Shown here in pieces: positions 1 through 64,000 of a DNA stretch of 64,000 nt; position 1 is the stretch's first letter, and each line of letters opens with the position of its first letter. The position numbers and the translations under genes were made by a program. The notes beneath the pieces are model-generated. The model worked only from the letters and a program-made list of their open reading frames with translations, did no database searches and was not told the origin of the DNA. The DNA comes from Promethearchaeota archaeon. Lineage in GTDB: Archaea > Asgardarchaeota > Lokiarchaeia > Sigyniarchaeales > SOKP01. The DNA is taken from positions 6,662-70,661 of the forward strand of contig JBHLME010000002.1 in assembly GCA_048938445.1 (NCBI GenBank), in the 5' to 3' direction.

Positions 1-48
1 TTCATCAAATAATAAAGTTATCTCTTCATAAAACTCATTTTTTCTCAT
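1..48 (-). CDS. Possible 5' start of a gene running off the left edge (MRKNEFYEEITLLFDE...)
   Basis: ATG at 48-46 with an open frame to position 1; too short to identify. Confidence 0.3.
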   Translation of the reverse strand, partial: MRKNEFYEEITLLFDE

Positions 49-383
49 ATTAGGATGAAATTTTAATTGTTTTTAAGTTTCAATAAATATAAAATATAAT
101 TTTATTAAATAATCCCCCCCTACTTCTATATTACAATATACAATTTTTCGCTTTATATATTATATCTAAAACCAAAACTAATCCAAAATTCAAGTAATAA
201 ATCTAATTATTACAAATATTTGATTTGATCCTGAATTTTTAAGCTATAGGATAATAAGATAGAAATTCTAATTAAATTCTTCGATTATAATCATTAATTT
301 ACTTAATATTTATTATTATATTTATATTAACTCTATGAAAAATAAAAACATAAATAAGAAAATTAAGATTATTAAGATATCTC

Positions 384-932
384 ATGTCTAATGAAATGAA
401 AATTTATTCGGAACAAGACCTTACTGAAATCTTATCACTAGCAAAAAATAAAGAAGATCGAGATTACATGCTTTTCTTGCTTTTAATTTGTACTGGGATG
501 AGGCTTGAAGAATGTCTTACTATAAAGATTGAAAATGTTGATTTAAAACAATGTATTGTAAAAACAACATTCAATGATATAAATTTAGTGGATTATTTTT
601 TTCCAAGCACACTTGAACCATTATTAACCTCTTATATTGAAGGAATAAATCAAAAATCTCCTTGGATTTTTCCAGAAAGAGATTTTAAATCACATTTAAC
701 ATCTAAATCTATAATAAAATATGTAAAAAAAGAATATAATGCCAAGTATGCAAAATTTGAGAGATTTAGAAATACATTAATCGCAGGTTTTAAAACAAGA
801 GAATGGTTAGATCATGAGATAATTAATGCTTTTTTTCATTATAAAGATGTCTCTATTAATGCTTATAATTTAGATAAATTGAGATATTATTATGATCGTG
901 CATTTCCATTTTACTATCTCATTATAGATTAA
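384..932 (+). CDS. Tyrosine recombinase/integrase-like protein (catalytic domain only, degenerate active site)
   Basis: RDYMLFLLLICTGMRLEE box I; FERFRNT in place of HxxR; FFH in place of LGH; only 182 aa. Confidence 0.75.
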   Translation: MSNEMKIYSEQDLTEILSLAKNKEDRDYMLFLLLICTGMRLEECLTIKIENVDLKQCIVKTTFNDINLVDYFFPSTLEPLLTSYIEGINQKSPWIFPERDFKSHLTSKSIIKYVKKEYNAKYAKFERFRNTLIAGFKTREWLDHEIINAFFHYKDVSINAYNLDKLRYYYDRAFPFYYLIID

Positions 933-948
933 GTGAGAGATTTATAAT

Positions 949-2574
949 TTATGAAAAATATTTTTTAATGAATTCTTGACGTGAAAATTCTGGATCTTGT
1001 CCATTATTTAAAATAAAATCTTCATACATTTTATAAAGTGCTGCCATTTCTCGGTATAAGTCAACATATATTTCATTTGGATGAATTATTTCACTTTCTT
1101 GAAGTTTCAAGAAATCATTCGTAATTTCGTTCCATCCTTTTTTTTCCCCTTTCAAGTCATAGTAAGACTTTGCACTTCTAAATGCTGCTCCTAAAGCAGC
1201 AGAATCGGTAATTTGTGCTTTTTTAATTTTTGAATTAAATATGTTTGCAGCAACTTGTAAAATTTCTTTATTTGTGGAAGCACCACCAGTGGCAAGAATA
1301 ATATTTGGTTTTTCTTCAATCCAATTTGCATGTACTTTCATAGATAAGAATTTTGATTCGATAATACCCCTTACATTTCCATTCACATCACTCTCATCAA
1401 ATCCAAAACGATAAATACCTGGTTCGAGCACTGATGGTACGATTTCCGGATGAAAATATGCAAGCATTATTTTTCCATAATTACCGGGAGGTGTATCTTC
1501 TAAAATATTGGAAAAAGTACGCCAGTCGAGGTTATACATTTCCTTTATTGTCTCTCGTGCTAAAGAACCATTTTTATAACATATCAGACTCATGTAATCT
1601 CCCGTAGGTGCTCCAAATACATGCCCCTCTCCTTTTAAATCTAAATATAAATTTTTCAAATATCCAAAATATGTATCACTAGTTCCTAAACTAATTGCTA
1701 CTTTTCCTTTTTCTGTTAATCCAACACCTATTAAACTATTTTGATTATCTCCAGACCAAGCAATAATTTTAGTATTTGAATTGAAACCATATTTCTCAAT
1801 GAAATAATTTGAGATATTACCAATCACTTTATTCGATGGAACAAGAGAAGGTAACTTATCCTTCAAGTTTGGTGCCGTTGCGTTTAAAGCTTTCTCATCC
1901 CAACTTTTAGAATTTATATTCATTAAATTCATCCCAGCACCATCTCCGTGATCTATAGGGGCATTTTTTCCAATCAACAGTGATGCCATAAATGAACTAA
2001 CAAGGTGAATTATATCAGTATGTTTATACTTTTCATAATCTTCTTGAAAAAACTTTCTTATCTGGGGACCTGAAAATCGCTCAAAAGTGTTTGATCCAGT
2101 GAGTAAAATAGTATTTTTTAATCCTCCAAGATGTTCACGAATTTGTTTACACTGCTCAGTAGTACTAGAATCCATCCAAATAGGACTTGTTTCCCTAGTA
2201 AATGCTTCTCTTATTTGTTCAGAAATTAATTCAATTGGATTCAAACTTGAAAGAATGCTTTTAAATTTTCTATTTAAATAAACAGTTCCATGCTGTTGCC
2301 CTGAACCTGAAATTGCTTTAATATTATATATTGCGAATTCCTTTTGAATCAAATTATTAAATAATAGATTTAAAGCATCAACCCACATTAATGGATAAGA
2401 ATGAACTACTCTTTCATTATCAAAAAAAATAACCCCGTTTTTTGTTTTGTATTGAGGTAAATCTTTCTCATAAATAATTTGTTCCCGATAAATTACTTCT
2501 TTTTTATGAAAATTAATAATTAATCCAGTTAAACTTTGGGTAGAACAATCAATTCCTAAAAATAAGTCGCTCAT
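949..2574 (-). CDS. xylB: Xylulokinase (FGGY family, eukaryote XYLB/Xks1-like subtype)
   Basis: LGIDCSTQSL, SGSGQQHG, PIWMDSST, ERFSGPQIRK, LVSSFMASL, SLGTSDT, TGGAS motifs. Confidence 0.85.
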   Translation of the reverse strand: MSDLFLGIDCSTQSLTGLIINFHKKEVIYREQIIYEKDLPQYKTKNGVIFFDNERVVHSYPLMWVDALNLLFNNLIQKEFAIYNIKAISGSGQQHGTVYLNRKFKSILSSLNPIELISEQIREAFTRETSPIWMDSSTTEQCKQIREHLGGLKNTILLTGSNTFERFSGPQIRKFFQEDYEKYKHTDIIHLVSSFMASLLIGKNAPIDHGDGAGMNLMNINSKSWDEKALNATAPNLKDKLPSLVPSNKVIGNISNYFIEKYGFNSNTKIIAWSGDNQNSLIGVGLTEKGKVAISLGTSDTYFGYLKNLYLDLKGEGHVFGAPTGDYMSLICYKNGSLARETIKEMYNLDWRTFSNILEDTPPGNYGKIMLAYFHPEIVPSVLEPGIYRFGFDESDVNGNVRGIIESKFLSMKVHANWIEEKPNIILATGGASTNKEILQVAANIFNSKIKKAQITDSAALGAAFRSAKSYYDLKGEKKGWNEITNDFLKLQESEIIHPNEIYVDLYREMAALYKMYEDFILNNGQDPEFSRQEFIKKYFS

Positions 2575-2603
2575 GATAATATATAATGATTTTTATTAAA
2601 ATT

Positions 2604-4667
2604 TCATGTTAAATTAAATGATATTGTTAATAAATCATCTTCTTTAGATGAGGGACCAACCTTAGCCTCATAATCAATTTGTTCAATGATCCATTGATTC
2701 AAGTTTGGATCATAATAAGCTAGATCTTTTATTTTAAGGATAATAGTCGCTGTTTTTGTCTCTCGAGAATTAATATAGATTTTAGTAAATCCTTTTAATT
2801 CCTTAACAGGACGATCTACTTTAGAATTTTTATAACTAATATATAATTGAATTATTTCTTCCCCTGCTTTATTTCCATTATTCGTTATATCCACGCTAAA
2901 CTCTATTTTATTGTTCTTATTTATTGTTTCTTTATTTAATCGAATATTTTTATATGAATATGACGTATAACTTAATCCAAAACCAAATGGGAATGCGGGG
3001 TCAAGTCCTTTTTTATCCATCAATTTATATCCATGATAATATTCATAATGAATAGATTTTGTAGAACTGTCAAAGTAAGGGAGCTGATTTTCAGATTTGG
3101 GAAATACTATCGGTAATTTTGCACAAGGATTAACATCACCAAATAAAATCTCACCAAGTGCTGTTCCGCCTTCCATTCCAGGATACCAAGCTATGAGTAT
3201 TGCAAGGACATTCTTTTTCCACGGTTCCATTATGATAGATGAACCCCCCTCTAGAATTACAATACAATTCTTATTAATTGATGATATTTTAGTTATTAAA
3301 GTTTCATCTTTATCGTTTAACCTAAGTGAACTTCTATCCCCTCCTTTAGGTGGAACATGTTCTCCTTCATCCTTATAAGTATAACCTACGACGATAATCA
3401 CGATATCCGAAATTCGAGCTATGTTAATTAACTCATCAATTTTATTATTACTATTATATAAAACTTGAATCTTTTTTCCAGCACTTTGCTCAATACCTTT
3501 AAGTGGGGTGATTACATAAGGAGGATAAACATTACTACTTCCATGATCTCCTAAATTTGGCACATCTGCTAGCTTTCCAATCACAGCAATTTTATTTATT
3601 GATTCTCGGTTTAACGGAAGTATATTTTCATCATTTTTTAATAGAACAATACTCTTTCTAGCAGCTTCTAGAGCTAATTGAACATGCTCTTTACTCACAA
3701 TCCTCCCTTTTTTGTAGATTTCTGGATCTCCATCATGAGCATATTTAAGTTTCATTTTTATTATTCTATTTACTGCATCATCTACTTGTTCTTCATCGAT
3801 TTTTCCTCTTTCTAAGTATTTCAATAATTTTTTAGGTTTCATGTGGATTTGAAACGGCATTTCTATATCTACACCTGCATTGACTGCTGCAGCTCCATCC
3901 CGAATTCCAAAAATAAAATCCGTTATTACAAAGCCTTTAAATTTCCATTCATTTTTTAAAATATCACGTAACAAATGAGCATTATGGCCACAATACTCCC
4001 CATTAATTTTATTATATGCGCTCATAATAGAAGCAACTCCTGCCTCAACACATTTCTTAAAATGCCAGAGATATACTTCTCGCAATGTGCGTTCATCTAT
4101 CTTTACATCAACCTTGAATCTCGTGTTCTCCAAGCTATTGCAAGCATAATGCTTTGCGCATGCCATTACGTGGTTTTGAACTCCTTTTATTAAAGCCTCT
4201 CCAAAAGCTCCAAGATGGAAAGAATCTTCACCATAAGTTTCCTGAGCTCTACCCCAAGCTGGATGACGAAGTAAATTTATACAGACACCTCCGAAAAAAT
4301 TTGCACCTTGAGATTTTGCTTCTATTCCTATAATATTTCCAATTTTTTCTTCCAATTCTAAATCCCACGATGCCCCTCTCGCCATTGAGACGGGAAAACA
4401 AGTAGAATTTCCCATTACAACTCCTCGTGGTCCATCAGAAAAATAAATTCCTGGAATTCCTAATTCCTTATCTTCTCCAGCAGGAATTGGTTTACTATTA
4501 TATCTTAATAACATTTTAGGTCCTTCTTTTACTAATGTGCCATCACCAGACATTTGCCATACTTTTTCTTCAAGCGTCATAATAGAAAGAATTTTTTTTG
4601 ACTTTTCTTCTATTTCATTATCAGATAAATTCGCTAATTCCTTCCAATTTATGGTTCTCTTCTCCAC
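2604..4667 (-). CDS. GH3 beta-glucosidase/beta-xylosidase with C-terminal Fn3-like domain
   Basis: DGPRG, WGRAQETYGED, KHYACN, MSAYNK, ITD nucleophile, FPFGFGLSYT, KELKGF. Confidence 0.92.
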   Translation of the reverse strand: MEKRTINWKELANLSDNEIEEKSKKILSIMTLEEKVWQMSGDGTLVKEGPKMLLRYNSKPIPAGEDKELGIPGIYFSDGPRGVVMGNSTCFPVSMARGASWDLELEEKIGNIIGIEAKSQGANFFGGVCINLLRHPAWGRAQETYGEDSFHLGAFGEALIKGVQNHVMACAKHYACNSLENTRFKVDVKIDERTLREVYLWHFKKCVEAGVASIMSAYNKINGEYCGHNAHLLRDILKNEWKFKGFVITDFIFGIRDGAAAVNAGVDIEMPFQIHMKPKKLLKYLERGKIDEEQVDDAVNRIIKMKLKYAHDGDPEIYKKGRIVSKEHVQLALEAARKSIVLLKNDENILPLNRESINKIAVIGKLADVPNLGDHGSSNVYPPYVITPLKGIEQSAGKKIQVLYNSNNKIDELINIARISDIVIIVVGYTYKDEGEHVPPKGGDRSSLRLNDKDETLITKISSINKNCIVILEGGSSIIMEPWKKNVLAILIAWYPGMEGGTALGEILFGDVNPCAKLPIVFPKSENQLPYFDSSTKSIHYEYYHGYKLMDKKGLDPAFPFGFGLSYTSYSYKNIRLNKETINKNNKIEFSVDITNNGNKAGEEIIQLYISYKNSKVDRPVKELKGFTKIYINSRETKTATIILKIKDLAYYDPNLNQWIIEQIDYEAKVGPSSKEDDLLTISFNLT

Positions 4668-4785
4668 TTTCGAAATTCACCAGTTGAATTCATACTTTAT
4701 GTACTTTATTATATTAAAAATTATAAATCCACTTATCTTTTTAATTTTTAAATTGAATCCATCATTATTCATATTGACAATACAA

Positions 4786-7089
4786 ATGGTTGATTTCGAA
4801 GATTTTTTAAACTATATCAAATCAGAAGATTATTATAATAATCAAATATCTCATGTGCAACACATTCCTAAAAGAGACGCACGATATGGTGAGTTAAATA
4901 AACCTTTAAATAAGCGATTGCAACTCTGGTTAAAAAATAATGATATAAAATTTTGGCAACACCAAGCTGAGGCAATAAATTCGATAAGAAAAAGACAGAA
5001 TACTGTAATCGTTACATCAACCGCTTCTGGAAAATCCCTGTGTTATAATTTACCTGTTTTAAATTCTATATTGAAAAATGAAAAAACAACTGCATTGTAT
5101 GTCTTTCCTACGAAAGCTTTGGCACGAGATCAATTTTTAACGTTATTTAAAATGATGGAAGAAACAAATATAAAACGCACTCGGCTTGGTATTTATGATG
5201 GATCCATAGATTCCAATGAAAAGCGAAAGGTACTAGACAATGCGAACATAATTATCACGAATCCATATGGTCTTCACCTTTACCTTCCATGGTTCAAGCA
5301 AAAATGGTATAGAATTTGTCATAATTTAAAATATATTGTCTTGGATGAAATTCATATTTATAATGGAATATTTGGATCAAATTTTGCTCTTTTATTAAGA
5401 AGATTGAAAAGAATTTTAGACTCGTTTGGCGTCAAACCACATTGGATGCTATCAAGTGCCACTATCAAGAATTCTAAAGCATTTGCAGAAAAGTTAATTG
5501 GTGAAAAATTTGTGGTTATTAATAAGGATTATGCTCCTTCCGGTCCAAAAAAAATAATTTTATGGGATTTACCATTTGACGAGATTACGGGAAAATATCG
5601 GTCTTCACATCAAGAAACAAAGAATTTATATCTTACTCACTTGAAAATGGGAATTCAAACTCTTACCTTTACATTATCAAGGAAGATGGCTGAACTACAA
5701 GCAATATGGACTAAAGAATCATTACCTCAAATAAAAGAAAAGATTGTAAGTTATCGAGCAGGAATTAGCAAGAAAAAGAGAAGGGAAATAGAGTATAAAT
5801 TAAAGCAAAAAGAAATTCTTGGAGTTAGTTCTACAAACGCCCTCGAGTTGGGAATTGATATAGGTTCATTAGACGCTATAATTTGTTCGGGATTTCCTGG
5901 AACACTCTCAAGTTTTTGGCAGCAGATCGGGAGATCTGGGAGAGGTGAAAATACCTCAGTTGCGACGTTAATGCCAATGCAAAATCCACTTGATCTTTTT
6001 TACATCCACAATCCGGACATTCTCTTTGGCCCCATCAAGGAAGAGGTTCTGATAACCTTAAAAAATAAATATATTATTAAAAATCATTTAAGTTGTGCAG
6101 CAAAAGAAATTCCACTAATGCTTAATGATTATAAAAAATTTGGAATTGAAGAGAAAAGCTTGTTTAAGTCATGCATTGAAGAATTAATTTCTGAGTCTTT
6201 ACTCATGAAGCGGGGAGAGAAATTTTATTGGAAAGGTGATTTCTTTCCTAACGAGAAATATGGTTTGAATAATCTTTCCACTCGAAGTTATAACGTTATT
6301 TTACGGAGTTTAGGGCGGGAAGAATTACTTACGACTGAAGATGAGAGTTATGTTTTACGAGACTTGCATCTCGGAGCAATATATCTTTATGAAGCTGAAA
6401 CTTATTTAGTAGAAGAATTGGATTTACTTGATAGAAAAGTTTACATAAAAAAAACTAATGCGGATTTTTATACACAATCATTAAAACACACGGATATAAC
6501 ACCTATTGAAGTTATATCACAAGATTCAAGTAAAAATATTAAAAAATTATTTGGAAATGTAAAAGTCGAGCATGAATATTATTCATATAAAGTTATTGAC
6601 ACTCTCACGCAAGAAATCCGTGCCCGTAATCCTCTAGAAGATTTACCTATTATTGAATTTGATACTCAATCCACGTGGTTTTTAATTCCTTTTGAATATC
6701 AAAAGGGGTTAGAATTAGCAGGGCATGATCTAGGAGGTACAATACACGCGATCGAGCATGCGATGATTGCAATGGCACCCGCCTTAGCCCAAATCTCACG
6801 CTGGGATCTTGGGGGCGTTTCTATCGATTTTGATCCCGTCAACCAACAACCAATAATTTACATCTACGATGCATACAAGGGGGGTATTGGTATATCTGAA
6901 CTATTATATAATGATTTAAATGATCTCTTAATACTCGCTCAAATGTTAATTAAATCATGTAATTGTAAAACTTCAAATGGTTGTCCTGCCTGTATCATGT
7001 CACCTAAATGTGGCAATAATAATGAGCCATTAGATAAGCAAGGCGCTTTATTCTTATTACAGAAGCTTATAGAGAATAAAAAAGATTAA
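4786..7089 (+). CDS. DEAD/DEAH-box helicase with C-terminal DUF1998 Zn domain (Hrq1/MrfA-like)
   Basis: TASGKS, PTKALARDQ, DEIH, SAT, ALELGIDIG, QQIGRSGR, HAIEH, CNC..GCPAC..SPKCGN; start moved to ATG 4786 because the ORF-track extension overlaps the GH3 gene. Confidence 0.9.
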   Translation: MVDFEDFLNYIKSEDYYNNQISHVQHIPKRDARYGELNKPLNKRLQLWLKNNDIKFWQHQAEAINSIRKRQNTVIVTSTASGKSLCYNLPVLNSILKNEKTTALYVFPTKALARDQFLTLFKMMEETNIKRTRLGIYDGSIDSNEKRKVLDNANIIITNPYGLHLYLPWFKQKWYRICHNLKYIVLDEIHIYNGIFGSNFALLLRRLKRILDSFGVKPHWMLSSATIKNSKAFAEKLIGEKFVVINKDYAPSGPKKIILWDLPFDEITGKYRSSHQETKNLYLTHLKMGIQTLTFTLSRKMAELQAIWTKESLPQIKEKIVSYRAGISKKKRREIEYKLKQKEILGVSSTNALELGIDIGSLDAIICSGFPGTLSSFWQQIGRSGRGENTSVATLMPMQNPLDLFYIHNPDILFGPIKEEVLITLKNKYIIKNHLSCAAKEIPLMLNDYKKFGIEEKSLFKSCIEELISESLLMKRGEKFYWKGDFFPNEKYGLNNLSTRSYNVILRSLGREELLTTEDESYVLRDLHLGAIYLYEAETYLVEELDLLDRKVYIKKTNADFYTQSLKHTDITPIEVISQDSSKNIKKLFGNVKVEHEYYSYKVIDTLTQEIRARNPLEDLPIIEFDTQSTWFLIPFEYQKGLELAGHDLGGTIHAIEHAMIAMAPALAQISRWDLGGVSIDFDPVNQQPIIYIYDAYKGGIGISELLYNDLNDLLILAQMLIKSCNCKTSNGCPACIMSPKCGNNNEPLDKQGALFLLQKLIENKKD

Positions 7090-7167
7090 GATAAATTTAA
7101 AATAATTTAATTTTGAAAGAATAATGGCTTTAATTATAAAATAAATAAAAATAGATAAGAAATATAT

Positions 7168-9234
7168 TCATTTAACTTTCAATTTAGCAATTTTCTTATC
7201 AATCTCCTTATTCAAGGTTTTGAGTTCATTTTCTAACTTATTAATCTCAGTAGAGATGGTTTCAAATCGATTTTCTTGAGTAGTAAGTTTAGATACATAT
7301 TTTTCCCTTAATTTTGTCTCTTGGGTGGTATCTTTTAAAACAGAAATGTTTTCCCGTAACCGTGATTGTTCTTCTGTCATTTCATATTTTTCACTTTCAA
7401 GTGTATTTTTTTTTGTTTCTAATTCGTTTTTCTTTCCTATCAGCTCTCCAATATCTTTTAACTGGGCTTCTATTTTCTCATCAATGAATTTTTGTTTTAC
7501 ATAAAACGCTACACGCTTCAATAATTCGTCTTTTGAGTAATTATAAATGTAATATGAGCTATAATTTTCGCATCTTTCTCGAATTTTGAACGTAACAGCA
7601 TCCTTCGGCTTGAGATTTAATTTGAAACGCCAATAATTCGAAGTTTCCTCGGGTTTAATAGGACTTTCTTCAATTTTGTAATTTGGCTTTTTAGGATGGT
7701 CAATATAAAGTTCTTTTTCTTCAGCACTCTTGCTTTTAATTTTGTAGATTGTAACTAAATCCGTATAATAGTATTCATAACAATAGGATGAGGATATCTC
7801 AAGCCGATGAACTGTTTGACTGCGCTCCTTATCCTCATGCTCTATTATAACAGCTTGCTCTATTGCGTAATTCAGGAGTCGAGTATCATCCTTGTTTAGG
7901 AAGGGTATGATGGCTTCTCCTGCGAGATTATTGTCATATATAATCGTGCATGGACCACGCTCTAAGGTTAGCTCTGTATTGTTGGTTATTTCAAGACAAG
8001 CATTTGGATTTTTATCGTGCTCTATTTTATTAAAAAGCAAAATTTTCTTTGCTTTGATCTCTTCAGTCAATATCGGAACCAACGCACTGTTTTTTCTTTT
8101 GATAGTCACTGGATTTGAAATGTTATATTCGAAAAGTTCGCCCAAATCCTTGGATGTGGTTTGAGTTTGGGTCTTGATTTTATCCATTATCGATGAATCT
8201 GATAATCCTCCCGCATATCCAAACCCTGATGGAGCTTCCATTGCTGCTGGAGATGGAGCGGGAAGAGGAACCATCGCTTTTCTTAAAGATTTTTCAGCTG
8301 CTCTTTTTCTTGGAGCCATATCATAGGTTTTTTCTTCCGCTAAATACTCATCAAAATCATCTATTTCCAATCCCTCTTCTATTTCGGTTGGTTTTGCACT
8401 TAATACTTTTGGAGGGTGTATAATTGGTCTTTCAATGAAAATCGGTCGAAAAAACTCGTAAATAAAAGATACAGGCATTCCAGCAACTAAAGAAAGTTCA
8501 ATGTCCTCCCAGTCATTATTCGTTGTATTTTCAACCATGCACCAACCAGATAACAAGCATTTTTCTTCTAAAGCCTGTTGCTTGCTCATTATCAAGCGAT
8601 AGGATGTCTTCCAAATTGGGCTTTCCCTTATGTAACTCACGATGATTTTGCGTTGAACCGTGTTATTTCCACCTGATTCGCAATTTATCACTATCTTCTT
8701 CGCATCCTTTTTCTTTCCCGCAATGGTTGTATCTAGAAAAAATCTCAAGTCTTTTTTAAGGTCCTCATTCACTATTTCAAACGAATTTATTTCAGTAAAA
8801 GGGATTTTCGTGATAATAGTATCATCTTTCATCAAAATTAATAATTTTTCAGTTATTTTTCCTTCCTTATTTAACTTTTCTATAAATTCTATACCCATTA
8901 CAGTTCCAGATACCTTTTCCGAACTCCCTATCATGAGATTGACTCTTGCTCCCTTAATTTGAGTAATGAGCGATGAAAAAGAATCCTTATCAGGAATGTT
9001 TAGCATGATTGACTTTAGCATTTGTGTTGTTTCAAGAGCAGCATCATAAGAAATCGAGGAAATAAAACCCTTATCACTTGTATCCATTACAAATAGCGAT
9101 TTTAAAATGTCGTTCATCTCCTTGATCTTGAATTCAAGCTCGAAAGTGCCGTTTCCCTTCATTTTACCTTCTAAAATGAAATACGATACCCCATGTTTGA
9201 ACATTATGACTTTTTTCACGTTTAGTTTTGACAT
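7168..9234 (-). CDS. DUF4139-family protein with C-terminal coiled coil
   Basis: KVIMFKHGV N-terminus, SYIRESPIWKTSYRL, VENTTNNDW..LSLVAG motifs; heptad-rich last ~100 aa. Confidence 0.7.
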   Translation of the reverse strand: MSKLNVKKVIMFKHGVSYFILEGKMKGNGTFELEFKIKEMNDILKSLFVMDTSDKGFISSISYDAALETTQMLKSIMLNIPDKDSFSSLITQIKGARVNLMIGSSEKVSGTVMGIEFIEKLNKEGKITEKLLILMKDDTIITKIPFTEINSFEIVNEDLKKDLRFFLDTTIAGKKKDAKKIVINCESGGNNTVQRKIIVSYIRESPIWKTSYRLIMSKQQALEEKCLLSGWCMVENTTNNDWEDIELSLVAGMPVSFIYEFFRPIFIERPIIHPPKVLSAKPTEIEEGLEIDDFDEYLAEEKTYDMAPRKRAAEKSLRKAMVPLPAPSPAAMEAPSGFGYAGGLSDSSIMDKIKTQTQTTSKDLGELFEYNISNPVTIKRKNSALVPILTEEIKAKKILLFNKIEHDKNPNACLEITNNTELTLERGPCTIIYDNNLAGEAIIPFLNKDDTRLLNYAIEQAVIIEHEDKERSQTVHRLEISSSYCYEYYYTDLVTIYKIKSKSAEEKELYIDHPKKPNYKIEESPIKPEETSNYWRFKLNLKPKDAVTFKIRERCENYSSYYIYNYSKDELLKRVAFYVKQKFIDEKIEAQLKDIGELIGKKNELETKKNTLESEKYEMTEEQSRLRENISVLKDTTQETKLREKYVSKLTTQENRFETISTEINKLENELKTLNKEIDKKIAKLKVK

Positions 9235-9639
9235 ATTGATGACTTTTTTTTAAGTTTAATAAAAAACAATATGAATCCATTTTATTTATGTTTTATTTGC
9301 TAAATTATCATAAAGTAGCAATTAAGCTAATATTTTATCCTTAATTTAAGATGAGAGTGATTAGATAAAAAAGAGTATTGTTTTATTGAGAAAATTTACA
9401 GATTAATCTCCTTACCGCTAAAAAAATAACTTAATAATTCCTAATACATAATATTCGAAAATAAAACTGTTTTAAGGTGTAATTGATACCGGCAAGTGCC
9501 TTCTTAAGATGTCGAGAGAAGAATTATTAATTTGAGTCGACTCTAAGATTGATCACTTCAATTGATTTTTTTTATAAACATTAAAATTTTTATATTTAGA
9601 ATTTATATTGGTAATAAGTATTATTTTTATTAAGTTATC

Positions 9640-10167
9640 ATGACTTTTGAAAGGACCTTTAAGGTCATTATTTTTGGAGATGCTGGTACTGGAAAGACTA
9701 CTTTAACTCATAGATTTTTGACTAATTTATTTTTACCAAATGCAGCTTCTACTATTGGAGTTGAATTTCAATTAAAATTGCTCGAAATCGATGAAAAGAA
9801 AATTAAACTTCAGATTTGGGATTTTGCGGGAGAAGAAAGATTTCGATTTCTATTACCTTCATATGTTAAGGGAGCAAGTGGAGCCGTCTACATGTATGAC
9901 ATAACAAACTATTCCTCCTTAGCTCATGTGGATGATTGGTTCTCAATAGTTGATAAATACAAAACTGTCCCCAATCTTCCTGTAATTTTTATTGGAGGGA
10001 AGACAGATCTTAATCATTATAAAGAAGTATCAACTAAAAAAGCAATGGAAATTGCAAAGTCTAAAAATGCCCAAGGATTTATTGAATGTAGTAGTAAAAC
10101 GGGTGAAAATGTCAATATAATATTTGATTTATTAGCCAGGAAAATTCTTGAAATAGTCGAGAAATAG
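9640..10167 (+). CDS. Rab-like small GTPase
   Basis: GDAGTGKT, TIGVEF, WDFAGEERF, GGKTD, CSSK. Confidence 0.9.
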   Translation: MTFERTFKVIIFGDAGTGKTTLTHRFLTNLFLPNAASTIGVEFQLKLLEIDEKKIKLQIWDFAGEERFRFLLPSYVKGASGAVYMYDITNYSSLAHVDDWFSIVDKYKTVPNLPVIFIGGKTDLNHYKEVSTKKAMEIAKSKNAQGFIECSSKTGENVNIIFDLLARKILEIVEK

Positions 10168-10311
10168 ACAAATTTTTATTTTCAATCATATAAAATCAAT
10201 TTAAAATATTAACAGTTTATTAAATATTTACATGTTAAATTTAAATTTCACTTAAAAAAGAATATATATGATACATTTTATTATATTATAATAATTTGGT
10301 GATTAAGTAAC

Positions 10312-10527
10312 ATGAGCATAGAAAAATTAGAAGAAGAAATAGATAAACTTCAAGATGAAAGAGAAAGCCTCGAAGAAAATTGTGATACTTTAGATCTATG
10401 TAAAGAAGATGATGGATGTAGTAAATGCGATATTTTCAAAAAAATTGATGCAATCGACGAAAAAATAGAAGAGTTGGAAGAAAAAATAGAAGATTTAATG
10501 GAAGACGATGAAGAAGACGATGAATAA
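10312..10527 (+). CDS. Small acidic coiled-coil protein with a central 4-Cys cluster
   Basis: GGTGA SD-like motif upstream; two heptad arms flank C-x5-C-x5-C-x2-C. Confidence 0.7.
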   Translation: MSIEKLEEEIDKLQDERESLEENCDTLDLCKEDDGCSKCDIFKKIDAIDEKIEELEEKIEDLMEDDEEDDE

Positions 10528-10707
10528 TTCTATTTCTAGACTATATTTACCTAATTTTAATTTTTTCTTTTACTAATTAATATTAAAACATTCAAAATCC
10601 GATTTATATCTAAAATAGACATATAATACTATAAGATATGAAATAAAGAAATAAAAAAATAAATATATATAATACTATTTCAATTTAATTGATTCCTACT
10701 TACATGA

Positions 10708-12000
10708 TTAGAATTCCATAATTTTATATAGTTTTCTAAAAGCCATTGCCATGATATATTGTTGAATTTGACGAGAACCACCAACGATTTCTTGAATTCT
10801 TGAAATTCCAACATAATCGTGGCTTAGTAGGTTATCACCTAGTCCCGCACCACCCATTAAGTTAGCTGCTTCATAACAGACTTCAGAAGATAAATTCGTT
10901 GCTTGGTATTTAAGTTGACTGGCTGCTGTTACCATCGCTTGTTGGATATTTCCAGGAATTGAACCACCATATTTTTCAGTTTTTTCATCAAAAGATTCAC
11001 AGAATTTTAACATGGCTAATGTTAAATTCGTTGTTTTTGCCCATAAGTCAGCAAGGGTAAAACCAACACCTTGGAATGATAATATTATTTTATCAAATTG
11101 TTTCCTTAAATTAACATAGATTCCTGCATGTGTAAGAGCACCCCAACATTGAGCAACTGCTCCGAATGCAATTCCAATTCTTTCTGGGACTAAACCTTCA
11201 AAAAGATGTTCTCGCCCCTTTCCTACTCCACCTAAGACATATTCTTTTGGAACTCTGAGATTTACCAATGTTTCTTTACCAAGATAAAGTTTAGGAACCC
11301 ATGGAATGTAGGCTCTTTGACAATTCCATCCATCCCAAGACGTGTCGATTAAAAATTGGGCCATCGTGTTACCGTTGTTTTGTTCTGCCGCAGCATAGCA
11401 AACCGCCCATTTTGCTTTAGGTGCATTGGTATTGAAAATTTTTTCTCCATTAAGGATAAAACTTCCATCTTCTTGTTCATCACAGGTTGTTAATTGATGT
11501 ACAGCATCAGAACCCCTTTCAGGTTCAGTTATCAAGATACAACCCGGAGCAATACCTGTAACTAAATCTCTCAATGCTTCTACTCTTACTGGAATGTTAT
11601 CATGATGTTCAGCAATTGGATTAACCGCTAAGACAGTAGCTCCAGCACCCATGGCAAATTGAGTATCAAAGTTATCGATGGCAAGATATCTCAAGAAATC
11701 TGCAACTGAACCATAATAATCATATGTAATATCACATGCTTCAAAATTATGGAATCTTGAGATATATCCTTCAGCACCAAAAGTGGGTATCCAATCGTAA
11801 ACATCTTCGTCAGGTCCATGAGTAATGTTATTTCTTTTTTCAAATTCAAGACAGAAATTTTGAACTTTCTTTAAAAAATCTAGTTGATGAGGTTTCAAGA
11901 TAGCCATTAAGTTCATATTAACGAAATTATATCGATTTTCCAAGCTTAATTTTCCCATTATTTCGTCGTTTATTGCTTGAGCATATTCAGATTTTGGCAT
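10708..12000 (-). CDS. Acyl-CoA dehydrogenase (paralog 1)
   Basis: ITEPERGSDA, LNGEKIF, ERIGIA, RKQF, GGAG, EIVGGSRQIQ. Confidence 0.9.
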   Translation of the reverse strand: MPKSEYAQAINDEIMGKLSLENRYNFVNMNLMAILKPHQLDFLKKVQNFCLEFEKRNNITHGPDEDVYDWIPTFGAEGYISRFHNFEACDITYDYYGSVADFLRYLAIDNFDTQFAMGAGATVLAVNPIAEHHDNIPVRVEALRDLVTGIAPGCILITEPERGSDAVHQLTTCDEQEDGSFILNGEKIFNTNAPKAKWAVCYAAAEQNNGNTMAQFLIDTSWDGWNCQRAYIPWVPKLYLGKETLVNLRVPKEYVLGGVGKGREHLFEGLVPERIGIAFGAVAQCWGALTHAGIYVNLRKQFDKIILSFQGVGFTLADLWAKTTNLTLAMLKFCESFDEKTEKYGGSIPGNIQQAMVTAASQLKYQATNLSSEVCYEAANLMGGAGLGDNLLSHDYVGISRIQEIVGGSRQIQQYIMAMAFRKLYKIMEF

Positions 12001-12078
12001 ATTTATTACTTCATATTTTTTTTTGCTAATTGAAATTTAAAAATATAATTTTACTAAATGTTCATTCATTCAAAAAGG

Positions 12079-12150
12079 TTGTTAACAATGTTAGCTAACA
12101 TTGTTTTTTTAAAAAAAAGCACTACTAAACTTGTTAACAACGTTAACTAA
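12079..12150. promoter_or_regulatory. Putative operator: 22-bp perfect palindrome plus 20-bp direct repeat
   Basis: AACAATGTTAGCTAACATTGTT (12084-12105); TTGTTAACAAyGTTArCTAA at 12079 and 12131. Confidence 0.55.
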
Positions 12151-12193
12151 TAATTAAAAAAAAAAACTTTTTGCTAAATTATTGTAAATAAAC

Positions 12194-13480
12194 TTATAGC
12201 ATTTTATATAATTTTCTAAAGGCCATGGACATAATATATTGCTGAATTTGACGGGAACCGCCAACTATTTCTTGAATTCTTGAAATTCCAAGATAATCAT
12301 GAGTTAACAAGTTATCACCTAGGCCAGCACCACCCATTAAGTTAGCAGCTTCATAACATACTTCAGAAGATAAATTCGTTGCTTGATATTTAAGTTGACT
12401 TGCTGAAGCAACCATGGCTTGTTGGATATTTGCTGGAATTGAACCACCAAACTTTTCAGTTTTTTCATCAAAAGCTTCGCAGAATTTCAACATTGCTAAT
12501 GTCAAATTTGTCGTTTTTGCCCATAAATCAGCAATGGTAAAACCAACACCTTGGAATGTTAATATAACCTTATCAAATTGTTTCCTCAAATTGACATAGA
12601 TTCCCGCATGTGCAAGAGCACCCCAGCATTGAGCGATAGCACCAAAAGCAATTCCGATTCTTTCAGGGACCAATCCTTCAAAAAGATGTTCTCGACCCTT
12701 TCCTACTCCACCCAAGACATATTCCTTTGGAACTCTGAGATTTACCAATGTTTCTTTACCAAGATAGAGTTTAGGAACCCAAGGGATATAAGCTCTTTGA
12801 CAATTCCAACCATCCCAAGACGTGTTAATTAAAAATTGGGCCATAGTGTTACCGTTATTTTGTTCTGCCGCAGCATAACAAACTGCCCATTTTGATTTAG
12901 GTGCATTAGTATTGTAAATTTTTTCACCATTAAGGATAAAACTTCCATCTTCTTGTTCATCGCAGGTTGTTAATTGATGTACAGCATCAGAACCCCTTTC
13001 AGGTTCAGTTATTAAGATACAACCAGGGGCAACACCAGTAACTAAATCTCTTAAGGCATCTACTCTTACAGGAATATTTTCATGATGTTCAACGATTGGG
13101 TTCACTGCTAAGACAGTAGCTCCAGCACCCATGGCAAATTGAGTATCAAAGTTATCAATGGCAAGATATCTCAAGAAATCTGCAACTGAACCATAGTAGT
13201 CGTAAGTAACATCACAAGCTTCAAAATTACGGAATCTTGAGATATATCCTTCAGCACCAAAAGCTGGTATCCAATCGTAAACATCTTCGTTAGGTCCATG
13301 TGTAATGTTATTTTTCTTCTCAAATCTCAAGCAGAATTTTTGGACTTTCTTTAAAAAATTAAACTGTTCAGGTTTTAAGATAGTCATTAAATTTGTATTG
13401 ACAAAACTATACCTGTTTTTCAAGCTTAATTTTTCCATAATCTCGTCGTTAATTGCTTGAGCATATTCAGATTTTGGCAT
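12194..13480 (-). CDS. Acyl-CoA dehydrogenase (paralog 2, tandem duplicate)
   Basis: Near-identical protein to 10708-12000, same motifs. Confidence 0.9.
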   Translation of the reverse strand: MPKSEYAQAINDEIMEKLSLKNRYSFVNTNLMTILKPEQFNFLKKVQKFCLRFEKKNNITHGPNEDVYDWIPAFGAEGYISRFRNFEACDVTYDYYGSVADFLRYLAIDNFDTQFAMGAGATVLAVNPIVEHHENIPVRVDALRDLVTGVAPGCILITEPERGSDAVHQLTTCDEQEDGSFILNGEKIYNTNAPKSKWAVCYAAAEQNNGNTMAQFLINTSWDGWNCQRAYIPWVPKLYLGKETLVNLRVPKEYVLGGVGKGREHLFEGLVPERIGIAFGAIAQCWGALAHAGIYVNLRKQFDKVILTFQGVGFTIADLWAKTTNLTLAMLKFCEAFDEKTEKFGGSIPANIQQAMVASASQLKYQATNLSSEVCYEAANLMGGAGLGDNLLTHDYLGISRIQEIVGGSRQIQQYIMSMAFRKLYKML

Positions 13481-13721
13481 TTTTAGTATTTCTCATATTT
13501 TTTTTTGAATTAAATGATAAATAACTATAATTTGCAAAATCAAATTTAACTCAAAAATATTATGAAAAAGGTAAATTTTAGTTTCGATAAATGAACACTT
13601 AATATTAACAAATAGTCATCTATTTTTTGAAATCATCATTAAACATAATGAAAAATTTACAATTTGAAGTATTCTATCAATTATCTTTTAATTTCATAGA
13701 ATTATAATGAATTAAATGGAA

Positions 13722-14471
13722 TTAACAAATTAATTTTCTAAGTCTCTGTGAAAATTTTTTCCCAATTATTAGACCTGTCTCAAATGGACAATTACTTTTG
13801 AATTGAACAACGGAAATGAAATTTTCATCAATTCCCACTAAATTTAATATACCAAAATCCTCTAAAGAGATAAGTTCGTTAACTTGATAATTTCCTGTGA
13901 TGAATCTCCCCTCAAGAAGTCTAATTATTTCAGAAAGAACATGAGGTTGAAGGTATGAAACAATAACCCTACCTGTTTGTGTTAGTAATGCGGAAGAAAC
14001 TACAAAAGATGAAAAAGTGTGTAATTCTCTGAAGATCATTATTAGATCTTTTTGAATATCCTCTGATACTAATTTTCTACTTTTTTCCAAGATGTTTTCA
14101 ATATTCTTTTCAAATTCAGTAAACCTTGAAATCTCACCATCAAAATTCTCTATTATGGAAGAATCATACTTTTCAATAAATTGATCCTTGATTTCCATTA
14201 ATTGATTCCTGAGTTCTACTAAATTATCTGTTCGATCACTAAACAGAGCAAATAACAATTCATCAGAAGCGATTCTTTCGATTTCAAAAATAAATCTAAA
14301 TACACCCACTTCTATTTCTGAGATCTCAGATGTTTTAAGTGTTTCCTTGACGAATGAAAAAATAGCACTTAGGAAGCTACTTGTTAATTGTACATTAAAC
14401 ACATCTTCATAAGTCTTGTAAAAAATTAGTTCTCCCGTGTTTGCTTTCATCACGAAAATACTTTTAATCAT
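13722..14471 (-). CDS. Longin-like domain plus roadblock/profilin-like domain protein
   Basis: IKSIFVM..TGELIF, LTSSFLSAIFSFVKE, F..KY...NFDGEISRF (longin pattern); second domain SSALLTQTGRVIVS. Confidence 0.65.
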   Translation of the reverse strand: MIKSIFVMKANTGELIFYKTYEDVFNVQLTSSFLSAIFSFVKETLKTSEISEIEVGVFRFIFEIERIASDELLFALFSDRTDNLVELRNQLMEIKDQFIEKYDSSIIENFDGEISRFTEFEKNIENILEKSRKLVSEDIQKDLIMIFRELHTFSSFVVSSALLTQTGRVIVSYLQPHVLSEIIRLLEGRFITGNYQVNELISLEDFGILNLVGIDENFISVVQFKSNCPFETGLIIGKKFSQRLRKLIC

Positions 14472-14605
14472 TTTTTTATAGAGTTCTCAGTAATTTGTGA
14501 ATTTGTTATTCAAATGAAAAATGTTTTTTAATTGTATAATGTATTTAAGATATTAAAATCTAAGTAATGAATAAAAAAGGATCAATGAAGGAACAAAATT
14601 TTTTA

Positions 14606-15337
14606 TTAAAATCCATCAAATTTTGACCATTCATCTTCATCATCAAATTCATCATATTCTTCAGCTTCTTCTTCATCACTACCCTCATCCTCAACTTCAG
14701 CAGCCTCTTCTTCCTCTACTTCCAATTCATCATCAAAACTTATTGCTTGATCTAAATCCGCTATTGTTGCTTCTGGAGCTACGACCTCTGGTATTGGTTC
14801 CTTTATATCTCTCTTCTTTTCTACTAATTTTAAGTAATCACCATGAATTTTAATAGTGATTGGCGTCTCTTCTTGTAAAAGTCTCACGACAACTTCTTCA
14901 CTACTTGAGGTATCATGTGGCATTCTCATCACGATTGCTCTTGAACCTTCAAAAACACCACTAATTATTTCCACGGTATCACCTACGGATATAAATTCTG
15001 TCACGCTTCTTGGAAGGAGTACGTGCTTGAGTTCAGTGAGTTTTATATTTTGGACAATCCTACCTTTAATATGTGGAATGCCTTGAACAGCAATTTGAAC
15101 GTCTCTTTTTTGAGGAGCTTCAAAAAAGATATAACCGGGCAATAAAGAACTAACAAGCATTGCTTTTATATCTGGAATGGTATCAAGAATACTAAATCTA
15201 TAGAAAATCTGTTTTAAAATATTTGCCTCTTGATTAATTGTGGTTCGAACAGCAAATAACGTTGTAAAATCCTCTATATCTTCTGTTGATGTTAAATTTT
15301 CTATATTAAACTCATTTTCTCCTTCATCATTTTCCAT
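14606..15337 (-). CDS. spt5: Transcription elongation factor Spt5/NusG with acidic extensions
   Basis: FAVRTTINQE, LPGYIFFEA, PHIKG (NGN domain); VGDTVEIISGVFEG (KOW). Confidence 0.85.
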   Translation of the reverse strand: MENDEGENEFNIENLTSTEDIEDFTTLFAVRTTINQEANILKQIFYRFSILDTIPDIKAMLVSSLLPGYIFFEAPQKRDVQIAVQGIPHIKGRIVQNIKLTELKHVLLPRSVTEFISVGDTVEIISGVFEGSRAIVMRMPHDTSSSEEVVVRLLQEETPITIKIHGDYLKLVEKKRDIKEPIPEVVAPEATIADLDQAISFDDELEVEEEEAAEVEDEGSDEEEAEEYDEFDDEDEWSKFDGF

Positions 15338-15502
15338 TTTTCATCACTTCTTGCTTATTGAATTTGATTATTTTTAATTTTGTTTTTTTATTCATTGGAA
15401 AAATAAGAACATGATAATAATGGGATTTCTATGTTAAAAATTTTACTTTTTTTTATGAATTCCCTTTTGTCTCAATATAAATTAGCAATTAGAAATTCAA
15501 GA

Positions 15503-15892
15503 TTAGAAGGAGATATTATTAATATCTAAAATTTGTGGAATTTTATTATTTCTATCAAGCCAAGCTATTTCATGGCGCATGTATCTCCATGTAATTTCAC
15601 ATTTACCGAGGTTATCTTTAGTTTCAGTTTCCCATTCCCATGGATTAATTATCACTAAGTCACCTACTCTAATCCATACTCTTTTTTTTATTTTTCCTCG
15701 AATTCGTCCTATTCTATGCTTTCCATCTTCACAAAAAACCTGCATTCTTTCATTTCCATAGATCTCTACCACTCGTCCAAACATCTCTCCCATTTTTTTA
15801 TTTGGAAATTTAACACGCGTTATTTCAGGAGTGGCATCTTGAGCACCACGTTTTTGTTTTCCTTTCTTTTCAGTTTTTTTTTTCTTTGCCAT
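15503..15892 (-). CDS. eif1a: Translation initiation factor aIF-1A
   Basis: GEMFGRV, CEDGKHRIGRIRGKIKKRVWIRVGDLV, WRY. Confidence 0.95.
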   Translation of the reverse strand: MAKKKKTEKKGKQKRGAQDATPEITRVKFPNKKMGEMFGRVVEIYGNERMQVFCEDGKHRIGRIRGKIKKRVWIRVGDLVIINPWEWETETKDNLGKCEITWRYMRHEIAWLDRNNKIPQILDINNISF

Positions 15893-15934
15893 AATTACTA
15901 TTCCAATATATATGATTAATTTAATAGTTTACCA

Positions 15935-16270
15935 TTATATCTTGTCGTCTGGCTTATAAGCGCTTTTAATGAATACAATTTTAATTGGCTTATCGGAAGG
16001 ATTTTTTATGTTATGCATCTCTTTTGGTTCTAATAAAAAAGCACTCCCTTCTGGAGCATCATGTTCTATATCATTGATTATAATGATTCCATCTCCTTCT
16101 ATGAAATAGAAAGTTTCATCAAGTTCCAGATGGCCATGAGCTTTATCTGCCATAAATTCACCAGGTTTGAGGAAAATAACACCCCAATCTATGCTGGGTC
16201 CACGCATTAAATATTTTACACCACTTTCTCCGCCTCTATATTCAAAATCATTTTCATTTACTTTTTTAAT
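15935..16270 (-). CDS. Cupin-domain protein (probable ATT start at 16270; first ATG at 16207)
   Basis: HGH..LDETFYFIEG..EPKEMH cupin motifs; frame open to an ATT 7 nt downstream of an AGGTG SD. Confidence 0.8.
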   Translation of the reverse strand: MKKVNENDFEYRGGESGVKYLMRGPSIDWGVIFLKPGEFMADKAHGHLELDETFYFIEGDGIIIINDIEHDAPEGSAFLLEPKEMHNIKNPSDKPIKIVFIKSAYKPDDKI

Positions 16271-16379
16271 AAATCGACACCTATAATCTATTTTAATTAA
16301 GATAAAATTATCTAAACATTAAATAAATATAATATTTTAGTATTTAAACCATTTTAATTCTTTTTATTGATAAGAATTA

Positions 16380-17591
16380 TTATAAAGCATTTATAAGAAT
16401 TTGCATCAATTGTTTTTTATCCGTCTCTCTTGGATTATTTTCCAATGAACTCCCTGTTGTATCCTTTACAATATCATTAAGATGTTCTTTACTAATTCCA
16501 ACATCAGATAAATGTAATGGAATGTTGATATATTCAAAAATGTCTTTTAATTTTTCAATTGCCCATTCTGCTTGCCCTTTTAATTCTTTAGGTAATACCT
16601 TCGAACAACTACCATGATCAGTAAGAATTTTTTGTTTATGAAACAGTCTTGCAATCCAAGAATAAGCTTTTACAACGGTATCTATTTCAATGTTAAATCT
16701 CATTACGTGAGGTAAAAGAAGCCCACATATTAGGCCATGAGCAATATCATGTTTTATGCCAATTGGATGGGCAAATCCATGAACTGCTCCAAGTTTACCA
16801 TTAGCAAATGAAATTGCACCTAATAAACTCCCAAGCATCATCTTTTCTCTTAAACCTATGTTAGATAAATCATCATATACAAGTGGTAAGTTTTCTCCTA
16901 ACAATTCTATTGATTTTCTCGCAAAAAAATCTGAGATGAAATTTGCACTTTTTGAAACAAGTGATTCTATAGCTTGAACTAACGCATCAGCGCCAGAATA
17001 TGCAGTGTACTTCTTTGGTAAAGATAAAGTCAATTCAGGATCTAATAACGCTAAATTTGCCCACAATCCACGAATACTCTTTTTTAATCCAGTTTGTTTA
17101 TTCTTTATGACGGAATTATTTGTAACTTCTGAGCCAGTTCCGGAAGTAGTAGGTATTAAAATAAATGGGAGCGCCGGTTGAATAAATTCTTTGCCTGCAA
17201 GATATTCTTCCACGATTCCACCATTAGTCGCGAGCCCTGCGATTCCTTTTGCTGTATCCATGACACTTCCACCACCAATGCCTATTATGATATCACATTT
17301 TTTCTCAATAACAATCTCTTTTCCTTGGTTTATAATATGCGTAGTTGGTTCTCTAATTGCTTTATCATATAGTTCTTTTGATATGTTTTTTTCTTCTAAT
17401 ATTTTAATAATTTGTTCTAAATTACCTGCTTTTTTCAAAGAGGATCCTCCAGTAACTAAAAATGCTAGGGGATTTTCTATTTTTTTATATTTTAATATAC
17501 TTTTTATCTCGGATCCCAATTCGTCAATTCTTCCTGTGCCAAAAATGATTTTGGGTGATATTAAATTAAAATTTATCTCAGTAATTTCCAT
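16380..17591 (-). CDS. Iron-containing alcohol dehydrogenase
   Basis: GIGGGSVMDTAK, PTTSGTGSEVT, DAL, HGFAH, HGLIC. Confidence 0.92.
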   Translation of the reverse strand: MEITEINFNLISPKIIFGTGRIDELGSEIKSILKYKKIENPLAFLVTGGSSLKKAGNLEQIIKILEEKNISKELYDKAIREPTTHIINQGKEIVIEKKCDIIIGIGGGSVMDTAKGIAGLATNGGIVEEYLAGKEFIQPALPFILIPTTSGTGSEVTNNSVIKNKQTGLKKSIRGLWANLALLDPELTLSLPKKYTAYSGADALVQAIESLVSKSANFISDFFARKSIELLGENLPLVYDDLSNIGLREKMMLGSLLGAISFANGKLGAVHGFAHPIGIKHDIAHGLICGLLLPHVMRFNIEIDTVVKAYSWIARLFHKQKILTDHGSCSKVLPKELKGQAEWAIEKLKDIFEYINIPLHLSDVGISKEHLNDIVKDTTGSSLENNPRETDKKQLMQILINAL

Positions 17592-17614
17592 TCTAACTCA
17601 TTGGAGCAAAATTA

Positions 17615-18070
17615 TTAGCTTCTATCTATAGATAGATATTTTTTTTGTCTTAAAAAGATTACACCAATTTTCGCATTTCTTGCTTTTTTACGTAAATCTT
17701 GATCATTAGATGCCAAAAATATATTCGATCTTTCTTCTTTAAGTTCAGTAGCCTTACGTAATAAAAACTCATCTGTAGTTTCTATTTGATCCTTTATAGA
17801 ATCATCAATTTCAATATTATATTGATTTTTATTTTTATCAAGATAGATAAGTCCTGACTCTAATTGTTTATAAAATTTAGTAGCTTTTGGTTCTCTCTCT
17901 TTTTTTGCTTCTAATTCATCAAAGATTTGTCTATACACAATAAATTTTGTTCTGCCTTCCAAACGTGAATTAATATTCTCAAGGTAGTTAATTTTGAATT
18001 GGAAAGGAAGAAAAATAAAATTAGAATCTATTATAACAAGGTTTTCATAATGAATATTTTTAGGGCTCAA
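17615..18070 (-). CDS. PIN-domain protein (Fcf1/Utp24-like, VapC9 type)
   Basis: IIDSNF, ELE, TDEFLL, ASNDQDLRKK, FLRQKKYL. Confidence 0.8.
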   Translation of the reverse strand: MSPKNIHYENLVIIDSNFIFLPFQFKINYLENINSRLEGRTKFIVYRQIFDELEAKKEREPKATKFYKQLESGLIYLDKNKNQYNIEIDDSIKDQIETTDEFLLRKATELKEERSNIFLASNDQDLRKKARNAKIGVIFLRQKKYLSIDRS

Positions 18071-18588
18071 AAAACTTGTCGCTCTAATATTTTTTTAGTT
18101 AATTTTTCAAAAGCAAAGTTAACGTTTTCACCAGATTTACTTGAAATTTTTATAAAATCAAATAAATTAAAAGCTTCTTGAAAAGATTGAGCATAATCAT
18201 CATCAACCATTATTTCTTCTGTTAAATCTAACTTTGTTCCAACAAATAACACTGGAAGATCAGGATCACCCTTCCGAACTATATTTATCCATTGCTCTAA
18301 ATTATCTAACGTTATTGGACGAGTGAGATCAAACATTAAAAGAGCACCTTTAGCCCCCAAAACGTAGCTTTCAAGGAGGAATCTAAACCGCTCTTGACCA
18401 CCAAAATCCCAAAGTTGTAGGGTTGCGGCATTTCCATCCACTTCAGTTTCTTTTAAAAAAAACTCCACTCCAATTGTCATCTTTGTTTCTGCACTGAATT
18501 TGCCTTCAACATATCTATGCAGAAGCGTGGTTTTTCCAACGCCACCTTCCCCCGCTGTTAGAATCTTCAGTATGAACTTTTTCGGCAT
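18067..18588 (-). CDS. Rab-like small GTPase
   Basis: GEGGVGKT, TIGVEF, WDFGGQERFR, GTKLD, SSK; stop overlaps the PIN gene start. Confidence 0.92.
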   Translation of the reverse strand: MPKKFILKILTAGEGGVGKTTLLHRYVEGKFSAETKMTIGVEFFLKETEVDGNAATLQLWDFGGQERFRFLLESYVLGAKGALLMFDLTRPITLDNLEQWINIVRKGDPDLPVLFVGTKLDLTEEIMVDDDYAQSFQEAFNLFDFIKISSKSGENVNFAFEKLTKKILERQVF

Positions 18589-19000
18589 CGTGTTCCTATA
18601 TCATATATGTGTTTTCTTTAAACTGAAATATAAGATAATAGATAGTTATTGTTAATATTATTATTAAAATTTTTATATCTTTTATTTCTAGGTATATAAT
18701 TTCATGTATTTTAATTTATTTTTTTAAAATAAATTAATTTTTACATGCTATCGTATTTTATTCACAGTTTATTATTTAATTTAGAAATGATAGAAGTGAT
18801 AAATAAATATTTGTTAATCAAAAAAAGTGAGATATAATAACACATATTTTTTAAGGTCAGTTTTATTTAAAAACAAAAACTCAAAAGGATTAGAGTTATT
18901 TCACAATTTATTTCTATTGAAGATAAAAATTATTTTATGTTTCGAAATCTTATAAGTAATTAAATATATTTACCGTAATGTATTCAAAAGGTGGAAAAAA

Positions 19001-19282
19001 TTGAAAAAGAAAACTCCAACAGATGAAGAATTAAATAATTTAAATGTTGAAAGCTGGGGTGTTTGGACTAAAGAACAAAGTGTCTTTCCCTGGTCTTATG
19101 ATGACGCTACTGAAACATGTTATATTTTAGAAGGAGAAGTTGAAGTTACCGATTCAGAAACGGGAGAAAAAATGAGTTTTCAGAAAGGAGATCTTGTACA
19201 ATTTCCCAAAGGATTAAAATGTGAATGGAATGTAAAAAAACCTGTTAGGAAGTACTATCATTTTGGAGATTTGGATATTTAA
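19001..19282 (+). CDS. Cupin_3/DUF861 family protein
   Basis: WGVW, FPWSYD, ETCYILEGEV, GDLVQFPKGLKCEW..PVRKYY; GGTGG SD before TTG. Confidence 0.88.
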   Translation: MKKKTPTDEELNNLNVESWGVWTKEQSVFPWSYDDATETCYILEGEVEVTDSETGEKMSFQKGDLVQFPKGLKCEWNVKKPVRKYYHFGDLDI

Positions 19283-19327
19283 TTAGAAAATTATTTTCCT
19301 TTTTTTTATAATAATTATGAAGTGTTG

Positions 19328-19864
19328 TTACTCCGCTTTTTTTCTCTGATTAATCCTATTATGCTTTATTAGAGTTTCTCTAATCGATTTAATTTCTGCT
19401 CGTGTTTCTATATCAAAATCTTTTAAACCCTCAAGAATCTCTTTTTCATTTGAACCCATACTATAGAGTTCATTAAATTTTACTATTACCTCTTTATGAT
19501 AGTAAATGTAATGTCTTTCTAGAAAAATAATCAACCATTCTTTATTTGATTGGTACTGTGTTAAATCATACATTTTTTCTTGAATTTTTTTTAATGGCTC
19601 CTTTAATTTTCTGGCAACCATTCTATCGTCAATTTTATAATGACTTTTTAAAGTTTTATTTAATTTTTTTGTAAAAAAGAGTGAATTAATATATGAAACC
19701 AAAAATGAAAATGCCAATAATAAAATCGTAATAACACATATCCAAATCGTTGCGACAGGATTAACATTTATGAAAAGTAGTGCTATTAACGCTATGGTTA
19801 AAAAGATTATTGTAATTATATGTTGTCTAAATTTTTTAATGAGTATTATGTATTTTTTTGGCAT
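19328..19864 (-). CDS. Hypothetical membrane protein (2 TM plus basic cytoplasmic domain)
   Basis: Two hydrophobic helices near the N-terminus. Confidence 0.7.
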   Translation of the reverse strand: MPKKYIILIKKFRQHIITIIFLTIALIALLFINVNPVATIWICVITILLLAFSFLVSYINSLFFTKKLNKTLKSHYKIDDRMVARKLKEPLKKIQEKMYDLTQYQSNKEWLIIFLERHYIYYHKEVIVKFNELYSMGSNEKEILEGLKDFDIETRAEIKSIRETLIKHNRINQRKKAE

Positions 19865-19950
19865 TTAATTAATCAAGTCCATTATATTTTTTTATGATTA
19901 AATGATATTAATTATTAAATAAATAAAAATTATTAGATAAGTAAAGTTAA

Positions 19951-20146
19951 TGGTATGCGACCATCTAGCTGCACTATCTATTCTGAGTTCGGATGTTATC
20001 AGGTAGATCCTAGCTTACCATGACCGTAAACGTATTTACAGTTTGTCATTTCCCACTGATCGCAACAGCAGTACTATTGACAACGTAAGCAAGTTTAACT
20101 TCCAGAGATATGGCGATATGCCACAGCATCATGGTCATTAATACCA
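19951..20146 (-). other. 5S precursor processing stem with BHB/BHL-like motif
   Basis: Nested complements 19951-56/20141-46, 19959-64/20131-36, 19968-71/20124-27, 19975-79/20106-10; central helix CUGG/UCAG followed by AAG and AAU bulges. Confidence 0.8.
19981..20099 (-). rRNA. rrf: 5S rRNA, circularly permuted gene (3' half 20099-20035, UACG linker 20034-20031, 5' half 20030-19981)
   Basis: Conserved CCGAAC loop C, GUUAA, AGUA/GAA loop E, GCGA loop D; helices I-V all pair once the halves are reordered. Confidence 0.92.
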
Positions 20147-20309
20147 ATTCAAATCCGTTCATAAGATCGGTAATTTGAAATTCGAATTCCTACTTATGTG
20201 GATAAATTATAATAACTCTAATTATTTTTAATAATTAAATTTTATTATATTTATTCGTCTCGTGAAGTAAACCGTTAAATTTAAATAATATTCAAGTGAA
20301 TCATTAAGA

Positions 20310-20864
20310 ATGATCTTTCAGATATTGCTACGTAATGTACCAGACTTTCAATATATAATCAATGCTATAATTGCAATACTAGGAAGATCATTAGATATAA
20401 TTAGCACGAGATATGTTTCAAAAGAATTAAAATTAGAAACAAATAAATTTGCAAGACGTCTTGGATGGCCAGGAGCAATTTTGATTCAGATACCTTTAAT
20501 CATATTAGGATCACTTGATTTTTATTTAGCCTTGTTTTTATTCGTTTGGAGTTTCTATCTTTTTGCCAATAACTTAGAGGGAAGTTGGTATGTAAAACAA
20601 GTGGGAGAAGAGCAATATAAGAATGAATTGAAAGATCAATTAAATCAATCAAAAACACTAAAAATAATTTTAGGTGAAATTTCCTCTCTATTAACTTATA
20701 CCATCTCAGGTATATTAATATTAATCTTTATCTTTGTTTTTAATGATTTTATTGGTGTTGTTTTCATATGTAGTGCATTAATTTTTCAAGGAATAGTAGG
20801 AACGATTAGATCAATAAAATATCTCTTTGAATTAAAAAAAGAAAAAACTTTAGAAGAAAATTAA
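20310..20864 (+). CDS. Hypothetical multi-pass membrane protein
   Basis: About 5 hydrophobic segments; LDIIST..ELKLETN motif. Confidence 0.75.
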   Translation: MIFQILLRNVPDFQYIINAIIAILGRSLDIISTRYVSKELKLETNKFARRLGWPGAILIQIPLIILGSLDFYLALFLFVWSFYLFANNLEGSWYVKQVGEEQYKNELKDQLNQSKTLKIILGEISSLLTYTISGILILIFIFVFNDFIGVVFICSALIFQGIVGTIRSIKYLFELKKEKTLEEN

Positions 20865-20879
20865 TAAAAAAATAAAAGA

Positions 20880-23054
20880 TCATTCTTTTAATCTTTTCAA
20901 ATTACTAGAATGTTGATTGATACCTCTAATAACTATCACTATAGAAAGACCTGTTATAAATGATATAAGAATAGTACCGCCTATCAAGACAATGTAAGTC
21001 GAAGGAATAGGGATGAGGAATTCAAATGTCTGCGAATAAAATTGCGTGTTGTTGGCATAATCTCTAGTGATGATTGTAAATTCATAGAAGCCCGGCATCA
21101 TTTTATTCAATAAGACTTGCAGCAAGGTGTTGTTTTCATACAATGTATTTCTTGATATATCATAGGTGTAGGTTCCACTTATTTTATCTTGAATTAAAAC
21201 AATGGCACTTTCAATTCCCGAGCGGTTATCTGAGGCAAAAATATCGAAACAAATGTTGTCTAAAGTCGTGGGATTAATTTTATCACAAAACACGCTTGAA
21301 ATAACGGGCTTGATATTGTCTTCTTTGGTCGTGAAGTTAAAATGGGAAGGAATTAAATTATGACCTGTAATCGTCACGTTATATTTTTCATTGGCGTTCG
21401 GATAGACGCGAAATTTTGCTATGCCATTTATATCCGCGTATACAGTGTTATATTTCCCATCTTCCGTCGTTAGATGGATTCTCGCATGAGGAACTATATT
21501 GTTTCGTGTATCTCTGATGGTTATTGAGACTAACTGACCTTCATAAATGTCCCCTGTAAATGGATTTGAAGCATTTACGGGTTTGTTCGTGTAGATGTCA
21601 ACTTCGGGATCACCTAAAAGGCAATAGGTCAAGACATTCTTTCTTTGATATCCTAAACTCATCGATGATATTGTCTGGGCAAAGATATCGGAATTTACGT
21701 AATCTAGTTTGGAATCATACAGGGTTTTACCTTGTTGGTAAATTTTATCTTCAAAAAATTTCTCCCAGAATAATTTCGCATTAGCTCTATTTAAAAATTC
21801 GAAATCAAAATCATCTACAATATACCATGTAACGCGTAATGCCCCAATATAACCAATAGCACCAGAGTTAGTCGCTTTGATTAATATTTCTCCTATGTTC
21901 TGATCAGTATCATCATAAGCTGAAGTTGTACAAGCATCAGCATAGATCAATGAAGGCATATCAGCATTAGAACTAGATGATGCTTGAGTATCTGTGTATA
22001 TACTAAAACCTACACCACGGCTACTATATAATCCAGTATCACCATGACCCGCAAACATGATCGTTGAGTAACCACTGTTAAATTCATTGTTAAATTCAGA
22101 AGCATCACTAATTTCGTCTACAGTATCTGATGGATCTACTGAAGTATTCACTGAAAAATAAGTTGATCTATATAAATGAGTAAAATTCATTTCAGGTTCG
22201 ACATAATTTTTCCAGATATATTCTGTCAAACGAGCCTCATCTTCACCATCGGGACTTGCTTCAATAACAGTATCTGAGATTACTCCTGCTAATAACATGT
22301 TATTCATCCAATCATCAATATATGGATCTGACTCGTATTTTATGGTCTTATTGACCATCTGTTGTAATTCGATATAATTGCTAGCTGGCAAGCGTCCAAC
22401 ATACACTTCAGGGATCCAATTAATTTCATCTATTCCAAATGCATTATATATTGGTGATTCACCAAAATTATTGTCATTATCATCATCCCACGTGCCCGTC
22501 AAGTCGGCATAATAAAAATCCGTAGGTTTGTAAACCCTATCACCATGTTCTGGGTGAGGTCCGTTAGGAGCATCGTCAACATCTGGATTATAAACATATC
22601 TTATTGGAATGAGACTATTTTCTGCATCTCCCACTAATAAGACCCATCGAATCCCTTCTTTTTCATAGTATTCCTTTATCATGTTTCGAATTCGTTCTGG
22701 ATCGTCTCTCCCAGGGTATGATGAGAAATTGCTCAATATGATGGTCTTAACTCCTTTTTGGTTCTTCCAGTCCCGTAATGGAATGGTTGCATTGATAAAA
22801 TTCTCATCATCGGGAGTTATGATTATCATTTCAACATCATGGTCATACCAAGTTTCATTTAAATCAGTAAAATTAAATTCAGGTATTAATGACGGATTTA
22901 AATCAGAAATGTAACCTGATGTTTTTAATATTTCAGAATTATTAAAGTTCTTAAAAGTTATTGCGTTAAGGTTTATGATTAAAATATAAGTTGGGAAAAC
23001 AAGGAAAATAATAAATGAGAGATATATAATTCTTTTTAAGAGAAGCGACTTCAT
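20880..23054 (-). CDS. Peptidase C25 (gingipain-like) cysteine protease, membrane anchored
   Basis: VLLVGD, TDFYYADL, VGRLP, FAGHG (His), ADAC (Cys), LLGDP; N-terminal signal/TM and C-terminal TM. Confidence 0.88.
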   Translation of the reverse strand: MKSLLLKRIIYLSFIIFLVFPTYILIINLNAITFKNFNNSEILKTSGYISDLNPSLIPEFNFTDLNETWYDHDVEMIIITPDDENFINATIPLRDWKNQKGVKTIILSNFSSYPGRDDPERIRNMIKEYYEKEGIRWVLLVGDAENSLIPIRYVYNPDVDDAPNGPHPEHGDRVYKPTDFYYADLTGTWDDDNDNNFGESPIYNAFGIDEINWIPEVYVGRLPASNYIELQQMVNKTIKYESDPYIDDWMNNMLLAGVISDTVIEASPDGEDEARLTEYIWKNYVEPEMNFTHLYRSTYFSVNTSVDPSDTVDEISDASEFNNEFNSGYSTIMFAGHGDTGLYSSRGVGFSIYTDTQASSSSNADMPSLIYADACTTSAYDDTDQNIGEILIKATNSGAIGYIGALRVTWYIVDDFDFEFLNRANAKLFWEKFFEDKIYQQGKTLYDSKLDYVNSDIFAQTISSMSLGYQRKNVLTYCLLGDPEVDIYTNKPVNASNPFTGDIYEGQLVSITIRDTRNNIVPHARIHLTTEDGKYNTVYADINGIAKFRVYPNANEKYNVTITGHNLIPSHFNFTTKEDNIKPVISSVFCDKINPTTLDNICFDIFASDNRSGIESAIVLIQDKISGTYTYDISRNTLYENNTLLQVLLNKMMPGFYEFTIITRDYANNTQFYSQTFEFLIPIPSTYIVLIGGTILISFITGLSIVIVIRGINQHSSNLKRLKE

Positions 23055-23158
23055 GAGAATACCGTAATTTACTTTTAAAATGCTTATTTAATTATGTATT
23101 TTATATAAAATTATAAATAAGAATGTAATTATTATATAAAAAAACATTTCAAATTTTA

Positions 23159-23395
23159 ATGCCATTACGATATAATACTTGCCCTCATTGTAATAAAAGA
23201 ATTACTTTTAAAATTGAGAAAGAAGATATTGACCATTCACTATATCCCGCTCCTTTCTATTTATTTCATAAAGAGGATTCATGTAATAAAATTTCAACTT
23301 TTTATGTAGATAGTTTATTACGGGTGTCATATAAAGAGCTTGAGAAAAAAAAATCGAAAGTAGGAAGTAAAATCAAACTAATCGAAACTATTTAA
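23159..23395 (+). CDS. Small putative Zn-binding protein
   Basis: CPHC ... H-x4-C; lies upstream of and co-oriented with aIF2gamma. Confidence 0.65.
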   Translation: MPLRYNTCPHCNKRITFKIEKEDIDHSLYPAPFYLFHKEDSCNKISTFYVDSLLRVSYKELEKKKSKVGSKIKLIETI

Positions 23396-23517
23396 AGGAT
23401 ATAATAAATCTTATTATTATTAATTAATTTAATTAATCAAATTTTCTTAATTTTAAATTAGGAACTTAGTGTAAATCTAAGTACCATCAATGAAAAATTC
23501 ACATTAATTTTTAGATC

Positions 23518-25113
23518 ATGAAACATAATTTAGAAGACGTTACTGGTATTGGAAAAGCAACAGCCGAGCGGTTAAAAAAAGCTGGTATTAATTCTGTTGA
23601 AAAGTTAGTATCAATAGAATTAGATCAATTATTACAAGTAAAAGGTATTGGAGAGTCTACAGCGAAAAGTCTTAAGGAAAAAGCTGAAAATTATTTAAAA
23701 GGATTAAGTGAACCTGCTTCTGAAGGTGGTTCAATTAGCAAACCAAAGGTCGAAAAGCAGAAAGCTACCCTTATAAAAGAAGAAAAAGAAGTTGTTGAAA
23801 AAGACCAAGTAAAAAAGGGAGGTGCTGCAATTATTAAAGGTTCAACTAAAAAAATAGTTCAGAAACAAGCAGAATGCAATATTGGATTAGTGGGACATGT
23901 AGATCATGGAAAAACAACCTTGGTGAAGGCATTAACAGGAGATTGGACAGATAGACACTCTGAGGAGCAAGAACGTGGAATATCTATAAAATTAGGATAT
24001 TCAAACGCAACGATATTATATTGTCCCGAATGTGATAGCTACATGACAGCATATATGGTTGAAAAAGAAAGGAATAAGGGTCAACCCAAATATAATTGTC
24101 CCATGTGTAAAAAAAATTTGGAATTTAAGCGAAATATTTCATTTGTAGACGCTCCAGGTCATGAGATATTAATGGCTACCATGTTAAGTGGAGCTTCATT
24201 GATGGATGGAGCTTGTTTATTAATTGCCGCAGATGAAAAATGCCCACAACCTCAAACCAGAGAACATTTAGCAGCTTTAAATATAGCTGGAATTCAAAAC
24301 ATCATTATCATACAAAATAAAATTGACGCCGTTTCAAAAGAACAAGCATTAGAGAACTATAATCAAATTAAAAAATTTGTTAAAGGAACTGTGGCAGAAA
24401 ATGCACCAGTTATCCCTATTTCAGCAGTTTTTAGTGCTAACTTGGATCTAATTGTAAGAGGTTTTGAAGAAATCATAGCGTCTCCTGAATTAAATGAAAA
24501 TGATGATTTTGAATTTTTAATTGCACGATCTTTCGATATTAATCGTCCTGGAAAAAAAATTGATGAATTAAAAGGTGGAGTTATTGGAGGTTCAGTTTTA
24601 AAGGGGAAAGTTAAAATTGGAGACCAAATCGAAATTAAACCCGGACTTCACATCAAAAATGAGTATAAACCTATAAATTCAACTGTAGTAAGTATTAATC
24701 AAGGAAATATTCAATTAACAGAAGCAAAACCTGGTGGACTTATCGGTCTGGGTACACTTCTTGATCCCACTTTAACAAAGGGAGATTCTTTGATTGGTCA
24801 CTTAGTCGGAAAAGTTGGAACGCTTCCAAATATAATTTCAGAAATTGAACTGGAAGTTAATTTACTTGATCGTGTCGTAGGTTCAGAAAATCAAATAAAA
24901 ATTTATGATCTTAAACATAATGAAAAATTACTATTAGTTGTTGGTACAGAAAAAACAGCAGGAACAGTAACCAAGATATTAAAGAATTCATATATCCTAA
25001 AATTAAATCCACCAATTTGTCCCGCAGAGAATTTCATTTTTGCAATCTCTCGAATCATTAATCGTCGTTATCGTTTAATAGGTTATGGTATAAGAGTTAA
25101 TCATGAAAGGTAG
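23518..25113 (+). CDS. eif2g: Translation initiation factor aIF-2 gamma with N-terminal (HhH)2 domain
   Basis: NIGLVGHVDHGKTT, RGISIKLGY, Zn knuckle, DAPGHE, QNKID, RSFDINRPG, RLIGYG; N-terminal VTGIG/VKGIG HhH. Confidence 0.95.
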   Translation: MKHNLEDVTGIGKATAERLKKAGINSVEKLVSIELDQLLQVKGIGESTAKSLKEKAENYLKGLSEPASEGGSISKPKVEKQKATLIKEEKEVVEKDQVKKGGAAIIKGSTKKIVQKQAECNIGLVGHVDHGKTTLVKALTGDWTDRHSEEQERGISIKLGYSNATILYCPECDSYMTAYMVEKERNKGQPKYNCPMCKKNLEFKRNISFVDAPGHEILMATMLSGASLMDGACLLIAADEKCPQPQTREHLAALNIAGIQNIIIIQNKIDAVSKEQALENYNQIKKFVKGTVAENAPVIPISAVFSANLDLIVRGFEEIIASPELNENDDFEFLIARSFDINRPGKKIDELKGGVIGGSVLKGKVKIGDQIEIKPGLHIKNEYKPINSTVVSINQGNIQLTEAKPGGLIGLGTLLDPTLTKGDSLIGHLVGKVGTLPNIISEIELEVNLLDRVVGSENQIKIYDLKHNEKLLLVVGTEKTAGTVTKILKNSYILKLNPPICPAENFIFAISRIINRRYRLIGYGIRVNHER

Positions 25114-25148
25114 ATTTGATGCAATTCATGATTTAAATTTAAAAACAT

Positions 25149-25475
25149 CTAAGAAGAATAAGAAAGAAAGATTTCTCGAATTTTTCCTTTGACTAAATTT
25201 ATACCCCGAGTTTCAAATATTTTTTGTAATTCCTGAATGACCTTTTCATCAGAATTACTATTACTTGATTTCATTATTGAAAATTTTGTTTCATACAAGA
25301 TCAAGAATTCTTCTATTTTTGAGAGGAAATGCAAAATTATTTCAATTTCCATCTCGCTTGATAAATCTGTTTGATTTTTTACTTCTTTAAATTCATAAAA
25401 AATTTCATTCATTAATCTTTTTTTTTCTAAAAACTCAATGAAATTTTCCACATTATCAATAAAAATGACTATCAA
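25149..25475 (-). CDS. Hypothetical protein
   Basis: 108-aa ORF tightly following the upstream gene. Confidence 0.6.
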   Translation of the reverse strand: MIVIFIDNVENFIEFLEKKRLMNEIFYEFKEVKNQTDLSSEMEIEIILHFLSKIEEFLILYETKFSIMKSSNSNSDEKVIQELQKIFETRGINLVKGKIREIFLSYSS

Positions 25476-25481
25476 ACGTAA

Positions 25482-27215
25482 TTATTGCCTTTTTTTTTTA
25501 TTTTTATAAAATTTGTAGCCTAAAGCCAATACAGATAAATTTATCAATCCAAATATGAGAATCCATAGAGGAAAATGAACAATACTCGTTTTGATATAAT
25601 TAACATCAGCATAAGAATTGATTGTATACTCTCCTTGATATATTCCGAACATGTAAATTTGAATGAGATATTCACCATTTGGAACGTTGTCTATAATAAA
25701 TTCTGCGTTAATATCTGTGCTTTGAGTTGATATTGGTTGAATTCTATTGTTTGAAATATAGGTACCAAAAGGCTTACCATAATAATTAACTACTACATCT
25801 AATCCAACCAATGGCATGCCAATATTATCTAGGATTCTCACGGTCAAGTTTTCAGTAGCACTGTATTTTATAATGAATGGACAAATTTCATTTTTAATGA
25901 GAAAAGGTAGCGTAATATTGATACCCCTACTTTCCCGGTCATTATCAGTTAGAAATGTAGGTTCATCCTCCCAATCAGAAACATTGGCATCTGAATATAA
26001 CAAGTTTCTTTTAAAAGGTGAATCGAATAATATTGAAGTTGCTAAAACTTGCTCAGAAGTAATGGTTCTTTCGAAGATTTCAAGATCATAAATACAAATA
26101 TGCTCAGGTCCAGAAGAGATTGTTGGAAGATAAATTCTTTCCCTTATATTATTTCCACCAACAAGTCTATCAATAGCCCAGGTATTTTCAACAGGATTTA
26201 TGAATTTAACTGTAAAAATGGCAGTAAAATTTAATAAAACACGTGTATTGTTTCCTTGTATTAGATCTGTATGGATAGATTTATCCAGATTTAAGTGATC
26301 TGCTATATCATTAATTGTTTCTCCTATTTCGATGGTATGATTACTTAATAATTCTTTATCTGGAAGATTTAATGTCAAATTAGCTTTAATTTTATCATCA
26401 CCTAATATAATTTGATCTATATTAGCTCCAAACTTATAACAGAGTAAATTTAGTTTATATTCAAATTTTCTTTCAAAAGATTGTTCCTGTTCAGTTATGG
26501 GAATATTACCTTCATAATGACGATCTAAATTCCAATTATCAACTGAAATATTGTAGTCCCATATAATATTTATGTAAAAATTGGGAGGCGGACTTCCCAT
26601 GAAATAATTTTCATAATTAAAATATAGGAAATTATTTTCATCTATTGAATAGTTGACTTCATCAACTTTTATGGGAGACCCCGATGCTCCTGCCTCCTTT
26701 ACATACAATTCAGATAAATGACAAGGTGCTAAGCGTGGACCATAAATAATATACCCTTCTGAATTGGGGACGCTCGAAACATACGTGATATTCAATGTCT
26801 CATTTAATTGAACAGTAATGATCTCTCTTTTAACAATATCAGGATTGATGTTATCATGAATCGCAGGTTCTAGAGTATTTATGAACTCCATTCCAGTTAA
26901 TGTCATGTTAAGAGCAGAATTATTATAATCATCGAAAAGTAAAGGATATTTGGGATTATAAAGATAAAAACCTAATTCTAAATCAGAAAATTCCATGTCA
27001 TTTACCGTGATATTCCCAAGTCCATTGTCATACGCATAAATAATGGGCTCGTAATCTTTTTTTTGAAATATTTGAGTTTTTGGGAGAATAATCCCACCAT
27101 TTTCGGGATTTGTATCAAACAATAAAGAATTATTAATATTGATGAAAAAAATAGGTAATGATAAATTAATAACTAAGATAATTACAAATATTTTTGCTGA
27201 TTTTGACCCGGTCAT
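25482..27215 (-). CDS. Secreted/surface glycoprotein with C-terminal membrane anchor
   Basis: N-terminal hydrophobic signal, many NxS/T sites, C-terminal carboxypeptidase-regulatory-like beta domain, TM plus KKKRQ. Confidence 0.75.
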   Translation of the reverse strand: MTGSKSAKIFVIILVINLSLPIFFININNSLLFDTNPENGGIILPKTQIFQKKDYEPIIYAYDNGLGNITVNDMEFSDLELGFYLYNPKYPLLFDDYNNSALNMTLTGMEFINTLEPAIHDNINPDIVKREIITVQLNETLNITYVSSVPNSEGYIIYGPRLAPCHLSELYVKEAGASGSPIKVDEVNYSIDENNFLYFNYENYFMGSPPPNFYINIIWDYNISVDNWNLDRHYEGNIPITEQEQSFERKFEYKLNLLCYKFGANIDQIILGDDKIKANLTLNLPDKELLSNHTIEIGETINDIADHLNLDKSIHTDLIQGNNTRVLLNFTAIFTVKFINPVENTWAIDRLVGGNNIRERIYLPTISSGPEHICIYDLEIFERTITSEQVLATSILFDSPFKRNLLYSDANVSDWEDEPTFLTDNDRESRGINITLPFLIKNEICPFIIKYSATENLTVRILDNIGMPLVGLDVVVNYYGKPFGTYISNNRIQPISTQSTDINAEFIIDNVPNGEYLIQIYMFGIYQGEYTINSYADVNYIKTSIVHFPLWILIFGLINLSVLALGYKFYKNKKKRQ

Positions 27216-27439
27216 TTTAGTTTGATAAGTTTAACTTTAAATGAATGTAGAGCTAATTTAATTAAATAATATTTTTTTAGTTTTATTTTTTATTAATTTA
27301 TCATTTATCAAGTATTTTTATCTAATTCCTTTATTATATTTTCACTTATTAAGTAAGGAGAAATAAATTTTTAAGAAATTTATCATTCACTCTTTAATAT
27401 AAAAACATTATATAGTACTTTTTTTATTAATTGATATAA

Positions 27440-28816
27440 ATGACCCAAAACGTAAATCGTGAAAAATTTTTAAAAGATCTTGATAATTCCGTAGATCAAT
27501 TTATAGACGGTTCATTTAATAAAGTAATTACTATTTCTCATAATGATGCTGATGGAATTAGTTGTCTACATCTAATGCAGAACTTGCTATATAAAATGAA
27601 TATTGATTATGATTATTTTATTTATAATAGGTCGGTTTCCTGGGCCAATTATCTCAACGGGATCTTATCAAAAAGGCAATCGAATAAGACTGCTTATATA
27701 TTTACAGATGTAGGATCAAACCTTACTGAATTGATTCCAATTATAAATAAAAGAGAAGATCACTTTTTCATTCTTGATCATCATGAATTAGACATTGATA
27801 TTAATGAGTGTCAAATCCCTGAAAATCTGCATTTTGTCAATCCAACTATTTATGGTTTTGATGGTCTTGAACACATAGCAGGTGCCACCATAGCATACAT
27901 GTTTGCTAAAAAGATATACCCCTCGATGATCAAGCAAGGTTGGTTGGCAATAATTGGAATTGCAGGGGACTCACTTACATCAATGAATAATTTAAAATCT
28001 TTCAATAAAGAAATATATCAAGAAATCTTGGATGAAGAGATTTTCGAAAATAGAGAAGGGATAATTTTGTACGGAGCAATGTTTGATTCTATAAAGAATG
28101 GTTTGAAATTTAGTATTCTTCCCTATGTTAAACAACTTGGTGGTGAAGATGATCAAGCCATAAAATTGTTTTTATCAAACCTAAAAATAAATCCACGTAA
28201 AAAAGTATATGATCTAGATGATTCTGAAATCTTAAAAATACAAGAAGAAACGGAAACTAATAAGGGAGAATATGCATATTTGCATCAAAAACAAGGAATG
28301 CTTCAATTTGCATTTGAACATGCCCTCTTATTAAATATTCTATGCTTTAAAAATATAAGTGCTGCATTATCAATCATTCAATTGACAAAAGCGACTCGTT
28401 ATGCTAAGGATTTATATTATGAGTATATTGGAAACCTTGCAAAAAATATGAAAACACTTTCAACAGAATTACCACGCTATGAAACAAAAAAAGCAATCTT
28501 TGTTGATGTAATGGGAAAAATACCTCCAAGTAGTTGGTCGGATACAGCTAGTTTTAGTTCTGTAAATGAACTTTTAGATCCATATAAAATTTTAATTTTG
28601 GGTGGAGAAGAAAAAAAGTCAAGAACTATTAAGCTGAGTATTCGTTGTTCAAAAAAATATATTGAAAAAAATAATGGTTTTGGCGTTAATTCTATCATAA
28701 GTAGAATTAAATCTGAATATGGAGGAATGGGAGGGGGACATAAACTGGCAGGAGGAATAAGATTATCTAAACCTTCTTATAATCTTCTCAAATCTAATAT
28801 TGATAATTTATTTTAA
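27440..28816 (+). CDS. DHH-family phosphoesterase (archaeal RecJ/Cdc45-like)
   Basis: HNDADG, TDVG, LDHH, C-terminal DHHA1 GGGHKLAGG. Confidence 0.85.
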   Translation: MTQNVNREKFLKDLDNSVDQFIDGSFNKVITISHNDADGISCLHLMQNLLYKMNIDYDYFIYNRSVSWANYLNGILSKRQSNKTAYIFTDVGSNLTELIPIINKREDHFFILDHHELDIDINECQIPENLHFVNPTIYGFDGLEHIAGATIAYMFAKKIYPSMIKQGWLAIIGIAGDSLTSMNNLKSFNKEIYQEILDEEIFENREGIILYGAMFDSIKNGLKFSILPYVKQLGGEDDQAIKLFLSNLKINPRKKVYDLDDSEILKIQEETETNKGEYAYLHQKQGMLQFAFEHALLLNILCFKNISAALSIIQLTKATRYAKDLYYEYIGNLAKNMKTLSTELPRYETKKAIFVDVMGKIPPSSWSDTASFSSVNELLDPYKILILGGEEKKSRTIKLSIRCSKKYIEKNNGFGVNSIISRIKSEYGGMGGGHKLAGGIRLSKPSYNLLKSNIDNLF

Positions 28817-29011
28817 AATTAATGTGAATTTGAAAAATGAAATGACATTTCAACAAAAAATGAAATGATAAAAAAAATGGTTTGATATTTTTTTTATATG
28901 ACAAGTCTATCATTAAAAATACTTTTTTTAAACTTGTTTTATTACTATATAAAATTAAACATTTAAAATAATTCGTTAATTTTTATTTAAAATTGAAAAA
29001 GAAATGAAAAG

Positions 29012-29797
29012 ATGCCAATAATAAATGTAAACGATATTAATATTTATCATGAAGTGCATGGAGAGGGATTTCCCCTAGTCATGATAATGGGACAATCTGG
29101 AAATGTTGATTGGTGGGATCCTAGCTTAATAGATATACTATCAAAGAATTTTAAGACAATAATATTTGATAATAGAGGTGTAGGACAAACTAATGATATG
29201 GATGAGGATTATACATTTAAAACATTGGCAGATGACACGATAGGTTTAATGGATGCTTTGAATATTAAACAAGCACATGTATTTGGTCTATCGATGGGTG
29301 GACAGATTGCTCAAGAGATTGCTATTAGTTATCCAAATAGAGTTAAAAAACTTATTCTCTGCTCGACAATGTGTGGTGGTTATCAAGCAGTTATTCCTTC
29401 TAGGGAAGTAATTGAAAAAGTGTTAAAAGGAGTATCTGATCCGGAGGAAATAGCTTCGCTTGTATTTACCAAGAAATTTATAGAAAATAACCCCATTGAG
29501 TTAGAAAAGATTATACAAATAGTAAAGAAAACCCCCATTTCTAGAGAATCTGCACTCCGTCAGGATAAAGCGGGAAAAAGGTTTAAATCCTTTAAAAGGC
29601 TTAAAATGATTAAAAATACAACATTAATAATGCATGGCAAGAAAGATATTTTAGTTGTACCCGAAAATGGAGAACTCTTAGAAAATTCAATACCTAATGC
29701 AAAACTTGTTTATTTTAAACATAGTGCCCATTCGATATATGCAGAAGAACCTGAATTATTTATAAAAATCCTTCTAGAATTCCTTAAGGAAATTTAG
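29012..29797 (+). CDS. Alpha/beta hydrolase
   Basis: FDNRGVG, GLSMGG nucleophile, HGKKD, SAH. Confidence 0.9.
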   Translation: MPIINVNDINIYHEVHGEGFPLVMIMGQSGNVDWWDPSLIDILSKNFKTIIFDNRGVGQTNDMDEDYTFKTLADDTIGLMDALNIKQAHVFGLSMGGQIAQEIAISYPNRVKKLILCSTMCGGYQAVIPSREVIEKVLKGVSDPEEIASLVFTKKFIENNPIELEKIIQIVKKTPISRESALRQDKAGKRFKSFKRLKMIKNTTLIMHGKKDILVVPENGELLENSIPNAKLVYFKHSAHSIYAEEPELFIKILLEFLKEI

Positions 29798-29862
29798 TCG
29801 ATAAAATGCATTTAGAAGGATAAATAGAATTTCTTTTTTAAAATAGATTTTTTTAAGTTTCT

Positions 29863-29976
29863 CTATTCACTTAAAGGATACATTTTCCTCCGATTGCATA
29901 CTAAACCTCCAAAATAGCCTGCAACACAGAAAGTCAGAATAATAAATGGCACAATAAGTAAATGTAATAGTATCAT
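29863..29976 (-). CDS. Candidate 37-aa single-TM small protein (MILLHLLIVPFIILTFCVAGYFGGLVCNRRKMYPLSE)
   Basis: Manual translation; hydrophobic helix then RRK; directly downstream of the DUF167 gene. Confidence 0.35.
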   Translation of the reverse strand: MILLHLLIVPFIILTFCVAGYFGGLVCNRRKMYPLSE

Positions 29977-30011
29977 TTCATTAATTAAAACCACAATTAA
30001 AACGAAAATTT

Positions 30012-30326
30012 TTACTTTAGAATGTTTAAAAACTGATTTTCATTTAATTGTTGGGTAAAATTAAACTCAATTATCTTTTTAGAAGTTTTTAAGCCAGAGA
30101 TGATCTTTATTTGATGTGATGATATTTTGAATTTTTTTCTTAGAAAATTTACTAATTCTTTATTAGCTTTATTTTGAATCGCTCTTGAACGAACATAAAT
30201 AGTAATACTTTCTGATTCTATCATAATATCTTGCTTTTTAGAATTTGGTTTAACTTGAACATGCAAAATGAATGAATTATCGTCTTTTTTTTCAATATAT
30301 TTTGGCATCGTTAAAATTATATCCAA
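30012..30326 (-). CDS. DUF167/UPF0235 family protein
   Basis: VQVKPNSK, ANKELV, IISGLKTSKK; the ATG at 30308 may be the true start. Confidence 0.85.
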   Translation of the reverse strand: MDIILTMPKYIEKKDDNSFILHVQVKPNSKKQDIMIESESITIYVRSRAIQNKANKELVNFLRKKFKISSHQIKIISGLKTSKKIIEFNFTQQLNENQFLNILK

Positions 30327-30338
30327 ATAATGTTAATG

Positions 30339-30701
30339 TTAACTACCTATTTTTTTCATCGTTCCACATCGGAGACATATGATGAAATGAGTCATTCCTT
30401 CATCAGCTCTTCGTGTTTGTCTTGTTTCTAATTGTGCTTTATCATAACCACATTTACGGCATTTAAAATCTTTTATCGTGCTTCTCAGATTTTCTTCTTT
30501 CCATTCCATTATCTCAGATGAAGATGTTATTTCTTCCATTAATGAATGTTCGATTTTCGTCTTTAATTTATATACATCTTCTTCTTTTTGAAACTCTTTA
30601 GTAAAACCACATTTACATTTAAGAACTTTTGTCTCACATATTCCCTTACCGGACGTAGAAGGAAGCATCATCCCGCCGCATTCGTCGCAAAATTCTACCA
30701 T
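30339..30701 (-). CDS. tfs: Transcription factor S (TFIIS/Rpb9-like)
   Basis: FCDECG zinc ribbon; CRKC...QTRRADEGMTHF..C..C acidic hairpin. Confidence 0.88.
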   Translation of the reverse strand: MVEFCDECGGMMLPSTSGKGICETKVLKCKCGFTKEFQKEEDVYKLKTKIEHSLMEEITSSSEIMEWKEENLRSTIKDFKCRKCGYDKAQLETRQTRRADEGMTHFIICLRCGTMKKIGS

Positions 30702-30781
30702 TATTTGCACGTTTAAAATAATTTATAAAAATAAATTTAGTAAATATAGAAAAAACTCATACAAAAATTTTTGTTTATTAA

Positions 30782-31750
30782 TTAATACCTTAATCCACAT
30801 AATAATGCACAAAATATTACTCCTGCAACTAGATCAGCTGTAGTGCCTGGATTTAATTTCCCTTGTCGTTTATGTAATGTTAAATCTAATTTCTTTGTAA
30901 GTTCTAATCCCTCTTTAGATATGATCCCGCCAACATTAATAATTTCACATGCTTTTTCTGAAACCATTATTGCATGATCTAATCCAGATTTTTTAATTAT
31001 GAGTGTGTCGTGATGCTTTGCCAAGATTTTTAGGAATGTATTTACCGTAGCAATGTTTATATCACTTGTCTGCTTGAATGTATTAAAATAGTATGGTAAT
31101 CCTTCATTTAAAATAATATTAAATCCTGTAGAGTATTCATGACTAATTAAATCAAGGTCTTTTGAAAATTCAAAGATTTTTTTTAAATTCATCCTATCAA
31201 TTTTGAGATTTTTGATAGAATTCTCATCATTAATGTCATACTTATCAACCTTTCCTAATCCTCCTGGATCACATTTTCTAATTGCTTCATATAGATTTAT
31301 ACTATCTTCAATTGTGGTGTTATCAATTATGTTTTTTATTGAAATTATAAAAAATTCAAAAGACTTCTTGTTTTTTTTGAGGCAAATCGTTGCTGCTGCT
31401 ACAAGAGGCGCCAATATTAAAATATGACCAAGTATCACGTTTCCTCCTTTTTGCCATTTCATGAATTGTTCTGCTGCATCCTTGAAAAAAACTCCTAATT
31501 GAATATTTTTATATATTTCATTGTTTAGATTATGATCATAAAAAATTCTTTCACACATTTCCTTAAAATTAGGTTGAATTGCTGTTATTCCTGCTAAAAA
31601 ATGTTCGAATCGCGTATCAACAAAATCTTGATTGCGATGTACATTACCAGGTTTTGGATACCCTGATAATTCTAATAAACTTGCTAAATTTGCACACCGT
31701 AAAATGTCCTCAATAGAATCGATTAAGAGAACCTTATCTTTCAATGTCAC
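30782..31750 (-). CDS. citG: CitG-family triphosphoribosyl-dephospho-CoA synthase-like protein
   Basis: LE..PKPGNVHR, DTLI, NPGTTADL. Confidence 0.8.
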   Translation of the reverse strand: MTLKDKVLLIDSIEDILRCANLASLLELSGYPKPGNVHRNQDFVDTRFEHFLAGITAIQPNFKEMCERIFYDHNLNNEIYKNIQLGVFFKDAAEQFMKWQKGGNVILGHILILAPLVAAATICLKKNKKSFEFFIISIKNIIDNTTIEDSINLYEAIRKCDPGGLGKVDKYDINDENSIKNLKIDRMNLKKIFEFSKDLDLISHEYSTGFNIILNEGLPYYFNTFKQTSDINIATVNTFLKILAKHHDTLIIKKSGLDHAIMVSEKACEIINVGGIISKEGLELTKKLDLTLHKRQGKLNPGTTADLVAGVIFCALLCGLRY

Positions 31751-31801
31751 AATTAAATTAAAGGAGATAATATATATAAAAGATTTATTTAAATAAAGAG
31801 A

Positions 31802-32125
31802 TTAATAATATGATAATTCAAGCATTTTCTTCTCTTTGACAATATATCCTTGCTTGTCAGGATTTATGAGCGATATTGCTCTATAGTCACTATCTATACC
31901 TTTTTTGTATAAATATTTCTTAATCCTAAGTTTTATTGCTCTTTTTGATAATTTTTTTGGCATTTGAATTTCGATATTTGTACCATTTAATGTAATTTGA
32001 AGTTTTGGTAAAGCTTCTGCTATGAACCTTGTTAATCCCTCAATTAATTCATTTCCACTAAATCCTTTTTTATAATTTAATTCATTAGCCTCTATAATTA
32101 TTGTCCTGTTACTTTCATTACTCAT
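31802..32125 (-). CDS. rpl22e: Ribosomal protein eL22 (L22e)
   Basis: LSKRAIKLRIKKYLYKKG..YRAIS..GY matches the eL22 SKRYLKYLTKKYLKK..LRVV pattern; start placed at ATG 32125. Confidence 0.75.
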   Translation of the reverse strand: MSNESNRTIIIEANELNYKKGFSGNELIEGLTRFIAEALPKLQITLNGTNIEIQMPKKLSKRAIKLRIKKYLYKKGIDSDYRAISLINPDKQGYIVKEKKMLELSYY

Positions 32126-32282
32126 TGTTTTATCACAAGAAAAAAAATTGTACATGTTATAAATTTTTTATGATTTTATCACGAACTCGCCAACGATTTA
32201 CAGTCACTCTTATTTTAACATTTTAAGATATATTTTTTTTAAATGTATCCTATTATAATTAAAAAATAAATGGTGAATAAAA

Positions 32283-33557
32283 TTGGTTGATTATGTTAAT
32301 CTGAATTATGAACCAAATGAAAATGATCTCATTGCAATGTATTATGTTGAAAAAGCTCCAGAGTGCAAGGATTTAGAGCATGCCTCTGAGGAAATCGCAA
32401 AAGAGAGTTCAATTGGTACTTGGACGGATATTTCTACGCTTTCAGCAGATATCGCAAAGAAACTTAAACCATCTGTTTTTCATATAAATCCTAAAAATCA
32501 AATCATTCAAATTGCCTATACAAAAGATTTATTTGAAGCTGATAACATGTCTCAAATATTAAGCGCTATAGCTGGAAATATTTATGGAATGAAAATCATT
32601 AATAAATTACGATTGTTAGATATATCTTTTCCACGAGATATTGTTAATGCTTATAAAGGACCTATATTTGGAATTGATGGTATTAGAAAATTGATAAAAA
32701 TTAATGATAGACCTCTTCTTGGTACAATCGTAAAACCAAAAGTTGGACTTAATGAAAATGAGCATGCCAAAGTATGTGGAGATGCTTGGAGTGGTGGTTT
32801 AGATATAGTTAAAGATGATGAAAATTTAACAAGTATGGCTTTTAATCAATTTGAAAAAAGAATTGAAGAAACACTAAAAGAAAGAAACAAAATTGAAAAT
32901 GAAACTGGTGATAAAAAGATATATATGCCTAATATCACTGCTAAATTAAGCGTTATGAAACAAAGAGCAGACTTTGTTGTCAAGCACGGAGGAGAATATG
33001 TGATGGTGGATATAGTGACAGTAGGATTTTCTGCTTTACAAGAAATTCGTGATTATTTAGAAGATAAAAATGTTGTCATTCACGCCCACAGGGCAATGCA
33101 TGCGGCATTCACCCGAGATAAAACACATGGGATGACAATGTTAGCTCTAGCAAAGATTATGAGGCTAATTGGAATGGATCAACTGCACACGGGAACTATA
33201 ATAGGAAAAATGGAAGGTCCAAAGAAAGAAGTCGTTGAAATGAATGAAGTAATAACTAAAGAAAGAGTCAATGGTAATAATATTTCTACTCTTGATCAAG
33301 ATTGGGGTGATATTAAACCAATATTACCCGTGGCTTCAGGTGGATTAAGCCCATTACATGTTCCAGATTTAATTAAAATTCTTGGAAAAGATATTGTCCT
33401 TCAATTTGGTGGGGGATGTCATGGTCATCCTGGTGGAACAATAAAAGGAGCAAAAGCAATAAGACAAGCTGTAGATGCTGTATTGAATGAAACACCTCTC
33501 ATTGAACATGCTAAATATAACTTAGAACTTAAACAAGCTATTGAAAAATGGGCTTAA
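32283..33557 (+). CDS. rbcL: RuBisCO large subunit, archaeal form III
   Basis: ESSIGTW, GTIVKPKVG, KDDE, HAHRAMH, HTGT..GKM, SGG, QFGGG. Confidence 0.95.
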   Translation: MVDYVNLNYEPNENDLIAMYYVEKAPECKDLEHASEEIAKESSIGTWTDISTLSADIAKKLKPSVFHINPKNQIIQIAYTKDLFEADNMSQILSAIAGNIYGMKIINKLRLLDISFPRDIVNAYKGPIFGIDGIRKLIKINDRPLLGTIVKPKVGLNENEHAKVCGDAWSGGLDIVKDDENLTSMAFNQFEKRIEETLKERNKIENETGDKKIYMPNITAKLSVMKQRADFVVKHGGEYVMVDIVTVGFSALQEIRDYLEDKNVVIHAHRAMHAAFTRDKTHGMTMLALAKIMRLIGMDQLHTGTIIGKMEGPKKEVVEMNEVITKERVNGNNISTLDQDWGDIKPILPVASGGLSPLHVPDLIKILGKDIVLQFGGGCHGHPGGTIKGAKAIRQAVDAVLNETPLIEHAKYNLELKQAIEKWA

Positions 33558-33562
33558 ATTAA

Positions 33563-34513
33563 TTAATCCTTTTCTTTTAATTCAGGGTATAACTTTTCAA
33601 AATAATTTTGCACGTGACTTGAAGCAAATATTCCCGCTTCTGTAATAAGGCCATCTATGTATCGTCTACTTACGGTTTCAAAAGCAGGATTTAAAATTTT
33701 CAATTGTTTATGCTTATTATCCCATATCTCTTCAGCTTCTCTCATTTCTATTCTTTCTAAGATTCCAAAAGATGTTTTTGGATTATATTTTAATAGAGGT
33801 GAAGCAACATAAAATGGAACGTGTTCCTCGTGTGCAACAAGCGCTAATAATCTAGAACCGATTTTATTGAGTACCGTACCTTCTGAAGTAATACTATCAG
33901 CACCAATTAGAATTAGATTCACATCCATCGCATTTACGGCCCATCGCATGGCACTATCGACAACATGAATTACTTCAATACCAGCATCTAATAGTTCATT
34001 TGCAGTTTTTCTACCTTGAAATCTTGGTCGAGTCTCAGTTTGGATTACTTTAAAATTGTTTTTTCCTTGCTTTTTTGCTTCTAAAAGAATAGCTGTAACT
34101 AGAGATGAATGACAATGTGTCATGACGACAAATTCTTTATTTCCCTTTAAATCAGGAATCCTCCTTGCTCCAATTTCTGCAATTTTTTTTCTTGAATTGA
34201 TTAACATCTCTTGATAAATTGTTTTAAAATTCTCAATATTAGTTGGAACATCTTCCACGCAAATGGTATCTAAACATTCTCTTAAGTTATTCATTATAAA
34301 AGTCAACCCATTTCTCATAGCAGGTTCAGTATCGCGAGTTTTTACCAAAATGTTCTTAGCCTCAATTAGTTTATCATGACAATCATCAACATTTTTACAT
34401 TTAAGTCGTTTAGCATAATCGCTCAAAAAAGTTATAGCACTAAGTGCAACATTCATTGCTCCTTGGATTTCAAGTGATATTATTCTCAAAGCATCTTTTT
34501 TTAATTGATCCAT
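33563..34513 (-). CDS. e2b2: Ribose-1,5-bisphosphate isomerase (eIF2B-like)
   Basis: EIQGA, THCHS (catalytic Cys), ETRPRFQG, GAD, NKIGS, NPAFE; adjacent to rbcL. Confidence 0.85.
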   Translation of the reverse strand: MDQLKKDALRIISLEIQGAMNVALSAITFLSDYAKRLKCKNVDDCHDKLIEAKNILVKTRDTEPAMRNGLTFIMNNLRECLDTICVEDVPTNIENFKTIYQEMLINSRKKIAEIGARRIPDLKGNKEFVVMTHCHSSLVTAILLEAKKQGKNNFKVIQTETRPRFQGRKTANELLDAGIEVIHVVDSAMRWAVNAMDVNLILIGADSITSEGTVLNKIGSRLLALVAHEEHVPFYVASPLLKYNPKTSFGILERIEMREAEEIWDNKHKQLKILNPAFETVSRRYIDGLITEAGIFASSHVQNYFEKLYPELKEKD

Positions 34514-34584
34514 TATTTAACATACCTTCTTTTTTTAAAGATATATGAAAATTACTTTATATAAAATTTAATATTATTTGCAAA

Positions 34585-34779
34585 TTATTTTACTTCAAAG
34601 TTATCATTGGAACTATTATCATCAATCTTATAATCCTTAGAATCAACAATTATATAAAATTGTCCTATATAATTACATTCCTTGCATTCGAACATGTCAG
34701 GAGCAAGCCAACCACTAACATTTACTGCTGGATGTAATGTGGGTTTCTTACATTTTGGACATAGTCTGATTTTGGTCAT
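34585..34779 (-). CDS. Small zinc-ribbon protein
   Basis: CPKC..SGWLAP..CKEC.Y.G. Confidence 0.7.
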   Translation of the reverse strand: MTKIRLCPKCKKPTLHPAVNVSGWLAPDMFECKECNYIGQFYIIVDSKDYKIDDNSSNDNFEVK

Positions 34780-34973
34780 GGGATTATATCCTACACATTT
34801 TTAATCTGAGTTAATTATATGTGATATTTTATATTTCACGAGTAAGAATAGAACAAACTTCTCTTTTCAATAAACTTTACCACTATAACAATTAATTATT
34901 AATCTCTATAAATATAAAAAATATATAGAAAGATTCACAAATAAGATACTCCTCTAAAATATCTTTGAATATA

Positions 34974-36818
34974 ATGATAGACTTAGATTTGCAAAGAAAA
35001 AGCTTACCTGAAGAGCCAGGAGTTTATTTCTTTAAAGATAAAAATAAGAAAGTAATTTATGTGGGTAAAGCAATAAATTTGAAGAAAAGAGTATCATCTT
35101 ATTTTGTAAAATCGAGCTATAATGACCCTTATTATGAAGAGAAAATTAAATTTTTGGTAGAACAGATTGATTCAATTGAGTATTTTGTTACACAAACCGA
35201 AAAAGAAGCAAGCATATTAGAAAATATCCAAATTAAAAAGAATATGCCTCGATTTAACGTTCGAATGCGAGATTCAAAAACCTATCCATGGATCTGTATT
35301 TTTTATTCTGAAGAATATCCCCGAATTCAAATTATTCGAGGTCCTGAAAAATACTCCCAAAAAAACATGTTTTTAGGCCCTTATACTGATAAAAAGGAAA
35401 TTTCAAGGATCTTACGTGATTTACGAAAAATTTTTCCTTATTGTTCCTGTAAGAAAAAAGTAAAAAAAAAGAGAAGAGCCTGCCTTTATTACCAGTTAAA
35501 ATTATGCCCTGGTCCTTGTATAGATGCTATCGGTAAAGAAGAATATTTAGAAAACATCTCTCAAATAGTATTATTTTTAAAGGGTGATACTGAAGGACTT
35601 AAAAAAGAAATTAAAGAAAAAATGGAAAGGGCAGCTCAACAACAGAATTATGAAGCAGCAGCATTTTGGAGGGATAAGTTAGAAGCAATTGATCGGTCTA
35701 CTTCAAATCAAAATGTCTTACTTAATGGAAATGATAATAAAGACATTATAGGATTCTTCACTGACAATGAACAAAAATATGTTGCATTAGTAATCATCCA
35801 TATTCGTGATGGAAAAATCTCAAGTAAGAGTCCATTCACGTTAGATTTAAGAGAAAAATTAATTCTCAAGGAAGAATTACTATCTTCATTATTGGAACAA
35901 TATTATCAAGGTAACAAATTGAACTTTCCCGATATTATTATCATTCCTGAACTATTTAAAGGACTCGATACATTTGAAGAAATTATGAGAGACATCAAAC
36001 CGACCATTGTAGTGCGAAAACCTTTAGATAATGAAGAAGGTCTATTAAAAATAGCCAGTAAAAATGCTAAAGTAATGGTCAATCAGGAAATACAAATGGA
36101 AGAAATAAGAAAAAAGGAAGATAATCAAATTTTAAAAGCTTTGGAAGCAGCAAAAGAATTGTTAAATTTACCAAAAATCCCCCGTATCATTGAAGGATTT
36201 GATATTTCGAATATTGAAGGGGGAGATGCTACAGGTTCCATGGTATATTTTCTTGAAGGAAAACCATATACTAAATATTATCGCCACTTTAAAATTAAAA
36301 CTAAAACTACCCCCGATGATGTGGCCATGATGAAAGAAGTCATAAGAAGAAGATATAACATGTTATTAGAAAGAGGTTATGAATTGCCTGATTTGATTTT
36401 AATTGATGGTGGAAAGGGTCAATTAAATGGTAGTGTTTCAGTTTTAAAAGAGTTAGGTCTTGAAATTCCGGTAATTGGCCTAGCAAAAAAATTTGAAGAA
36501 ATTTTTATTCCGAACAAGAAAGATCCTATAATATTGCCTCGAAACTCCCCTTTATTGAGAATATTTCAACGGGTTAGGGATGAGGCTCACAGATTTGCCA
36601 TTAGATTGCATAAAATTCAAAGAGAAAAAAGAATAACAGGATCAATTCTAGACGAAATTAAGGGGGTAGGTCCTGCAACCAGAAACAAATTATTAGAGAA
36701 ATTTGGAGATATTGATGGCATAAAAAATGCATCATTAGAACAATTAATTAAAGTTGTCGGGGAAAAATTAGCGCTTATAATTGAGAAAAGCTTAAAAAAA
36801 AAACAAATTTCTCGATAA
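34974..36818 (+). CDS. uvrC: Excinuclease ABC subunit C
   Basis: GIY-YIG (PGVY..YVGKA..R), Cys cluster, UVR domain, FDISN, DGGKGQ, RDEAHRFA, HhH. Confidence 0.96.
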   Translation: MIDLDLQRKSLPEEPGVYFFKDKNKKVIYVGKAINLKKRVSSYFVKSSYNDPYYEEKIKFLVEQIDSIEYFVTQTEKEASILENIQIKKNMPRFNVRMRDSKTYPWICIFYSEEYPRIQIIRGPEKYSQKNMFLGPYTDKKEISRILRDLRKIFPYCSCKKKVKKKRRACLYYQLKLCPGPCIDAIGKEEYLENISQIVLFLKGDTEGLKKEIKEKMERAAQQQNYEAAAFWRDKLEAIDRSTSNQNVLLNGNDNKDIIGFFTDNEQKYVALVIIHIRDGKISSKSPFTLDLREKLILKEELLSSLLEQYYQGNKLNFPDIIIIPELFKGLDTFEEIMRDIKPTIVVRKPLDNEEGLLKIASKNAKVMVNQEIQMEEIRKKEDNQILKALEAAKELLNLPKIPRIIEGFDISNIEGGDATGSMVYFLEGKPYTKYYRHFKIKTKTTPDDVAMMKEVIRRRYNMLLERGYELPDLILIDGGKGQLNGSVSVLKELGLEIPVIGLAKKFEEIFIPNKKDPIILPRNSPLLRIFQRVRDEAHRFAIRLHKIQREKRITGSILDEIKGVGPATRNKLLEKFGDIDGIKNASLEQLIKVVGEKLALIIEKSLKKKQISR

Positions 36819-36827
36819 AATTAAAAA

Positions 36828-37013
36828 TTATTCTCCCCAATCTTCATCTACCATTTCAGAAATTTCTGCTTTTGCCACGTCCCCCTCTATTTTTATAATT
36901 TCCAGATCTACTCCGCAATCAGAACATGGAATGACTTCTCCCTCTATAGTTCCATTTTCTAATTCAAACTCGAAGAAGCAGGAAGGACATTCACACTTGA
37001 CCATTTTATTCAT
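36828..37013 (-). CDS. lysW: LysW/ArgW amino-group carrier protein
   Basis: CPSC...CSDCG zinc finger and C-terminal EDWGE. Confidence 0.92.
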   Translation of the reverse strand: MNKMVKCECPSCFFEFELENGTIEGEVIPCSDCGVDLEIIKIEGDVAKAEISEMVDEDWGE

Positions 37014-37126
37014 TACCTTCGTTTTATTTATTATAAGAATGAATAGAAGAACATTTCATTTAAAATAAAATTTTCGAAATAGATATTTAAGCACTATTTT
37101 CAATAATTTATTAAGAAAAAAAAGAA

Positions 37127-38392
37127 TTAAATTAAATCTTGGTTCTTGACTCGTGAGAATATTGCAATTAAAATCATGATTAAACCTAATACAATGAAAG
37201 CAAGATTTAAACTGGATTCCACGAGAAAACCTGCCAAAGGAAATAATATGGCTTTTATAAGAGTCGATATCATATTAATTGTGCTGAGAACAGTTGCTCT
37301 ATTTTCAGTTTCAATTAGCGTATTTATACTTTTTGTGTGAATCAAACTTCTTGAAATACCAAATCCAACTATCATCATGAAAAGTATTATCATCATAAAA
37401 GATATTTGTAATATTGATAATAGTATGAAAGATATTCCTGGAATCAACGTAAATATCAAAAGCAATTTTTTTCTATTTCCCACATGATCATATAACTTTG
37501 GGACAAGGTTCATGAATACAACTTGCATGAAAGTTAATAACGTGGTTACAAATCCTAAAAAAGCAACTAATACTCCAAATCCTTCCAAATATGGTTGATA
37601 TGTCCAAAATACTATGAATATTAGGCCTTCAGCTAAGACCTGATCGAATGCTAGAGTTCTGAGACTCTTCTTTTTCTTGAGTTCCTTTATTCCAGATTTG
37701 ATAATCACGATATAGCTATTAGTTCTAGCTGATTGATTTTTAAATTGGTGATTCGGTTCTTTCATAGTTAATGCAATTATTGCTCCTATGAAGAATGGGA
37801 TTAACATTGATGCCATAATTAATTCAATCGGTATCACTAAGGTAAGCATTGAACCTAATGGTGCGGATATACCCATTCCTGCGACATAAAAGCTTACATT
37901 TCTAGCAGAAAACTTTGCGATTTTATCTTCTCGTCCAAGAAGTTTCAAGTTATCATACATTATTGCCGTATTCGTTCCAGAAATCAATGCTTCTCCGAAT
38001 GCAAATAAAGTTTCACCTAAAACAAATATTACTATATTTGGGATACTCGAATAGACTAGTGCTGCTATTGTTAATGATATTCCCCCTAAGAATAATGAAA
38101 ATTTCCTGCTTATATAATCTGAAATTGCACCACAAGGAATTTCGAATACTAAGATCATTACCCAGAAATAACTTTGCAAATACATTATTTCGATGAATGA
38201 TAACTTTCCCCAAGTCATGAAAAATATTGTAATTATTCCTGAGATTATATGAGCTCCAACCATTAAATGAAATAAATATGACTTCCAAATATTTGACTTA
38301 TATTTCATTGCTTCACTATCTATTTTCCTCTGAATAATCATTTTTGCTTTTTTTTCTTTTTCATTCAATTCTAACATTATTTTTTCACTCAA
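37127..38392 (-). CDS. MFS transporter
   Basis: About 12 TM; EIPCGAISDYISRK motif A; RATVLS. Confidence 0.88.
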   Translation of the reverse strand: MSEKIMLELNEKEKKAKMIIQRKIDSEAMKYKSNIWKSYLFHLMVGAHIISGIITIFFMTWGKLSFIEIMYLQSYFWVMILVFEIPCGAISDYISRKFSLFLGGISLTIAALVYSSIPNIVIFVLGETLFAFGEALISGTNTAIMYDNLKLLGREDKIAKFSARNVSFYVAGMGISAPLGSMLTLVIPIELIMASMLIPFFIGAIIALTMKEPNHQFKNQSARTNSYIVIIKSGIKELKKKKSLRTLAFDQVLAEGLIFIVFWTYQPYLEGFGVLVAFLGFVTTLLTFMQVVFMNLVPKLYDHVGNRKKLLLIFTLIPGISFILLSILQISFMMIILFMMIVGFGISRSLIHTKSINTLIETENRATVLSTINMISTLIKAILFPLAGFLVESSLNLAFIVLGLIMILIAIFSRVKNQDLI

Positions 38393-38480
38393 TATAATAT
38401 GTTTAAATTCCTAACAATTTCAATTATTTACATAAAAAAATTAATCGAGTCATTAAATTGAACAATTTTATATCAAAATA

Positions 38481-38494
38481 TCAAGATATCTTGA
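38481..38494. promoter_or_regulatory. Perfect 14-bp palindrome upstream of the MFS gene (putative operator)
   Basis: TCAAGATATCTTGA, about 90 bp upstream of the start at 38392. Confidence 0.35.
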
Positions 38495-38882
38495 AATAGT
38501 TGAAGTCTTAAGAGTTAAATGTTATGGAAATAAAAGTATAATGCAATTTTAGGGATTCTATAGCATTAATTTACTGAGAATTTAATGATAAAGTAAGGAT
38601 TAGAAATCGAGTAGTTTGATAATATTGCTCAACGAGTGGTACGTTATTAATTTATATTCGGTGTACGGATTAACGAATTAAATACACATTTTCTCTTCCG
38701 AATATTATTTTTGAGTACCATTTTAATTATCAACAAATTTTTTTATTATTATTATATTATCGAGCATTTTTTATAAATATATCTAAAGATAATGGAGAAT
38801 TGGCAAAATAATGGGAAAATAATGGGAATAAATCCTTCATTAATATATTTTAAGAGAAAAATATTAAGATAGGAAATTAGGT

Positions 38883-39683
38883 TTAATAATAGTGTATTTC
38901 AATCCTCTCATCATTTACAATATTCTTTAGAATTCCTACGATTTCCTTCTTTCTTTCTTCACTAATGGCAAATACATAATATTGAGCAGGAATCCGGGCA
39001 ATTGAATAAATCTGAACAATATCCGGCTTAATTTTTTTAATGGCAAGTGCTAATTCTTTAATATTTTCATCATTATTATTGGAGATAATATCTTCCCTAT
39101 AAGAATTGTAAATCAAACATTGAATAGCTAATTTATTTTCATTTGGCATTTCATTTTTCAATTTCATTAAAGATTCAATAATAGTTCCAATCTCTGGTGT
39201 TTCTTCATGAGGACGATTCGTTGTTAGAAAATCTTTTTGAGTGACAGCATCTAATTTTGCTAATACTAATTCAAATTGCTTTACTCTCTCTCTAATCTCA
39301 TTGAAATGTAAAGTGCTTGAATTTGTGAATAAGGTTAAGGTAGGTTTTTTATCTTTCCATTGAATTTTATCCCTTACAACTTTTGAGATTTCTAAAAAAT
39401 CAATTATATTTTCATTTAAGGTTGTCTCTCCATTATACCCGAAGGTTATCGAATTGAGATGAGGGACATATTTTAGGATATCAAATAATTCTTTTCTAAA
39501 ATTATTCGATGGAGGTGCTTTTATCCTGTATTCTGGTGATACCAATGCTCTTTTTCCAGTCGGACCAATCTCACAATAAATGCAATCATATGTACATTTT
39601 TTACATTTAGGTAATATATCCACTCCTAGCGATAACTTTAATCTTCTCGATTGAAACGGTCCGTATGTATATTCTCGAGGCAT
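38883..39683 (-). CDS. Radical SAM protein (small, TYW1-related family)
   Basis: YGPFQSRRL..SLGVD, CTYDCIYC, GETTL, TNSS, KLDA. Confidence 0.85.
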   Translation of the reverse strand: MPREYTYGPFQSRRLKLSLGVDILPKCKKCTYDCIYCEIGPTGKRALVSPEYRIKAPPSNNFRKELFDILKYVPHLNSITFGYNGETTLNENIIDFLEISKVVRDKIQWKDKKPTLTLFTNSSTLHFNEIRERVKQFELVLAKLDAVTQKDFLTTNRPHEETPEIGTIIESLMKLKNEMPNENKLAIQCLIYNSYREDIISNNNDENIKELALAIKKIKPDIVQIYSIARIPAQYYVFAISEERKKEIVGILKNIVNDERIEIHYY

Positions 39684-39693
39684 TATCTTTCTT

Positions 39694-40461
39694 TTATAAC
39701 CTTTTTTGCTTGATAAATTCTTGAATGACCATATTTACTTCTTCAGGTTTTTCAAGCATGACCATATGCCCCGCATTTTTTATCAATTTTAATATAGAGT
39801 TTTCTATTTTATCCTTAAAGTATTGGGAATACTTAATTGGTGTGAGTTTATCTGCATTTCCACATATTATCAAACAAGGTACTCTTACCCGATTTATTTT
39901 ATTCAAAACGTCAAACTCATTGCAAATACTGAAATCCTTATATGCTACTTCTGCTTCTATTTTTGAAACTTCTTCTAAAAAATCATTAATGATTTGTTTA
40001 GATGTCTTTCTATAAAATGCTCCTAATGGAATTGTTTTTAAATATTCGTTATAATCATCTCGAATCGAATTGAAAATAAAAGGGCTCACTCTCAATCTAA
40101 CTCCTGTGGCACATAAAATTAATGAGGCTATGTCTTCCCTATATTTAAAATAATATGCCTGTGCAATGGCACCACCTAAGGAATGTCCTACTAATATAAC
40201 TTTTTTTAAATGTAAATGATCTACCAAACCTTTTATTGATTCAACATATAAATCTAAAGAAAGTTTTTCAAATTCTGCTGATTTAGCATGAGATGGCAAA
40301 TCTAAAGCAATTAGACTATAGTCAAGATTTAAATAACTCATTTGATCCTTCCAAACATATGAACTTTCACCCGAACCATGAATAAAGATCAATGCATTTT
40401 GGGTGTTTTTTTCAATCAAATGATAATAAATTTTTTTTTTTAGAAATTCAAAAAATGGCAT
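39694..40461 (-). CDS. Alpha/beta hydrolase
   Basis: FIHGSG, GHSLGG, D.LTP, AGHMVMLEKP. Confidence 0.9.
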   Translation of the reverse strand: MPFFEFLKKKIYYHLIEKNTQNALIFIHGSGESSYVWKDQMSYLNLDYSLIALDLPSHAKSAEFEKLSLDLYVESIKGLVDHLHLKKVILVGHSLGGAIAQAYYFKYREDIASLILCATGVRLRVSPFIFNSIRDDYNEYLKTIPLGAFYRKTSKQIINDFLEEVSKIEAEVAYKDFSICNEFDVLNKINRVRVPCLIICGNADKLTPIKYSQYFKDKIENSILKLIKNAGHMVMLEKPEEVNMVIQEFIKQKRL

Positions 40462-40550
40462 TGGTTTTATTGAGATTTATTTAATTAAATGAATCATTCA
40501 TTCCATTAAAATTCTATATTAATTAAATAAAATAAAAAAAGTTAGATTTA

Positions 40551-41333
40551 TTAAGTAGCGTCCATTTTATTGAAGGACCACGCTCCCAATAATATAAATA
40601 TTGCTCCAAATATCACCATTACTGCGAAATCAAGCAGGGGTGAAAAGTATGATACTCCAAGTAACACAAAGCGGAATAAGTCAACACAATAGCTGAATGG
40701 ATCAAATGCTATAATAAATGGAGGGAGGGGAAATACAGCTCCTGAGAGAAACATCATCGGCATTACGATAAACGTTTGTATCAATCCAAATGACTGCATG
40801 TCATTTAATCGGGTACTTATCGTTAATCCCATTCCGACTACTCCAAGACTTGCTAAAAATGCAATTGGTATAATTAAAATAACACGAAATATAAAGATTA
40901 TATCAACAATCCCAAAATATTGTAATATAGCACCTAATATAATCATTATAATAACTTGTATTAATGTTTGTAATCCAACACCAGCAGTTCTTCCCAGCAT
41001 CAGAGTTCTTCGACTTACGGGTGCTACTAATAACTCCTTCATAAATCCAAACATTTTATCCCTGAATATTGACATTCCCCCAAATATTCCAGTAAATAGA
41101 ATTACCATAGCTGGAACTCCTGAAGCTATAAATTTTTGTGGAGAAATAGATATTCCATTAATCATAATATTACCTATATCAATAAACCCAAATACAAAGA
41201 GAAATAATACGGCTTGAGCAATTGACGATATCACCCTAGATTTATTTCTCCAAAAGCTCCATAGCTCTCTCTTGGCTAATATCCATACTGCGTTATAATT
41301 TACTTTTGCTTGTACTAAATTTAAATCAGACAT
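40551..41333 (-). CDS. ABC-2 type exporter permease
   Basis: RDKMFGFMKELLVAPVSR, FLSGAVFP, PFSYCVD. Confidence 0.9.
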   Translation of the reverse strand: MSDLNLVQAKVNYNAVWILAKRELWSFWRNKSRVISSIAQAVLFLFVFGFIDIGNIMINGISISPQKFIASGVPAMVILFTGIFGGMSIFRDKMFGFMKELLVAPVSRRTLMLGRTAGVGLQTLIQVIIMIILGAILQYFGIVDIIFIFRVILIIPIAFLASLGVVGMGLTISTRLNDMQSFGLIQTFIVMPMMFLSGAVFPLPPFIIAFDPFSYCVDLFRFVLLGVSYFSPLLDFAVMVIFGAIFILLGAWSFNKMDAT

Positions 41334-41339
41334 TCATTA

Positions 41340-42683
41340 TCACTTCCTTAATTGCCTTAATTGAATTCTTTCTTTGATATCTTTTGTTCTATTTGAAGTT
41401 TCTTCACGAATATGGCTTCCTACATAATGGAGAAAGACATCTTCTAATGTAGGTTGATGCATGCTCACATTATTGATAGATAAATTATTTTCAGTTATTT
41501 TTTGGATGATTAAAGGAAGTTGGTGACCTCCATTCTCACAGGAAATTGATATGATTGGTTCAAATTCTTCATCATTTTCTTCGTACTCTCCTTTTTTTAT
41601 TTTAATTAGTTCTTGTTTGATTGCATCAGGAACTTCTTCTAATAGTTTTTCATCAAACATTTCAGCGATTCTTTTTTTCATCGTTAAGGGAGCATTTAGA
41701 AACATCCCCCCAGCCATTGGCATTTTTTTCCAAGCAGTTATTAATTTCTTGGGATCCGAAAGTGTTTCTCTAATTCGAGCTTGTATCATGGCAGGATCGA
41801 TATTAGGCATGCCTTTTGGAAGCGGCATTTCTGGCATCTGAAACTGTTGTTCATTAGCCGAACCCATCGATACATTTTTTATTCCGGGTATTTCTTTAAT
41901 TTGCCTAATAATTATGGGAAATTTAACCCTATCTACAGTTGTCTCGAATTTAATGTCAATTACATCACCTGATAATTGTTTTTTAAGATTTTCAGAAGTG
42001 TCCATAGCGATGATTTGACCATGGTCCATGATACAAATTCGATCTGCAAGTTCGTCTGCTTCATCCATGTAATGAGTTGTAATTAATATTGTCATTTTCA
42101 GTTCGCTTTGATTTAATTGTTTTATTTTGTCCCATATCTTTCTACGAGTTTGAGGATCTAAACCCAATGTGGGTTCGTCTAAAAAAAGGACTTTTGGTTC
42201 GTGTATTAAACCACGTGCAATTTCTAATCGTCTTTTCATTCCCCCTGAGTAATTTTTTACGAAGGTTTCTGCTCGATCGTCCAAATCTACCAGTTTCAAG
42301 ACTTCTTTTATTTTAGGTCTTCTCTCTTTTTTATTCATTCCATAAAGAATGGCATGTAATTCCAAATTTTCCCATGCTTTCATTTCCCCGTCCAGAGAGG
42401 GTTCTTGAAACACAATACCGATGCTTTTTCGGACCTTATCTGGATCTTTTTTAACATCATAATTATTAACAATACATTCACCTTCCGTACCATTTAATAA
42501 TGTCGCAAGAATGCTTATTGTAGTGGTTTTCCCCGCCCCATTAGGACCTAGTAATGCTAGAATCTCGCCTTTTTTTATTGAAAAACTGATATCATCAACC
42601 GCAAGCACATTACCTTCTTCATATATCTTTGTTAGGTTTTTTACTTCAATTATACTGTTATTTTCGGTCATTTTCTTACTCAT
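41340..42683 (-). CDS. ABC exporter ATPase (DrrA-like) with internal insertion
   Basis: GPNGAGKT, YSGGM, FLDEPT, TTHYM, PTLEDVF. Confidence 0.92.
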   Translation of the reverse strand: MSKKMTENNSIIEVKNLTKIYEEGNVLAVDDISFSIKKGEILALLGPNGAGKTTTISILATLLNGTEGECIVNNYDVKKDPDKVRKSIGIVFQEPSLDGEMKAWENLELHAILYGMNKKERRPKIKEVLKLVDLDDRAETFVKNYSGGMKRRLEIARGLIHEPKVLFLDEPTLGLDPQTRRKIWDKIKQLNQSELKMTILITTHYMDEADELADRICIMDHGQIIAMDTSENLKKQLSGDVIDIKFETTVDRVKFPIIIRQIKEIPGIKNVSMGSANEQQFQMPEMPLPKGMPNIDPAMIQARIRETLSDPKKLITAWKKMPMAGGMFLNAPLTMKKRIAEMFDEKLLEEVPDAIKQELIKIKKGEYEENDEEFEPIISISCENGGHQLPLIIQKITENNLSINNVSMHQPTLEDVFLHYVGSHIREETSNRTKDIKERIQLRQLRK

Positions 42684-42753
42684 TTAAGTTGTTAATTCAA
42701 ATTATAGTTTTTCCTTTTTTTTTATAAATATTCTCATTTTAAGTTTTCTTGAT

Positions 42754-43863
42754 TTAAGTAAAATATTTATCCGCGATTTTATCCGCGGAATCAAAAGCAG
42801 ATATTTCTCCATCAAAATTGTCTAATTTATCTTTATATGTCCTTTCAAATTCTGATGAAAACTTATTTTGTGCCCATTTAGACGCTTGGGTTGAATATTC
42901 AACTAAAAGAGCACATATAAATCCTCTACGAGTTATTAACCTCAATTCTTTTCCTTCTAATAAAATTGCTTTTACTTTCCCTGTAGTATTTGTGCTTTCT
43001 TTAATTAGGGAAGACACAGCGGAAAAGGCTCCAGATAGTAGTACAGCATCATCAGGATTTATCTCTTTGCTAAATAATCTTGAATATAAGTTAATTCCAT
43101 CATGAGAATATACTATAAGAAAGTATACCTTCTGACGCTGTAAAAGCCATGGATTTTTACTTACACTAAGAAATGCAATACCAATTATAAGAATACCGAT
43201 GTTCTGAGTTATTGTTTGAAAGAATTGCATCGTGAAATAATTAAATTGTTCCGGTACTGGTGACTGCTCAACGAAGACTGTTGGAATAGATGGAAATAGA
43301 ACACCAATTATTGATCCTATCAGAAGTGCAATAATGAGGATTTTTTGCTTTGATGACCATGCTGATTTTATACTCCTAATAAGCATAATTATTATAAAAG
43401 TAGTCGTAAATAAAATATAAATCACCTCAAGAATCATTAGCAAACTTAATCTTTGAAGACTTACTAAAAAACCAGTTGAAATGGCTTGTGTATTCAATTC
43501 CGGGGTTGATATCAATCCCACTATTATGCTAAAAGCAAGAACAGTTGAAATTGTTTGCCTATAAGAAAATTGGGTATTGCTATAATACATTTCAAATATT
43601 AAAATTAAACTTAATAACATTAACAACTTTGCACATTCTGTTATTTTAAAAAATAACTCTGCTATTTCCTCAGTTTGTGCAAAAAATTGAGATGCCTGTA
43701 AAAGATTATTAATTAAGTAAAAAATATAAAGTACGGTTAAATATGCAAGCATTGTTAGATGTGTTTTTATAAATTTAAACATGAAAACGGCTAGTAAAAT
43801 AAACGTTGGTATTATTAACAAAACGGCAAAAATTCCTAATATTGAAATGAATCCAAATTCCAT
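42754..43863 (-). CDS. 7TM membrane protein with C-terminal longin-like domain
   Basis: About 7 hydrophobic helices, then FLIVYSHDGINLYS..LLSGAFSAVSSLIKE..FDGEISAF. Confidence 0.7.
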   Translation of the reverse strand: MEFGFISILGIFAVLLIIPTFILLAVFMFKFIKTHLTMLAYLTVLYIFYLINNLLQASQFFAQTEEIAELFFKITECAKLLMLLSLILIFEMYYSNTQFSYRQTISTVLAFSIIVGLISTPELNTQAISTGFLVSLQRLSLLMILEVIYILFTTTFIIIMLIRSIKSAWSSKQKILIIALLIGSIIGVLFPSIPTVFVEQSPVPEQFNYFTMQFFQTITQNIGILIIGIAFLSVSKNPWLLQRQKVYFLIVYSHDGINLYSRLFSKEINPDDAVLLSGAFSAVSSLIKESTNTTGKVKAILLEGKELRLITRRGFICALLVEYSTQASKWAQNKFSSEFERTYKDKLDNFDGEISAFDSADKIADKYFT

Positions 43864-43951
43864 TATCTTTTTCTCATCCTCTTTTTGGTAATTTTAGGAA
43901 AATTATAAAATAAAAAAAAATATTATTATTTTTATTATTACTTGTTCTCTT

Positions 43952-44923
43952 TTAACGATTTAATTTATTGAATCTTCTTTTCTTGTATATTAAAACTACT
44001 ATCAATATGCTGAAGCAGCTTATAATGACACCTGCTATGATATATACCATCAAGTTTGTATCACCAATGCTAATATATTGATATATGATCGTTCCGGTAT
44101 CATCTTTAATAACAAATGAGGAAATGGTTCCACGTGTTCCGTAGGTTACTTCAACAGTATAATTAGTTTCTCCTGTTCTTTCAAATATAAGAGTGTTTTC
44201 GCTAAATGAGGCATTATCACAAGGTAGGGCATTGACAAGTGCTTGTATATATATATTTGATGGAGCTCCTACAGCTAAATTACCCATTATTAACTGCCAT
44301 AAGAATTCATCTGTTGATATATTCTTAAACACCATTTTAATGTCAAGTGGTATAATGGGATCATCTTGTATGGTATTTGCTAGAGCATTGTAATCGTCTA
44401 ATATTTTTTCGTAATCTGCCGGATTACTAAGTATTACTGGCATGTCTGTCGCTGAATTTGATGATTCATTAAATGGTTCAATGGTAAAATACCACTCTGA
44501 ACGCATTCCTTGAATCAATTGATATTGATTAGTATAATTATTATTGATCTCTGTTTCATTGTATCCTATTCCTTTAATGCTGTTTAGAGCAAATAAATCA
44601 ATACTATCTGTTAAAAAGATCGAAGTTAAGACATCATACATTGTCCATGTAGCACTAGTCCATCCCAATGTAGTGAATTTACCTTGAGCACCCATTATAT
44701 GTGCATCTCCTCCAAACCAATCACTAGGCGTGGAAGATGCATTAACCGTATTCTGCCAAGCAGTTTCATTATAGGCAATAACTTGGAAAAATTCTGTACC
44801 TTTATTTAAAGTTGCTTGGTATGTTGTTGCTGAACCAATCGTTAAACACGTTCCTAACAAAAAAATACTTATTAAAATCAGACTTATTGTCCCTATTTTT
44901 ACTCTACTTTTACTTTTTAACAT
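43952..44923 (-). CDS. Secreted/surface protein with C-terminal TM anchor
   Basis: Signal peptide, NxS/T sites, C-terminal TM plus KKRR. Confidence 0.75.
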   Translation of the reverse strand: MLKSKSRVKIGTISLILISIFLLGTCLTIGSATTYQATLNKGTEFFQVIAYNETAWQNTVNASSTPSDWFGGDAHIMGAQGKFTTLGWTSATWTMYDVLTSIFLTDSIDLFALNSIKGIGYNETEINNNYTNQYQLIQGMRSEWYFTIEPFNESSNSATDMPVILSNPADYEKILDDYNALANTIQDDPIIPLDIKMVFKNISTDEFLWQLIMGNLAVGAPSNIYIQALVNALPCDNASFSENTLIFERTGETNYTVEVTYGTRGTISSFVIKDDTGTIIYQYISIGDTNLMVYIIAGVIISCFSILIVVLIYKKRRFNKLNR

Positions 44924-44966
44924 TTAGGATACTCCCTTTTTCTTTATTTTTTATACTTAAAATCAT

Positions 44967-45812
44967 TTATAATTGCCTCCGTTTAAATAGGATTGAAGCT
45001 GCAATTAAACTTAAGATCATGTAAATCAACATTACAGAAATTCCAACCTCGACTAATGGAGTTTGCCACATTCTAAAACTGAAACCTCTAAATCCTCCTA
45101 ACTCAGTATACCTGGCTCCTGAAAATGGATACTCTAAAATCGAAGATATGAGATTACTAGCATATTGTATGGAATATATTGGTTCAAAATCTGGTAAAAA
45201 AACCGTTATTAGTTGATCTACTATGTTAAATCCAATAAACAATATCATAATCGTTGTAATTGTTGTTATATTGACACTCCTCAAAAATGAACTAAAAAAA
45301 GTAACAAAACTACTAATAGCAAGAAGATATAATATAGATATTCCAAATGATATTAGATATAAAATGTTTAGTGATACGCCATAATAAAACCAACAAAAAA
45401 GTCCTAAGGTTACGTAAAAAACAGCAACAACACCAATTATAAGTGTGAGATTACCAAAATATTTACCTACTATTAGTTTAAATCTATTTATTTTAGGAAA
45501 AATAATATATCCCGTCTTTTTGTCATACTCTGTACAGATTATACCTGAAAAGAAGAAACATGCTGCAAATATTAACACGAACATAGATAATAATTCAAGA
45601 CCGTTACTTAAATACGCAATTTGAGTTGTAGGCAAAAGACTACTAGGTATTACTGAATACATGATGAAACTTTGAAGGAATACTATTAAAATTGAAATAA
45701 TTGAAAATCCAACGAATTTCTTCCATTGCTGCTTAAGTTCAAAAACATAAGCATGTGCCATGGGTTTTATTTCTAAATATATCCCATCAATAACATGTCC
45801 TATTTGTTGCAT
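44967..45812 (-). CDS. ABC-2 type permease
   Basis: 6 TM; EYDKKTG..PKINR..GKY; FKRRQL end. Confidence 0.85.
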   Translation of the reverse strand: MQQIGHVIDGIYLEIKPMAHAYVFELKQQWKKFVGFSIISILIVFLQSFIMYSVIPSSLLPTTQIAYLSNGLELLSMFVLIFAACFFFSGIICTEYDKKTGYIIFPKINRFKLIVGKYFGNLTLIIGVVAVFYVTLGLFCWFYYGVSLNILYLISFGISILYLLAISSFVTFFSSFLRSVNITTITTIMILFIGFNIVDQLITVFLPDFEPIYSIQYASNLISSILEYPFSGARYTELGGFRGFSFRMWQTPLVEVGISVMLIYMILSLIAASILFKRRQL

Positions 45813-45815
45813 TTT

Positions 45816-46895
45816 TTACATAACCTCTCCTTTTTTTTTAATTTTTGTTGCTTCATAATCTGTGATCATTTCAGAATAAATCCTCTCTAATTGAGAAGTC
45901 TTAGATTTTATGAATGATATTACCGTGAAATCAGATTCAAAATCTTTTACTAAGGATTTTAATATATATCCTCTCGCCTCTTCTTTGCCATTGTAGAAAA
46001 TCTTGAAACTATTCTTGGTAGGGTAATATAATATAGGTGATTTAGAAATCTCTGGATCTAATTTATGATCTAAATATAGATCTAATTTTTCTTCAAGTCT
46101 TTTTAACAGAGATTCTTGTTTTTCCAATGATAGTGGTTCAAGTATTTCACAATTTAATTCTCGAGATTTTAAAGTTTTTTCTAAATTATCAATTGTGTCA
46201 AATGCAATAATATGACCATGATTTATGAGAGCAATTTTATCGCAAACCTCTGATATCTCATATAACATGTGAGAGGCTACAAAAATGGTTTTTCCTTGGT
46301 TTTGGATCTCTCTTATGAATTTTCGGATTTCAATTCTAGCTTTTGGATCTAATCCAGTCTGCGGTTCATCTAAAATGACTATGTCTGGATCATGTATTAT
46401 TGCTTGAATGATTCCAAGTTTTTGAGACATTCCTTTTGAAAATGTACCAATTTTTTCATGTTTCCAATCTTTTAATTTGAATAGTGTTAATAACTCATCA
46501 ATTCTATCATTAATTTTATCTTTAGGATAATTATCTAATAAAGCACAATATTTTAACACTTGATATGCTGTCATCTTTGTATAAAATGCGGGAATATCTA
46601 TTAAAAACCCCAATTTAATTAAATGTCTAGAGCTTTCGTTAATATCTTGTAAGTCCCCATGAATATTTTTAAGGAGAATTCTACCTGTTGTGGGTTTCAA
46701 TAACTTGGCAATCATCTTAATTGTAGTTGTTTTTCCTGCCCCATTTGGACCAACAAGTCCAATAGTTTCCCCTTTATGGACTTCGAAATTAATCTTATCG
46801 ACAGCTAAATGATTTCCATAATTTTTACTAAGGTCCTCAACTTTAAGGATGATACCATCTCTTTTCCAATCACTATTGATTATATTTTTTTCCAT
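45816..46895 (-). CDS. ABC transporter ATP-binding protein
   Basis: GPNGAGKT, FSKGM, ILDEP, SH. Confidence 0.92.
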   Translation of the reverse strand: MEKNIINSDWKRDGIILKVEDLSKNYGNHLAVDKINFEVHKGETIGLVGPNGAGKTTTIKMIAKLLKPTTGRILLKNIHGDLQDINESSRHLIKLGFLIDIPAFYTKMTAYQVLKYCALLDNYPKDKINDRIDELLTLFKLKDWKHEKIGTFSKGMSQKLGIIQAIIHDPDIVILDEPQTGLDPKARIEIRKFIREIQNQGKTIFVASHMLYEISEVCDKIALINHGHIIAFDTIDNLEKTLKSRELNCEILEPLSLEKQESLLKRLEEKLDLYLDHKLDPEISKSPILYYPTKNSFKIFYNGKEEARGYILKSLVKDFESDFTVISFIKSKTSQLERIYSEMITDYEATKIKKKGEVM

Positions 46896-46941
46896 TATAT
46901 GCTCCTCTTATTTTCATCTTTCTTGATTTTTTTATATATAT

Positions 46942-47661
46942 TTATGACTCCCATATCTTTTGGGATTCATCTAGCAAATCTTTAACCTGTTCTTTGTCCA
47001 AAATATCCATATTTTCAATTTTGGCAATAATAACATCTAGAAAATTTTTAGCCTTCTTTAATTTCTCAATATTTTTTTCTATAAGTTTAAATAATTCTTT
47101 CGACCAAGATCTTAAACCTCTAAAAAAGTCAATTGCATCATCTTTCGACTCAAAATTCTCAATTTTATCAAACATCATAACCTTTAATCCTTCACCTGGG
47201 TTAAATTCAGACATCATAAAAAATAGATTTGCCCATTTCAAATTTAATTCTTCAACAAAATTTTTTCCCTGTTCTGTCAAAAAGTAAAATTTATTTGCAC
47301 GACCTTCTATTATTTCTTCTTTAGTTGTTAAATAACCCTTATCATCCAAATCTTGAAGTGTTCTTATAAGAGTACCTCTAGGGACCTTATATTTTTCTTG
47401 TATTTGATAACCTGTTATGCCTTCTGGATATCCTGATATTAATAATAATATAAAATATTCTCTAATTTCTTGAAATGATTCCCTATTCATAGGTAAAGGA
47501 CCCCTAAAAGGAAATCCTGGGAAAGGGGGTAATGGTCCAAAAGGAGGAGGACCACCAAATGGTGGATGATGTGGGCGATCTTCATGTCCAGGAGGGTTCT
47601 GTCCCATAAATTTATGGAAATCATCTTCGAATCCAAATATATCTATTCTTCTTCCAAACAT
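46942..47661 (-). CDS. PadR-family transcriptional regulator with Pro/Gly/Phe-rich N-terminus
   Basis: ILLLI...TGYQI...GTLIRTL..L..KGYL...KFYFLTEQGK winged HTH; heads the ABC operon. Confidence 0.82.
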   Translation of the reverse strand: MFGRRIDIFGFEDDFHKFMGQNPPGHEDRPHHPPFGGPPPFGPLPPFPGFPFRGPLPMNRESFQEIREYFILLLISGYPEGITGYQIQEKYKVPRGTLIRTLQDLDDKGYLTTKEEIIEGRANKFYFLTEQGKNFVEELNLKWANLFFMMSEFNPGEGLKVMMFDKIENFESKDDAIDFFRGLRSWSKELFKLIEKNIEKLKKAKNFLDVIIAKIENMDILDKEQVKDLLDESQKIWES

Positions 47662-47737
47662 GTATTATTCATCATTGAAAATGTGAAAATTATAATTTTC
47701 TCTCAATATGTTATAGTGAAATTTCATATTTAAATAT

Positions 47738-47801
47738 TGTCCATTTTGGACATATGTCAGAAAATATTATTATAATATCCCAAATATTTCCAAATTGGAC
47801 A
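47738..47801. promoter_or_regulatory. Two related inverted repeats upstream of the PadR gene (putative autoregulatory operators)
   Basis: TGTCCATTTTGGACA (47738-52) and TTTCCAAATTGGACA (47787-801), both followed by TAT. Confidence 0.5.
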
Positions 47802-47929
47802 TATAAATAATATTAATCTAACAATCATTTGATCTCAATTTCTAATCTAAAGATAAGATAATTCAAACGAAATTTTAGTTTTCTTGTATCATCTCGTTAA
47901 TAATTTAGATTATTAAAAATTTTTAAAAT

Positions 47930-49198
47930 TCATTTAGGTTGAGTATAATCTTTTGAGTAATATTTAATATCAATGAGTACTAATATGAGAAGTATTAACA
48001 TTACCATGGCACTAGTAAAGCCTAATAAGAAATAAGCATCGACAGTGAATGTAAATATTGTTAATATTCCAATATCTAAATACCAAAATGCAATAACAGG
48101 TGCTAAAATCTGACTTATTGATTGCATGTTCATTCCCCATCCATTTACGATTCCTTGATCATGTTCCTCGGCAGTCCTACTAAGTGTTGTCGTAGTAATT
48201 GTCCGTGAAAATACGTTTGAAAAGACAAATGGTACCACGAATAGTAAAAGCATCCAAGCCTCTATCATGAGAGGATACATTAGAGCTACAAACGCACCAG
48301 ATATAATTGCTATTACAAGCACTTTTTTTTCACCTAATTTTGAAACTAATGGTTTTGTCAAGCGAACACCAAAAATTATCATTAAAATACCTGCAATTGT
48401 CGCAAAGATGCCTAAATGAGCAAGAGTTAATCCATATCTTGTTTGGATAACCTCAGAAATACTCGTATTAAACATTTGTATGGTAAGACTAACGATAAAT
48501 AACTGCCCCAATCTTAACCAAACTACCTTAGTAAGAACTTTATTTTTACCACCTGGATTTTTTTTATTATTCGTCTCTTTAATTTTTTTATTCTCTAATC
48601 TACGTTCTTTAGGCATGCTTTCAACCAGAAATCTAATTGTAAAAATTATTGAGAGGAAGGATAGAAAAGAGGCTATGAAAGGAGGAATGCTTAAATCTAT
48701 TATTCCCATAAATCCCCCTATTACAGGACCAAAAATCATACCAAATGCCATTATTCCAGTAAATTTTCCCATTTCTGTTGACCTTGTTTTCGATTCGGTA
48801 ATATCAGCAATATAGGCACGTATTACTGGTATCTGCCCTCCAAATACACCATCAAAGATTCTTGATAAAAATACTACTTCAAGTGAACTTGAAAATCCTA
48901 ATAATAAGAATGAACTTAGAGTTCCAACTTGTGAAACTAATAAAATTGGCTTTCTCCCATATCTATCACTTAATTTCCCCCAAATTGGAGCAAAAAAAAG
49001 TGCTGTTGCTGCATTAGATGCTATTGCCATACCTATTATAAATTCCGATGCACCATATATACCCCTAACTATATTAGGCAATAATGGTACAATCATCGAA
49101 TATCCTAAAACATCCACAAAAATACATAGACTAATGGTTATCATTGCTGATCTTTGATTTATGTTGAATCTTTCTAGCCTTTCTTGATGATTTTCCAT
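47930..49198 (-). CDS. MFS transporter (TetA/DHA1-like)
   Basis: WGKLSDRYGRKP, RIFDG, AYIADIT, GPVIGG; start placed at MENHQ. Confidence 0.9.
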   Translation of the reverse strand: MENHQERLERFNINQRSAMITISLCIFVDVLGYSMIVPLLPNIVRGIYGASEFIIGMAIASNAATALFFAPIWGKLSDRYGRKPILLVSQVGTLSSFLLLGFSSSLEVVFLSRIFDGVFGGQIPVIRAYIADITESKTRSTEMGKFTGIMAFGMIFGPVIGGFMGIIDLSIPPFIASFLSFLSIIFTIRFLVESMPKERRLENKKIKETNNKKNPGGKNKVLTKVVWLRLGQLFIVSLTIQMFNTSISEVIQTRYGLTLAHLGIFATIAGILMIIFGVRLTKPLVSKLGEKKVLVIAIISGAFVALMYPLMIEAWMLLLFVVPFVFSNVFSRTITTTTLSRTAEEHDQGIVNGWGMNMQSISQILAPVIAFWYLDIGILTIFTFTVDAYFLLGFTSAMVMLILLILVLIDIKYYSKDYTQPK

Positions 49199-49362
49199 TA
49201 TTACCCTAAATAGCATCGAATGTTTTTGATATGAAAAGGTAAATATTACAAGATTATAAAAAAGTATGGATTTAAAATCCATTTTTTACAAATAAATTAA
49301 TATATCTTAGGTTGATAATAATATATTAGCAAATAGTATTAATTCTTAGGAATGTGAGAATA

Positions 49363-50298
49363 ATGGAAAATAAGGATAATGACCCAGATTCCATTAATGA
49401 ACAAAAGAAAATTGTTGATGCAATATACAAGAAAGAAAAAGAAGAGAGAGAAGAATATTTAAAATCGTTTGAAGAAGAAAGGAAAAAATCTATTGAAGAG
49501 AGTAAAGAACAAATTTCAAGTTCTATTAATGAAAAAGCTTTTATGATTGATAGAAAAAAAGAACAAGCTGCGACGCTGAAAGATATTCATCCCGATATAC
49601 TTACTCCTGCAAAAAAAATTAAATCTACAGTTGAAGAAAAAGCATTTCGAATTGAAAGGCAAAGAGATATAGATGACCAGCGTAAAAACATTAATCCCGA
49701 TATTGAAAGTTCTGCAAAAGCAATTGAGGGGGCCGTAGCAGAAAAAGCATTTGCTCAAGAGAGACAAAAACAAATGGACGAGCAACGTAAACAATTGAAA
49801 CCCGACATGGAAGGATCCGCAAAAGCCATTGAGGGGTCCGTAGCGGAAAAGGCATTTGCTCGAGAGAGACAAAAACAAATGGACGAGCAACGTAAACAAT
49901 TGAAACCCGACATGGAAGGACCTGCAAAAGCCATTGAAGGGTCCGTAGCGGAAAAAGCATTTGCTCGAGAAAGACAAAAACAAATAGATGAACAACGAAT
50001 GCAATTAAAGCCCGACATGGAAGGACCTGCAAAAGCCATTGAGGGGTCCGTAGCGGAAAAGGCATTTGCTCAAGAGAGACAAAAACAAATGGACGAGCAA
50101 CGTAAACAATTGAAACCCGACATGGAAGGACCTGCAAAAGCCATAGAAGGGTCCTTGGCGGAAAAGGCATTTACTCGAGATCGTCAACGTGCAATTGATG
50201 AGCAAAAACAAAAAATCCATCCTGATATAAAGGCTATTGGGGAAAAGATTGAATCTGAAATAGAATCTATTGAAGAATCAAAAAAAGAGAGAGAATAA
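49363..50298 (+). CDS. Charged helical protein with about seven 35-aa tandem repeats
   Basis: Unit EKAFAQERQKQMDEQRKQLKPDMEGPAKAIEGSVA. Confidence 0.85.
   Translation: MENKDNDPDSINEQKKIVDAIYKKEKEEREEYLKSFEEERKKSIEESKEQISSSINEKAFMIDRKKEQAATLKDIHPDILTPAKKIKSTVEEKAFRIERQRDIDDQRKNINPDIESSAKAIEGAVAEKAFAQERQKQMDEQRKQLKPDMEGSAKAIEGSVAEKAFARERQKQMDEQRKQLKPDMEGPAKAIEGSVAEKAFARERQKQIDEQRMQLKPDMEGPAKAIEGSVAEKAFAQERQKQMDEQRKQLKPDMEGPAKAIEGSLAEKAFTRDRQRAIDEQKQKIHPDIKAIGEKIESEIESIEESKKERE
49531..50265 (+). repeat. Coding tandem repeat, 105-bp period, about 7 units
   Basis: GAAAArGC at 49531, 49636, 49741, 49846, 49951, 50056, 50161; central four units near-identical. Confidence 0.92.
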
Positions 50299-50341
50299 TA
50301 GGCATTTAATCAGAACCTATTTTTTTTTTTATAATTTCATC

Positions 50342-50842
50342 CTAATAATATTCAAATAAATTTCGTGTTGTCCACGAATTGCTCAAATTAAAACTTTTCA
50401 ATCTCTCCTTATAATCTAACATGGCAGGATCTATTAATCCTTTAAATTGAATTATTTTTTGCTCGAAGCGACGATAAAAATCATTTAATATTTCATGAAC
50501 ATAATATTTTTCCATTTCAAGGCTTATTTTTTTTGTAATGGCAATAACCATCAATCGGCCTCTTTTTTCATAGAGAATCCTCATTTTTTTGAAATTAATT
50601 TCTTGGATTTCTTCATCTTGATTTATTTCATTTATAAAAAGATTCATTGCATTTAGAAAACTGCTTATTAAATCTTCTGGGGTATCACTAAAGCCTAAGT
50701 TATTACTATATTTATTGCTGGCAAATAAGGCTCCAGTGTGATGATCTAGAATATAAATTGCATGAAATATATTTTCTTTAGGATTGAATCGTTCAATATT
50801 AAAACCATATTTCTCTTTTAAAAACTCCATCCTTCTATCCAC
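50342..50842 (-). CDS. Longin-like domain protein
   Basis: AIYILD..TGALF, LISSFLNAMNLFINE, IQEINF..RILY, F..RF...QFKG. Confidence 0.65.
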   Translation of the reverse strand: MDRRMEFLKEKYGFNIERFNPKENIFHAIYILDHHTGALFASNKYSNNLGFSDTPEDLISSFLNAMNLFINEINQDEEIQEINFKKMRILYEKRGRLMVIAITKKISLEMEKYYVHEILNDFYRRFEQKIIQFKGLIDPAMLDYKERLKSFNLSNSWTTRNLFEYY

Positions 50843-50999
50843 AAGTCATTTTTGTATTATCACTCTAGTAATAGGTGAAGAAATCTTAGTTAATTGGAAA
50901 CAAATGTGATACAAAAATACGAATAATATCTAAATATTATCATAATGTCAAAAGGTTTATTTTTAGATTTTCATTTTATTTATTCACTACTTTAAATAT

Positions 51000-51461
51000 T
51001 TGATGATCATGGAAAATCAGGATGCTAAAAATAAAATCTCTGTAGGATTAATTATTACTAAGGATCAAATGAGTAATAATCAAATTTTTCCAGATGAAGT
51101 TAAAAAAGATATATCAGATTCACCATATTACTTATTAATTTTCATTTCTCGTGAAGATGTTGTGAAAATCAACTGTTTTCCACTTTATACAGATATGATT
51201 AAAAAAGTCTTAATTAAGCTAACTGAATTTACTCCTGATATAGTAAATGGTATTTCTCGTGTTTTTAAAGATTTAGAATTGCAGAAAAAAGAAATTATTC
51301 ATATTACTGGAGTATGTTATGAAATGGAAGATTGTTATTATGAAGCATTCATTTCTGGAACTGTTTTTAAACGTGAAGGCATAACCGAAGCTATTAATGA
51401 TAAATTAACTTCTTTAGCAAATATTTTAAATGTTGTAATTGAAGATATACCAAGATTATAA
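51000..51461 (+). CDS. Hypothetical protein with possible C-terminal ACT-like fold
   Basis: Beta-alpha-beta pattern KVLIKL..PDIVNGIS..IIHITGVC..YEAFI. Confidence 0.6.
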   Translation: MMIMENQDAKNKISVGLIITKDQMSNNQIFPDEVKKDISDSPYYLLIFISREDVVKINCFPLYTDMIKKVLIKLTEFTPDIVNGISRVFKDLELQKKEIIHITGVCYEMEDCYYEAFISGTVFKREGITEAINDKLTSLANILNVVIEDIPRL

Positions 51462-51518
51462 AAAAATTTCCTCCTAAAACCTTTTTAATATAAAAAGACA
51501 AGATTCGCTTTTAATAAT

Positions 51519-51893
51519 TTATTCTAATTTGATTGAACTAAGTGAACGCCAAGCTCTCCAAAAAATTAACCACATGATTATAAATATAAAAAGAGCCGTT
51601 GAGAAGATGTATCCCCCAATAAAAATATCAATAAAAGTGAATGGAATTCCCGCTATTGAGAATCCAAACATGAAACCATAACCCCAATATCTATTTTTTA
51701 AAGCGATTATTATTCCAGGAATACTAGTAGTGAAGATTACAGACAAATAAGAAGGGATTGTCATTAAATATCGAATAATGAGCATATTAATCCATGAAAC
51801 AATAAAACCTATGATAAAAAAAACAATTGTTCCAACATCAAATTTAAGCTCATTATCTTCCCTACCAACGGTCTGACTTTTATGTTTACTCAT
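51519..51893 (-). CDS. Hypothetical small membrane protein (about 4 TM)
   Basis: Hydrophobic segments. Confidence 0.7.
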   Translation of the reverse strand: MSKHKSQTVGREDNELKFDVGTIVFFIIGFIVSWINMLIIRYLMTIPSYLSVIFTTSIPGIIIALKNRYWGYGFMFGFSIAGIPFTFIDIFIGGYIFSTALFIFIIMWLIFWRAWRSLSSIKLE

Positions 51894-52064
51894 GATTAAT
51901 AATATGTATTTTATTATTTATTAGAAATTATTTTAAATACAAAGCTTGATATAAATAGTACAAGATAAAAATTTAAATTAGATATCAAATTTAAGTTTTT
52001 GATTCGATTTCAAATTTTATCTTAATAACAATGAAATGATAGAAAGGAAACAGAAATAAACCAT

Positions 52065-52183
52065 GACTCCTGCCACGCCCTGGATTTTTGTCTTTTGGTT
52101 AGTGTATAGAAGTACACTTTGATTTCGCCCTCCTTATCCTATTATATTTTATGACCTATCATTTGGTCTTGTTGGCAGGAGTC
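52065..52183 (-). ncRNA. Candidate structured non-coding RNA, 119 nt, unknown family
   Basis: Perfect 11-bp closing stem GACTCCTGCCA/TGGCAGGAGTC, internal hairpins, U-rich tract downstream on the - strand. Confidence 0.5.
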
Positions 52184-52407
52184 TATACCTAAAAACTAAT
52201 ATTGTAATTCAATAAAATGATACTTATTTGTCGGTTTTATTAAAAATTCTTTCTTTTTTTAATAAAACAACGGTTAGTACATTATAAAATTTAAATTTAC
52301 TAAACGATTATTTTATTAAACAAGTATTTAAATAAAATTTAACATAGATTTTATTTATCTAAAACTAAATTTATACGATAACTAATCGTTTTAACGTGTA
52401 ATCTTTT

Positions 52408-54111
52408 ATGACAGATGTAGAAATTATTCGTAGAACTGAGAGTCTATGTCCAGAATGCTTAAAACAAATACCTGCTGAATTTTACGTGGATCCAGAGACA
52501 AATTGGGTAATGTTAAGAAAAACATGCAAGGACCATGGAGAATTCAAGGATAAAATTGCAATTGATGCGGATGAATATAAATGGCAAAAAGAGTTCACTA
52601 ATGAAATTGGTTCTACCATAGATATTTCCACAAAACCAGATTCAACAACATCAGGAATAAAATGTGCAGAGAACGGGTGTCCTTATGATTGTGGAATCTG
52701 TGAAAATCATCAGAGTGCGCCTTGCATATGTCTAATTGACGTGACAAATCGATGCAATTTGACTTGTCCAATTTGTTTCGCCAATGCAAGTGCTAAGGGT
52801 TATGTTGTTGAACCTACTTTTGACCAAATAATTCAAATAATGGAACATTTTCGGTCAATGAAACCAACACCTGCTGTATTGCTTCAATTTGCAGGAGGGG
52901 AGCCTACTCTCAGGGATGATTTACCTGAAATCATTCGGAGAGGAAAGCAAATGGGCTTTATTGAAACCATGGTCTCTACTAATGGTGTTAGAATGGGTAA
53001 AAGCGTTGAATATTGTAGAGAATTAAAAGAAGCCGGATTGGATGCTGTTTATCTACAATTTGATGCCACTGATGCTCCAGAGATATGGAAGAAAGTTAGA
53101 GGCGTCAATTTATGGCCATTAAAGAAGCGAGTTATTGAAAATTGCCGAGAAGTAGGATTACATGGCGTTGTTTTAGTACCAGTAATAGCTAAAGGTGTAA
53201 ATGACAATCAAGTTGGCCCCATACTAGATTTTGCCCGAGATAATACTGATGTTATTGTAGGAGTGGTATTTCAACCAGTGAGTTTATGTGGACGTATTAA
53301 CTATGAAGAGTTAATGGATCTGAGATACACTACCTCAGATCTTAAGGTTGATATTAACAAACACACGAATGATGCTATTAAACATTTTTATCCAATAGCA
53401 ACTACGGCAAAATTCACGCAATTATTAGCATGGTTTGATGATGTTCCCGCCTTCTCAATGATAAGCCATCATGATTGTGGATTTGCTACAATACTCATTT
53501 CTAATGAGAATACTGGTGAATGGGAACCAATTGAAAACTATTTTGATGCTGACGGTTTGATAAAATTCGCTAATAAGACATGGGATATGATTACTAAGCG
53601 TGAGGCTCCCCGCCCCACAAAGATGTTGAACATTGATTTGTCTAAATATGGAAATATTTTATCAACAATTGGTAATTTTGTTGATGATATGACAGAAATC
53701 GGATATAGACAGGCAATGAAAGCTTATTTCATGGCAGGATTGTTGCGATACATCCGAAATCCCGCGAAAATCGTCACAAGCAAGACGTTTCAGTCTTTTG
53801 CCAAGTTAATATTTTCTCCCAGCCTACAAACTGCGGGGAATTTCCTGCAAACACGGAATATCTTGATCGCAGCAATGCATTTTCAAGATGCATATAACTT
53901 TGACTTACAAAGAGTTAAAAGTTGTCTAGTGCATTATGGACTCATTGATCCCGATGATCCAAGTAAAGTTTTGGAAGTTCCTTTCTGTGCAATGAATACT
54001 GTACACAGGAGTAGATTAGAACGAAAATTAGCTCTTGTTGGTGTTGAAGCAAAAAAACCAGAAATAATACAAAGCGAAATAGAATCGCTCTTAAGCAATT
54101 TGGAAAAATAA
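52408..54111 (+). CDS. tes: Tetraether lipid synthase (Tes/GDGT-MAS, MJ0619-family radical SAM)
   Basis: N-terminal CPEC..C..HG, CPYDCGICENH, CNLTCPIC SAM motif, FQDAYNFD..RV..C..HY..PFC. Confidence 0.8.
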   Translation: MTDVEIIRRTESLCPECLKQIPAEFYVDPETNWVMLRKTCKDHGEFKDKIAIDADEYKWQKEFTNEIGSTIDISTKPDSTTSGIKCAENGCPYDCGICENHQSAPCICLIDVTNRCNLTCPICFANASAKGYVVEPTFDQIIQIMEHFRSMKPTPAVLLQFAGGEPTLRDDLPEIIRRGKQMGFIETMVSTNGVRMGKSVEYCRELKEAGLDAVYLQFDATDAPEIWKKVRGVNLWPLKKRVIENCREVGLHGVVLVPVIAKGVNDNQVGPILDFARDNTDVIVGVVFQPVSLCGRINYEELMDLRYTTSDLKVDINKHTNDAIKHFYPIATTAKFTQLLAWFDDVPAFSMISHHDCGFATILISNENTGEWEPIENYFDADGLIKFANKTWDMITKREAPRPTKMLNIDLSKYGNILSTIGNFVDDMTEIGYRQAMKAYFMAGLLRYIRNPAKIVTSKTFQSFAKLIFSPSLQTAGNFLQTRNILIAAMHFQDAYNFDLQRVKSCLVHYGLIDPDDPSKVLEVPFCAMNTVHRSRLERKLALVGVEAKKPEIIQSEIESLLSNLEK

Positions 54112-54236
54112 TTTATTATTTTTTTATTTTCATTTTTTTATTTATGTTATAATTATACTTCTTACTTAATTCAAGTATTAAGAAAAATAATAGAGATCAA
54201 TATTGATAGGGGAATAAAACTTTAGCAAATTTTTTA

Positions 54237-56225
54237 TTAATCATTAAGAAAAATATATTGGGGGGCTATTTTTCTCTTATCTTTTCCCGCTAAAATATGT
54301 ACATGTTTAATTGTTTTAAGAGATTCTTGATTGAAATTATCCAATGGAATATGTACTAATTCTCTATGTTTTACTCCTGCCATTGAATAAAAATATTTTC
54401 TTGGAGCTTCAGCAGCCACATACAAAATAAAACGTTCCTTTGAATGTAATATTCCAGCCTTCAAAAGTCGTTCCGCTTTGTTTTTAGTATCACGGTATTC
54501 ATAGTCCATATAGTCTTGAAAAACTTCACGATGAGGATGTGGTGGAAAAATTGATAACAATCCTCCAATTTCAACGTGAGAAATCCCAGGACCTATTAAA
54601 TATTTTCCTGGATTAGTTGAATATAAAGATAAATTACTTTCTTTATCATGTTCTGCCCACCAATCGAGTTTATAAGGATATTTCTCGACTTCTCCATCAT
54701 CTTTATCAAATATTACGATTAATGTATCAATATTTCCTTGCAGCTGTTGCTCATTTCGGACATATATTTTTTTTTTAAATGCCCAATTCCGAATAGTCTC
54801 TTTTATTGCAATTCCATCCATTAAACTAGATTTAAACTCTTCAATCTTTATTCTCTGATTTTTCAAGTTTCTTTTAGCTTTTCTACGAATGAAATCAAAG
54901 TAATCTTCTTCTTGAACATCTTCAGGGGGATAAGAAACAGCTTGCCATTTTCCTTTCTCCCATTCATTCCTCCATTGACCGGGATATTCTTCATTAGGCT
55001 TTTTTTTTAAAGGATTTTTATCCTTATCATAACTATAAGGAAAACGTCGTTTTAATTTAACATATTTTCCATTAGGATTGAATCCGCCACCAGCACTCAA
55101 TTTCATGGTTTCATATTTATTACTATCATCATCATATGGGTATTTTGCTGCTCTCTCATACACTTTCCATCCAAAATCATCATCAATTATATTTTTAGCA
55201 GCTATTAACAAGTGTAATAAATTTGGTAATAATCTCTTTTCAGTTAATGATAAATTTCTCGAATATTGAAAAAGTGATTTAAGCTTATGCAGATCTACAA
55301 ATTCCTTGTATTCTTCTTCATATTCCCTTTTGGACTTAATAAAAATATTCTTGATGTGATTAATCTTATCGTATGATGCTATTAAATCATTAATTTGCTC
55401 GGGTGATTCTATTTTATTAAAAATATCAATAAAATTTTTTTCCTTGAATTTCACCCATCTATATGTGTTATAAGGCAATTCTCTTAACAGAAATCTAGCA
55501 TCAGAACTTTTTATATTATAAATTTGAAGATGTTTAAATGGTATGAGATCAATTTCAACATCTTCAATGTTTTCAGGATTATCAAGAAAGTACTTTATAT
55601 TTTCCCAATGTGCCATGCCTACTATAAATAATATCCTATGATATAATGGGATCATCTTTAATAGATGAGTAGCCATGTATTTTTCTCGTAAAACATCTTT
55701 GGCTCGATAATCATACTTTTTTTCTAATTCTTCTTGATTCTCAAAATATTCATCTAAACTTATTGTATCTCTAAATTCTTTTTTAAAATTTATATCTTCT
55801 CTATTAAAGATTTCAGAAACTTTTTGGTAAAATAGGTTTAATCCAATCTTGTTAATAGAATAATCATCAGGTAATTTAAACATTTGAGGGGTATAATCTG
55901 TGAGTGATAGGTCTATAAATTCAATTGGGACATTATATTCCAAACCTAATTTGATTGATTCGATTATTGAGTCTCCTGGATCTATAGGAACAAAATTTAG
56001 TTGTTTAGGATTTAAAGAATCGGCATAACCTAACAAAGATAAATAAGGTAATCTCTTTACAGCTTCAATTACTTCCTCTCTAATATTATTTGGTAACTCC
56101 ACAGCAATTAAATCAGGAGATACTTGAAAAAATGCTTTATTAACTAGTTTAGTAAATTCTAATCTCGAATGAAATGTAGGAACTACATATATATTTTTGT
56201 ATTTTATATAAGGTTTTAAATCCAT
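54237..56225 (-). CDS. Conserved protein with TraB/TIKI-like N-terminal domain; MoxR partner
   Basis: VPTFH, AVELP, REKYMA, IVGMAHW; C-terminal DGIAIKETIRNW. Confidence 0.6.
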   Translation of the reverse strand: MDLKPYIKYKNIYVVPTFHSRLEFTKLVNKAFFQVSPDLIAVELPNNIREEVIEAVKRLPYLSLLGYADSLNPKQLNFVPIDPGDSIIESIKLGLEYNVPIEFIDLSLTDYTPQMFKLPDDYSINKIGLNLFYQKVSEIFNREDINFKKEFRDTISLDEYFENQEELEKKYDYRAKDVLREKYMATHLLKMIPLYHRILFIVGMAHWENIKYFLDNPENIEDVEIDLIPFKHLQIYNIKSSDARFLLRELPYNTYRWVKFKEKNFIDIFNKIESPEQINDLIASYDKINHIKNIFIKSKREYEEEYKEFVDLHKLKSLFQYSRNLSLTEKRLLPNLLHLLIAAKNIIDDDFGWKVYERAAKYPYDDDSNKYETMKLSAGGGFNPNGKYVKLKRRFPYSYDKDKNPLKKKPNEEYPGQWRNEWEKGKWQAVSYPPEDVQEEDYFDFIRRKAKRNLKNQRIKIEEFKSSLMDGIAIKETIRNWAFKKKIYVRNEQQLQGNIDTLIVIFDKDDGEVEKYPYKLDWWAEHDKESNLSLYSTNPGKYLIGPGISHVEIGGLLSIFPPHPHREVFQDYMDYEYRDTKNKAERLLKAGILHSKERFILYVAAEAPRKYFYSMAGVKHRELVHIPLDNFNQESLKTIKHVHILAGKDKRKIAPQYIFLND

Positions 56226-56259
56226 TTGAATTTAGCTTGATTATTTGTTTTTATTTCTA

Positions 56260-57168
56260 TTATTCTTCATCAAAAATTTCATAAAAACTTTTAAGAGTCT
56301 CCTCCTTTTCTTTAAGAAACTCTTCATACTCATCAGAACAATATCTAATTGCTATTTCATCTAGCACGTGGAGGATGGCTTGTTTAAATTGGGTTTTATC
56401 TAACTCATCCTTATTTTTATTATTTAATGCACGAGTTTTCATGTAATAACGTAGGATATTAATCCCATCTCTCACGGTAGTTGGTTCAACGTGATTATGG
56501 CTATTTTGGAGAAAATCAACGCAATATTCTAAAATTTGATCGGAGGCAAAAGGTAAATTATATTTTAAGATTTTTAACTCATCAATTCTGTTTGGAAATT
56601 CAATCATTATTCGAGGATTGAGTCTGCTTGATATGTATTCGGGTATTTCATATGTGCTACTATCACTATTCATGGTTACACATAAACGAAATTCTTCATT
56701 TGCATAAATCCTAATACCTGCTATGATACTTTCAACATATCTCCTTTTATCCATTAAAGGAGCTAATGAAGCCCAACTTTTTTCACTCATTCTATTCCCT
56801 TCATCTAATAAACAAATACCCCCCTTTATCATCGCTGAAACCAAAGAACTTGCTACATATTTTATTTCATTTTTTGAAGAAATTACTGGACTTATTAACA
56901 AATCCTCTGGCCTGGTGTCCATTGTACATTGAAAAATATAAACATCTTTTTCCATTCGTTTACCCGTTGCATAAGCTAACGTTGTCTTTCCAATACCAGG
57001 TTTTCCTAAAATTCGTGGATTTAATGGAATATCCTCATCGTCCACTATTAACCATGCTGCTTTTAATTCATCAATAAGATCTTCATTCCCAACCCATTCC
57101 ATGTTAACTTGAGCAGGTTCTGATAATATTAATTCCACACCAGAAATAGTAATCCTTTCACTCAACAA
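56260..57168 (-). CDS. MoxR-family AAA+ ATPase
   Basis: GKPGIGKT, FQCT, LLDEGNR, VTMN, SRL. Confidence 0.85.
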   Translation of the reverse strand: MLSERITISGVELILSEPAQVNMEWVGNEDLIDELKAAWLIVDDEDIPLNPRILGKPGIGKTTLAYATGKRMEKDVYIFQCTMDTRPEDLLISPVISSKNEIKYVASSLVSAMIKGGICLLDEGNRMSEKSWASLAPLMDKRRYVESIIAGIRIYANEEFRLCVTMNSDSSTYEIPEYISSRLNPRIMIEFPNRIDELKILKYNLPFASDQILEYCVDFLQNSHNHVEPTTVRDGINILRYYMKTRALNNKNKDELDKTQFKQAILHVLDEIAIRYCSDEYEEFLKEKEETLKSFYEIFDEE

Positions 57169-57317
57169 ATTTCACATCTTCTGTATTTTAATCCTAATTA
57201 AATTAAATCCTATCGGAGTAATTAACTTTTCTTATCAATTTGGAAAGAAAAATAAAAATATTTAAGTTTTAAATATATTATGGTCATATTAAGATACCCG
57301 AATAGTAATTCAACAAA

Positions 57318-57863
57318 ATGACTAAACAATACATACTTAAATTAGTTGTGCTTGGTGATGCTGCGGTAGGTAAAACAAGCCTCATAAACCAATACATTGA
57401 CCATTCGTTTAAAGAAGATTATAAACCAACCTTAGGTGTAAATATTTTAACTAAAGACTTATATATAGAAAAATTTAATTTAACCACTCGATTAATTCTA
57501 TGGGATTTAGCAGCACAGGAGAAATATGCATTATCTCGTGCTTTATTCTTTCAAGGATGTTCAGGAGCACTATTCGTCTTTGATCTCACACGACATTTAA
57601 CATTTACTAATATTAGTTCAATATGGTACGAAGATTTTCTTAAATTTGCAAATAATACTAGTGGAAGTAATTATTTATTAATCGGAAATAAAAGTGATTT
57701 AAAAGAATCTCGAACTGTTAAATTTGAAGAAGGCGAGACCTTGTCTAATCAATTAAAAAGCATTGAATATATAGAAACTAGTGCAAAATACGGCGCTAAT
57801 GTAGAAGAAGCATTCAAAAAGCTCGTGTTTCATATAATAAAAAAGAAGTACAAGGAGGTTTAA
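57318..57863 (+). CDS. Rab-like small GTPase
   Basis: GDAAVGKT, PTLG, WDLAAQ, NKSD, TSAK. Confidence 0.9.
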   Translation: MTKQYILKLVVLGDAAVGKTSLINQYIDHSFKEDYKPTLGVNILTKDLYIEKFNLTTRLILWDLAAQEKYALSRALFFQGCSGALFVFDLTRHLTFTNISSIWYEDFLKFANNTSGSNYLLIGNKSDLKESRTVKFEEGETLSNQLKSIEYIETSAKYGANVEEAFKKLVFHIIKKKYKEV

Positions 57864-57981
57864 CCATTTCATACTTTTTATTTAATTGAAATTAAAATAA
57901 CAACGAAAGTAAAAAAATATAAAAACTTTAAAGATGATATTTTAAAATATCAAGATTAATAACTAAATTGATTGTTTCAAA

Positions 57982-58410
57982 TTGAATAGTATCATAACTA
58001 ACGTTGGGCGTGTAATTGTTGGTAAAGTATTACCTAATGAGGATATTATTGATGCCATTAGTGAATTGGCAATAGAAAACAATATAACCTCTGGACTTGT
58101 TAATATAATCGGAGCCTTAAAGAAAGCCACTATAGGCTTCTTTGATCTCAACAAGAAGGAGTATAATTTTAAAACATTTGAAGAGCCATTCGAGATTATT
58201 TCTTGTATGGGAAATATTGCTTATAGTATTAGAGGACCAATCATCCACCTTCATATCTCATTAGGAAGAGAAGACTTTAGTGTTATTGGTGGTCATTTAA
58301 GTCAACCTTCAATAATATCCATTACGGGAGAAGTTTATATATACGAAATCAACACAAAAATAATTCGCTCGGAAGATCTTCAATCTAAGTTATTTCTTTT
58401 AGATGTATAA
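57982..58410 (+). CDS. PPC/DUF296 domain protein
   Basis: IGAL, FEIISCMGNI, HLHISLG, GGHL. Confidence 0.88.
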   Translation: MNSIITNVGRVIVGKVLPNEDIIDAISELAIENNITSGLVNIIGALKKATIGFFDLNKKEYNFKTFEEPFEIISCMGNIAYSIRGPIIHLHISLGREDFSVIGGHLSQPSIISITGEVYIYEINTKIIRSEDLQSKLFLLDV

Positions 58411-58425
58411 TTAGTTGGTGGTAAC

Positions 58426-58977
58426 ATGTCAGAAGGAAGAATTAAGGAATATGTATTAAAAATCGCAATTTTAGGCGATGCAGGTGTTGGAAAAACATCA
58501 CTAGTTAACCAATATGTAACAAAATCCTTTAAAACGGATTATCGTAAGACCTTAGGAGTAAATATCGTGCGTAAGGATATCGAAGTAAAAGAAAAAAATG
58601 CCAAAGTTCGGCTGCTTTTATGGGATATCGCAGGTCAACAACAGTATGAAAAAGCAAGAAATAAATACTATGAGGGATGTATTGGGGCACTATTGGTTTA
58701 TGATATTACCAGGGATTTATCTTTTCTAGATATAGAAGCAAAATGGCTTCATGATTTCAATAAATATGTTAGTGATGACATACCATATGTGTTAATTGGT
58801 AATAAAAATGATTTAGAAGAGGATAGGACTGTTAGTAAGGATGCTGCTATAAAATTGGCAAAAGAAATTAACGCTATTGAATTCATTGAAACTTCTGCAA
58901 AAAATGGACACAATGTTGAAGATGCATTTATAAAACTTGTTTATCACATTTTAAAAATGAGAGATGAGGTTTCTTAA
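58426..58977 (+). CDS. Rab-like small GTPase
   Basis: GDAGVGKT, WDIAGQ, NKND, TSAK. Confidence 0.92.
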   Translation: MSEGRIKEYVLKIAILGDAGVGKTSLVNQYVTKSFKTDYRKTLGVNIVRKDIEVKEKNAKVRLLLWDIAGQQQYEKARNKYYEGCIGALLVYDITRDLSFLDIEAKWLHDFNKYVSDDIPYVLIGNKNDLEEDRTVSKDAAIKLAKEINAIEFIETSAKNGHNVEDAFIKLVYHILKMRDEVS

Positions 58978-59041
58978 AAATAATAATCATTATAGAGGAT
59001 TCTTAATTTTATAATACAATTGGATTTGAGTAAATTATAAT

Positions 59042-59602
59042 ATGATTGGAGAATATATAGGAGTAGTAAATAATAAGGTAGTAACGGCTTTATTAACTGC
59101 CTATCATGAAGTTCTCGATTATGATGGATTAAAATCAATTTTGAGAGAAGCTAATATGTTACACCTTAGAGATATTAAAAATATAGATCCAAATAAAACA
59201 ATGGATTTCTTTTCTTTCAAAAAAATTATTACTGCTCAAAATATACTTCTTTATGAATGCAATTCATTACTAGAAACCATAGGAGAAAAGTTTTCATTTT
59301 ATTTGTTTCCTTTCGGAAAAAATTTTAAAGAAATAATTAAGGAAATCAATGAATTAATTCAAACTGATTGGAATGTTGAAATAATTGAAAGCACCGCTGA
59401 AGAAATACAAGTAAAAGTCCAAAAATGTATATTTTGTTCTGAAGTTGGAGTATCTTGTGATTTTTTCAAAGGTTTTTTAACCCATTCATTAACAAAGACG
59501 TTACAATCTGATATGAAAGTTCAAGCGATAATAGATAATGAAAATGCATACGATCCTGATCATTACAATTTTATATTAAAATTAAAAATAAATAAAGAAT
59601 AG
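59042..59602 (+). CDS. V4R/H-NOX-like (Bet3-related fold) protein
   Basis: GLKSILREA N-terminal helix, IGEKF, C-terminal KCIFC....CDFFKGFL. Confidence 0.6.
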   Translation: MIGEYIGVVNNKVVTALLTAYHEVLDYDGLKSILREANMLHLRDIKNIDPNKTMDFFSFKKIITAQNILLYECNSLLETIGEKFSFYLFPFGKNFKEIIKEINELIQTDWNVEIIESTAEEIQVKVQKCIFCSEVGVSCDFFKGFLTHSLTKTLQSDMKVQAIIDNENAYDPDHYNFILKLKINKE

Positions 59603-59613
59603 ATACGATTAAT

Positions 59614-60165
59614 ATGACTTCCAATGATATTAAAGAATTTGTATTTAAAATAACGGTCTTAGGCAATTCTGCTGTTGGAAAAACAAGTCTTATAAACCAA
59701 TATATAGAACACTCCTTTAAAGAGGATTATAAACCTACATTAGGGGCTAATATCATACGCAAGGATGTTTTTGTTGACGAGATTAATGCAAAATGCCGTT
59801 TGATACTGTGGGATTTAGCTGGGCAAGAAAAATATAACGTAATCCGCTCGATGTATTTTCAAGGTTGCGTAGGTGCATTATTAGTCTATGATATCACTCG
59901 TCATAATACTTTTAATGATATTCAAGAACGCTGGTTAAAAGATTTTAAAAAGTATGTGAAGAAAGAAGGTACATACATATTAATTGGTAATAAAATTGAT
60001 TTGGAAGATCAGAGGGTTGTTCCTAAAGAAGAGGGCAATACATTAGCAGAGGCCATTCAAGCAAGTGATTTTATTGAGACATCAGCAAAACTAAACCAAA
60101 ATGTAAACATGGCGTTTAAACACTTAGTCCATCAGATTTTAAGAAATCATGGAGAAGAAATCTGA
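59614..60165 (+). CDS. Rab-like small GTPase
   Basis: GNSAVGKT, PTLG, WDLAGQE, NKID, TSAK. Confidence 0.92.
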   Translation: MTSNDIKEFVFKITVLGNSAVGKTSLINQYIEHSFKEDYKPTLGANIIRKDVFVDEINAKCRLILWDLAGQEKYNVIRSMYFQGCVGALLVYDITRHNTFNDIQERWLKDFKKYVKKEGTYILIGNKIDLEDQRVVPKEEGNTLAEAIQASDFIETSAKLNQNVNMAFKHLVHQILRNHGEEI

Positions 60166-60243
60166 ATCTATTCATTTTACTTGTTTTTAAAGATACTCAT
60201 TAAAAACTAAATTTTTTAACTCATTAAGGTTATAATCTAAATT

Positions 60244-61395
60244 ATGAAAGAATTATCTCAAAAAGTAGTAAAAGCACCTAAATCAAAGATTAGAGAATTA
60301 TTTGATTTAGCAGCAGGTAGATCAGATTTAATAAGTCTCGGAATTGGACAACCAGACTTTAAAACTCCAAAACCTGCAATTCAAGGAACTATTAATGCAT
60401 TGAAAAGAAATATTACTACTTATGCCCCAACTCGAGGAGTTGCTGAACTATTAGAACTATTAGAGCGAAAATTAAAACGAGACAATGGTCTTAATGCAAA
60501 TTGGGAAGACAATATTATAACGTGTAATGGCGGCTCCAATGCAATTACACTAGCTTACGCAGCTCTTTTCAATCCAGGAGATGAGGTAATATTATCATCA
60601 CCAAATTTTGTATCATATTTTTACTGTGGTTCCTTTTTTGATGTAAGAGTAACTGAGGTTGAACGTAGAAATGATCTTGGACCAAATATTGAAAAAATTA
60701 AACAAGCAATAACAGAAAAAACCAAGGCTATTATAATTAATTCACCGAATAATCCAACTGGATATGCTCTAATGAAGAAGGAGTTGGAAGAAATCGCAGA
60801 TATTGCTATTGAACATGATTTATATTTGATAAGTGATGAAGTATATGAAAATTACACTTATGATGGATTAAAACATGTAAGTCCTGCTTCTTTAAATGGA
60901 ATGTTTGAGCGTACAATTACTCTAAATGCAATGTCCAAGTTATATTCTGCTACAGGATTTAGACTTGGATATGTTATTGCTCAAAAAGATGTTATCGATT
61001 TAATGGAAAAATATCTCCAATATACCGTAGCGGGCACAAACCATGCTGCGCAATATGGATTTATAGAGGCATTGAAAATGGATAATTCTTTTTTTAAAAA
61101 AATACTTGAAAGTTTTGATGAGCGTAGGAAACTAAGTTTTAACAGATTAAAATCAATGGGTTTTGAAGTACAAAAACCTAGTGGTGCTTTTTATATAATG
61201 CCTTCTGTGAAACCTTTTAACATGAATGGCTCAGAATTTTCTAAAAAAATAATTAAAGAAAAAGGTGTAGCAATTGTACCGGGTGATATTTTTGGTTCTT
61301 ATTCAGATGATAGATTAAGAATATCATATGCGACCGCAATAGAAAAATTGAAAGATGCAATGGATAGGATAGAAAGTTTCATAGAAGATTTATGA
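60244..61395 (+). CDS. PLP-dependent class I/II aminotransferase (aspartate aminotransferase-like)
   Basis: GQPDF, NSPNNPTG, SDEVY, SKLYSATGFRLGY, RISYA. Confidence 0.92.
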   Translation: MKELSQKVVKAPKSKIRELFDLAAGRSDLISLGIGQPDFKTPKPAIQGTINALKRNITTYAPTRGVAELLELLERKLKRDNGLNANWEDNIITCNGGSNAITLAYAALFNPGDEVILSSPNFVSYFYCGSFFDVRVTEVERRNDLGPNIEKIKQAITEKTKAIIINSPNNPTGYALMKKELEEIADIAIEHDLYLISDEVYENYTYDGLKHVSPASLNGMFERTITLNAMSKLYSATGFRLGYVIAQKDVIDLMEKYLQYTVAGTNHAAQYGFIEALKMDNSFFKKILESFDERRKLSFNRLKSMGFEVQKPSGAFYIMPSVKPFNMNGSEFSKKIIKEKGVAIVPGDIFGSYSDDRLRISYATAIEKLKDAMDRIESFIEDL

Positions 61396-61396
61396 T

Positions 61397-63658
61397 CTAA
61401 CGATATAAATCTTCCTTAGATTCTCTAATATTTCTAGTCCTTATTAGATCTTGCGTCATGGTATCATATTGTTCAATAATACTTTTTGGTAAAGTAGATG
61501 TTATCTTATCTAAAGCTGTTTCAAAGTGCCTGAGTTCAATTTTTTCTAATTTTTCTCTCTTTTCTCTTATTGCTTGCATGCCTGCTTCTCGACATACATT
61601 TTCTAGGTCTGCTCCACTATACCCTTCCGTGATTTGAGCTATTCTTTTCAATGAAACATCTTCAGCGAGAGGCATGTTTTTCGAGTGCACTTCAAGGATA
61701 CTAATTCTAGCGTCCAAATCAGGAGCAGTAACATATAATAACCTGTCAAATCTTCCTGGTCTTAAAAATGCAGGATCAACTATATCCGGTCTATTAGTGC
61801 TTGCTATGACTACAACACCCTTTCTATTTTCAATACCATCAATTTCTACTAGCATCTGATTAACTATTGATGCATATACTTGAGTACCTTGATAATCTCC
61901 CCTCCCAGACGTGATAGCATCAATTTCATCGAAATAAATAATTGTTGGGGCTGCTTGGCGAGCTTTTCGAAATATTTCTCTTATCGCTTTCTCACTTTCG
62001 CCAACCCATTTAGAAAAGATTTCTGGTCCTTTTATTGATATGAAATTGCTTTGACTTTCTGTTGCAACTGCCTTAGCCAGTAATGTTTTTCCGCAACCAG
62101 GAGGACCAAATAGTAAAATACCGTTAAGAGGACGAATTCCTGCCTTTTCAAACAAATCAGGATACTTCAAAGGCCATTCTACTGCTTCTTTTAATTCATC
62201 TTTTATTTCTACCAATCCTCCCACATCATCCCAAAGAACGTTCGGTATTTCAATCATGACTTCACGCATTGCAGATGGTTCTACCATGTTTATGGCATGC
62301 ATAAAATCTGCATCTTTAATTACTAATTCTTGAATGATATCGCTGGGGATTTCTTCATCTAAATTAATCTTAGGTAGAATTCTTCTTAATGAAAATATTG
62401 CAGCTTCTCTACATACAGCCATTATATCCGCTCCTACAAAACCATGGGTTATTTCCGCATAATGGTCCAGTTTAACATCAATATCAAGTGGCATGCCTCT
62501 AGTGTGAATTTGAAAAATTTCTTTTCGACCTTTAACGTTAGGAACGCCAAATTCAATTTCTCTATCAAACCTCCCAGGTCTCCTCAGAGCTTCATCTATT
62601 GAATTTACTCTATTAGTTGCACCTATGCAAATTACTTCACCTCTCCCTTGTAAACCATCCATTAAGGAAAGTAATTGAGAAACAACTCTTCTTTCGACTT
62701 CTCCAGATGCGTCTACTCTTTTAGGTGCAATAGAATCGATCTCATCGATAAAAATTATAGTTGGGGCTTCTTGTTCTGCCTCCCTGAAGATATCACGTAA
62801 TCGTCCTTCACTTGCTCCATAAAATTTACTCATTATTTCTGGACCATTAATTATTTTAAAGTTTGCATTAGATTCTTGAGAAACGGCTTTTGCCATTAAA
62901 GTTTTTCCGGTTCCTGAAGGGCCATAAAATAATACGCCTTTAGGGGGGTCAATATTTAAACGATGGAACAATTCAGGATGTTTTAAGGGTAATTCAACCA
63001 TTTCTCTAATCCTTTGGATTTCATCAGTAAGTCCTCCAACATCATCATAGGTAACTACTCCACCAGAAACATTTAAAACCGCGACTCTTTTATTTACTTT
63101 AATTTTCGTATTGCGAGTGATCTTTACAACTTTTCCCGAAGGAGAACAATTTTCAACAATAAGCCTTAATGTTCCTAATGTTGGTCTTTTTTTACTACCA
63201 GGCATTAACATTTTCATCATTCCTTCCATTGGATTATCAGAGTCGTCCTTTTGAATGAATGATCCTAATATATCTACAATATCACCAATAACAACAGGTT
63301 TATCTATAAGTTTTCCTTTAATAGCATCGGATTGTCTTTTTAAATCTATATCAGGACGAGTTGGAGTTAATACTATTTCACCAGCAGGATATACTTCCGC
63401 TTTTTTAATATTAATATATTCTCCTATTGTGGCTCCTGCGTTTAGTCTTTGCAGACCATCTAATCTAATTATTCTCTTCCCCTTATCTCCTGCACTTGCT
63501 ACCACGATTGCAGCAGTTTTTTTTTTTCCTTTGAGTTCAATGATATCTCCCGTGGAAATTCCAATTTCTTCTAATACTTGTTGATCAACATAGCATAAGG
63601 AGCGTCCACTTCGGTTTTTTTCTAACCGTTCAATTCGGAGTTTAATTTCTTCTGACAT
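61397..63658 (-). CDS. cdc48: Cdc48/VAT AAA+ ATPase
   Basis: N-domain; GPSGTGKT and GPPGCGKT Walker A; two RPGRFDR motifs; C-terminal LYR. Confidence 0.95.
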
Positions 63659-63779
63659 TGTATTTTCTATAAAATAAATCTTGTTAATAAATATAATATT
63701 ATTTTAACTCATGTTATTAAAGTAATTCATACTTAATTTCTTTTTCTTTATTTTTTATAATTAAAAAATAACAAGAACC

Positions 63780-63998
63780 TTAAGTTAGTTTTTGATTTAA
63801 CGATTTTTCCATGAATTTTATGAAATTATTGGTTATTTCTGATTCAGTGAGGGATTTATCTAAATTAAGTTTTATGAAATTTTTTCTCAAATAAAGAATT
63901 TTTTCTTTTATGTAAAGATTTTTTGGATTTTTTAAAAAATTTCCAACAGTTTGTCGAGTTATATGCTCTAATCTTTCAATGTTTAAATTAGAACTCAT
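63780..63998 (-). CDS. Small hypothetical protein (may be truncated by the window edge)
   Basis: 72-aa ORF starting at the window end. Confidence 0.45.
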   Translation of the reverse strand: MSSNLNIERLEHITRQTVGNFLKNPKNLYIKEKILYLRKNFIKLNLDKSLTESEITNNFIKFMEKSLNQKLT

Positions 63999-64000
63999 AC

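What the first reader, a model, noticed from the sequence alone, without database searches (positions are those of the whole stretch)
19981..20099. Circularly permuted 5S rRNA gene in an Asgard archaeon
Seen: the - strand reads GUUAAA-CUUGCUUAC-GUUGUCA-AUAGUA-CUGCUG-UUGCGAU-CAGUGG-GAAA-UGACAA-ACUGUAAA (canonical 3' half, 20099-20035), then UACG, then UUUACGGU-CAUG-GUAAGCUAG-GAUCU-ACCUGA-UAACAUCCGAAC-UCAG-AA (canonical 5' half, 20030-19981). Once reordered, every 5S helix pairs: I UUUACGGU/ACUGUAAA (8 bp), II GUAAGCUAG/CUUGCUUAC (8 of 9), III AC-CUGA/UCAG-(AA)-GU, V UUGUCA/UGACAA, IV CUGCUG/CAGUGG. The CCGAAC, AGUA/GAA and GCGA signatures are intact. The normal 5' and 3' ends are joined in the gene by a UNCG-type tetraloop, and the break sits at the AA bulge of helix III. 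Established: permuted tRNA genes (Thermofilum, Cyanidioschyzon), permuted SRP RNA (Thermoproteus) and permuted mitochondrial 5S (brown algae) exist. I know of no described permuted chromosomal 5S gene in archaea, but that needs a literature check. Inference: this is the functional 5S gene, and linear rRNA annotators would miss or fragment it.
Basis: partly seen in the sequence, partly recalled or inferred. Interest (0 to 1): 0.97.

Follow-up and report, generated by a model that had tools for sequence, protein, structure and literature searches.

The report
Permuted, splice-flanked 5S rRNA gene
The only 5S ribosomal RNA gene of this Asgard archaeon has its two halves in swapped order and is flanked by the cut-and-join signal of the tRNA-splicing enzyme, so the RNA is probably made as a closed circle; most Asgard lineages share this layout, which explains why their 5S genes go unannotated.

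Summary
Window 19981-20099 (- strand) is a 5S rRNA gene in the order 3' half, UACG tetraloop, 5' half. Rfam misses it (two sub-threshold hits in swapped order). A profile of 27 linear Asgard 5S genes gives one full-length hit (42 bits, E 3e-13) once the 119 nt are closed into a circle. The permuted fold shows strong covariation: 95% of cells paired against 35-43% when slid, and 21 of 35 pairs with compensatory changes.

New here:
- The genome has two EndA paralogues and RtcB, and no linear 5S gene.
- The layout occurs in 119 of 135 genomes of the family, with two alternative breakpoints on either side of loop C.
- It occurs in 91 of 151 sampled genomes of the phylum (19 of 25 families). These include records titled Heimdall-, Odin-, Jord-, Njord-, Baldr-, Hel- and Freyarchaeota.
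- One metatranscriptome contig from a relative is a closed 121-nt cycle that contains the join absent from DNA.

I found no published report. Whether the mature RNA stays circular is inferred, not shown.

The parts
19981..20099 (-). Permuted 5S rRNA body (119 nt), bounded by the two predicted splicing-endonuclease cut sites
20035..20099 (-). Canonical 3' half: GU of helix III base, loop B 3' side, helix II 3' strand, helix V, loop E, helix IV, loop D, helix I 3' strand
   Evidence: RF00001 model about 55-120; HMM 48-117
20031..20034 (-). UACG tetraloop capping helix I, where the normal 5S ends would be
   Evidence: (51 of 71 distinct cap segments fold with 4-nt loops: UUCG 28, UACG 8)
19981..20030 (-). 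Canonical 5' half: helix I 5' strand, loop A, helix II 5' strand, loop B, helix III, loop C, and the AA bulge
   Evidence: model about 1-52; HMM 3-51
20102..20105 (-). Leader strand CUGG of the 4-bp central BHB helix. It mimics the 5' strand of helix III and pairs with UCAG at 19983-19986
   Evidence: central helix 3.96 of 4 bp over 46 distinct leader/trailer pairs
20099..20101 (-). 5' bulge AAG; predicted cut between 20100 and 20099
   Evidence: cut position after the second bulge base follows the rule for archaeal tRNA introns (recalled)
19980..19982 (-). 3' bulge AAU; predicted cut between 19981 and 19980
20106..20110 (-). Leader strand UAUCU of the outer BHB helix; pairs with AGAUA at 19975-19979
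   Evidence: outer 5 bp; leader/trailer covariation, 0 of 2000 permutations reach the observed value
19975..19979 (-). Trailer strand AGAUA of the outer BHB helix
20111..20123 (-). Leader hairpin UGGC-AUAUC-GCCA between the distal processing stem and the BHB; a hairpin sits here in most relatives
   Evidence: in MFE and centroid; relatives, by eye
20124..20136 (-). Leader strands of the distal processing stem (GACCAU, GCUG)
   Evidence: MFE and centroid pair them with the trailer
19959..19971 (-). Trailer strands of the distal processing stem (CAGC, AUGGUC)

Best explanation
This is the organism's single, functional 5S rRNA gene, encoded in circularly permuted order. It is transcribed on its own as a precursor of roughly 200 nt. 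The leader pairs with the trailer. Next to the body, a 4-nt leader copy of one helix III strand pairs with the real partner strand, which gives a bulge-helix-bulge motif. The tRNA-splicing endonuclease cuts after the second base of each 3-nt bulge and releases exactly 20099-19981. RtcB joins the two ends, which recreates the normal continuity between helix III and loop B. The product is a 119-nt covalently closed 5S rRNA whose helix I is capped by a UNCG tetraloop where ordinary 5S has its ends. Shown here: the gene order, the fold, the BHB, the enzyme genes, the wide conservation, and one circular RNA-library contig from a relative. Inferred: cleavage and ligation in this organism, and that the circle (rather than a re-opened form) is what sits in the ribosome.
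For: Order and fold.

Circular closure. A profile HMM of 27 linear-order Asgard 5S genes gives two partial hits on the native DNA, HMM 48-117 at 18.8 bits followed by HMM 3-51 at 11.2 bits. On the body doubled in a script it gives one hit, HMM 3-116, 42.0 bits, E 3e-13. Medians over 59 distinct genes are 22.8 and 44.5 bits.

BHB. A strict search finds outer 5 bp, central 4 bp and two 3-nt bulges that bound a 119-nt body. With cut sites set by homology alone, the central helix is 4 of 4 bp in 63 of 65 loci, and the outer helix is at least 3 bp in 63 of 65. Over 46 distinct leader/trailer pairs the outer run averages 4.17 bp, against 2.54 when leaders and trailers are cross-paired. No permutation of 2000 reaches the observed value, and sliding the register by 1-2 nt collapses the pairing.

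Two breakpoints. One lies 3' and one 5' of loop C, each with its own BHB. The predicted ligation restores the canonical sequence to the base in both.

Enzymes. The genome has two EndA-domain ORFs and one RtcB.

Sole 5S gene.

RNA. A 151-nt contig of a metatranscriptome 'goes back 88'. Its first and last 30 letters map to the same stretch, 20028-20057, which is the signature of a closed 121-nt cycle at k=31. It holds both the tetraloop join and the join of helix III to loop B.

Cap. It is a UNCG-type tetraloop in most genes.
Against: - No reads of the window's own organism were found. The circular contig comes from a relative (75 letters with 4 differences, 43 with 1, and 33 too divergent to lay). 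It is one contig at depth 3.7, and an RNA library can hold DNA.
- Contigs cannot show molecule ends, so a re-opened or nicked mature form is not excluded.
- The inner helix h' of a full hBHBh' motif is missing, so the substrate is of the relaxed hBH kind.
- In the same-genus relative L028 the outer helix is only 2 bp.
- The minimum-free-energy fold of the window's precursor pairs the trailer AGAUA with a body segment instead of the leader, and the overall z-score is only -1.19.
- RF00001 could not be run on the joined sequence; the test used a sequence-only HMM.
Confidence: 0.75

Rival explanations
1. The circle is only an intermediate. After BHB excision and ligation, a nuclease opens the helix I cap, giving a linear 5S with ordinary ends, as happens with permuted tRNA genes and with the circular pre-16S/23S rRNAs of many archaea.
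For: This is the precedent for the known permuted tRNA genes (recalled). It is also the precedent for circular pre-rRNAs that are re-linearised (abstract of PMC10515664; passages of PMC12918454). The cap varies in length in some genes: there are about 30-nt inserts in L025 and L063 with no BHB, and 6- to 11-nt loops in 7 of 71 segments. Contigs cannot show ends.
Against: Between the two helix I strands there are usually only 4 nt. These are mostly UUCG or UACG (36 of 71 distinct segments), a very stable structural loop rather than a spacer carrying processing signals. The closed-cycle contig carries the cap join and the ligation join together. Circular 23S rRNA within mature archaeal ribosomes is reported (PMC12918454, title, abstract and passages).
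Confidence: 0.18
2. The endonuclease cuts but nothing ligates. The ribosome then carries a linear permuted 5S whose ends lie at the AA bulge of helix III, with helix I closed by the tetraloop.
For: The gene order alone would allow it. Permuted organellar 5S rRNAs are reported (PMC4267664, search listing and start of abstract only). An engineered circularly permuted 5S works in E. coli when linked to 23S rRNA (PMC7283268, start of abstract only).
Against: The RNA-library contig contains the joined sequence. RtcB is present. In both breakpoint types the predicted ends restore the canonical sequence exactly, which would not be required if they were never joined. The break moves across loop C between close relatives, which is easier if the final molecule is the same.
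Confidence: 0.06
3. It is an assembly artefact, a pseudogene or a chance resemblance, and the real 5S gene is unassembled.
For: The assembly has 256 contigs and 8.2% contamination, and rRNA genes are often missing from such assemblies.
Against: The same order occurs, mostly as one copy per genome, in 119 of 135 family genomes. It also occurs in single-contig genomes of the phylum that have no RF00001 hit above cut-off (G154, G164, G174, G177, G188, G214). Compensatory changes occur in 21 of 35 pairs. An independent run gives collinear contigs.
Confidence: 0.01

Closest known systems
Circularly permuted tRNA genes (Cyanidioschyzon merolae; Thermofilum pendens).
   Same: The 3' half is encoded upstream of the 5' half in one transcript. 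A BHB forms where the precursor's ends meet. Splicing endonuclease and ligase are expected to make a circular RNA.
   Different: In tRNAs the native ends are then freed by RNase P and tRNase Z from an intervening sequence. Here the native ends are bridged by a 4-nt UNCG loop with no evident processing site. The RNA is a ribosomal RNA, and the layout is the rule across a phylum rather than a feature of a few genes.
Circular pre-16S/23S rRNA intermediates, and circular or permuted 23S rRNA in mature archaeal ribosomes (PMC12918454 passages; PMC7758197 and bioRxiv 10.64898/2026.03.23.713588 listings and abstracts; PMC10515664 abstract)
   Same: A leader-trailer processing stem holds a BHB, which EndA cuts and RtcB ligates to give a circle. 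For 23S rRNA the circle or a permuted form is reported to stay in the ribosome.
   Different: Those genes are in the normal order, and the circle joins the natural ends. Here the gene is permuted, and ligation joins an internal site (helix III/loop B). PMC12918454 states that circularisation holds for 16S and 23S 'but not 5S rRNAs'.
Permuted organelle-encoded 5S rRNAs (PMC4267664; search listing and start of abstract only)
   Same: A 5S rRNA whose segments are in circularly permuted order.
   Different: They are organellar and strongly derived, and I know of no BHB or splicing-endonuclease pathway for them. I did not read the paper's body, so I cannot compare breakpoints.
Low-level circular 5S rRNA reads in Sulfolobus solfataricus and Halobacterium (PMC3326292, passages)
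   Same: Circular forms of archaeal 5S rRNA were seen in RNA-seq.
   Different: Those genes are linear, the circles join the natural ends and were rare, and the 5S circle was the only non-coding circle that RT-PCR did not validate. No BHB or permutation was involved.
Known archaeal 5S maturation: tRNase Z at the 5' end in Haloferax (PMC7714728 passage); cuts at A/U-rich motifs in Methanococcus maripaludis (PMC10515664 abstract)
   Same: A stand-alone or operon-borne pre-5S with leader and trailer that endonucleases trim.
   Different: Neither uses the splicing endonuclease or ligation for 5S.

Membership tests
5S rRNA (Rfam RF00001) | Three-way junction with helices I-V, kept by compensatory changes | tested here: met
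   95.2% of cells paired against 35-43% when slid; 21 of 35 pairs changed on both sides; 76.8% against at most 52.8% on 21 genes across the phylum (MAFFT misaligns helices III and IV).
5S rRNA (Rfam RF00001) | Conserved loop motifs (loop C CCGAAC, loop E AGUA/GAA, loop A CAURG) | tested here: met
   these are invariant columns among 12 relatives.
5S rRNA (Rfam RF00001) | Score at or above the gathering threshold (38 bits) on the genomic sequence | tested here: not met
   19.3 and 15.9 bits, as expected for swapped halves.
5S rRNA (Rfam RF00001) | Full-length collinear match once the permutation is undone | tested here: met
   using a profile HMM of 27 linear Asgard 5S genes rather than the covariance model: HMM 3-116, 42.0 bits, E 3e-13 on the doubled body. 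RF00001 itself could not be run on a joined sequence.
5S rRNA (Rfam RF00001) | Incorporated in the large ribosomal subunit | not testable with these tools
   Needs ribosome purification or cryo-EM.
Bulge-helix-bulge substrate of the archaeal splicing endonuclease | Two 3-nt bulges on opposite strands separated by a 4-bp helix | tested here: met
   Window: CUGG/UCAG with bulges AAG and AAU. Central helix is 4 of 4 bp in 63 of 65 family loci.
Bulge-helix-bulge substrate of the archaeal splicing endonuclease | Flanking outer helix h | tested here: met
   5 bp in the window; at least 3 bp in 63 of 65 loci; 10-15 bp in 8 other families; covaries.
Bulge-helix-bulge substrate of the archaeal splicing endonuclease | Flanking inner helix h' (full hBHBh' form) | tested here: not met
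   By eye, nothing pairs directly inside the central helix, so this is the relaxed hBH form. By contrast, the 30-nt inserts in loops C and D of relatives have inner helices of 3-9 bp.
Bulge-helix-bulge substrate of the archaeal splicing endonuclease | Cut by EndA and joined by RtcB | not testable with these tools
   The genes are present: two EndA paralogues and RtcB. One junction-bearing RNA-library contig from a relative was found.
Permuted RNA genes matured through a circular RNA (tRNA type) | 3' half precedes 5' half in one transcription unit, with a BHB formed by the precursor's two ends | tested here: met
Permuted RNA genes matured through a circular RNA (tRNA type) | Intervening sequence between the native ends is removed to free them | tested here: inconclusive
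   Only a 4-nt UNCG loop lies there in most genes. No read ends are available.

The most novel reading that the evidence does not exclude
The 5S rRNA inside the ribosomes of most Asgard archaea, including the Heimdall group nearest to eukaryotes, is a covalently closed circle made by the tRNA-splicing machinery from a permuted gene. This state is old within the phylum, so linear 5S genes in some Asgard families (and possibly on the line to eukaryotes) would be reversions.
Probability: 0.45. Interest if true: 0.97.

Novelty: new variant of a known kind. Interest (0 to 1): 0.95.

Why it matters
5S rRNA is treated as the most constant rRNA, and its gene is taken to be trivially recognisable. Here an entire phylum mostly encodes it in a form that standard tools cannot see.

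This explains a published puzzle. [quoted passage not shown] Records with those organism titles each carry two permuted, BHB-flanked copies.

It also bears on genome-quality standards that ask for a 5S gene.

It extends the reach of the splicing endonuclease and RtcB pathway to the third rRNA. It predicts a circular 5S rRNA, which can be tested directly with existing metatranscriptomes or enrichment cultures.

It gives a natural example of an rRNA whose breakpoint moves between close relatives. It also supplies a covariance model recipe for annotating these genes.

Tried and rejected
1. Whole-window Rfam scan at gathering threshold: nothing.
2. ARAGORN: no tRNA in the window.
3. MAFFT-based counts of the BHB pairs were unreliable, because MAFFT shifts the trailer by one column in many rows. 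I replaced them with counts anchored on the cut sites.
4. RNAalifold on the phylum alignment recovered only 19 pairs.
5. Thermodynamic folding of the window's precursor does not single out the BHB. The z-score is -1.19, and the trailer pairs with the body in the MFE.
6. The metagenome-contig scan for the ligated order returned 10 long contigs. These are ordinary linear 5S genes of other organisms, so my pattern was not specific to the family. The scan says nothing about ligation.
7. The second RNA-library contig (149 nt, depth 18.9) lays on only 36 nt, so whether it is a cycle cannot be told.
8. The sequencing-run search found only two small-share holders and none of the window's own organism.
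9. Inserts in the helix I cap (L025, L063) and after loop B (L079) show no canonical BHB and remain unexplained.
10. For 9 of 18 loci from other families, and for all 4 f3/f4 loci, my automatic BHB rule found no clean motif. By eye the causes are a leader hairpin next to the central helix or a 3-of-4 central helix.
11. Earlier notes of this scan hold no permuted 5S.
12. One fetched region (L128) was a stray and was not used.

Full report
**Observation.** The 3' half of a 5S rRNA is at 20099-20035, a UACG loop at 20034-20031, and the 5' half at 20030-19981. Rfam at gathering threshold finds nothing in the 64-kb window. A permissive scan of 19850-20250 gives two RF00001 hits in swapped order, of 19.3 and 15.9 bits against a cut-off of 38. 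The first truly matches model positions about 1-52 at 20031-19981. The second matches about 55-120 at 20099-20033.

**A real gene, and the only one.** In the whole assembly (4.63 Mb, 256 contigs, 96.5% complete) this locus is the only RF00001 candidate.
- Among 40 relatives, none of the other 24 genomes of the same family (coded f1) has a 5S above the cut-off. In the sister family f2, 9 of 11 have ordinary 5S genes of 53-69 bits.
- BLAST of the window's gene against the weak f1 candidates showed collinear similarity over the permuted order in nearly all of them.
- On an alignment of 12 of these genes (A1), the 5S fold written in permuted order pairs 95.2% of 419 cells. With the 3' partner slid by 1-3 columns the figure is 35-43%. 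Of the 35 pairs, 21 carry changes on both sides, and no shuffle of 500 reaches the observed covariation.
- A covariance model built from A1 (R1) finds the gene in 119 of 135 genomes of the family, in 12 of 13 genera and in 33 of 36 high-quality genomes. It is almost always a single copy.
- Contigs of an independent public run lie collinear with the window over 19944-20120 and 20104-20247 at 95-99% likeness.

Misassembly, pseudogene and chance can be set aside.

**Undoing the permutation.** I could not pass a joined sequence to Infernal, so I used a stand-in. I built a profile HMM from 27 linear-order 5S genes of the same phylum that scored above the Rfam cut-off.
- On native DNA the window's gene gives two partial hits in swapped order: HMM 48-117 at 18.8 bits, then HMM 3-51 at 11.2 bits.
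- On the 119-nt body doubled in the script, which imitates a circle, it gives one hit: HMM 3-116, 42.0 bits, E 3e-13.
- Over 59 distinct permuted genes the median best score rises from 22.8 to 44.5 bits.

**The flanks form a splicing signal.**
- The leader ends UAUCU-CUGG-AA|G, and the trailer begins after UCAG-AA|U-AGAUA.
- UAUCU/AGAUA is a 5-bp outer helix and CUGG/UCAG is a 4-bp central helix. AAG and AAU are two 3-nt bulges on opposite strands. Together these make a bulge-helix-bulge motif.
- The rule for archaeal tRNA introns, a cut after the second bulge base, is recalled rather than taken from a call. Applied here, it releases exactly 20099-19981.
- Joining the two ends gives CUCAGAA-GUUAAAC, the normal run from helix III into loop B.
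- I then set cut sites by homology alone, without looking for pairing. On that basis the central helix is 4 of 4 bp in 63 of 65 family loci and 3 of 4 in the other two. The outer helix is at least 3 bp in 63 of 65; the exception is the same-genus relative, fetched twice as L028 and L038, with 2 bp.
- Over 46 distinct leader/trailer pairs the outer run averages 4.17 bp, against 2.54 when leaders and trailers of different genes are combined. No permutation of 2000 reaches the observed value. Sliding the trailer by 1 or 2 nt collapses both helices.
- The central-helix base in the leader changes together with both strands of helix III, U-A in 9 genes and C-G in 3 of A1. The leader therefore carries a maintained copy of one helix III strand.
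- Further out, leader and trailer form a longer stem with a leader hairpin between the stem and the BHB (relatives by eye).
- The inner helix of a full hBHBh' motif is absent, so this is the relaxed hBH form.

**Two breakpoints.** Within family f1 the break lies either 3' of loop C and the helix III 3' strand (type 1, as in the window) or 5' of loop C (type 2).
- In type 2 the leader reads CUGG-AA|C followed by loop C, and the trailer follows CCGG-UC|A. The predicted ligation restores GGUC-CCAUCCGAAC, letter for letter the sequence of type 1 genes.
- The two types differ by moving a 16-nt piece from one end of the gene to the other.
- Both types occur within three genera: g1 (G000 and G004 against G005), g2 and g11. 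This comes from combining the handles with the types. The breakpoint has therefore switched repeatedly.
- That two different gene layouts converge on the same joined product argues that joining is what selection sees.

**Enzymes.** The genome encodes two EndA-domain proteins of 202 and 204 aa and one RtcB. By eye, the first EndA keeps a Tyr, His, Lys pattern and the second lacks the His. That resembles the catalytic and structural subunits of heterotetrameric endonucleases, which accept relaxed BHB motifs. The residue roles are recalled, not tested.

**RNA evidence.** The run search found no holder of the window's own sequence, only two small-share runs. When laid, the metatranscriptome X1 yields a 151-nt contig at depth 3.7.
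- Its letters 1-75 match 20028-20102, and its letters 109-151 match 20015-20057. The 33 letters between are too divergent to lay. The tool reports 'goes back 88'.
- The first 30 and the last 30 letters map to the same stretch, 20028-20057. At k=31 that is the signature of a closed cycle of 121 nt, and body lengths in the family are 119-122 nt.
- Read in RNA sense, the contig runs through the helix I cap, on through the 5' half and loop C, then straight into GAA-GUUAAAC and the 3' half. It therefore holds a join that neither gene type has in its DNA.
- Limits: this is one contig, from a relative, in a library that may hold DNA. It shows that the joined form exists there. It does not show what the mature form is.

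**Spread across the phylum.**
- Within the order, R1 also finds full-length permuted genes in families f3 (60.8 bits) and f4 (72-85 bits), but only weak partial hits in f2.
- In an even sample of 151 genomes of the phylum (at least 80% complete), RF00001 reaches its cut-off in 51. One of these, G236, is a 38.4-bit hit lying on a permuted gene.
- A second model built from 21 genes of many families (A2 and R2) finds permuted genes in 91 of the same 151 genomes. Ninety score 58 bits or more and one is a partial match of 36.8 bits. Five further weak hits of 28-38 bits lie on ordinary 5S genes.
- Permuted genes occur in 19 of 25 families. Linear genes occur in six families (f2, f9, f12, f14, f18, f26).
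- Single-contig genomes G154, G164, G174, G177, G188 and G214 have a permuted gene and no RF00001 hit above cut-off.
- In eight further families the BHB is textbook: central CGUG/CACG or similar, 3-nt bulges, and a contiguous outer helix of 10-15 bp.
- A motif scan of one genome for each of 185,579 species found 56 stretches. Six are on bacterial records without any 5S context, which is about the chance level I estimated beforehand. The other 50 are permuted 5S genes.
- Forty-nine of those lie on records titled as archaeal. Those with a lineage name are Heimdall-, Jord-, Njord-, Odin-, Baldr-, Hel-, Frey- or Thorarchaeota, except two titled only Promethearchaeati archaeon and one titled Thermoproteota. 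The remaining one is on a record titled as a bacterial MAG but resembles the Helarchaeota genes.
- Thirty-eight of the 50 show the 4-bp central helix and 3-nt bulges at the expected junction with bodies of 121-125 nt.
- The scan's pattern does not fit family f1 (loop D is shorter), so f1 is not among these records.
- I found no sign of the layout outside Asgard archaea, but the pattern was tuned to them.

**Introns and cap.** About 45 of the 119 family hits are 168 nt or longer (judged by length alone).
- In the loci I fetched, 30-nt inserts sit in loop C (L063-L065, L071, L072). Others sit in loop D (L024, L060, L064-L066, L073-L076). The BHB was scanned explicitly in L024, L060, L064 and L073-L075; L065, L066 and L076 are placed here by homology, body length and where their HMM match stops.
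- These inserts are BHB motifs with inner helices of 3-9 bp in loop C and 2-7 bp in loop D (2 bp in L024, before an internal mismatch). In loop D the outer helix is helix IV itself. Their predicted excision restores CAUCCGAA-CCCGG and GUUGCGA-UC. They look like spliced mini-introns.
- Earlier notes of this scan describe similar 5S mini-introns in DPANN archaea. I did not test those notes.
- The cap joining the two helix I strands folds with a 4-nt loop in 51 of 71 distinct segments: UUCG 28 times, UACG 8. That reads as a structural cap rather than a processing spacer.

**Literature.**
- The phrase 'circular 5S rRNA' is in 0 papers of the library.
- 'Permuted 5S' is in one paper, on organelles (PMC4267664).
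- These combinations returned nothing on this: permuted + 5S rRNA + archaea; 5S rRNA + bulge-helix-bulge + Asgard; 5S rRNA + Lokiarchae + circular; 5S rRNA + permuted + Asgard; 5S rRNA + splicing endonuclease + circularization + archaea; and 5S rRNA + Heimdallarchae (listings read).
- Passages I read: circularisation holds for 16S and 23S 'but not 5S rRNAs' (PMC12918454). Rare, unvalidated 5S circles occur in Sulfolobus (PMC3326292). [quoted passage not shown]
- The library lacks most subscription journals, and supplements were closed, so a prior report cannot be excluded.

**Mechanism and its rivals.** I hold with high confidence (about 0.95) that this is the functional 5S gene in permuted order with a BHB at its ends. 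That the endonuclease cuts there and RtcB joins the ends is likely (about 0.75). That the circle is the mature ribosomal form is the leading reading, but it is inferred. Re-opening at the cap (0.18) and a never-ligated linear permuted RNA (0.06) remain possible.

Noticed in passing
L063-L065, L071, L072 (loop C); L024, L060, L064-L066, L073-L076 (loop D): 30-nt inserts in relatives' permuted 5S genes are BHB motifs whose predicted excision restores the canonical loop sequences. They are probably spliced mini-introns in 5S rRNA, and some genes carry two.
   Followed up: partly
L025, L063 (helix I cap); L079 (after loop B): Inserts of about 30 nt with no canonical BHB. They may be expansions of the cap hairpin or non-canonical introns.
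   Followed up: partly
L012, L013, L017, L024, L066-L070, L073-L078, L080: A second breakpoint (5' of loop C) for the permuted gene. It is found beside the first type within three genera, so the break has moved repeatedly.
   Followed up: partly
L137 (record titled Candidatus Deferrimicrobium sp.): A contig of a MAG titled bacterial carries a permuted 5S gene close to those on Helarchaeota-titled records. This is probably a binning contaminant.
   Followed up: no
L129 (G249, family f9): A linear-order 5S gene of 152 nt with an insert after loop B scores only 32.4 bits with RF00001. It may be another interrupted 5S gene.
   Followed up: no
window 20150-20170 (- strand) and the same place in relatives: A conserved A/T-rich box of the form CTTATRWAATGG lies about 25-45 nt upstream of the leader stem and looks like a TATA box. 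This suggests the 5S gene is its own transcription unit. T-rich runs follow the trailer.
   Followed up: no
window 23518-25113 (+): A translation initiation factor 2 gamma-like protein (GTP_EFTU, eIF2_C) carries an N-terminal helix-hairpin-helix domain, which is not usual for this factor.
   Followed up: no
window 18067-18588 (-), 20880-23054 (-): A Ras-family small GTPase, in keeping with an Asgard genome, and a C25 (gingipain-type) peptidase with an Ig-like domain sit on either side of the 5S locus.
   Followed up: no
L189-L198 (metagenome contigs): Ten ordinary linear 5S genes of unidentified organisms share the ACGGUCAURG and GUUAAAC motifs of family f1, each with a TATA-like box upstream and a T-run downstream.
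   Followed up: no
G032 (family f2): The single-contig genome of the sister family carries three linear 5S genes in tandem about 375 nt apart. Tandem copies are the kind of layout from which permuted and linear orders can interconvert.
   Followed up: no

Follow-up and report, generated by a model that had tools for sequence, protein, structure and literature searches.

A circularly permuted 5S rRNA gene with a predicted relaxed BHB at its ends in a Promethearchaeota genome, and its probable maturation into a circular RNA

The window (the whole 64,000-nucleotide stretch of DNA analysed here) carries on its minus strand, at 20099-19981, a circularly permuted 5S rRNA gene, in which the 3' half comes first, a capped helix I follows and the 5' half comes last. 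Because the two halves stand in swapped order and are flanked by a motif of the tRNA-splicing type, the RNA must be cut and re-joined, and the product of cutting and re-joining is most likely a closed ring. We consider it probable (about 0.6) that this permuted gene, the only one for 5S rRNA in the organism, is matured by EndA cleavage at a relaxed BHB and RtcB ligation into a covalently closed 5S rRNA of 119 nt, and that this circle is the most likely ribosomal form. The identity of the nuclease, that of the ligase and the final topology are the parts of this reading that we infer. The 5S rRNA is universal, and its gene is treated as colinear and easily found in Archaea, Bacteria and eukaryotic nuclei.

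Organization of the locus

The elements of the locus are listed below in the direction of transcription, with window coordinates.

20157-20171, minus strand: promoter-like BRE/TATA element ACCGAUCUUAUGAAC, its promoter role predicted from sequence
20106-20146, minus strand: leader, with the stem 5' strands UGGUAU, GACCAU and GCUG, a side hairpin and UAUCU (sequence and fold)
20123-20111, minus strand: side hairpin of the leader (sequence and fold)
20110-20106, minus strand: outer helix strand UAUCU; the bulge-adjacent outer helix covaries in relatives
20102-20105, minus strand: 5' strand CUGG of the BHB central helix (sequence and pairing in relatives)
20099-20101, minus strand: 5' bulge AAG, with a predicted cut at 20100/20099 that would make G20099 the 5' end of the excised RNA
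20035-20099, minus strand: 3' part of 5S, comprising GU of helix III, loop B, the helix II 3' strand, helices IV/V with loops D and E, and the helix I 3' strand (RF00001 half-match, alignment with canonical genes of the sister family f2, fold)
20042-20035, minus strand: helix I 3' strand ACUGUAAA
20031-20034, minus strand: UACG tetraloop capping helix I and bridging what are normally the 3' and 5' ends of 5S
19981-20030, minus strand: 5' part of 5S, comprising the helix I 5' strand, loop A, the helix II 5' strand, the helix III 5' strand, loop C, UCAG and AA (RF00001 half-match, f2 alignment, fold)
20030-20023, minus strand: helix I 5' strand UUUACGGU
19983-19986, minus strand: 3' strand UCAG of the BHB central helix, doubling as the 3' strand of mature helix III
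ending at 19981, minus strand: the two bulged A's of helix III, the last letters of the 5' part
19980-19982, minus strand: 3' bulge AAU, with a predicted cut at 19981/19980 that would make A19981 the 3' end of the excised RNA
19951-19979, minus strand: trailer, with the stem 3' strands AGAUA, CAGC, AUGGUC and AUACCA (sequence and fold)
19917-19929, minus strand: oligo-U runs 3' of the trailer, a likely archaeal terminator, again judged by sequence

The segment predicted to be excised (20099-19981) measures 119 nt, and its helix I comprises 8 bp closed by the UACG cap. A box of the form ACCGAnCUUAUAWAA, similar to the BRE/TATA element, lies 5' of homologous genes in other genera. The outermost processing helix may lie partly 5' of the transcription start.

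Identity and copy number of the 5S rRNA gene

Similarity to the Rfam 5S model (RF00001) became visible only when a 221-nt segment was scanned, as two half-matches in swapped order at 20033-20142 (15.9 bits) and 19945-20031 (19.3 bits). Scans of positions 17000-23000 (E ≤ 1) and of the whole window (at the gathering score) returned no match, and the gathering cut-off of 38 bits was not reached on genomic sequence in the window or the genome, a shortfall caused by the permutation of the gene. The locus is the best of 52 scored RF00001 candidates in the 4.63-Mb assembly (256 contigs, 96.5% complete), where BLAST finds it as a single copy. It is the organism's only 5S gene, the absence of a second copy being not absolute at 96.5% completeness.

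The 119-nt product folds into the three-way junction of a 5S rRNA, with helix I, helices II-III and helices IV-V and a loop C of 12 nt, and a linear version nicked at the junction adopts the identical fold (-25.5 kcal/mol). When rotated to the usual start, the predicted products align end to end with nine canonical 5S genes from the sister family f2, and the motifs ACGGUCAUAG, CCCAUCCGAAC and AGUACUG...GGGAA are common to the rotated product and these genes. The f2 genes are ordinary canonical 5S genes, with a TATA box ending about 23 nt before the 5S start and a T-run directly 3', and a search for a BHB around them found none. Within the host family, just two of 118 genomes (G074 and G131) have a 5S match above the RF00001 threshold; both sequences are bacterial-looking (e.g. 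GUGAAA) and probably come from contaminant contigs. Permutation accounts for the missing 5S annotation in most genomes of the family.

The flanking stem and the BHB motif

The earlier note on this DNA had described complementary flanks that meet, next to the 5S ends, in a 4-bp helix with a 3-nt bulge on each strand, and had regarded the arrangement as a relaxed BHB with an imperfect inner helix. We find every one of these elements, base for base, on the minus strand. The distal pairing brings together UGGUAU (20146-20141) and AUACCA (19956-19951) as well as GACCAU (20136-20131) and AUGGUC (19964-19959), followed by GCUG (20127-20124) with CAGC (19971-19968) and UAUCU (20110-20106) with AGAUA (19979-19975); the outer helix h of the BHB has 5 bp at this locus. 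The central helix, formed by CUGG (20105-20102) and UCAG (19986-19983), consists of three Watson-Crick pairs and one G.U pair, and a 3-nt bulge stands 3' of each strand (AAG, 20101-20099; AAU, 19982-19980). The motif departs from a strict hBHBh' in that the inner helix h' is absent, U20098 facing C19987, and the sole alternative h' pairing (G-C/U-A/U-A) would cut one bulge to 2 nt. The flanks are best described as a putative relaxed BHB (hBHB without h'); relaxed forms are handled by heteromeric endonucleases, according to the portion of PMC4731332 available to us.

The distal stems occur in both the minimum free energy (MFE) and the centroid folds (MFE -55.2 kcal/mol, z = -2.03), and six of 200 shuffles fold as well as the flank-containing locus. 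The central 4-bp helix is missing from the MFE fold; forcing it together with UAUCU/AGAUA yields -54.6 kcal/mol, a penalty of just 0.6 kcal/mol. As a control for chance, both strands of the window were searched for a BHB-like arrangement with 4/4 central pairs, 3-nt bulges, at least five adjacent outer pairs and a spacing of 119, which occurs at 30 of 127,700 positions (2.3e-4). The arrangement at the 5S locus falls in the single register that restores the 5S sequence.

EndA cuts after the second nucleotide of each bulge, a rule known from the literature on tRNA introns. Applied to the sequence and followed by ligation, this rule restores helix III with no base gained or lost and predicts a 119-nt circle. 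The earlier note had obtained the canonical junction in this way for the present locus alone, and its reasoning extends to two further break points and to 30-nt introns in relatives.

Conservation and variation in related genomes

The permuted gene was found as a colinear match in 64 of 81 genomes of the host family, including single-contig or few-contig assemblies. Homology to 5S was the sole guide in placing the BHB sites, pairing being left out of account, and 62 of 67 unique loci could be placed in this way. The central helix is paired at all four positions in 60 of these 62 loci, at least three adjacent outer pairs are likewise present in 60, and both hold together in 58; the second central pair exchanges between UA, CG and UG. 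Bulge lengths are constant, with 5' bulges reading AAG (33) or AAC (10) and 3' bulges AAA (22), AAU (8) or UCA (8), among others. Four of the 62 loci miss the strict BHB pattern, three of them having CCGA/CCGG with an A.C mismatch, and in the closest relative (G004) the bulge-adjacent outer helix has only two pairs. The distal stems vary between genera.

Pairing at outer positions 1-6 amounts to 219 of 288 cells, against 162.9 ± 6.3 when partners are shuffled (maximum 187 in 2000 shuffles), and 198 of 240 are paired in the true register compared with 50-109 when the strands are slid. The covariation score is 0.434, as against 0.187 with shuffling (reached in 0 of 500 shuffles) and at most 0.109 with sliding; the formal count of covarying pairs used 27 sequences, 23 of them distinct. 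The pattern was replicated in metagenomes, where 46 of 51 contigs could be placed, with 4/4 central pairs in 45, at least three outer pairs in 45 and both in 44. Covariation of the flank stem, named in the earlier note as a check, is borne out by compensatory changes in the 58 loci and 44 of the 46 metagenome contigs.

Helix I is paired at 99.5% in the relatives, with four pairs changed on both sides, and its cap loop is mostly UUCG, UUAG, UUUG or UACG; in 28 of the 48 loci cleanly resolved by script the cap is UUCG, UACG or UCCG. One subgroup, genus g6, has a 31-nt hairpin inserted into the cap, in which neither the script nor inspection by hand found a BHB. This insertion agrees roughly equally well with a cap that is dispensable or removed and with an expansion segment.

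Relatives display at least two further break points. One lies in loop C (type B), where the EndA cutting rule gives back the canonical sequence in all 19 type B loci, and another in loop B (family f3), where a reading by eye, not recovered by the strict script, restores it as well. Some relatives have 30-nt BHB introns inside the 5S gene, and for the intron in loop C the rule returns a canonical 5S in 12 of 12 loci. Permuted 5S genes with BHB flanks occur also in several other Asgard families.

The joined form in RNA and DNA

Among the RNA runs searched, just one, the metatranscriptome X1, contained any of the query words (share 0.08). It contains a 151-nt contig that follows window positions 20028-20102, continues with 33 other letters and then enters 20015-20057 again (it 'goes back 88'). 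Read in the RNA sense, the contig proceeds from the cap through the 5' part to ...CCGAACCCA-GAAGUUAAAC... and overlaps itself by 30 nt, a form corresponding to a 121-nt cycle at k = 31 or to a read running round a circle. A circle is implied by the fact that the contig spans both the cap and the predicted junction. The contig derives from a close relative (90-95% alike) and has a depth of 3.7, abundance and ends being not readable from contigs; a search for its source among 195 loci, made with a 21-letter motif, gave no match, and the gene arrangement in that organism is inferred from relatives. The contig does not fix the site of closure, in that a canonical linear 5S joined end to end would give the same circle, an origin made unlikely solely by the presence of the permuted gene in all relatives examined. 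A tandem DNA repeat was considered as the origin of the cyclic contig and rejected, as all loci have a single unit between leader and trailer.

The earlier note had described the junction CUCAGAA|GUUAAAC as absent from the DNA and had named it as the sequence to look for in RNA. Its absence from DNA holds, the joined form preceded by the cap being found in none of the metagenome contigs as against 51 with the unjoined gene form. In RNA the junction is seen in the single X1 contig, which comes from a close relative of the host.

Enzymes and the proposed maturation pathway

The tRNA-splicing enzymes presupposed in the earlier note are both encoded in the genome. Two EndA paralogues (PF01974 at 107.4 and 69.7 bits; ORFs of 202 and 204 aa) are 36% identical over 125 aligned residues. 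The 202-aa protein corresponds to the C-terminal repeat of EndA models with two repeats and has candidate catalytic Y/H/K residues, assigned by reading its sequence against the residues of known enzymes, and the 204-aa protein matches the N-terminal repeat and is without a His at the aligned position; the two are predicted to form a split pair of a catalytic and a structural subunit. The RtcB ligase is found at 563.7 bits.

The primary transcript would consist of the leader, the 3' part of 5S, the UACG-closed helix I, the 5' part and the trailer. Pairing between leader and trailer would place both gene ends in a series of outer helix, 3-nt bulge, 4-bp helix and 3-nt bulge, with the 3' strand of 5S helix III recruited into the 4-bp helix and the conserved AA bulge of helix III into the bulges. 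The catalytic and structural EndA paralogues would then cut each bulge after its second nucleotide, and RtcB would join A19981 to G20099, thereby restoring helix III and yielding the closed 119-nt 5S rRNA. A stable, conserved tetraloop closes helix I and shows no obvious signal for processing, so that the circle itself would most likely enter the ribosome.

The step most exposed to an alternative interpretation is the last one, as the circle might be an intermediate that is reopened in or near the UACG cap to give an ordinary linear 5S in the ribosome. Helix I ends are free in all canonical 5S rRNAs, re-linearised circles have precedents (PMC7758197; PMC4267664 citing Soma 2007, both drawn on in part), and the g6 cap tolerates its 31-nt hairpin without a BHB, as expected of a discarded cap. 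We nevertheless regard reopening as rather unlikely: the cap, a loop of 4 nt seated on an 8-bp helix that covaries throughout, offers no spacer for nuclease trimming and no conserved processing motif, the X1 contig traverses it twice, and a circular SRP RNA and a circular 23S rRNA are known as end products (excerpts of PMC4731332 and PMC12918454). It is also conceivable that cleavage is not followed by ligation and that a linear permuted 5S, with ends at the AA bulge of helix III, is held together by base pairing. The identical fold of the nicked product agrees with this possibility, and the brown-algal mitochondrial 5S, as described in the part of PMC4267664 available, stays permuted in its final form. 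The joined sequence is, however, present in the X1 contig, the 30-nt introns of the same gene need exon ligation, and the break points in loops C (19 loci) and B (f3) would leave nicks in differing functional loops; moreover, the genome encodes RtcB, an enzyme known to seal the products of EndA (PMC4731332, in part). We deem a product left unligated improbable.

More radical alternatives concern the motif and the gene themselves. Leader-trailer helices are widespread around rRNAs (PMC11404451, in part), the inner helix of the BHB is missing and EndA cleavage is a prediction, so that a generic processing stem cut by other RNases, with an incidental likeness to a BHB, could be envisaged. What relatives keep, however, is not a long stem, as the distal stems differ between genera, but the exact geometry of four pairs, 3-nt bulges and an adjacent helix, which recurs at three break points and the introns and always in the register that restores the 5S, and even with other RNases doing the cutting, the transcript of a permuted gene would require a ligase to make helix III or loop C whole; we judge this explanation very improbable. 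That the locus is a rearranged pseudogene, the real 5S gene residing in an unassembled part of the genome, might be suggested by the fragmented and incomplete assembly and by the frequent absence of rRNA genes from MAGs. It is contradicted by the permuted form and compensatory changes in the 64 family genomes, by the promoter- and terminator-like elements at the locus and by the rarity and bacterial look (by motif reading) of over-threshold 5S sequences in the family. We reject it, on the grounds of conservation and covariation, as having hardly any probability.

Returning to the closed 119-nt 5S rRNA as the preferred product, a broader scenario, to which we give even odds, is that most Asgard (Promethearchaeota) lineages have a covalently closed circular 5S in their ribosomes and that its gene underwent permutation several times, at different sites, and took in 30-nt BHB mini-introns. 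Under this scenario any break point would be neutral, the product being circular.

Significance and comparison with known systems

A full-text literature search, covering the main texts of articles, found no published description of a permuted, BHB-flanked 5S. If the proposed pathway is correct, a cellular lineage in which the sole 5S gene is scrambled and its RNA cut and re-ligated by the tRNA-splicing machinery would be new, BHB-dependent circularisation would extend from SRP RNA, tRNA and 16S/23S rRNA to the third rRNA, and, in the archaea closest to eukaryotes, ribosome biogenesis would be linked with the splicing endonuclease and its ligase partner. Several break points and introns converging on one product would amount to a natural experiment on RNA topology and on the origin of permuted genes.

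In 2007 Soma et al. reportedly described tRNA genes of Cyanidioschyzon merolae that are permuted and whose expression passes through a circular RNA. As far as the partial accounts used here show, these genes resemble the present locus in having the 3' half, a linker and the 5' half in this order and a terminal BHB, in another organism and another RNA class; their circle is reopened at the acceptor stem by end-processing enzymes, whereas the linker here is just a tetraloop, for which no opener is known.

The closest parallel is the permuted, BHB-processed circular SRP RNA of Thermoproteus described by Plagens et al. in 2015 (PMC4731332, of which parts were consulted for this comparison). Both cases concern a universal structured RNA whose gene is permuted and has a leader-trailer BHB at its new termini; in both, the canonical gene is undetectable by standard models, and an endonuclease of the heterotetramer type, with catalytic and structural subunits, is proposed to cut the RNA and RtcB to circularise it. 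The Thermoproteus case is confined to one genus and is backed by Northern blots and an EndA assay, whereas the present one is known from sequence and extends over a large family, in which at least two break points are used, and into several other Asgard families. It further differs in concerning 5S, a component of the ribosome, and in taking its 4-bp helix and bulges from structures of the RNA itself, namely helix III and the AA bulge.

[quoted passage not shown] The 16S and 23S genes are colinear and their natural ends are joined, whereas here the gene is permuted and ligation rebuilds an internal helix. The available text of PMC12918454 speaks of circularisation for 16S and 23S 'but not 5S rRNAs'.

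The mitochondrial 5S rRNA of brown algae (Valach et al. 2014, PMC4267664) shares with the present one a helix I closed into a hairpin and poor covariance-model scores. Unlike here, only its alpha domain is rearranged, with the ends at the three-way junction, and the RNA stays permuted and linear, with neither BHB nor ligation in the portion of the article used. Closed RNAs with 5S sequence have also been recorded in Sulfolobus and Halobacterium (PMC12558985 citing Danan et al. 2012, an excerpt). Those heterogeneous circles originate from ordinary genes, differ in their junctions and are regarded as part of degradation, whereas the locus analysed here specifies one precise junction, dictated by the BHB and needed for an intact 5S rRNA.

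A permuted 5S rRNA gene with bulge-helix-bulge flanks

Read on the minus strand, the interval 20150-19945 of the window holds all the complementary segments that an earlier note had reported, each in its place, and between them lies a 5S rRNA sequence whose halves stand in swapped order. The observation from which that note started, complementary 5S flanks resembling a bulge-helix-bulge (BHB), is confirmed at the locus.

Features of the permuted 5S rRNA locus (window positions, minus strand)
20105-20102 (-) and 19986-19983 (-): CUGG and UCAG, the BHB central helix
20042-20035 (-): helix I 3' strand ACUGUAAA, reached from GUUAAAC... via helices IV and V (5S 3' part)
20034-20031 (-): UACG tetraloop
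20030-20023 (-): helix I 5' strand UUUACGGU, followed by loop A, helix II, helix III and loop C (5S 5' part)
19981 (-): terminus of the 5S 5' part, ...CCGAACUCAGAA
Outer helix UAUCU/AGAUA (-), abutting the 3' bulge

Rfam returned no match in a 6-kb scan with E-values up to 1, nor across the whole window at the gathering score. A 221-nt scan gave two adjoining sub-threshold matches to RF00001. Good alignment is confined to the 5' half of the model in one of them (19.3 bits) and to the 3' half in the other (15.9 bits), and it is the 3' half that lies upstream. Across the 4.63-Mb assembly, which is 96.5% complete, the permuted locus was the best of 52 scored 5S candidates, none of which reached the RF00001 cut-off of 38 bits. 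The gene is alone in a 445-bp gap between ORFs at 19328-19864 (-) and 20310-20864 (+), and ARAGORN found no tRNA gene in the whole window. A box, ACCGAnCUUAUAWAA, is conserved upstream of the permuted genes and is sometimes preceded by a second, A/T-rich one (window 20157-20182 and the upstream regions of relatives); transcription may or may not include the outermost leader-trailer helix (UGGUAU/AUACCA in the window), according to which of the two boxes serves as TATA element.

Three unpaired bases, AAG and AAU, lie 3' of the respective strands of the central helix. The inner helix is absent, which bears out the relaxed form of the motif that the earlier note had read from an imperfect inner flank. 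Applying its rule of cutting after the second bulge base would release 20099-19981, 119 nt, whose joined ends would read CUCAGAA|GUUAAAC. The distal stems are common to the MFE and centroid folds; the 4-bp helix is not in the MFE structure, and the BHB can be enforced at a cost of only 0.6 kcal/mol. Among the 127,700 positions of the window, 30 have an equally good arrangement with this 119-nt spacing. In the folded product the junction adjoins the conserved AA bulge of helix III and UCAG pairs with the 5'-strand CUGA; G20099 and U20098, unpaired in the computed fold, would by our reading of the helix form the next two pairs beyond the bulge. Since the BHB is built from the 5S's own helix III strand and AA bulge together with a leader copy of that element (CUGG-AA), we infer that the permuted arrangement was born of a partial tandem duplication.

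Alternative break points and predicted introns

The window's gene represents type A, broken at the AA bulge of helix III (...CCNGAA^GUUAAAC). In type B, which occurs in four genera, including a genome of the window's own genus (G005), the break is in loop C, with the leader GCG-CUGG-AA^C-CAUCCGAAC... and the 3' end ...ACCCGG-UC^A-CGC, and here too a 4-bp helix goes with 3-nt bulges and GCG/CGC pairing (loci L013 (G005), L012, L017, L053-L060, L064-L066, L068, L075, L079 and L087). The same cutting rule here yields ...CCCGGUC|CCAUCCGAAC..., identical to the contiguous type A sequence. A genome of another Asgard family, f3 (locus L011), is broken in loop B; reading by eye showed a 4-bp helix with AA^A bulges and GCG/CGC pairing, a case that our strict script did not recover. 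Genera g1, g2 and g11 each include both type A and type B; the break point has therefore shifted repeatedly, unless it was polymorphic in the ancestor. That such diverse break points yield the same RNA only after joining argues for ligation.

Loop C contains a 30-nt insert in twelve unique loci (L033, L034, L038, L039, L042, L046, L052, L055, L073, L081, L082 and L084). Each of the twelve has a UCCG/CGGG central helix paired at 4/4 positions with 3-nt bulges, the inner hairpins differ in sequence between groups with most pairs kept, and removing the insert according to the tRNA-intron rule restores CAUCCGAA|CCCRG. Another four loci (L085, L024, L087 and L088) have 30-nt BHB-flanked inserts at two helix IV / loop D sites. 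By their sequence features the 30-nt inserts are predicted BHB introns of the 5S rRNA gene, at three sites in all; to our knowledge, and in our literature searches, no intron in an archaeal 5S rRNA gene has been described. Genus g6 (L025, L041, L043 and L084) has a 31-nt hairpin with its own loop inserted in the helix I cap, with a stem that differs between L025 and L084 while keeping its pairs; no BHB was found in this insert, which may represent an expansion segment, an intron that has degenerated or a spacer that is discarded. Three loci of family f12 (L200 in G253, L201 in G231 and L203 in G249) have their parts in canonical order but with stretches of ~30 nt inserted into the 3' half, which may be introns, and fall just under the Rfam cut-off.

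Conservation and covariation of the motif

Among the relatives both cleavage sites were placed purely from 5S motifs, pairing not being demanded, and this succeeded for 62 of 67 unique loci (four were cut by contig ends and one was missed by the pattern).

Pairing at the BHB in the placed loci
Central helix paired 4/4: type A, 41/43 loci; type B, 19/19 loci
At least three outer pairs adjoining the bulge: type A, 41/43 loci; type B, 19/19 loci
Both together: type A, 39/43; type B, 19/19

Covariation of the flank stem, for which the earlier note had pointed to homologues, is present at the outer positions: the pairs are GC 38, UA 3, AU 3 and CG 2 at position 1, and GC 27, AU 12 and CG 4 at position 3. 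Paired outer cells numbered 219 of 288, against 162.9 +/- 6.3 for shuffled partners (maximum 187 in 2000 shuffles), and the true register had 198/240 paired, against 50-109 in slid registers. Counting pairs formally on 27 type A sequences without introns, 23 of them distinct, gave a covariation score of 0.434, compared with 0.187 on shuffling (0 of 500 shuffles reached the true score) and at most 0.109 on sliding; the central helix was 100% paired, its second pair being UA in 13 and CG in 10, and helix I was 99.5% paired, four of its pairs having changed on both sides. The type A gene form was also present on 51 metagenome contigs, of which 46 could be placed; 44 of these showed both features, and new compensatory variants appeared among the contigs. 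Exceptions are CCGA/CCGG with an A.C mismatch in three loci, an outer helix mismatch in L081, and only two outer pairs beside the bulge in G004, the closest relative.

Distribution among Asgard archaea

The RF00001 cut-off was passed in nine of 41 related genomes, all belonging to the sister family f2 (9/11 f2 genomes versus 0/25 genomes of f1, the window's family). In a wider sample of genomes at least 80% complete it was passed in 2/118 f1 genomes; these two 5S matches (L090 on G074:C68 and L091 on G131:C263; 80.8 and 51.9 bits) look bacterial by their GUGAAA motif and probably sit on contaminant contigs. Families f5, f6 and f7 of the class gave sub-threshold matches only. BLAST with the window's 221 nt as query found a colinear, hence permuted, match in 64/81 f1 genomes and 11/13 genera. 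A pattern for the capped helix I, scanned over one genome per species (185,579 species), matched 104 stretches; among the 80 matches listed, 72 are titled Promethearchaeota, Promethearchaeia, other Asgard or 'uncultured archaeon', and the other eight bear bacterial titles, about the number expected beforehand by chance.

Rotated to the usual start, the predicted products can be aligned over their full length with nine canonical 5S genes of f2. Those genes have a TATA box ~23 nt upstream, are followed at once by a T-run and have no BHB. Genomes of f2 have two or three canonical 5S copies, some in tandem ~375 bp apart (L004 = G032:C1 1399892-1400758; G098, G097), the kind of substrate that could yield a permuted gene by partial deletion.

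In a phylum-wide sample, canonical 5S was found in 47/151 genomes; one family was matched in 37/37 genomes, most over the Rfam cut-off and a few below, and many families had no canonical 5S. Of twelve weak-match loci, nine read by eye as permuted 5S with capped helix I, the three from f12 being in canonical order. The script found an outer helix with a strict BHB in G151 (L196, f8, with a genome of 1.4 Mb in one contig; 10-bp outer helix, CGUG/CACG as central helix), G146 (L205, f5; outer helix 7 bp) and G149 (L206, f7; 13 bp); by eye, relaxed versions were recognised in G174 (f10) and G202 (f13; 11-bp outer helix, 3/4 central pairs), and in G208 (f10) the script's match lay in another register. 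Capped, permuted 5S with mostly clear flanks of this kind was noted at L196, L205, L206, L207 (G150, f7), L204 (G147, f6), L197/L198 (f10), L202 (f13), L199 (f26), L011 (f3) and L014 (f4). Judged from these genes, permuted, BHB-flanked 5S seems widespread in Asgard archaea.

Splicing endonuclease and ligase

The genome encodes the ligase RtcB (563.7 bits) and two paralogues of the splicing endonuclease EndA as separate genes (L061:1453-2061 (-) and L062:1423-2037 (-), on own-genome contigs C26 and C80). Of the two products, the one of 202 aa corresponds to the catalytic, C-terminal repeat in models of two-repeat EndA and has Y, H and K at the presumed catalytic sites. The 204-aa protein matches the N-terminal repeat and, in a pairwise alignment, has no His opposite that of its paralogue; the two are 36% identical over the 125 residues aligned by BLASTP. 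This suggests a heterotetramer that would combine catalytic C-terminal-like with structural N-terminal-like subunits. PMC4731332 ascribes the most relaxed BHB recognition to the catalytic-plus-structural architecture, which fits a motif without an inner helix.

The proposed joined RNA and its probable final topology

Only one RNA run contained any of the locus's words, and it was aligned on 19900-20200. One of its contigs (151 nt, depth 3.7) matches 20028-20102, continues with 33 letters corresponding to a diverged 5' part, and next, after a step back of 88, matches 20015-20057; in the direction of the RNA it runs ...helix I, UACG cap, helix I, loop A...CCGAACCCA-GAAGUUAAAC..., back to the cap. 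Its internal overlap of 30 nt is that expected from a 121-nt cycle at k = 31 or from a read going round a circle. The loose end of another contig (149 nt, depth 18.9) reads ...CGAACCCGGAAGUUAAAC.... The 151-nt contig comes from a relative, 90-95% alike, whose locus was not found when 195 loci were searched with a 21-letter motif, and such contigs give neither abundance nor ends. As a check on DNA, metagenome contigs were searched for the cap followed by the joined form, which occurred in 0 contigs, versus 51 for the gene form. A canonical 5S circularised by end-joining would look the same in the 151-nt contig; the gene of every relative examined is permuted, however, and it is this alone that points to closure at the BHB.

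By script, an 8-bp helix closed by a 4-nt loop was resolved as the cap structure in 48 of 62 loci (UUCG 21, UUAG 10, UUUG 6, UACG 5, UCCG 2, others 4); the remaining 14 are mostly script artefacts, the exceptions being the four g6 loci with their real 31-nt hairpin insert. A conserved, stable tetraloop without a spacer suggests that the cap is kept in the mature RNA, and we put the probability that mature 5S is a circle at about 0.6. Re-opening of the circle with loss of the cap, with which the g6 insert is equally compatible, strikes us as rather unlikely. Circular end products have precedents in the SRP RNA and the 23S rRNA, as described in PMC4731332 and PMC12918454, respectively. Overall, the BHB-dependent circularisation of 5S that the earlier note had proposed is supported; EndA would make the cuts, and the mature form is probably a circle.

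Comparison with known systems

The openly available main texts searched contained no report of a permuted or BHB-processed archaeal 5S, nor the expression 'circular 5S rRNA'. According to PMC12918454, circularisation affects 16S and 23S 'but not 5S rRNAs', and the heterogeneous circular 5S fragments mentioned in PMC12558985 differ from our case in stemming from ordinary genes and are read there as degradation. The expression 'permuted 5S' was encountered only in Valach et al. 2014 (PMC4267664), on brown-algal mitochondria, where the final RNA itself is permuted and arises without ligation. BHB-dependent circularisation of a permuted non-coding RNA gene is already known; what would be new here is that it concerns 5S rRNA and is spread over a large lineage.
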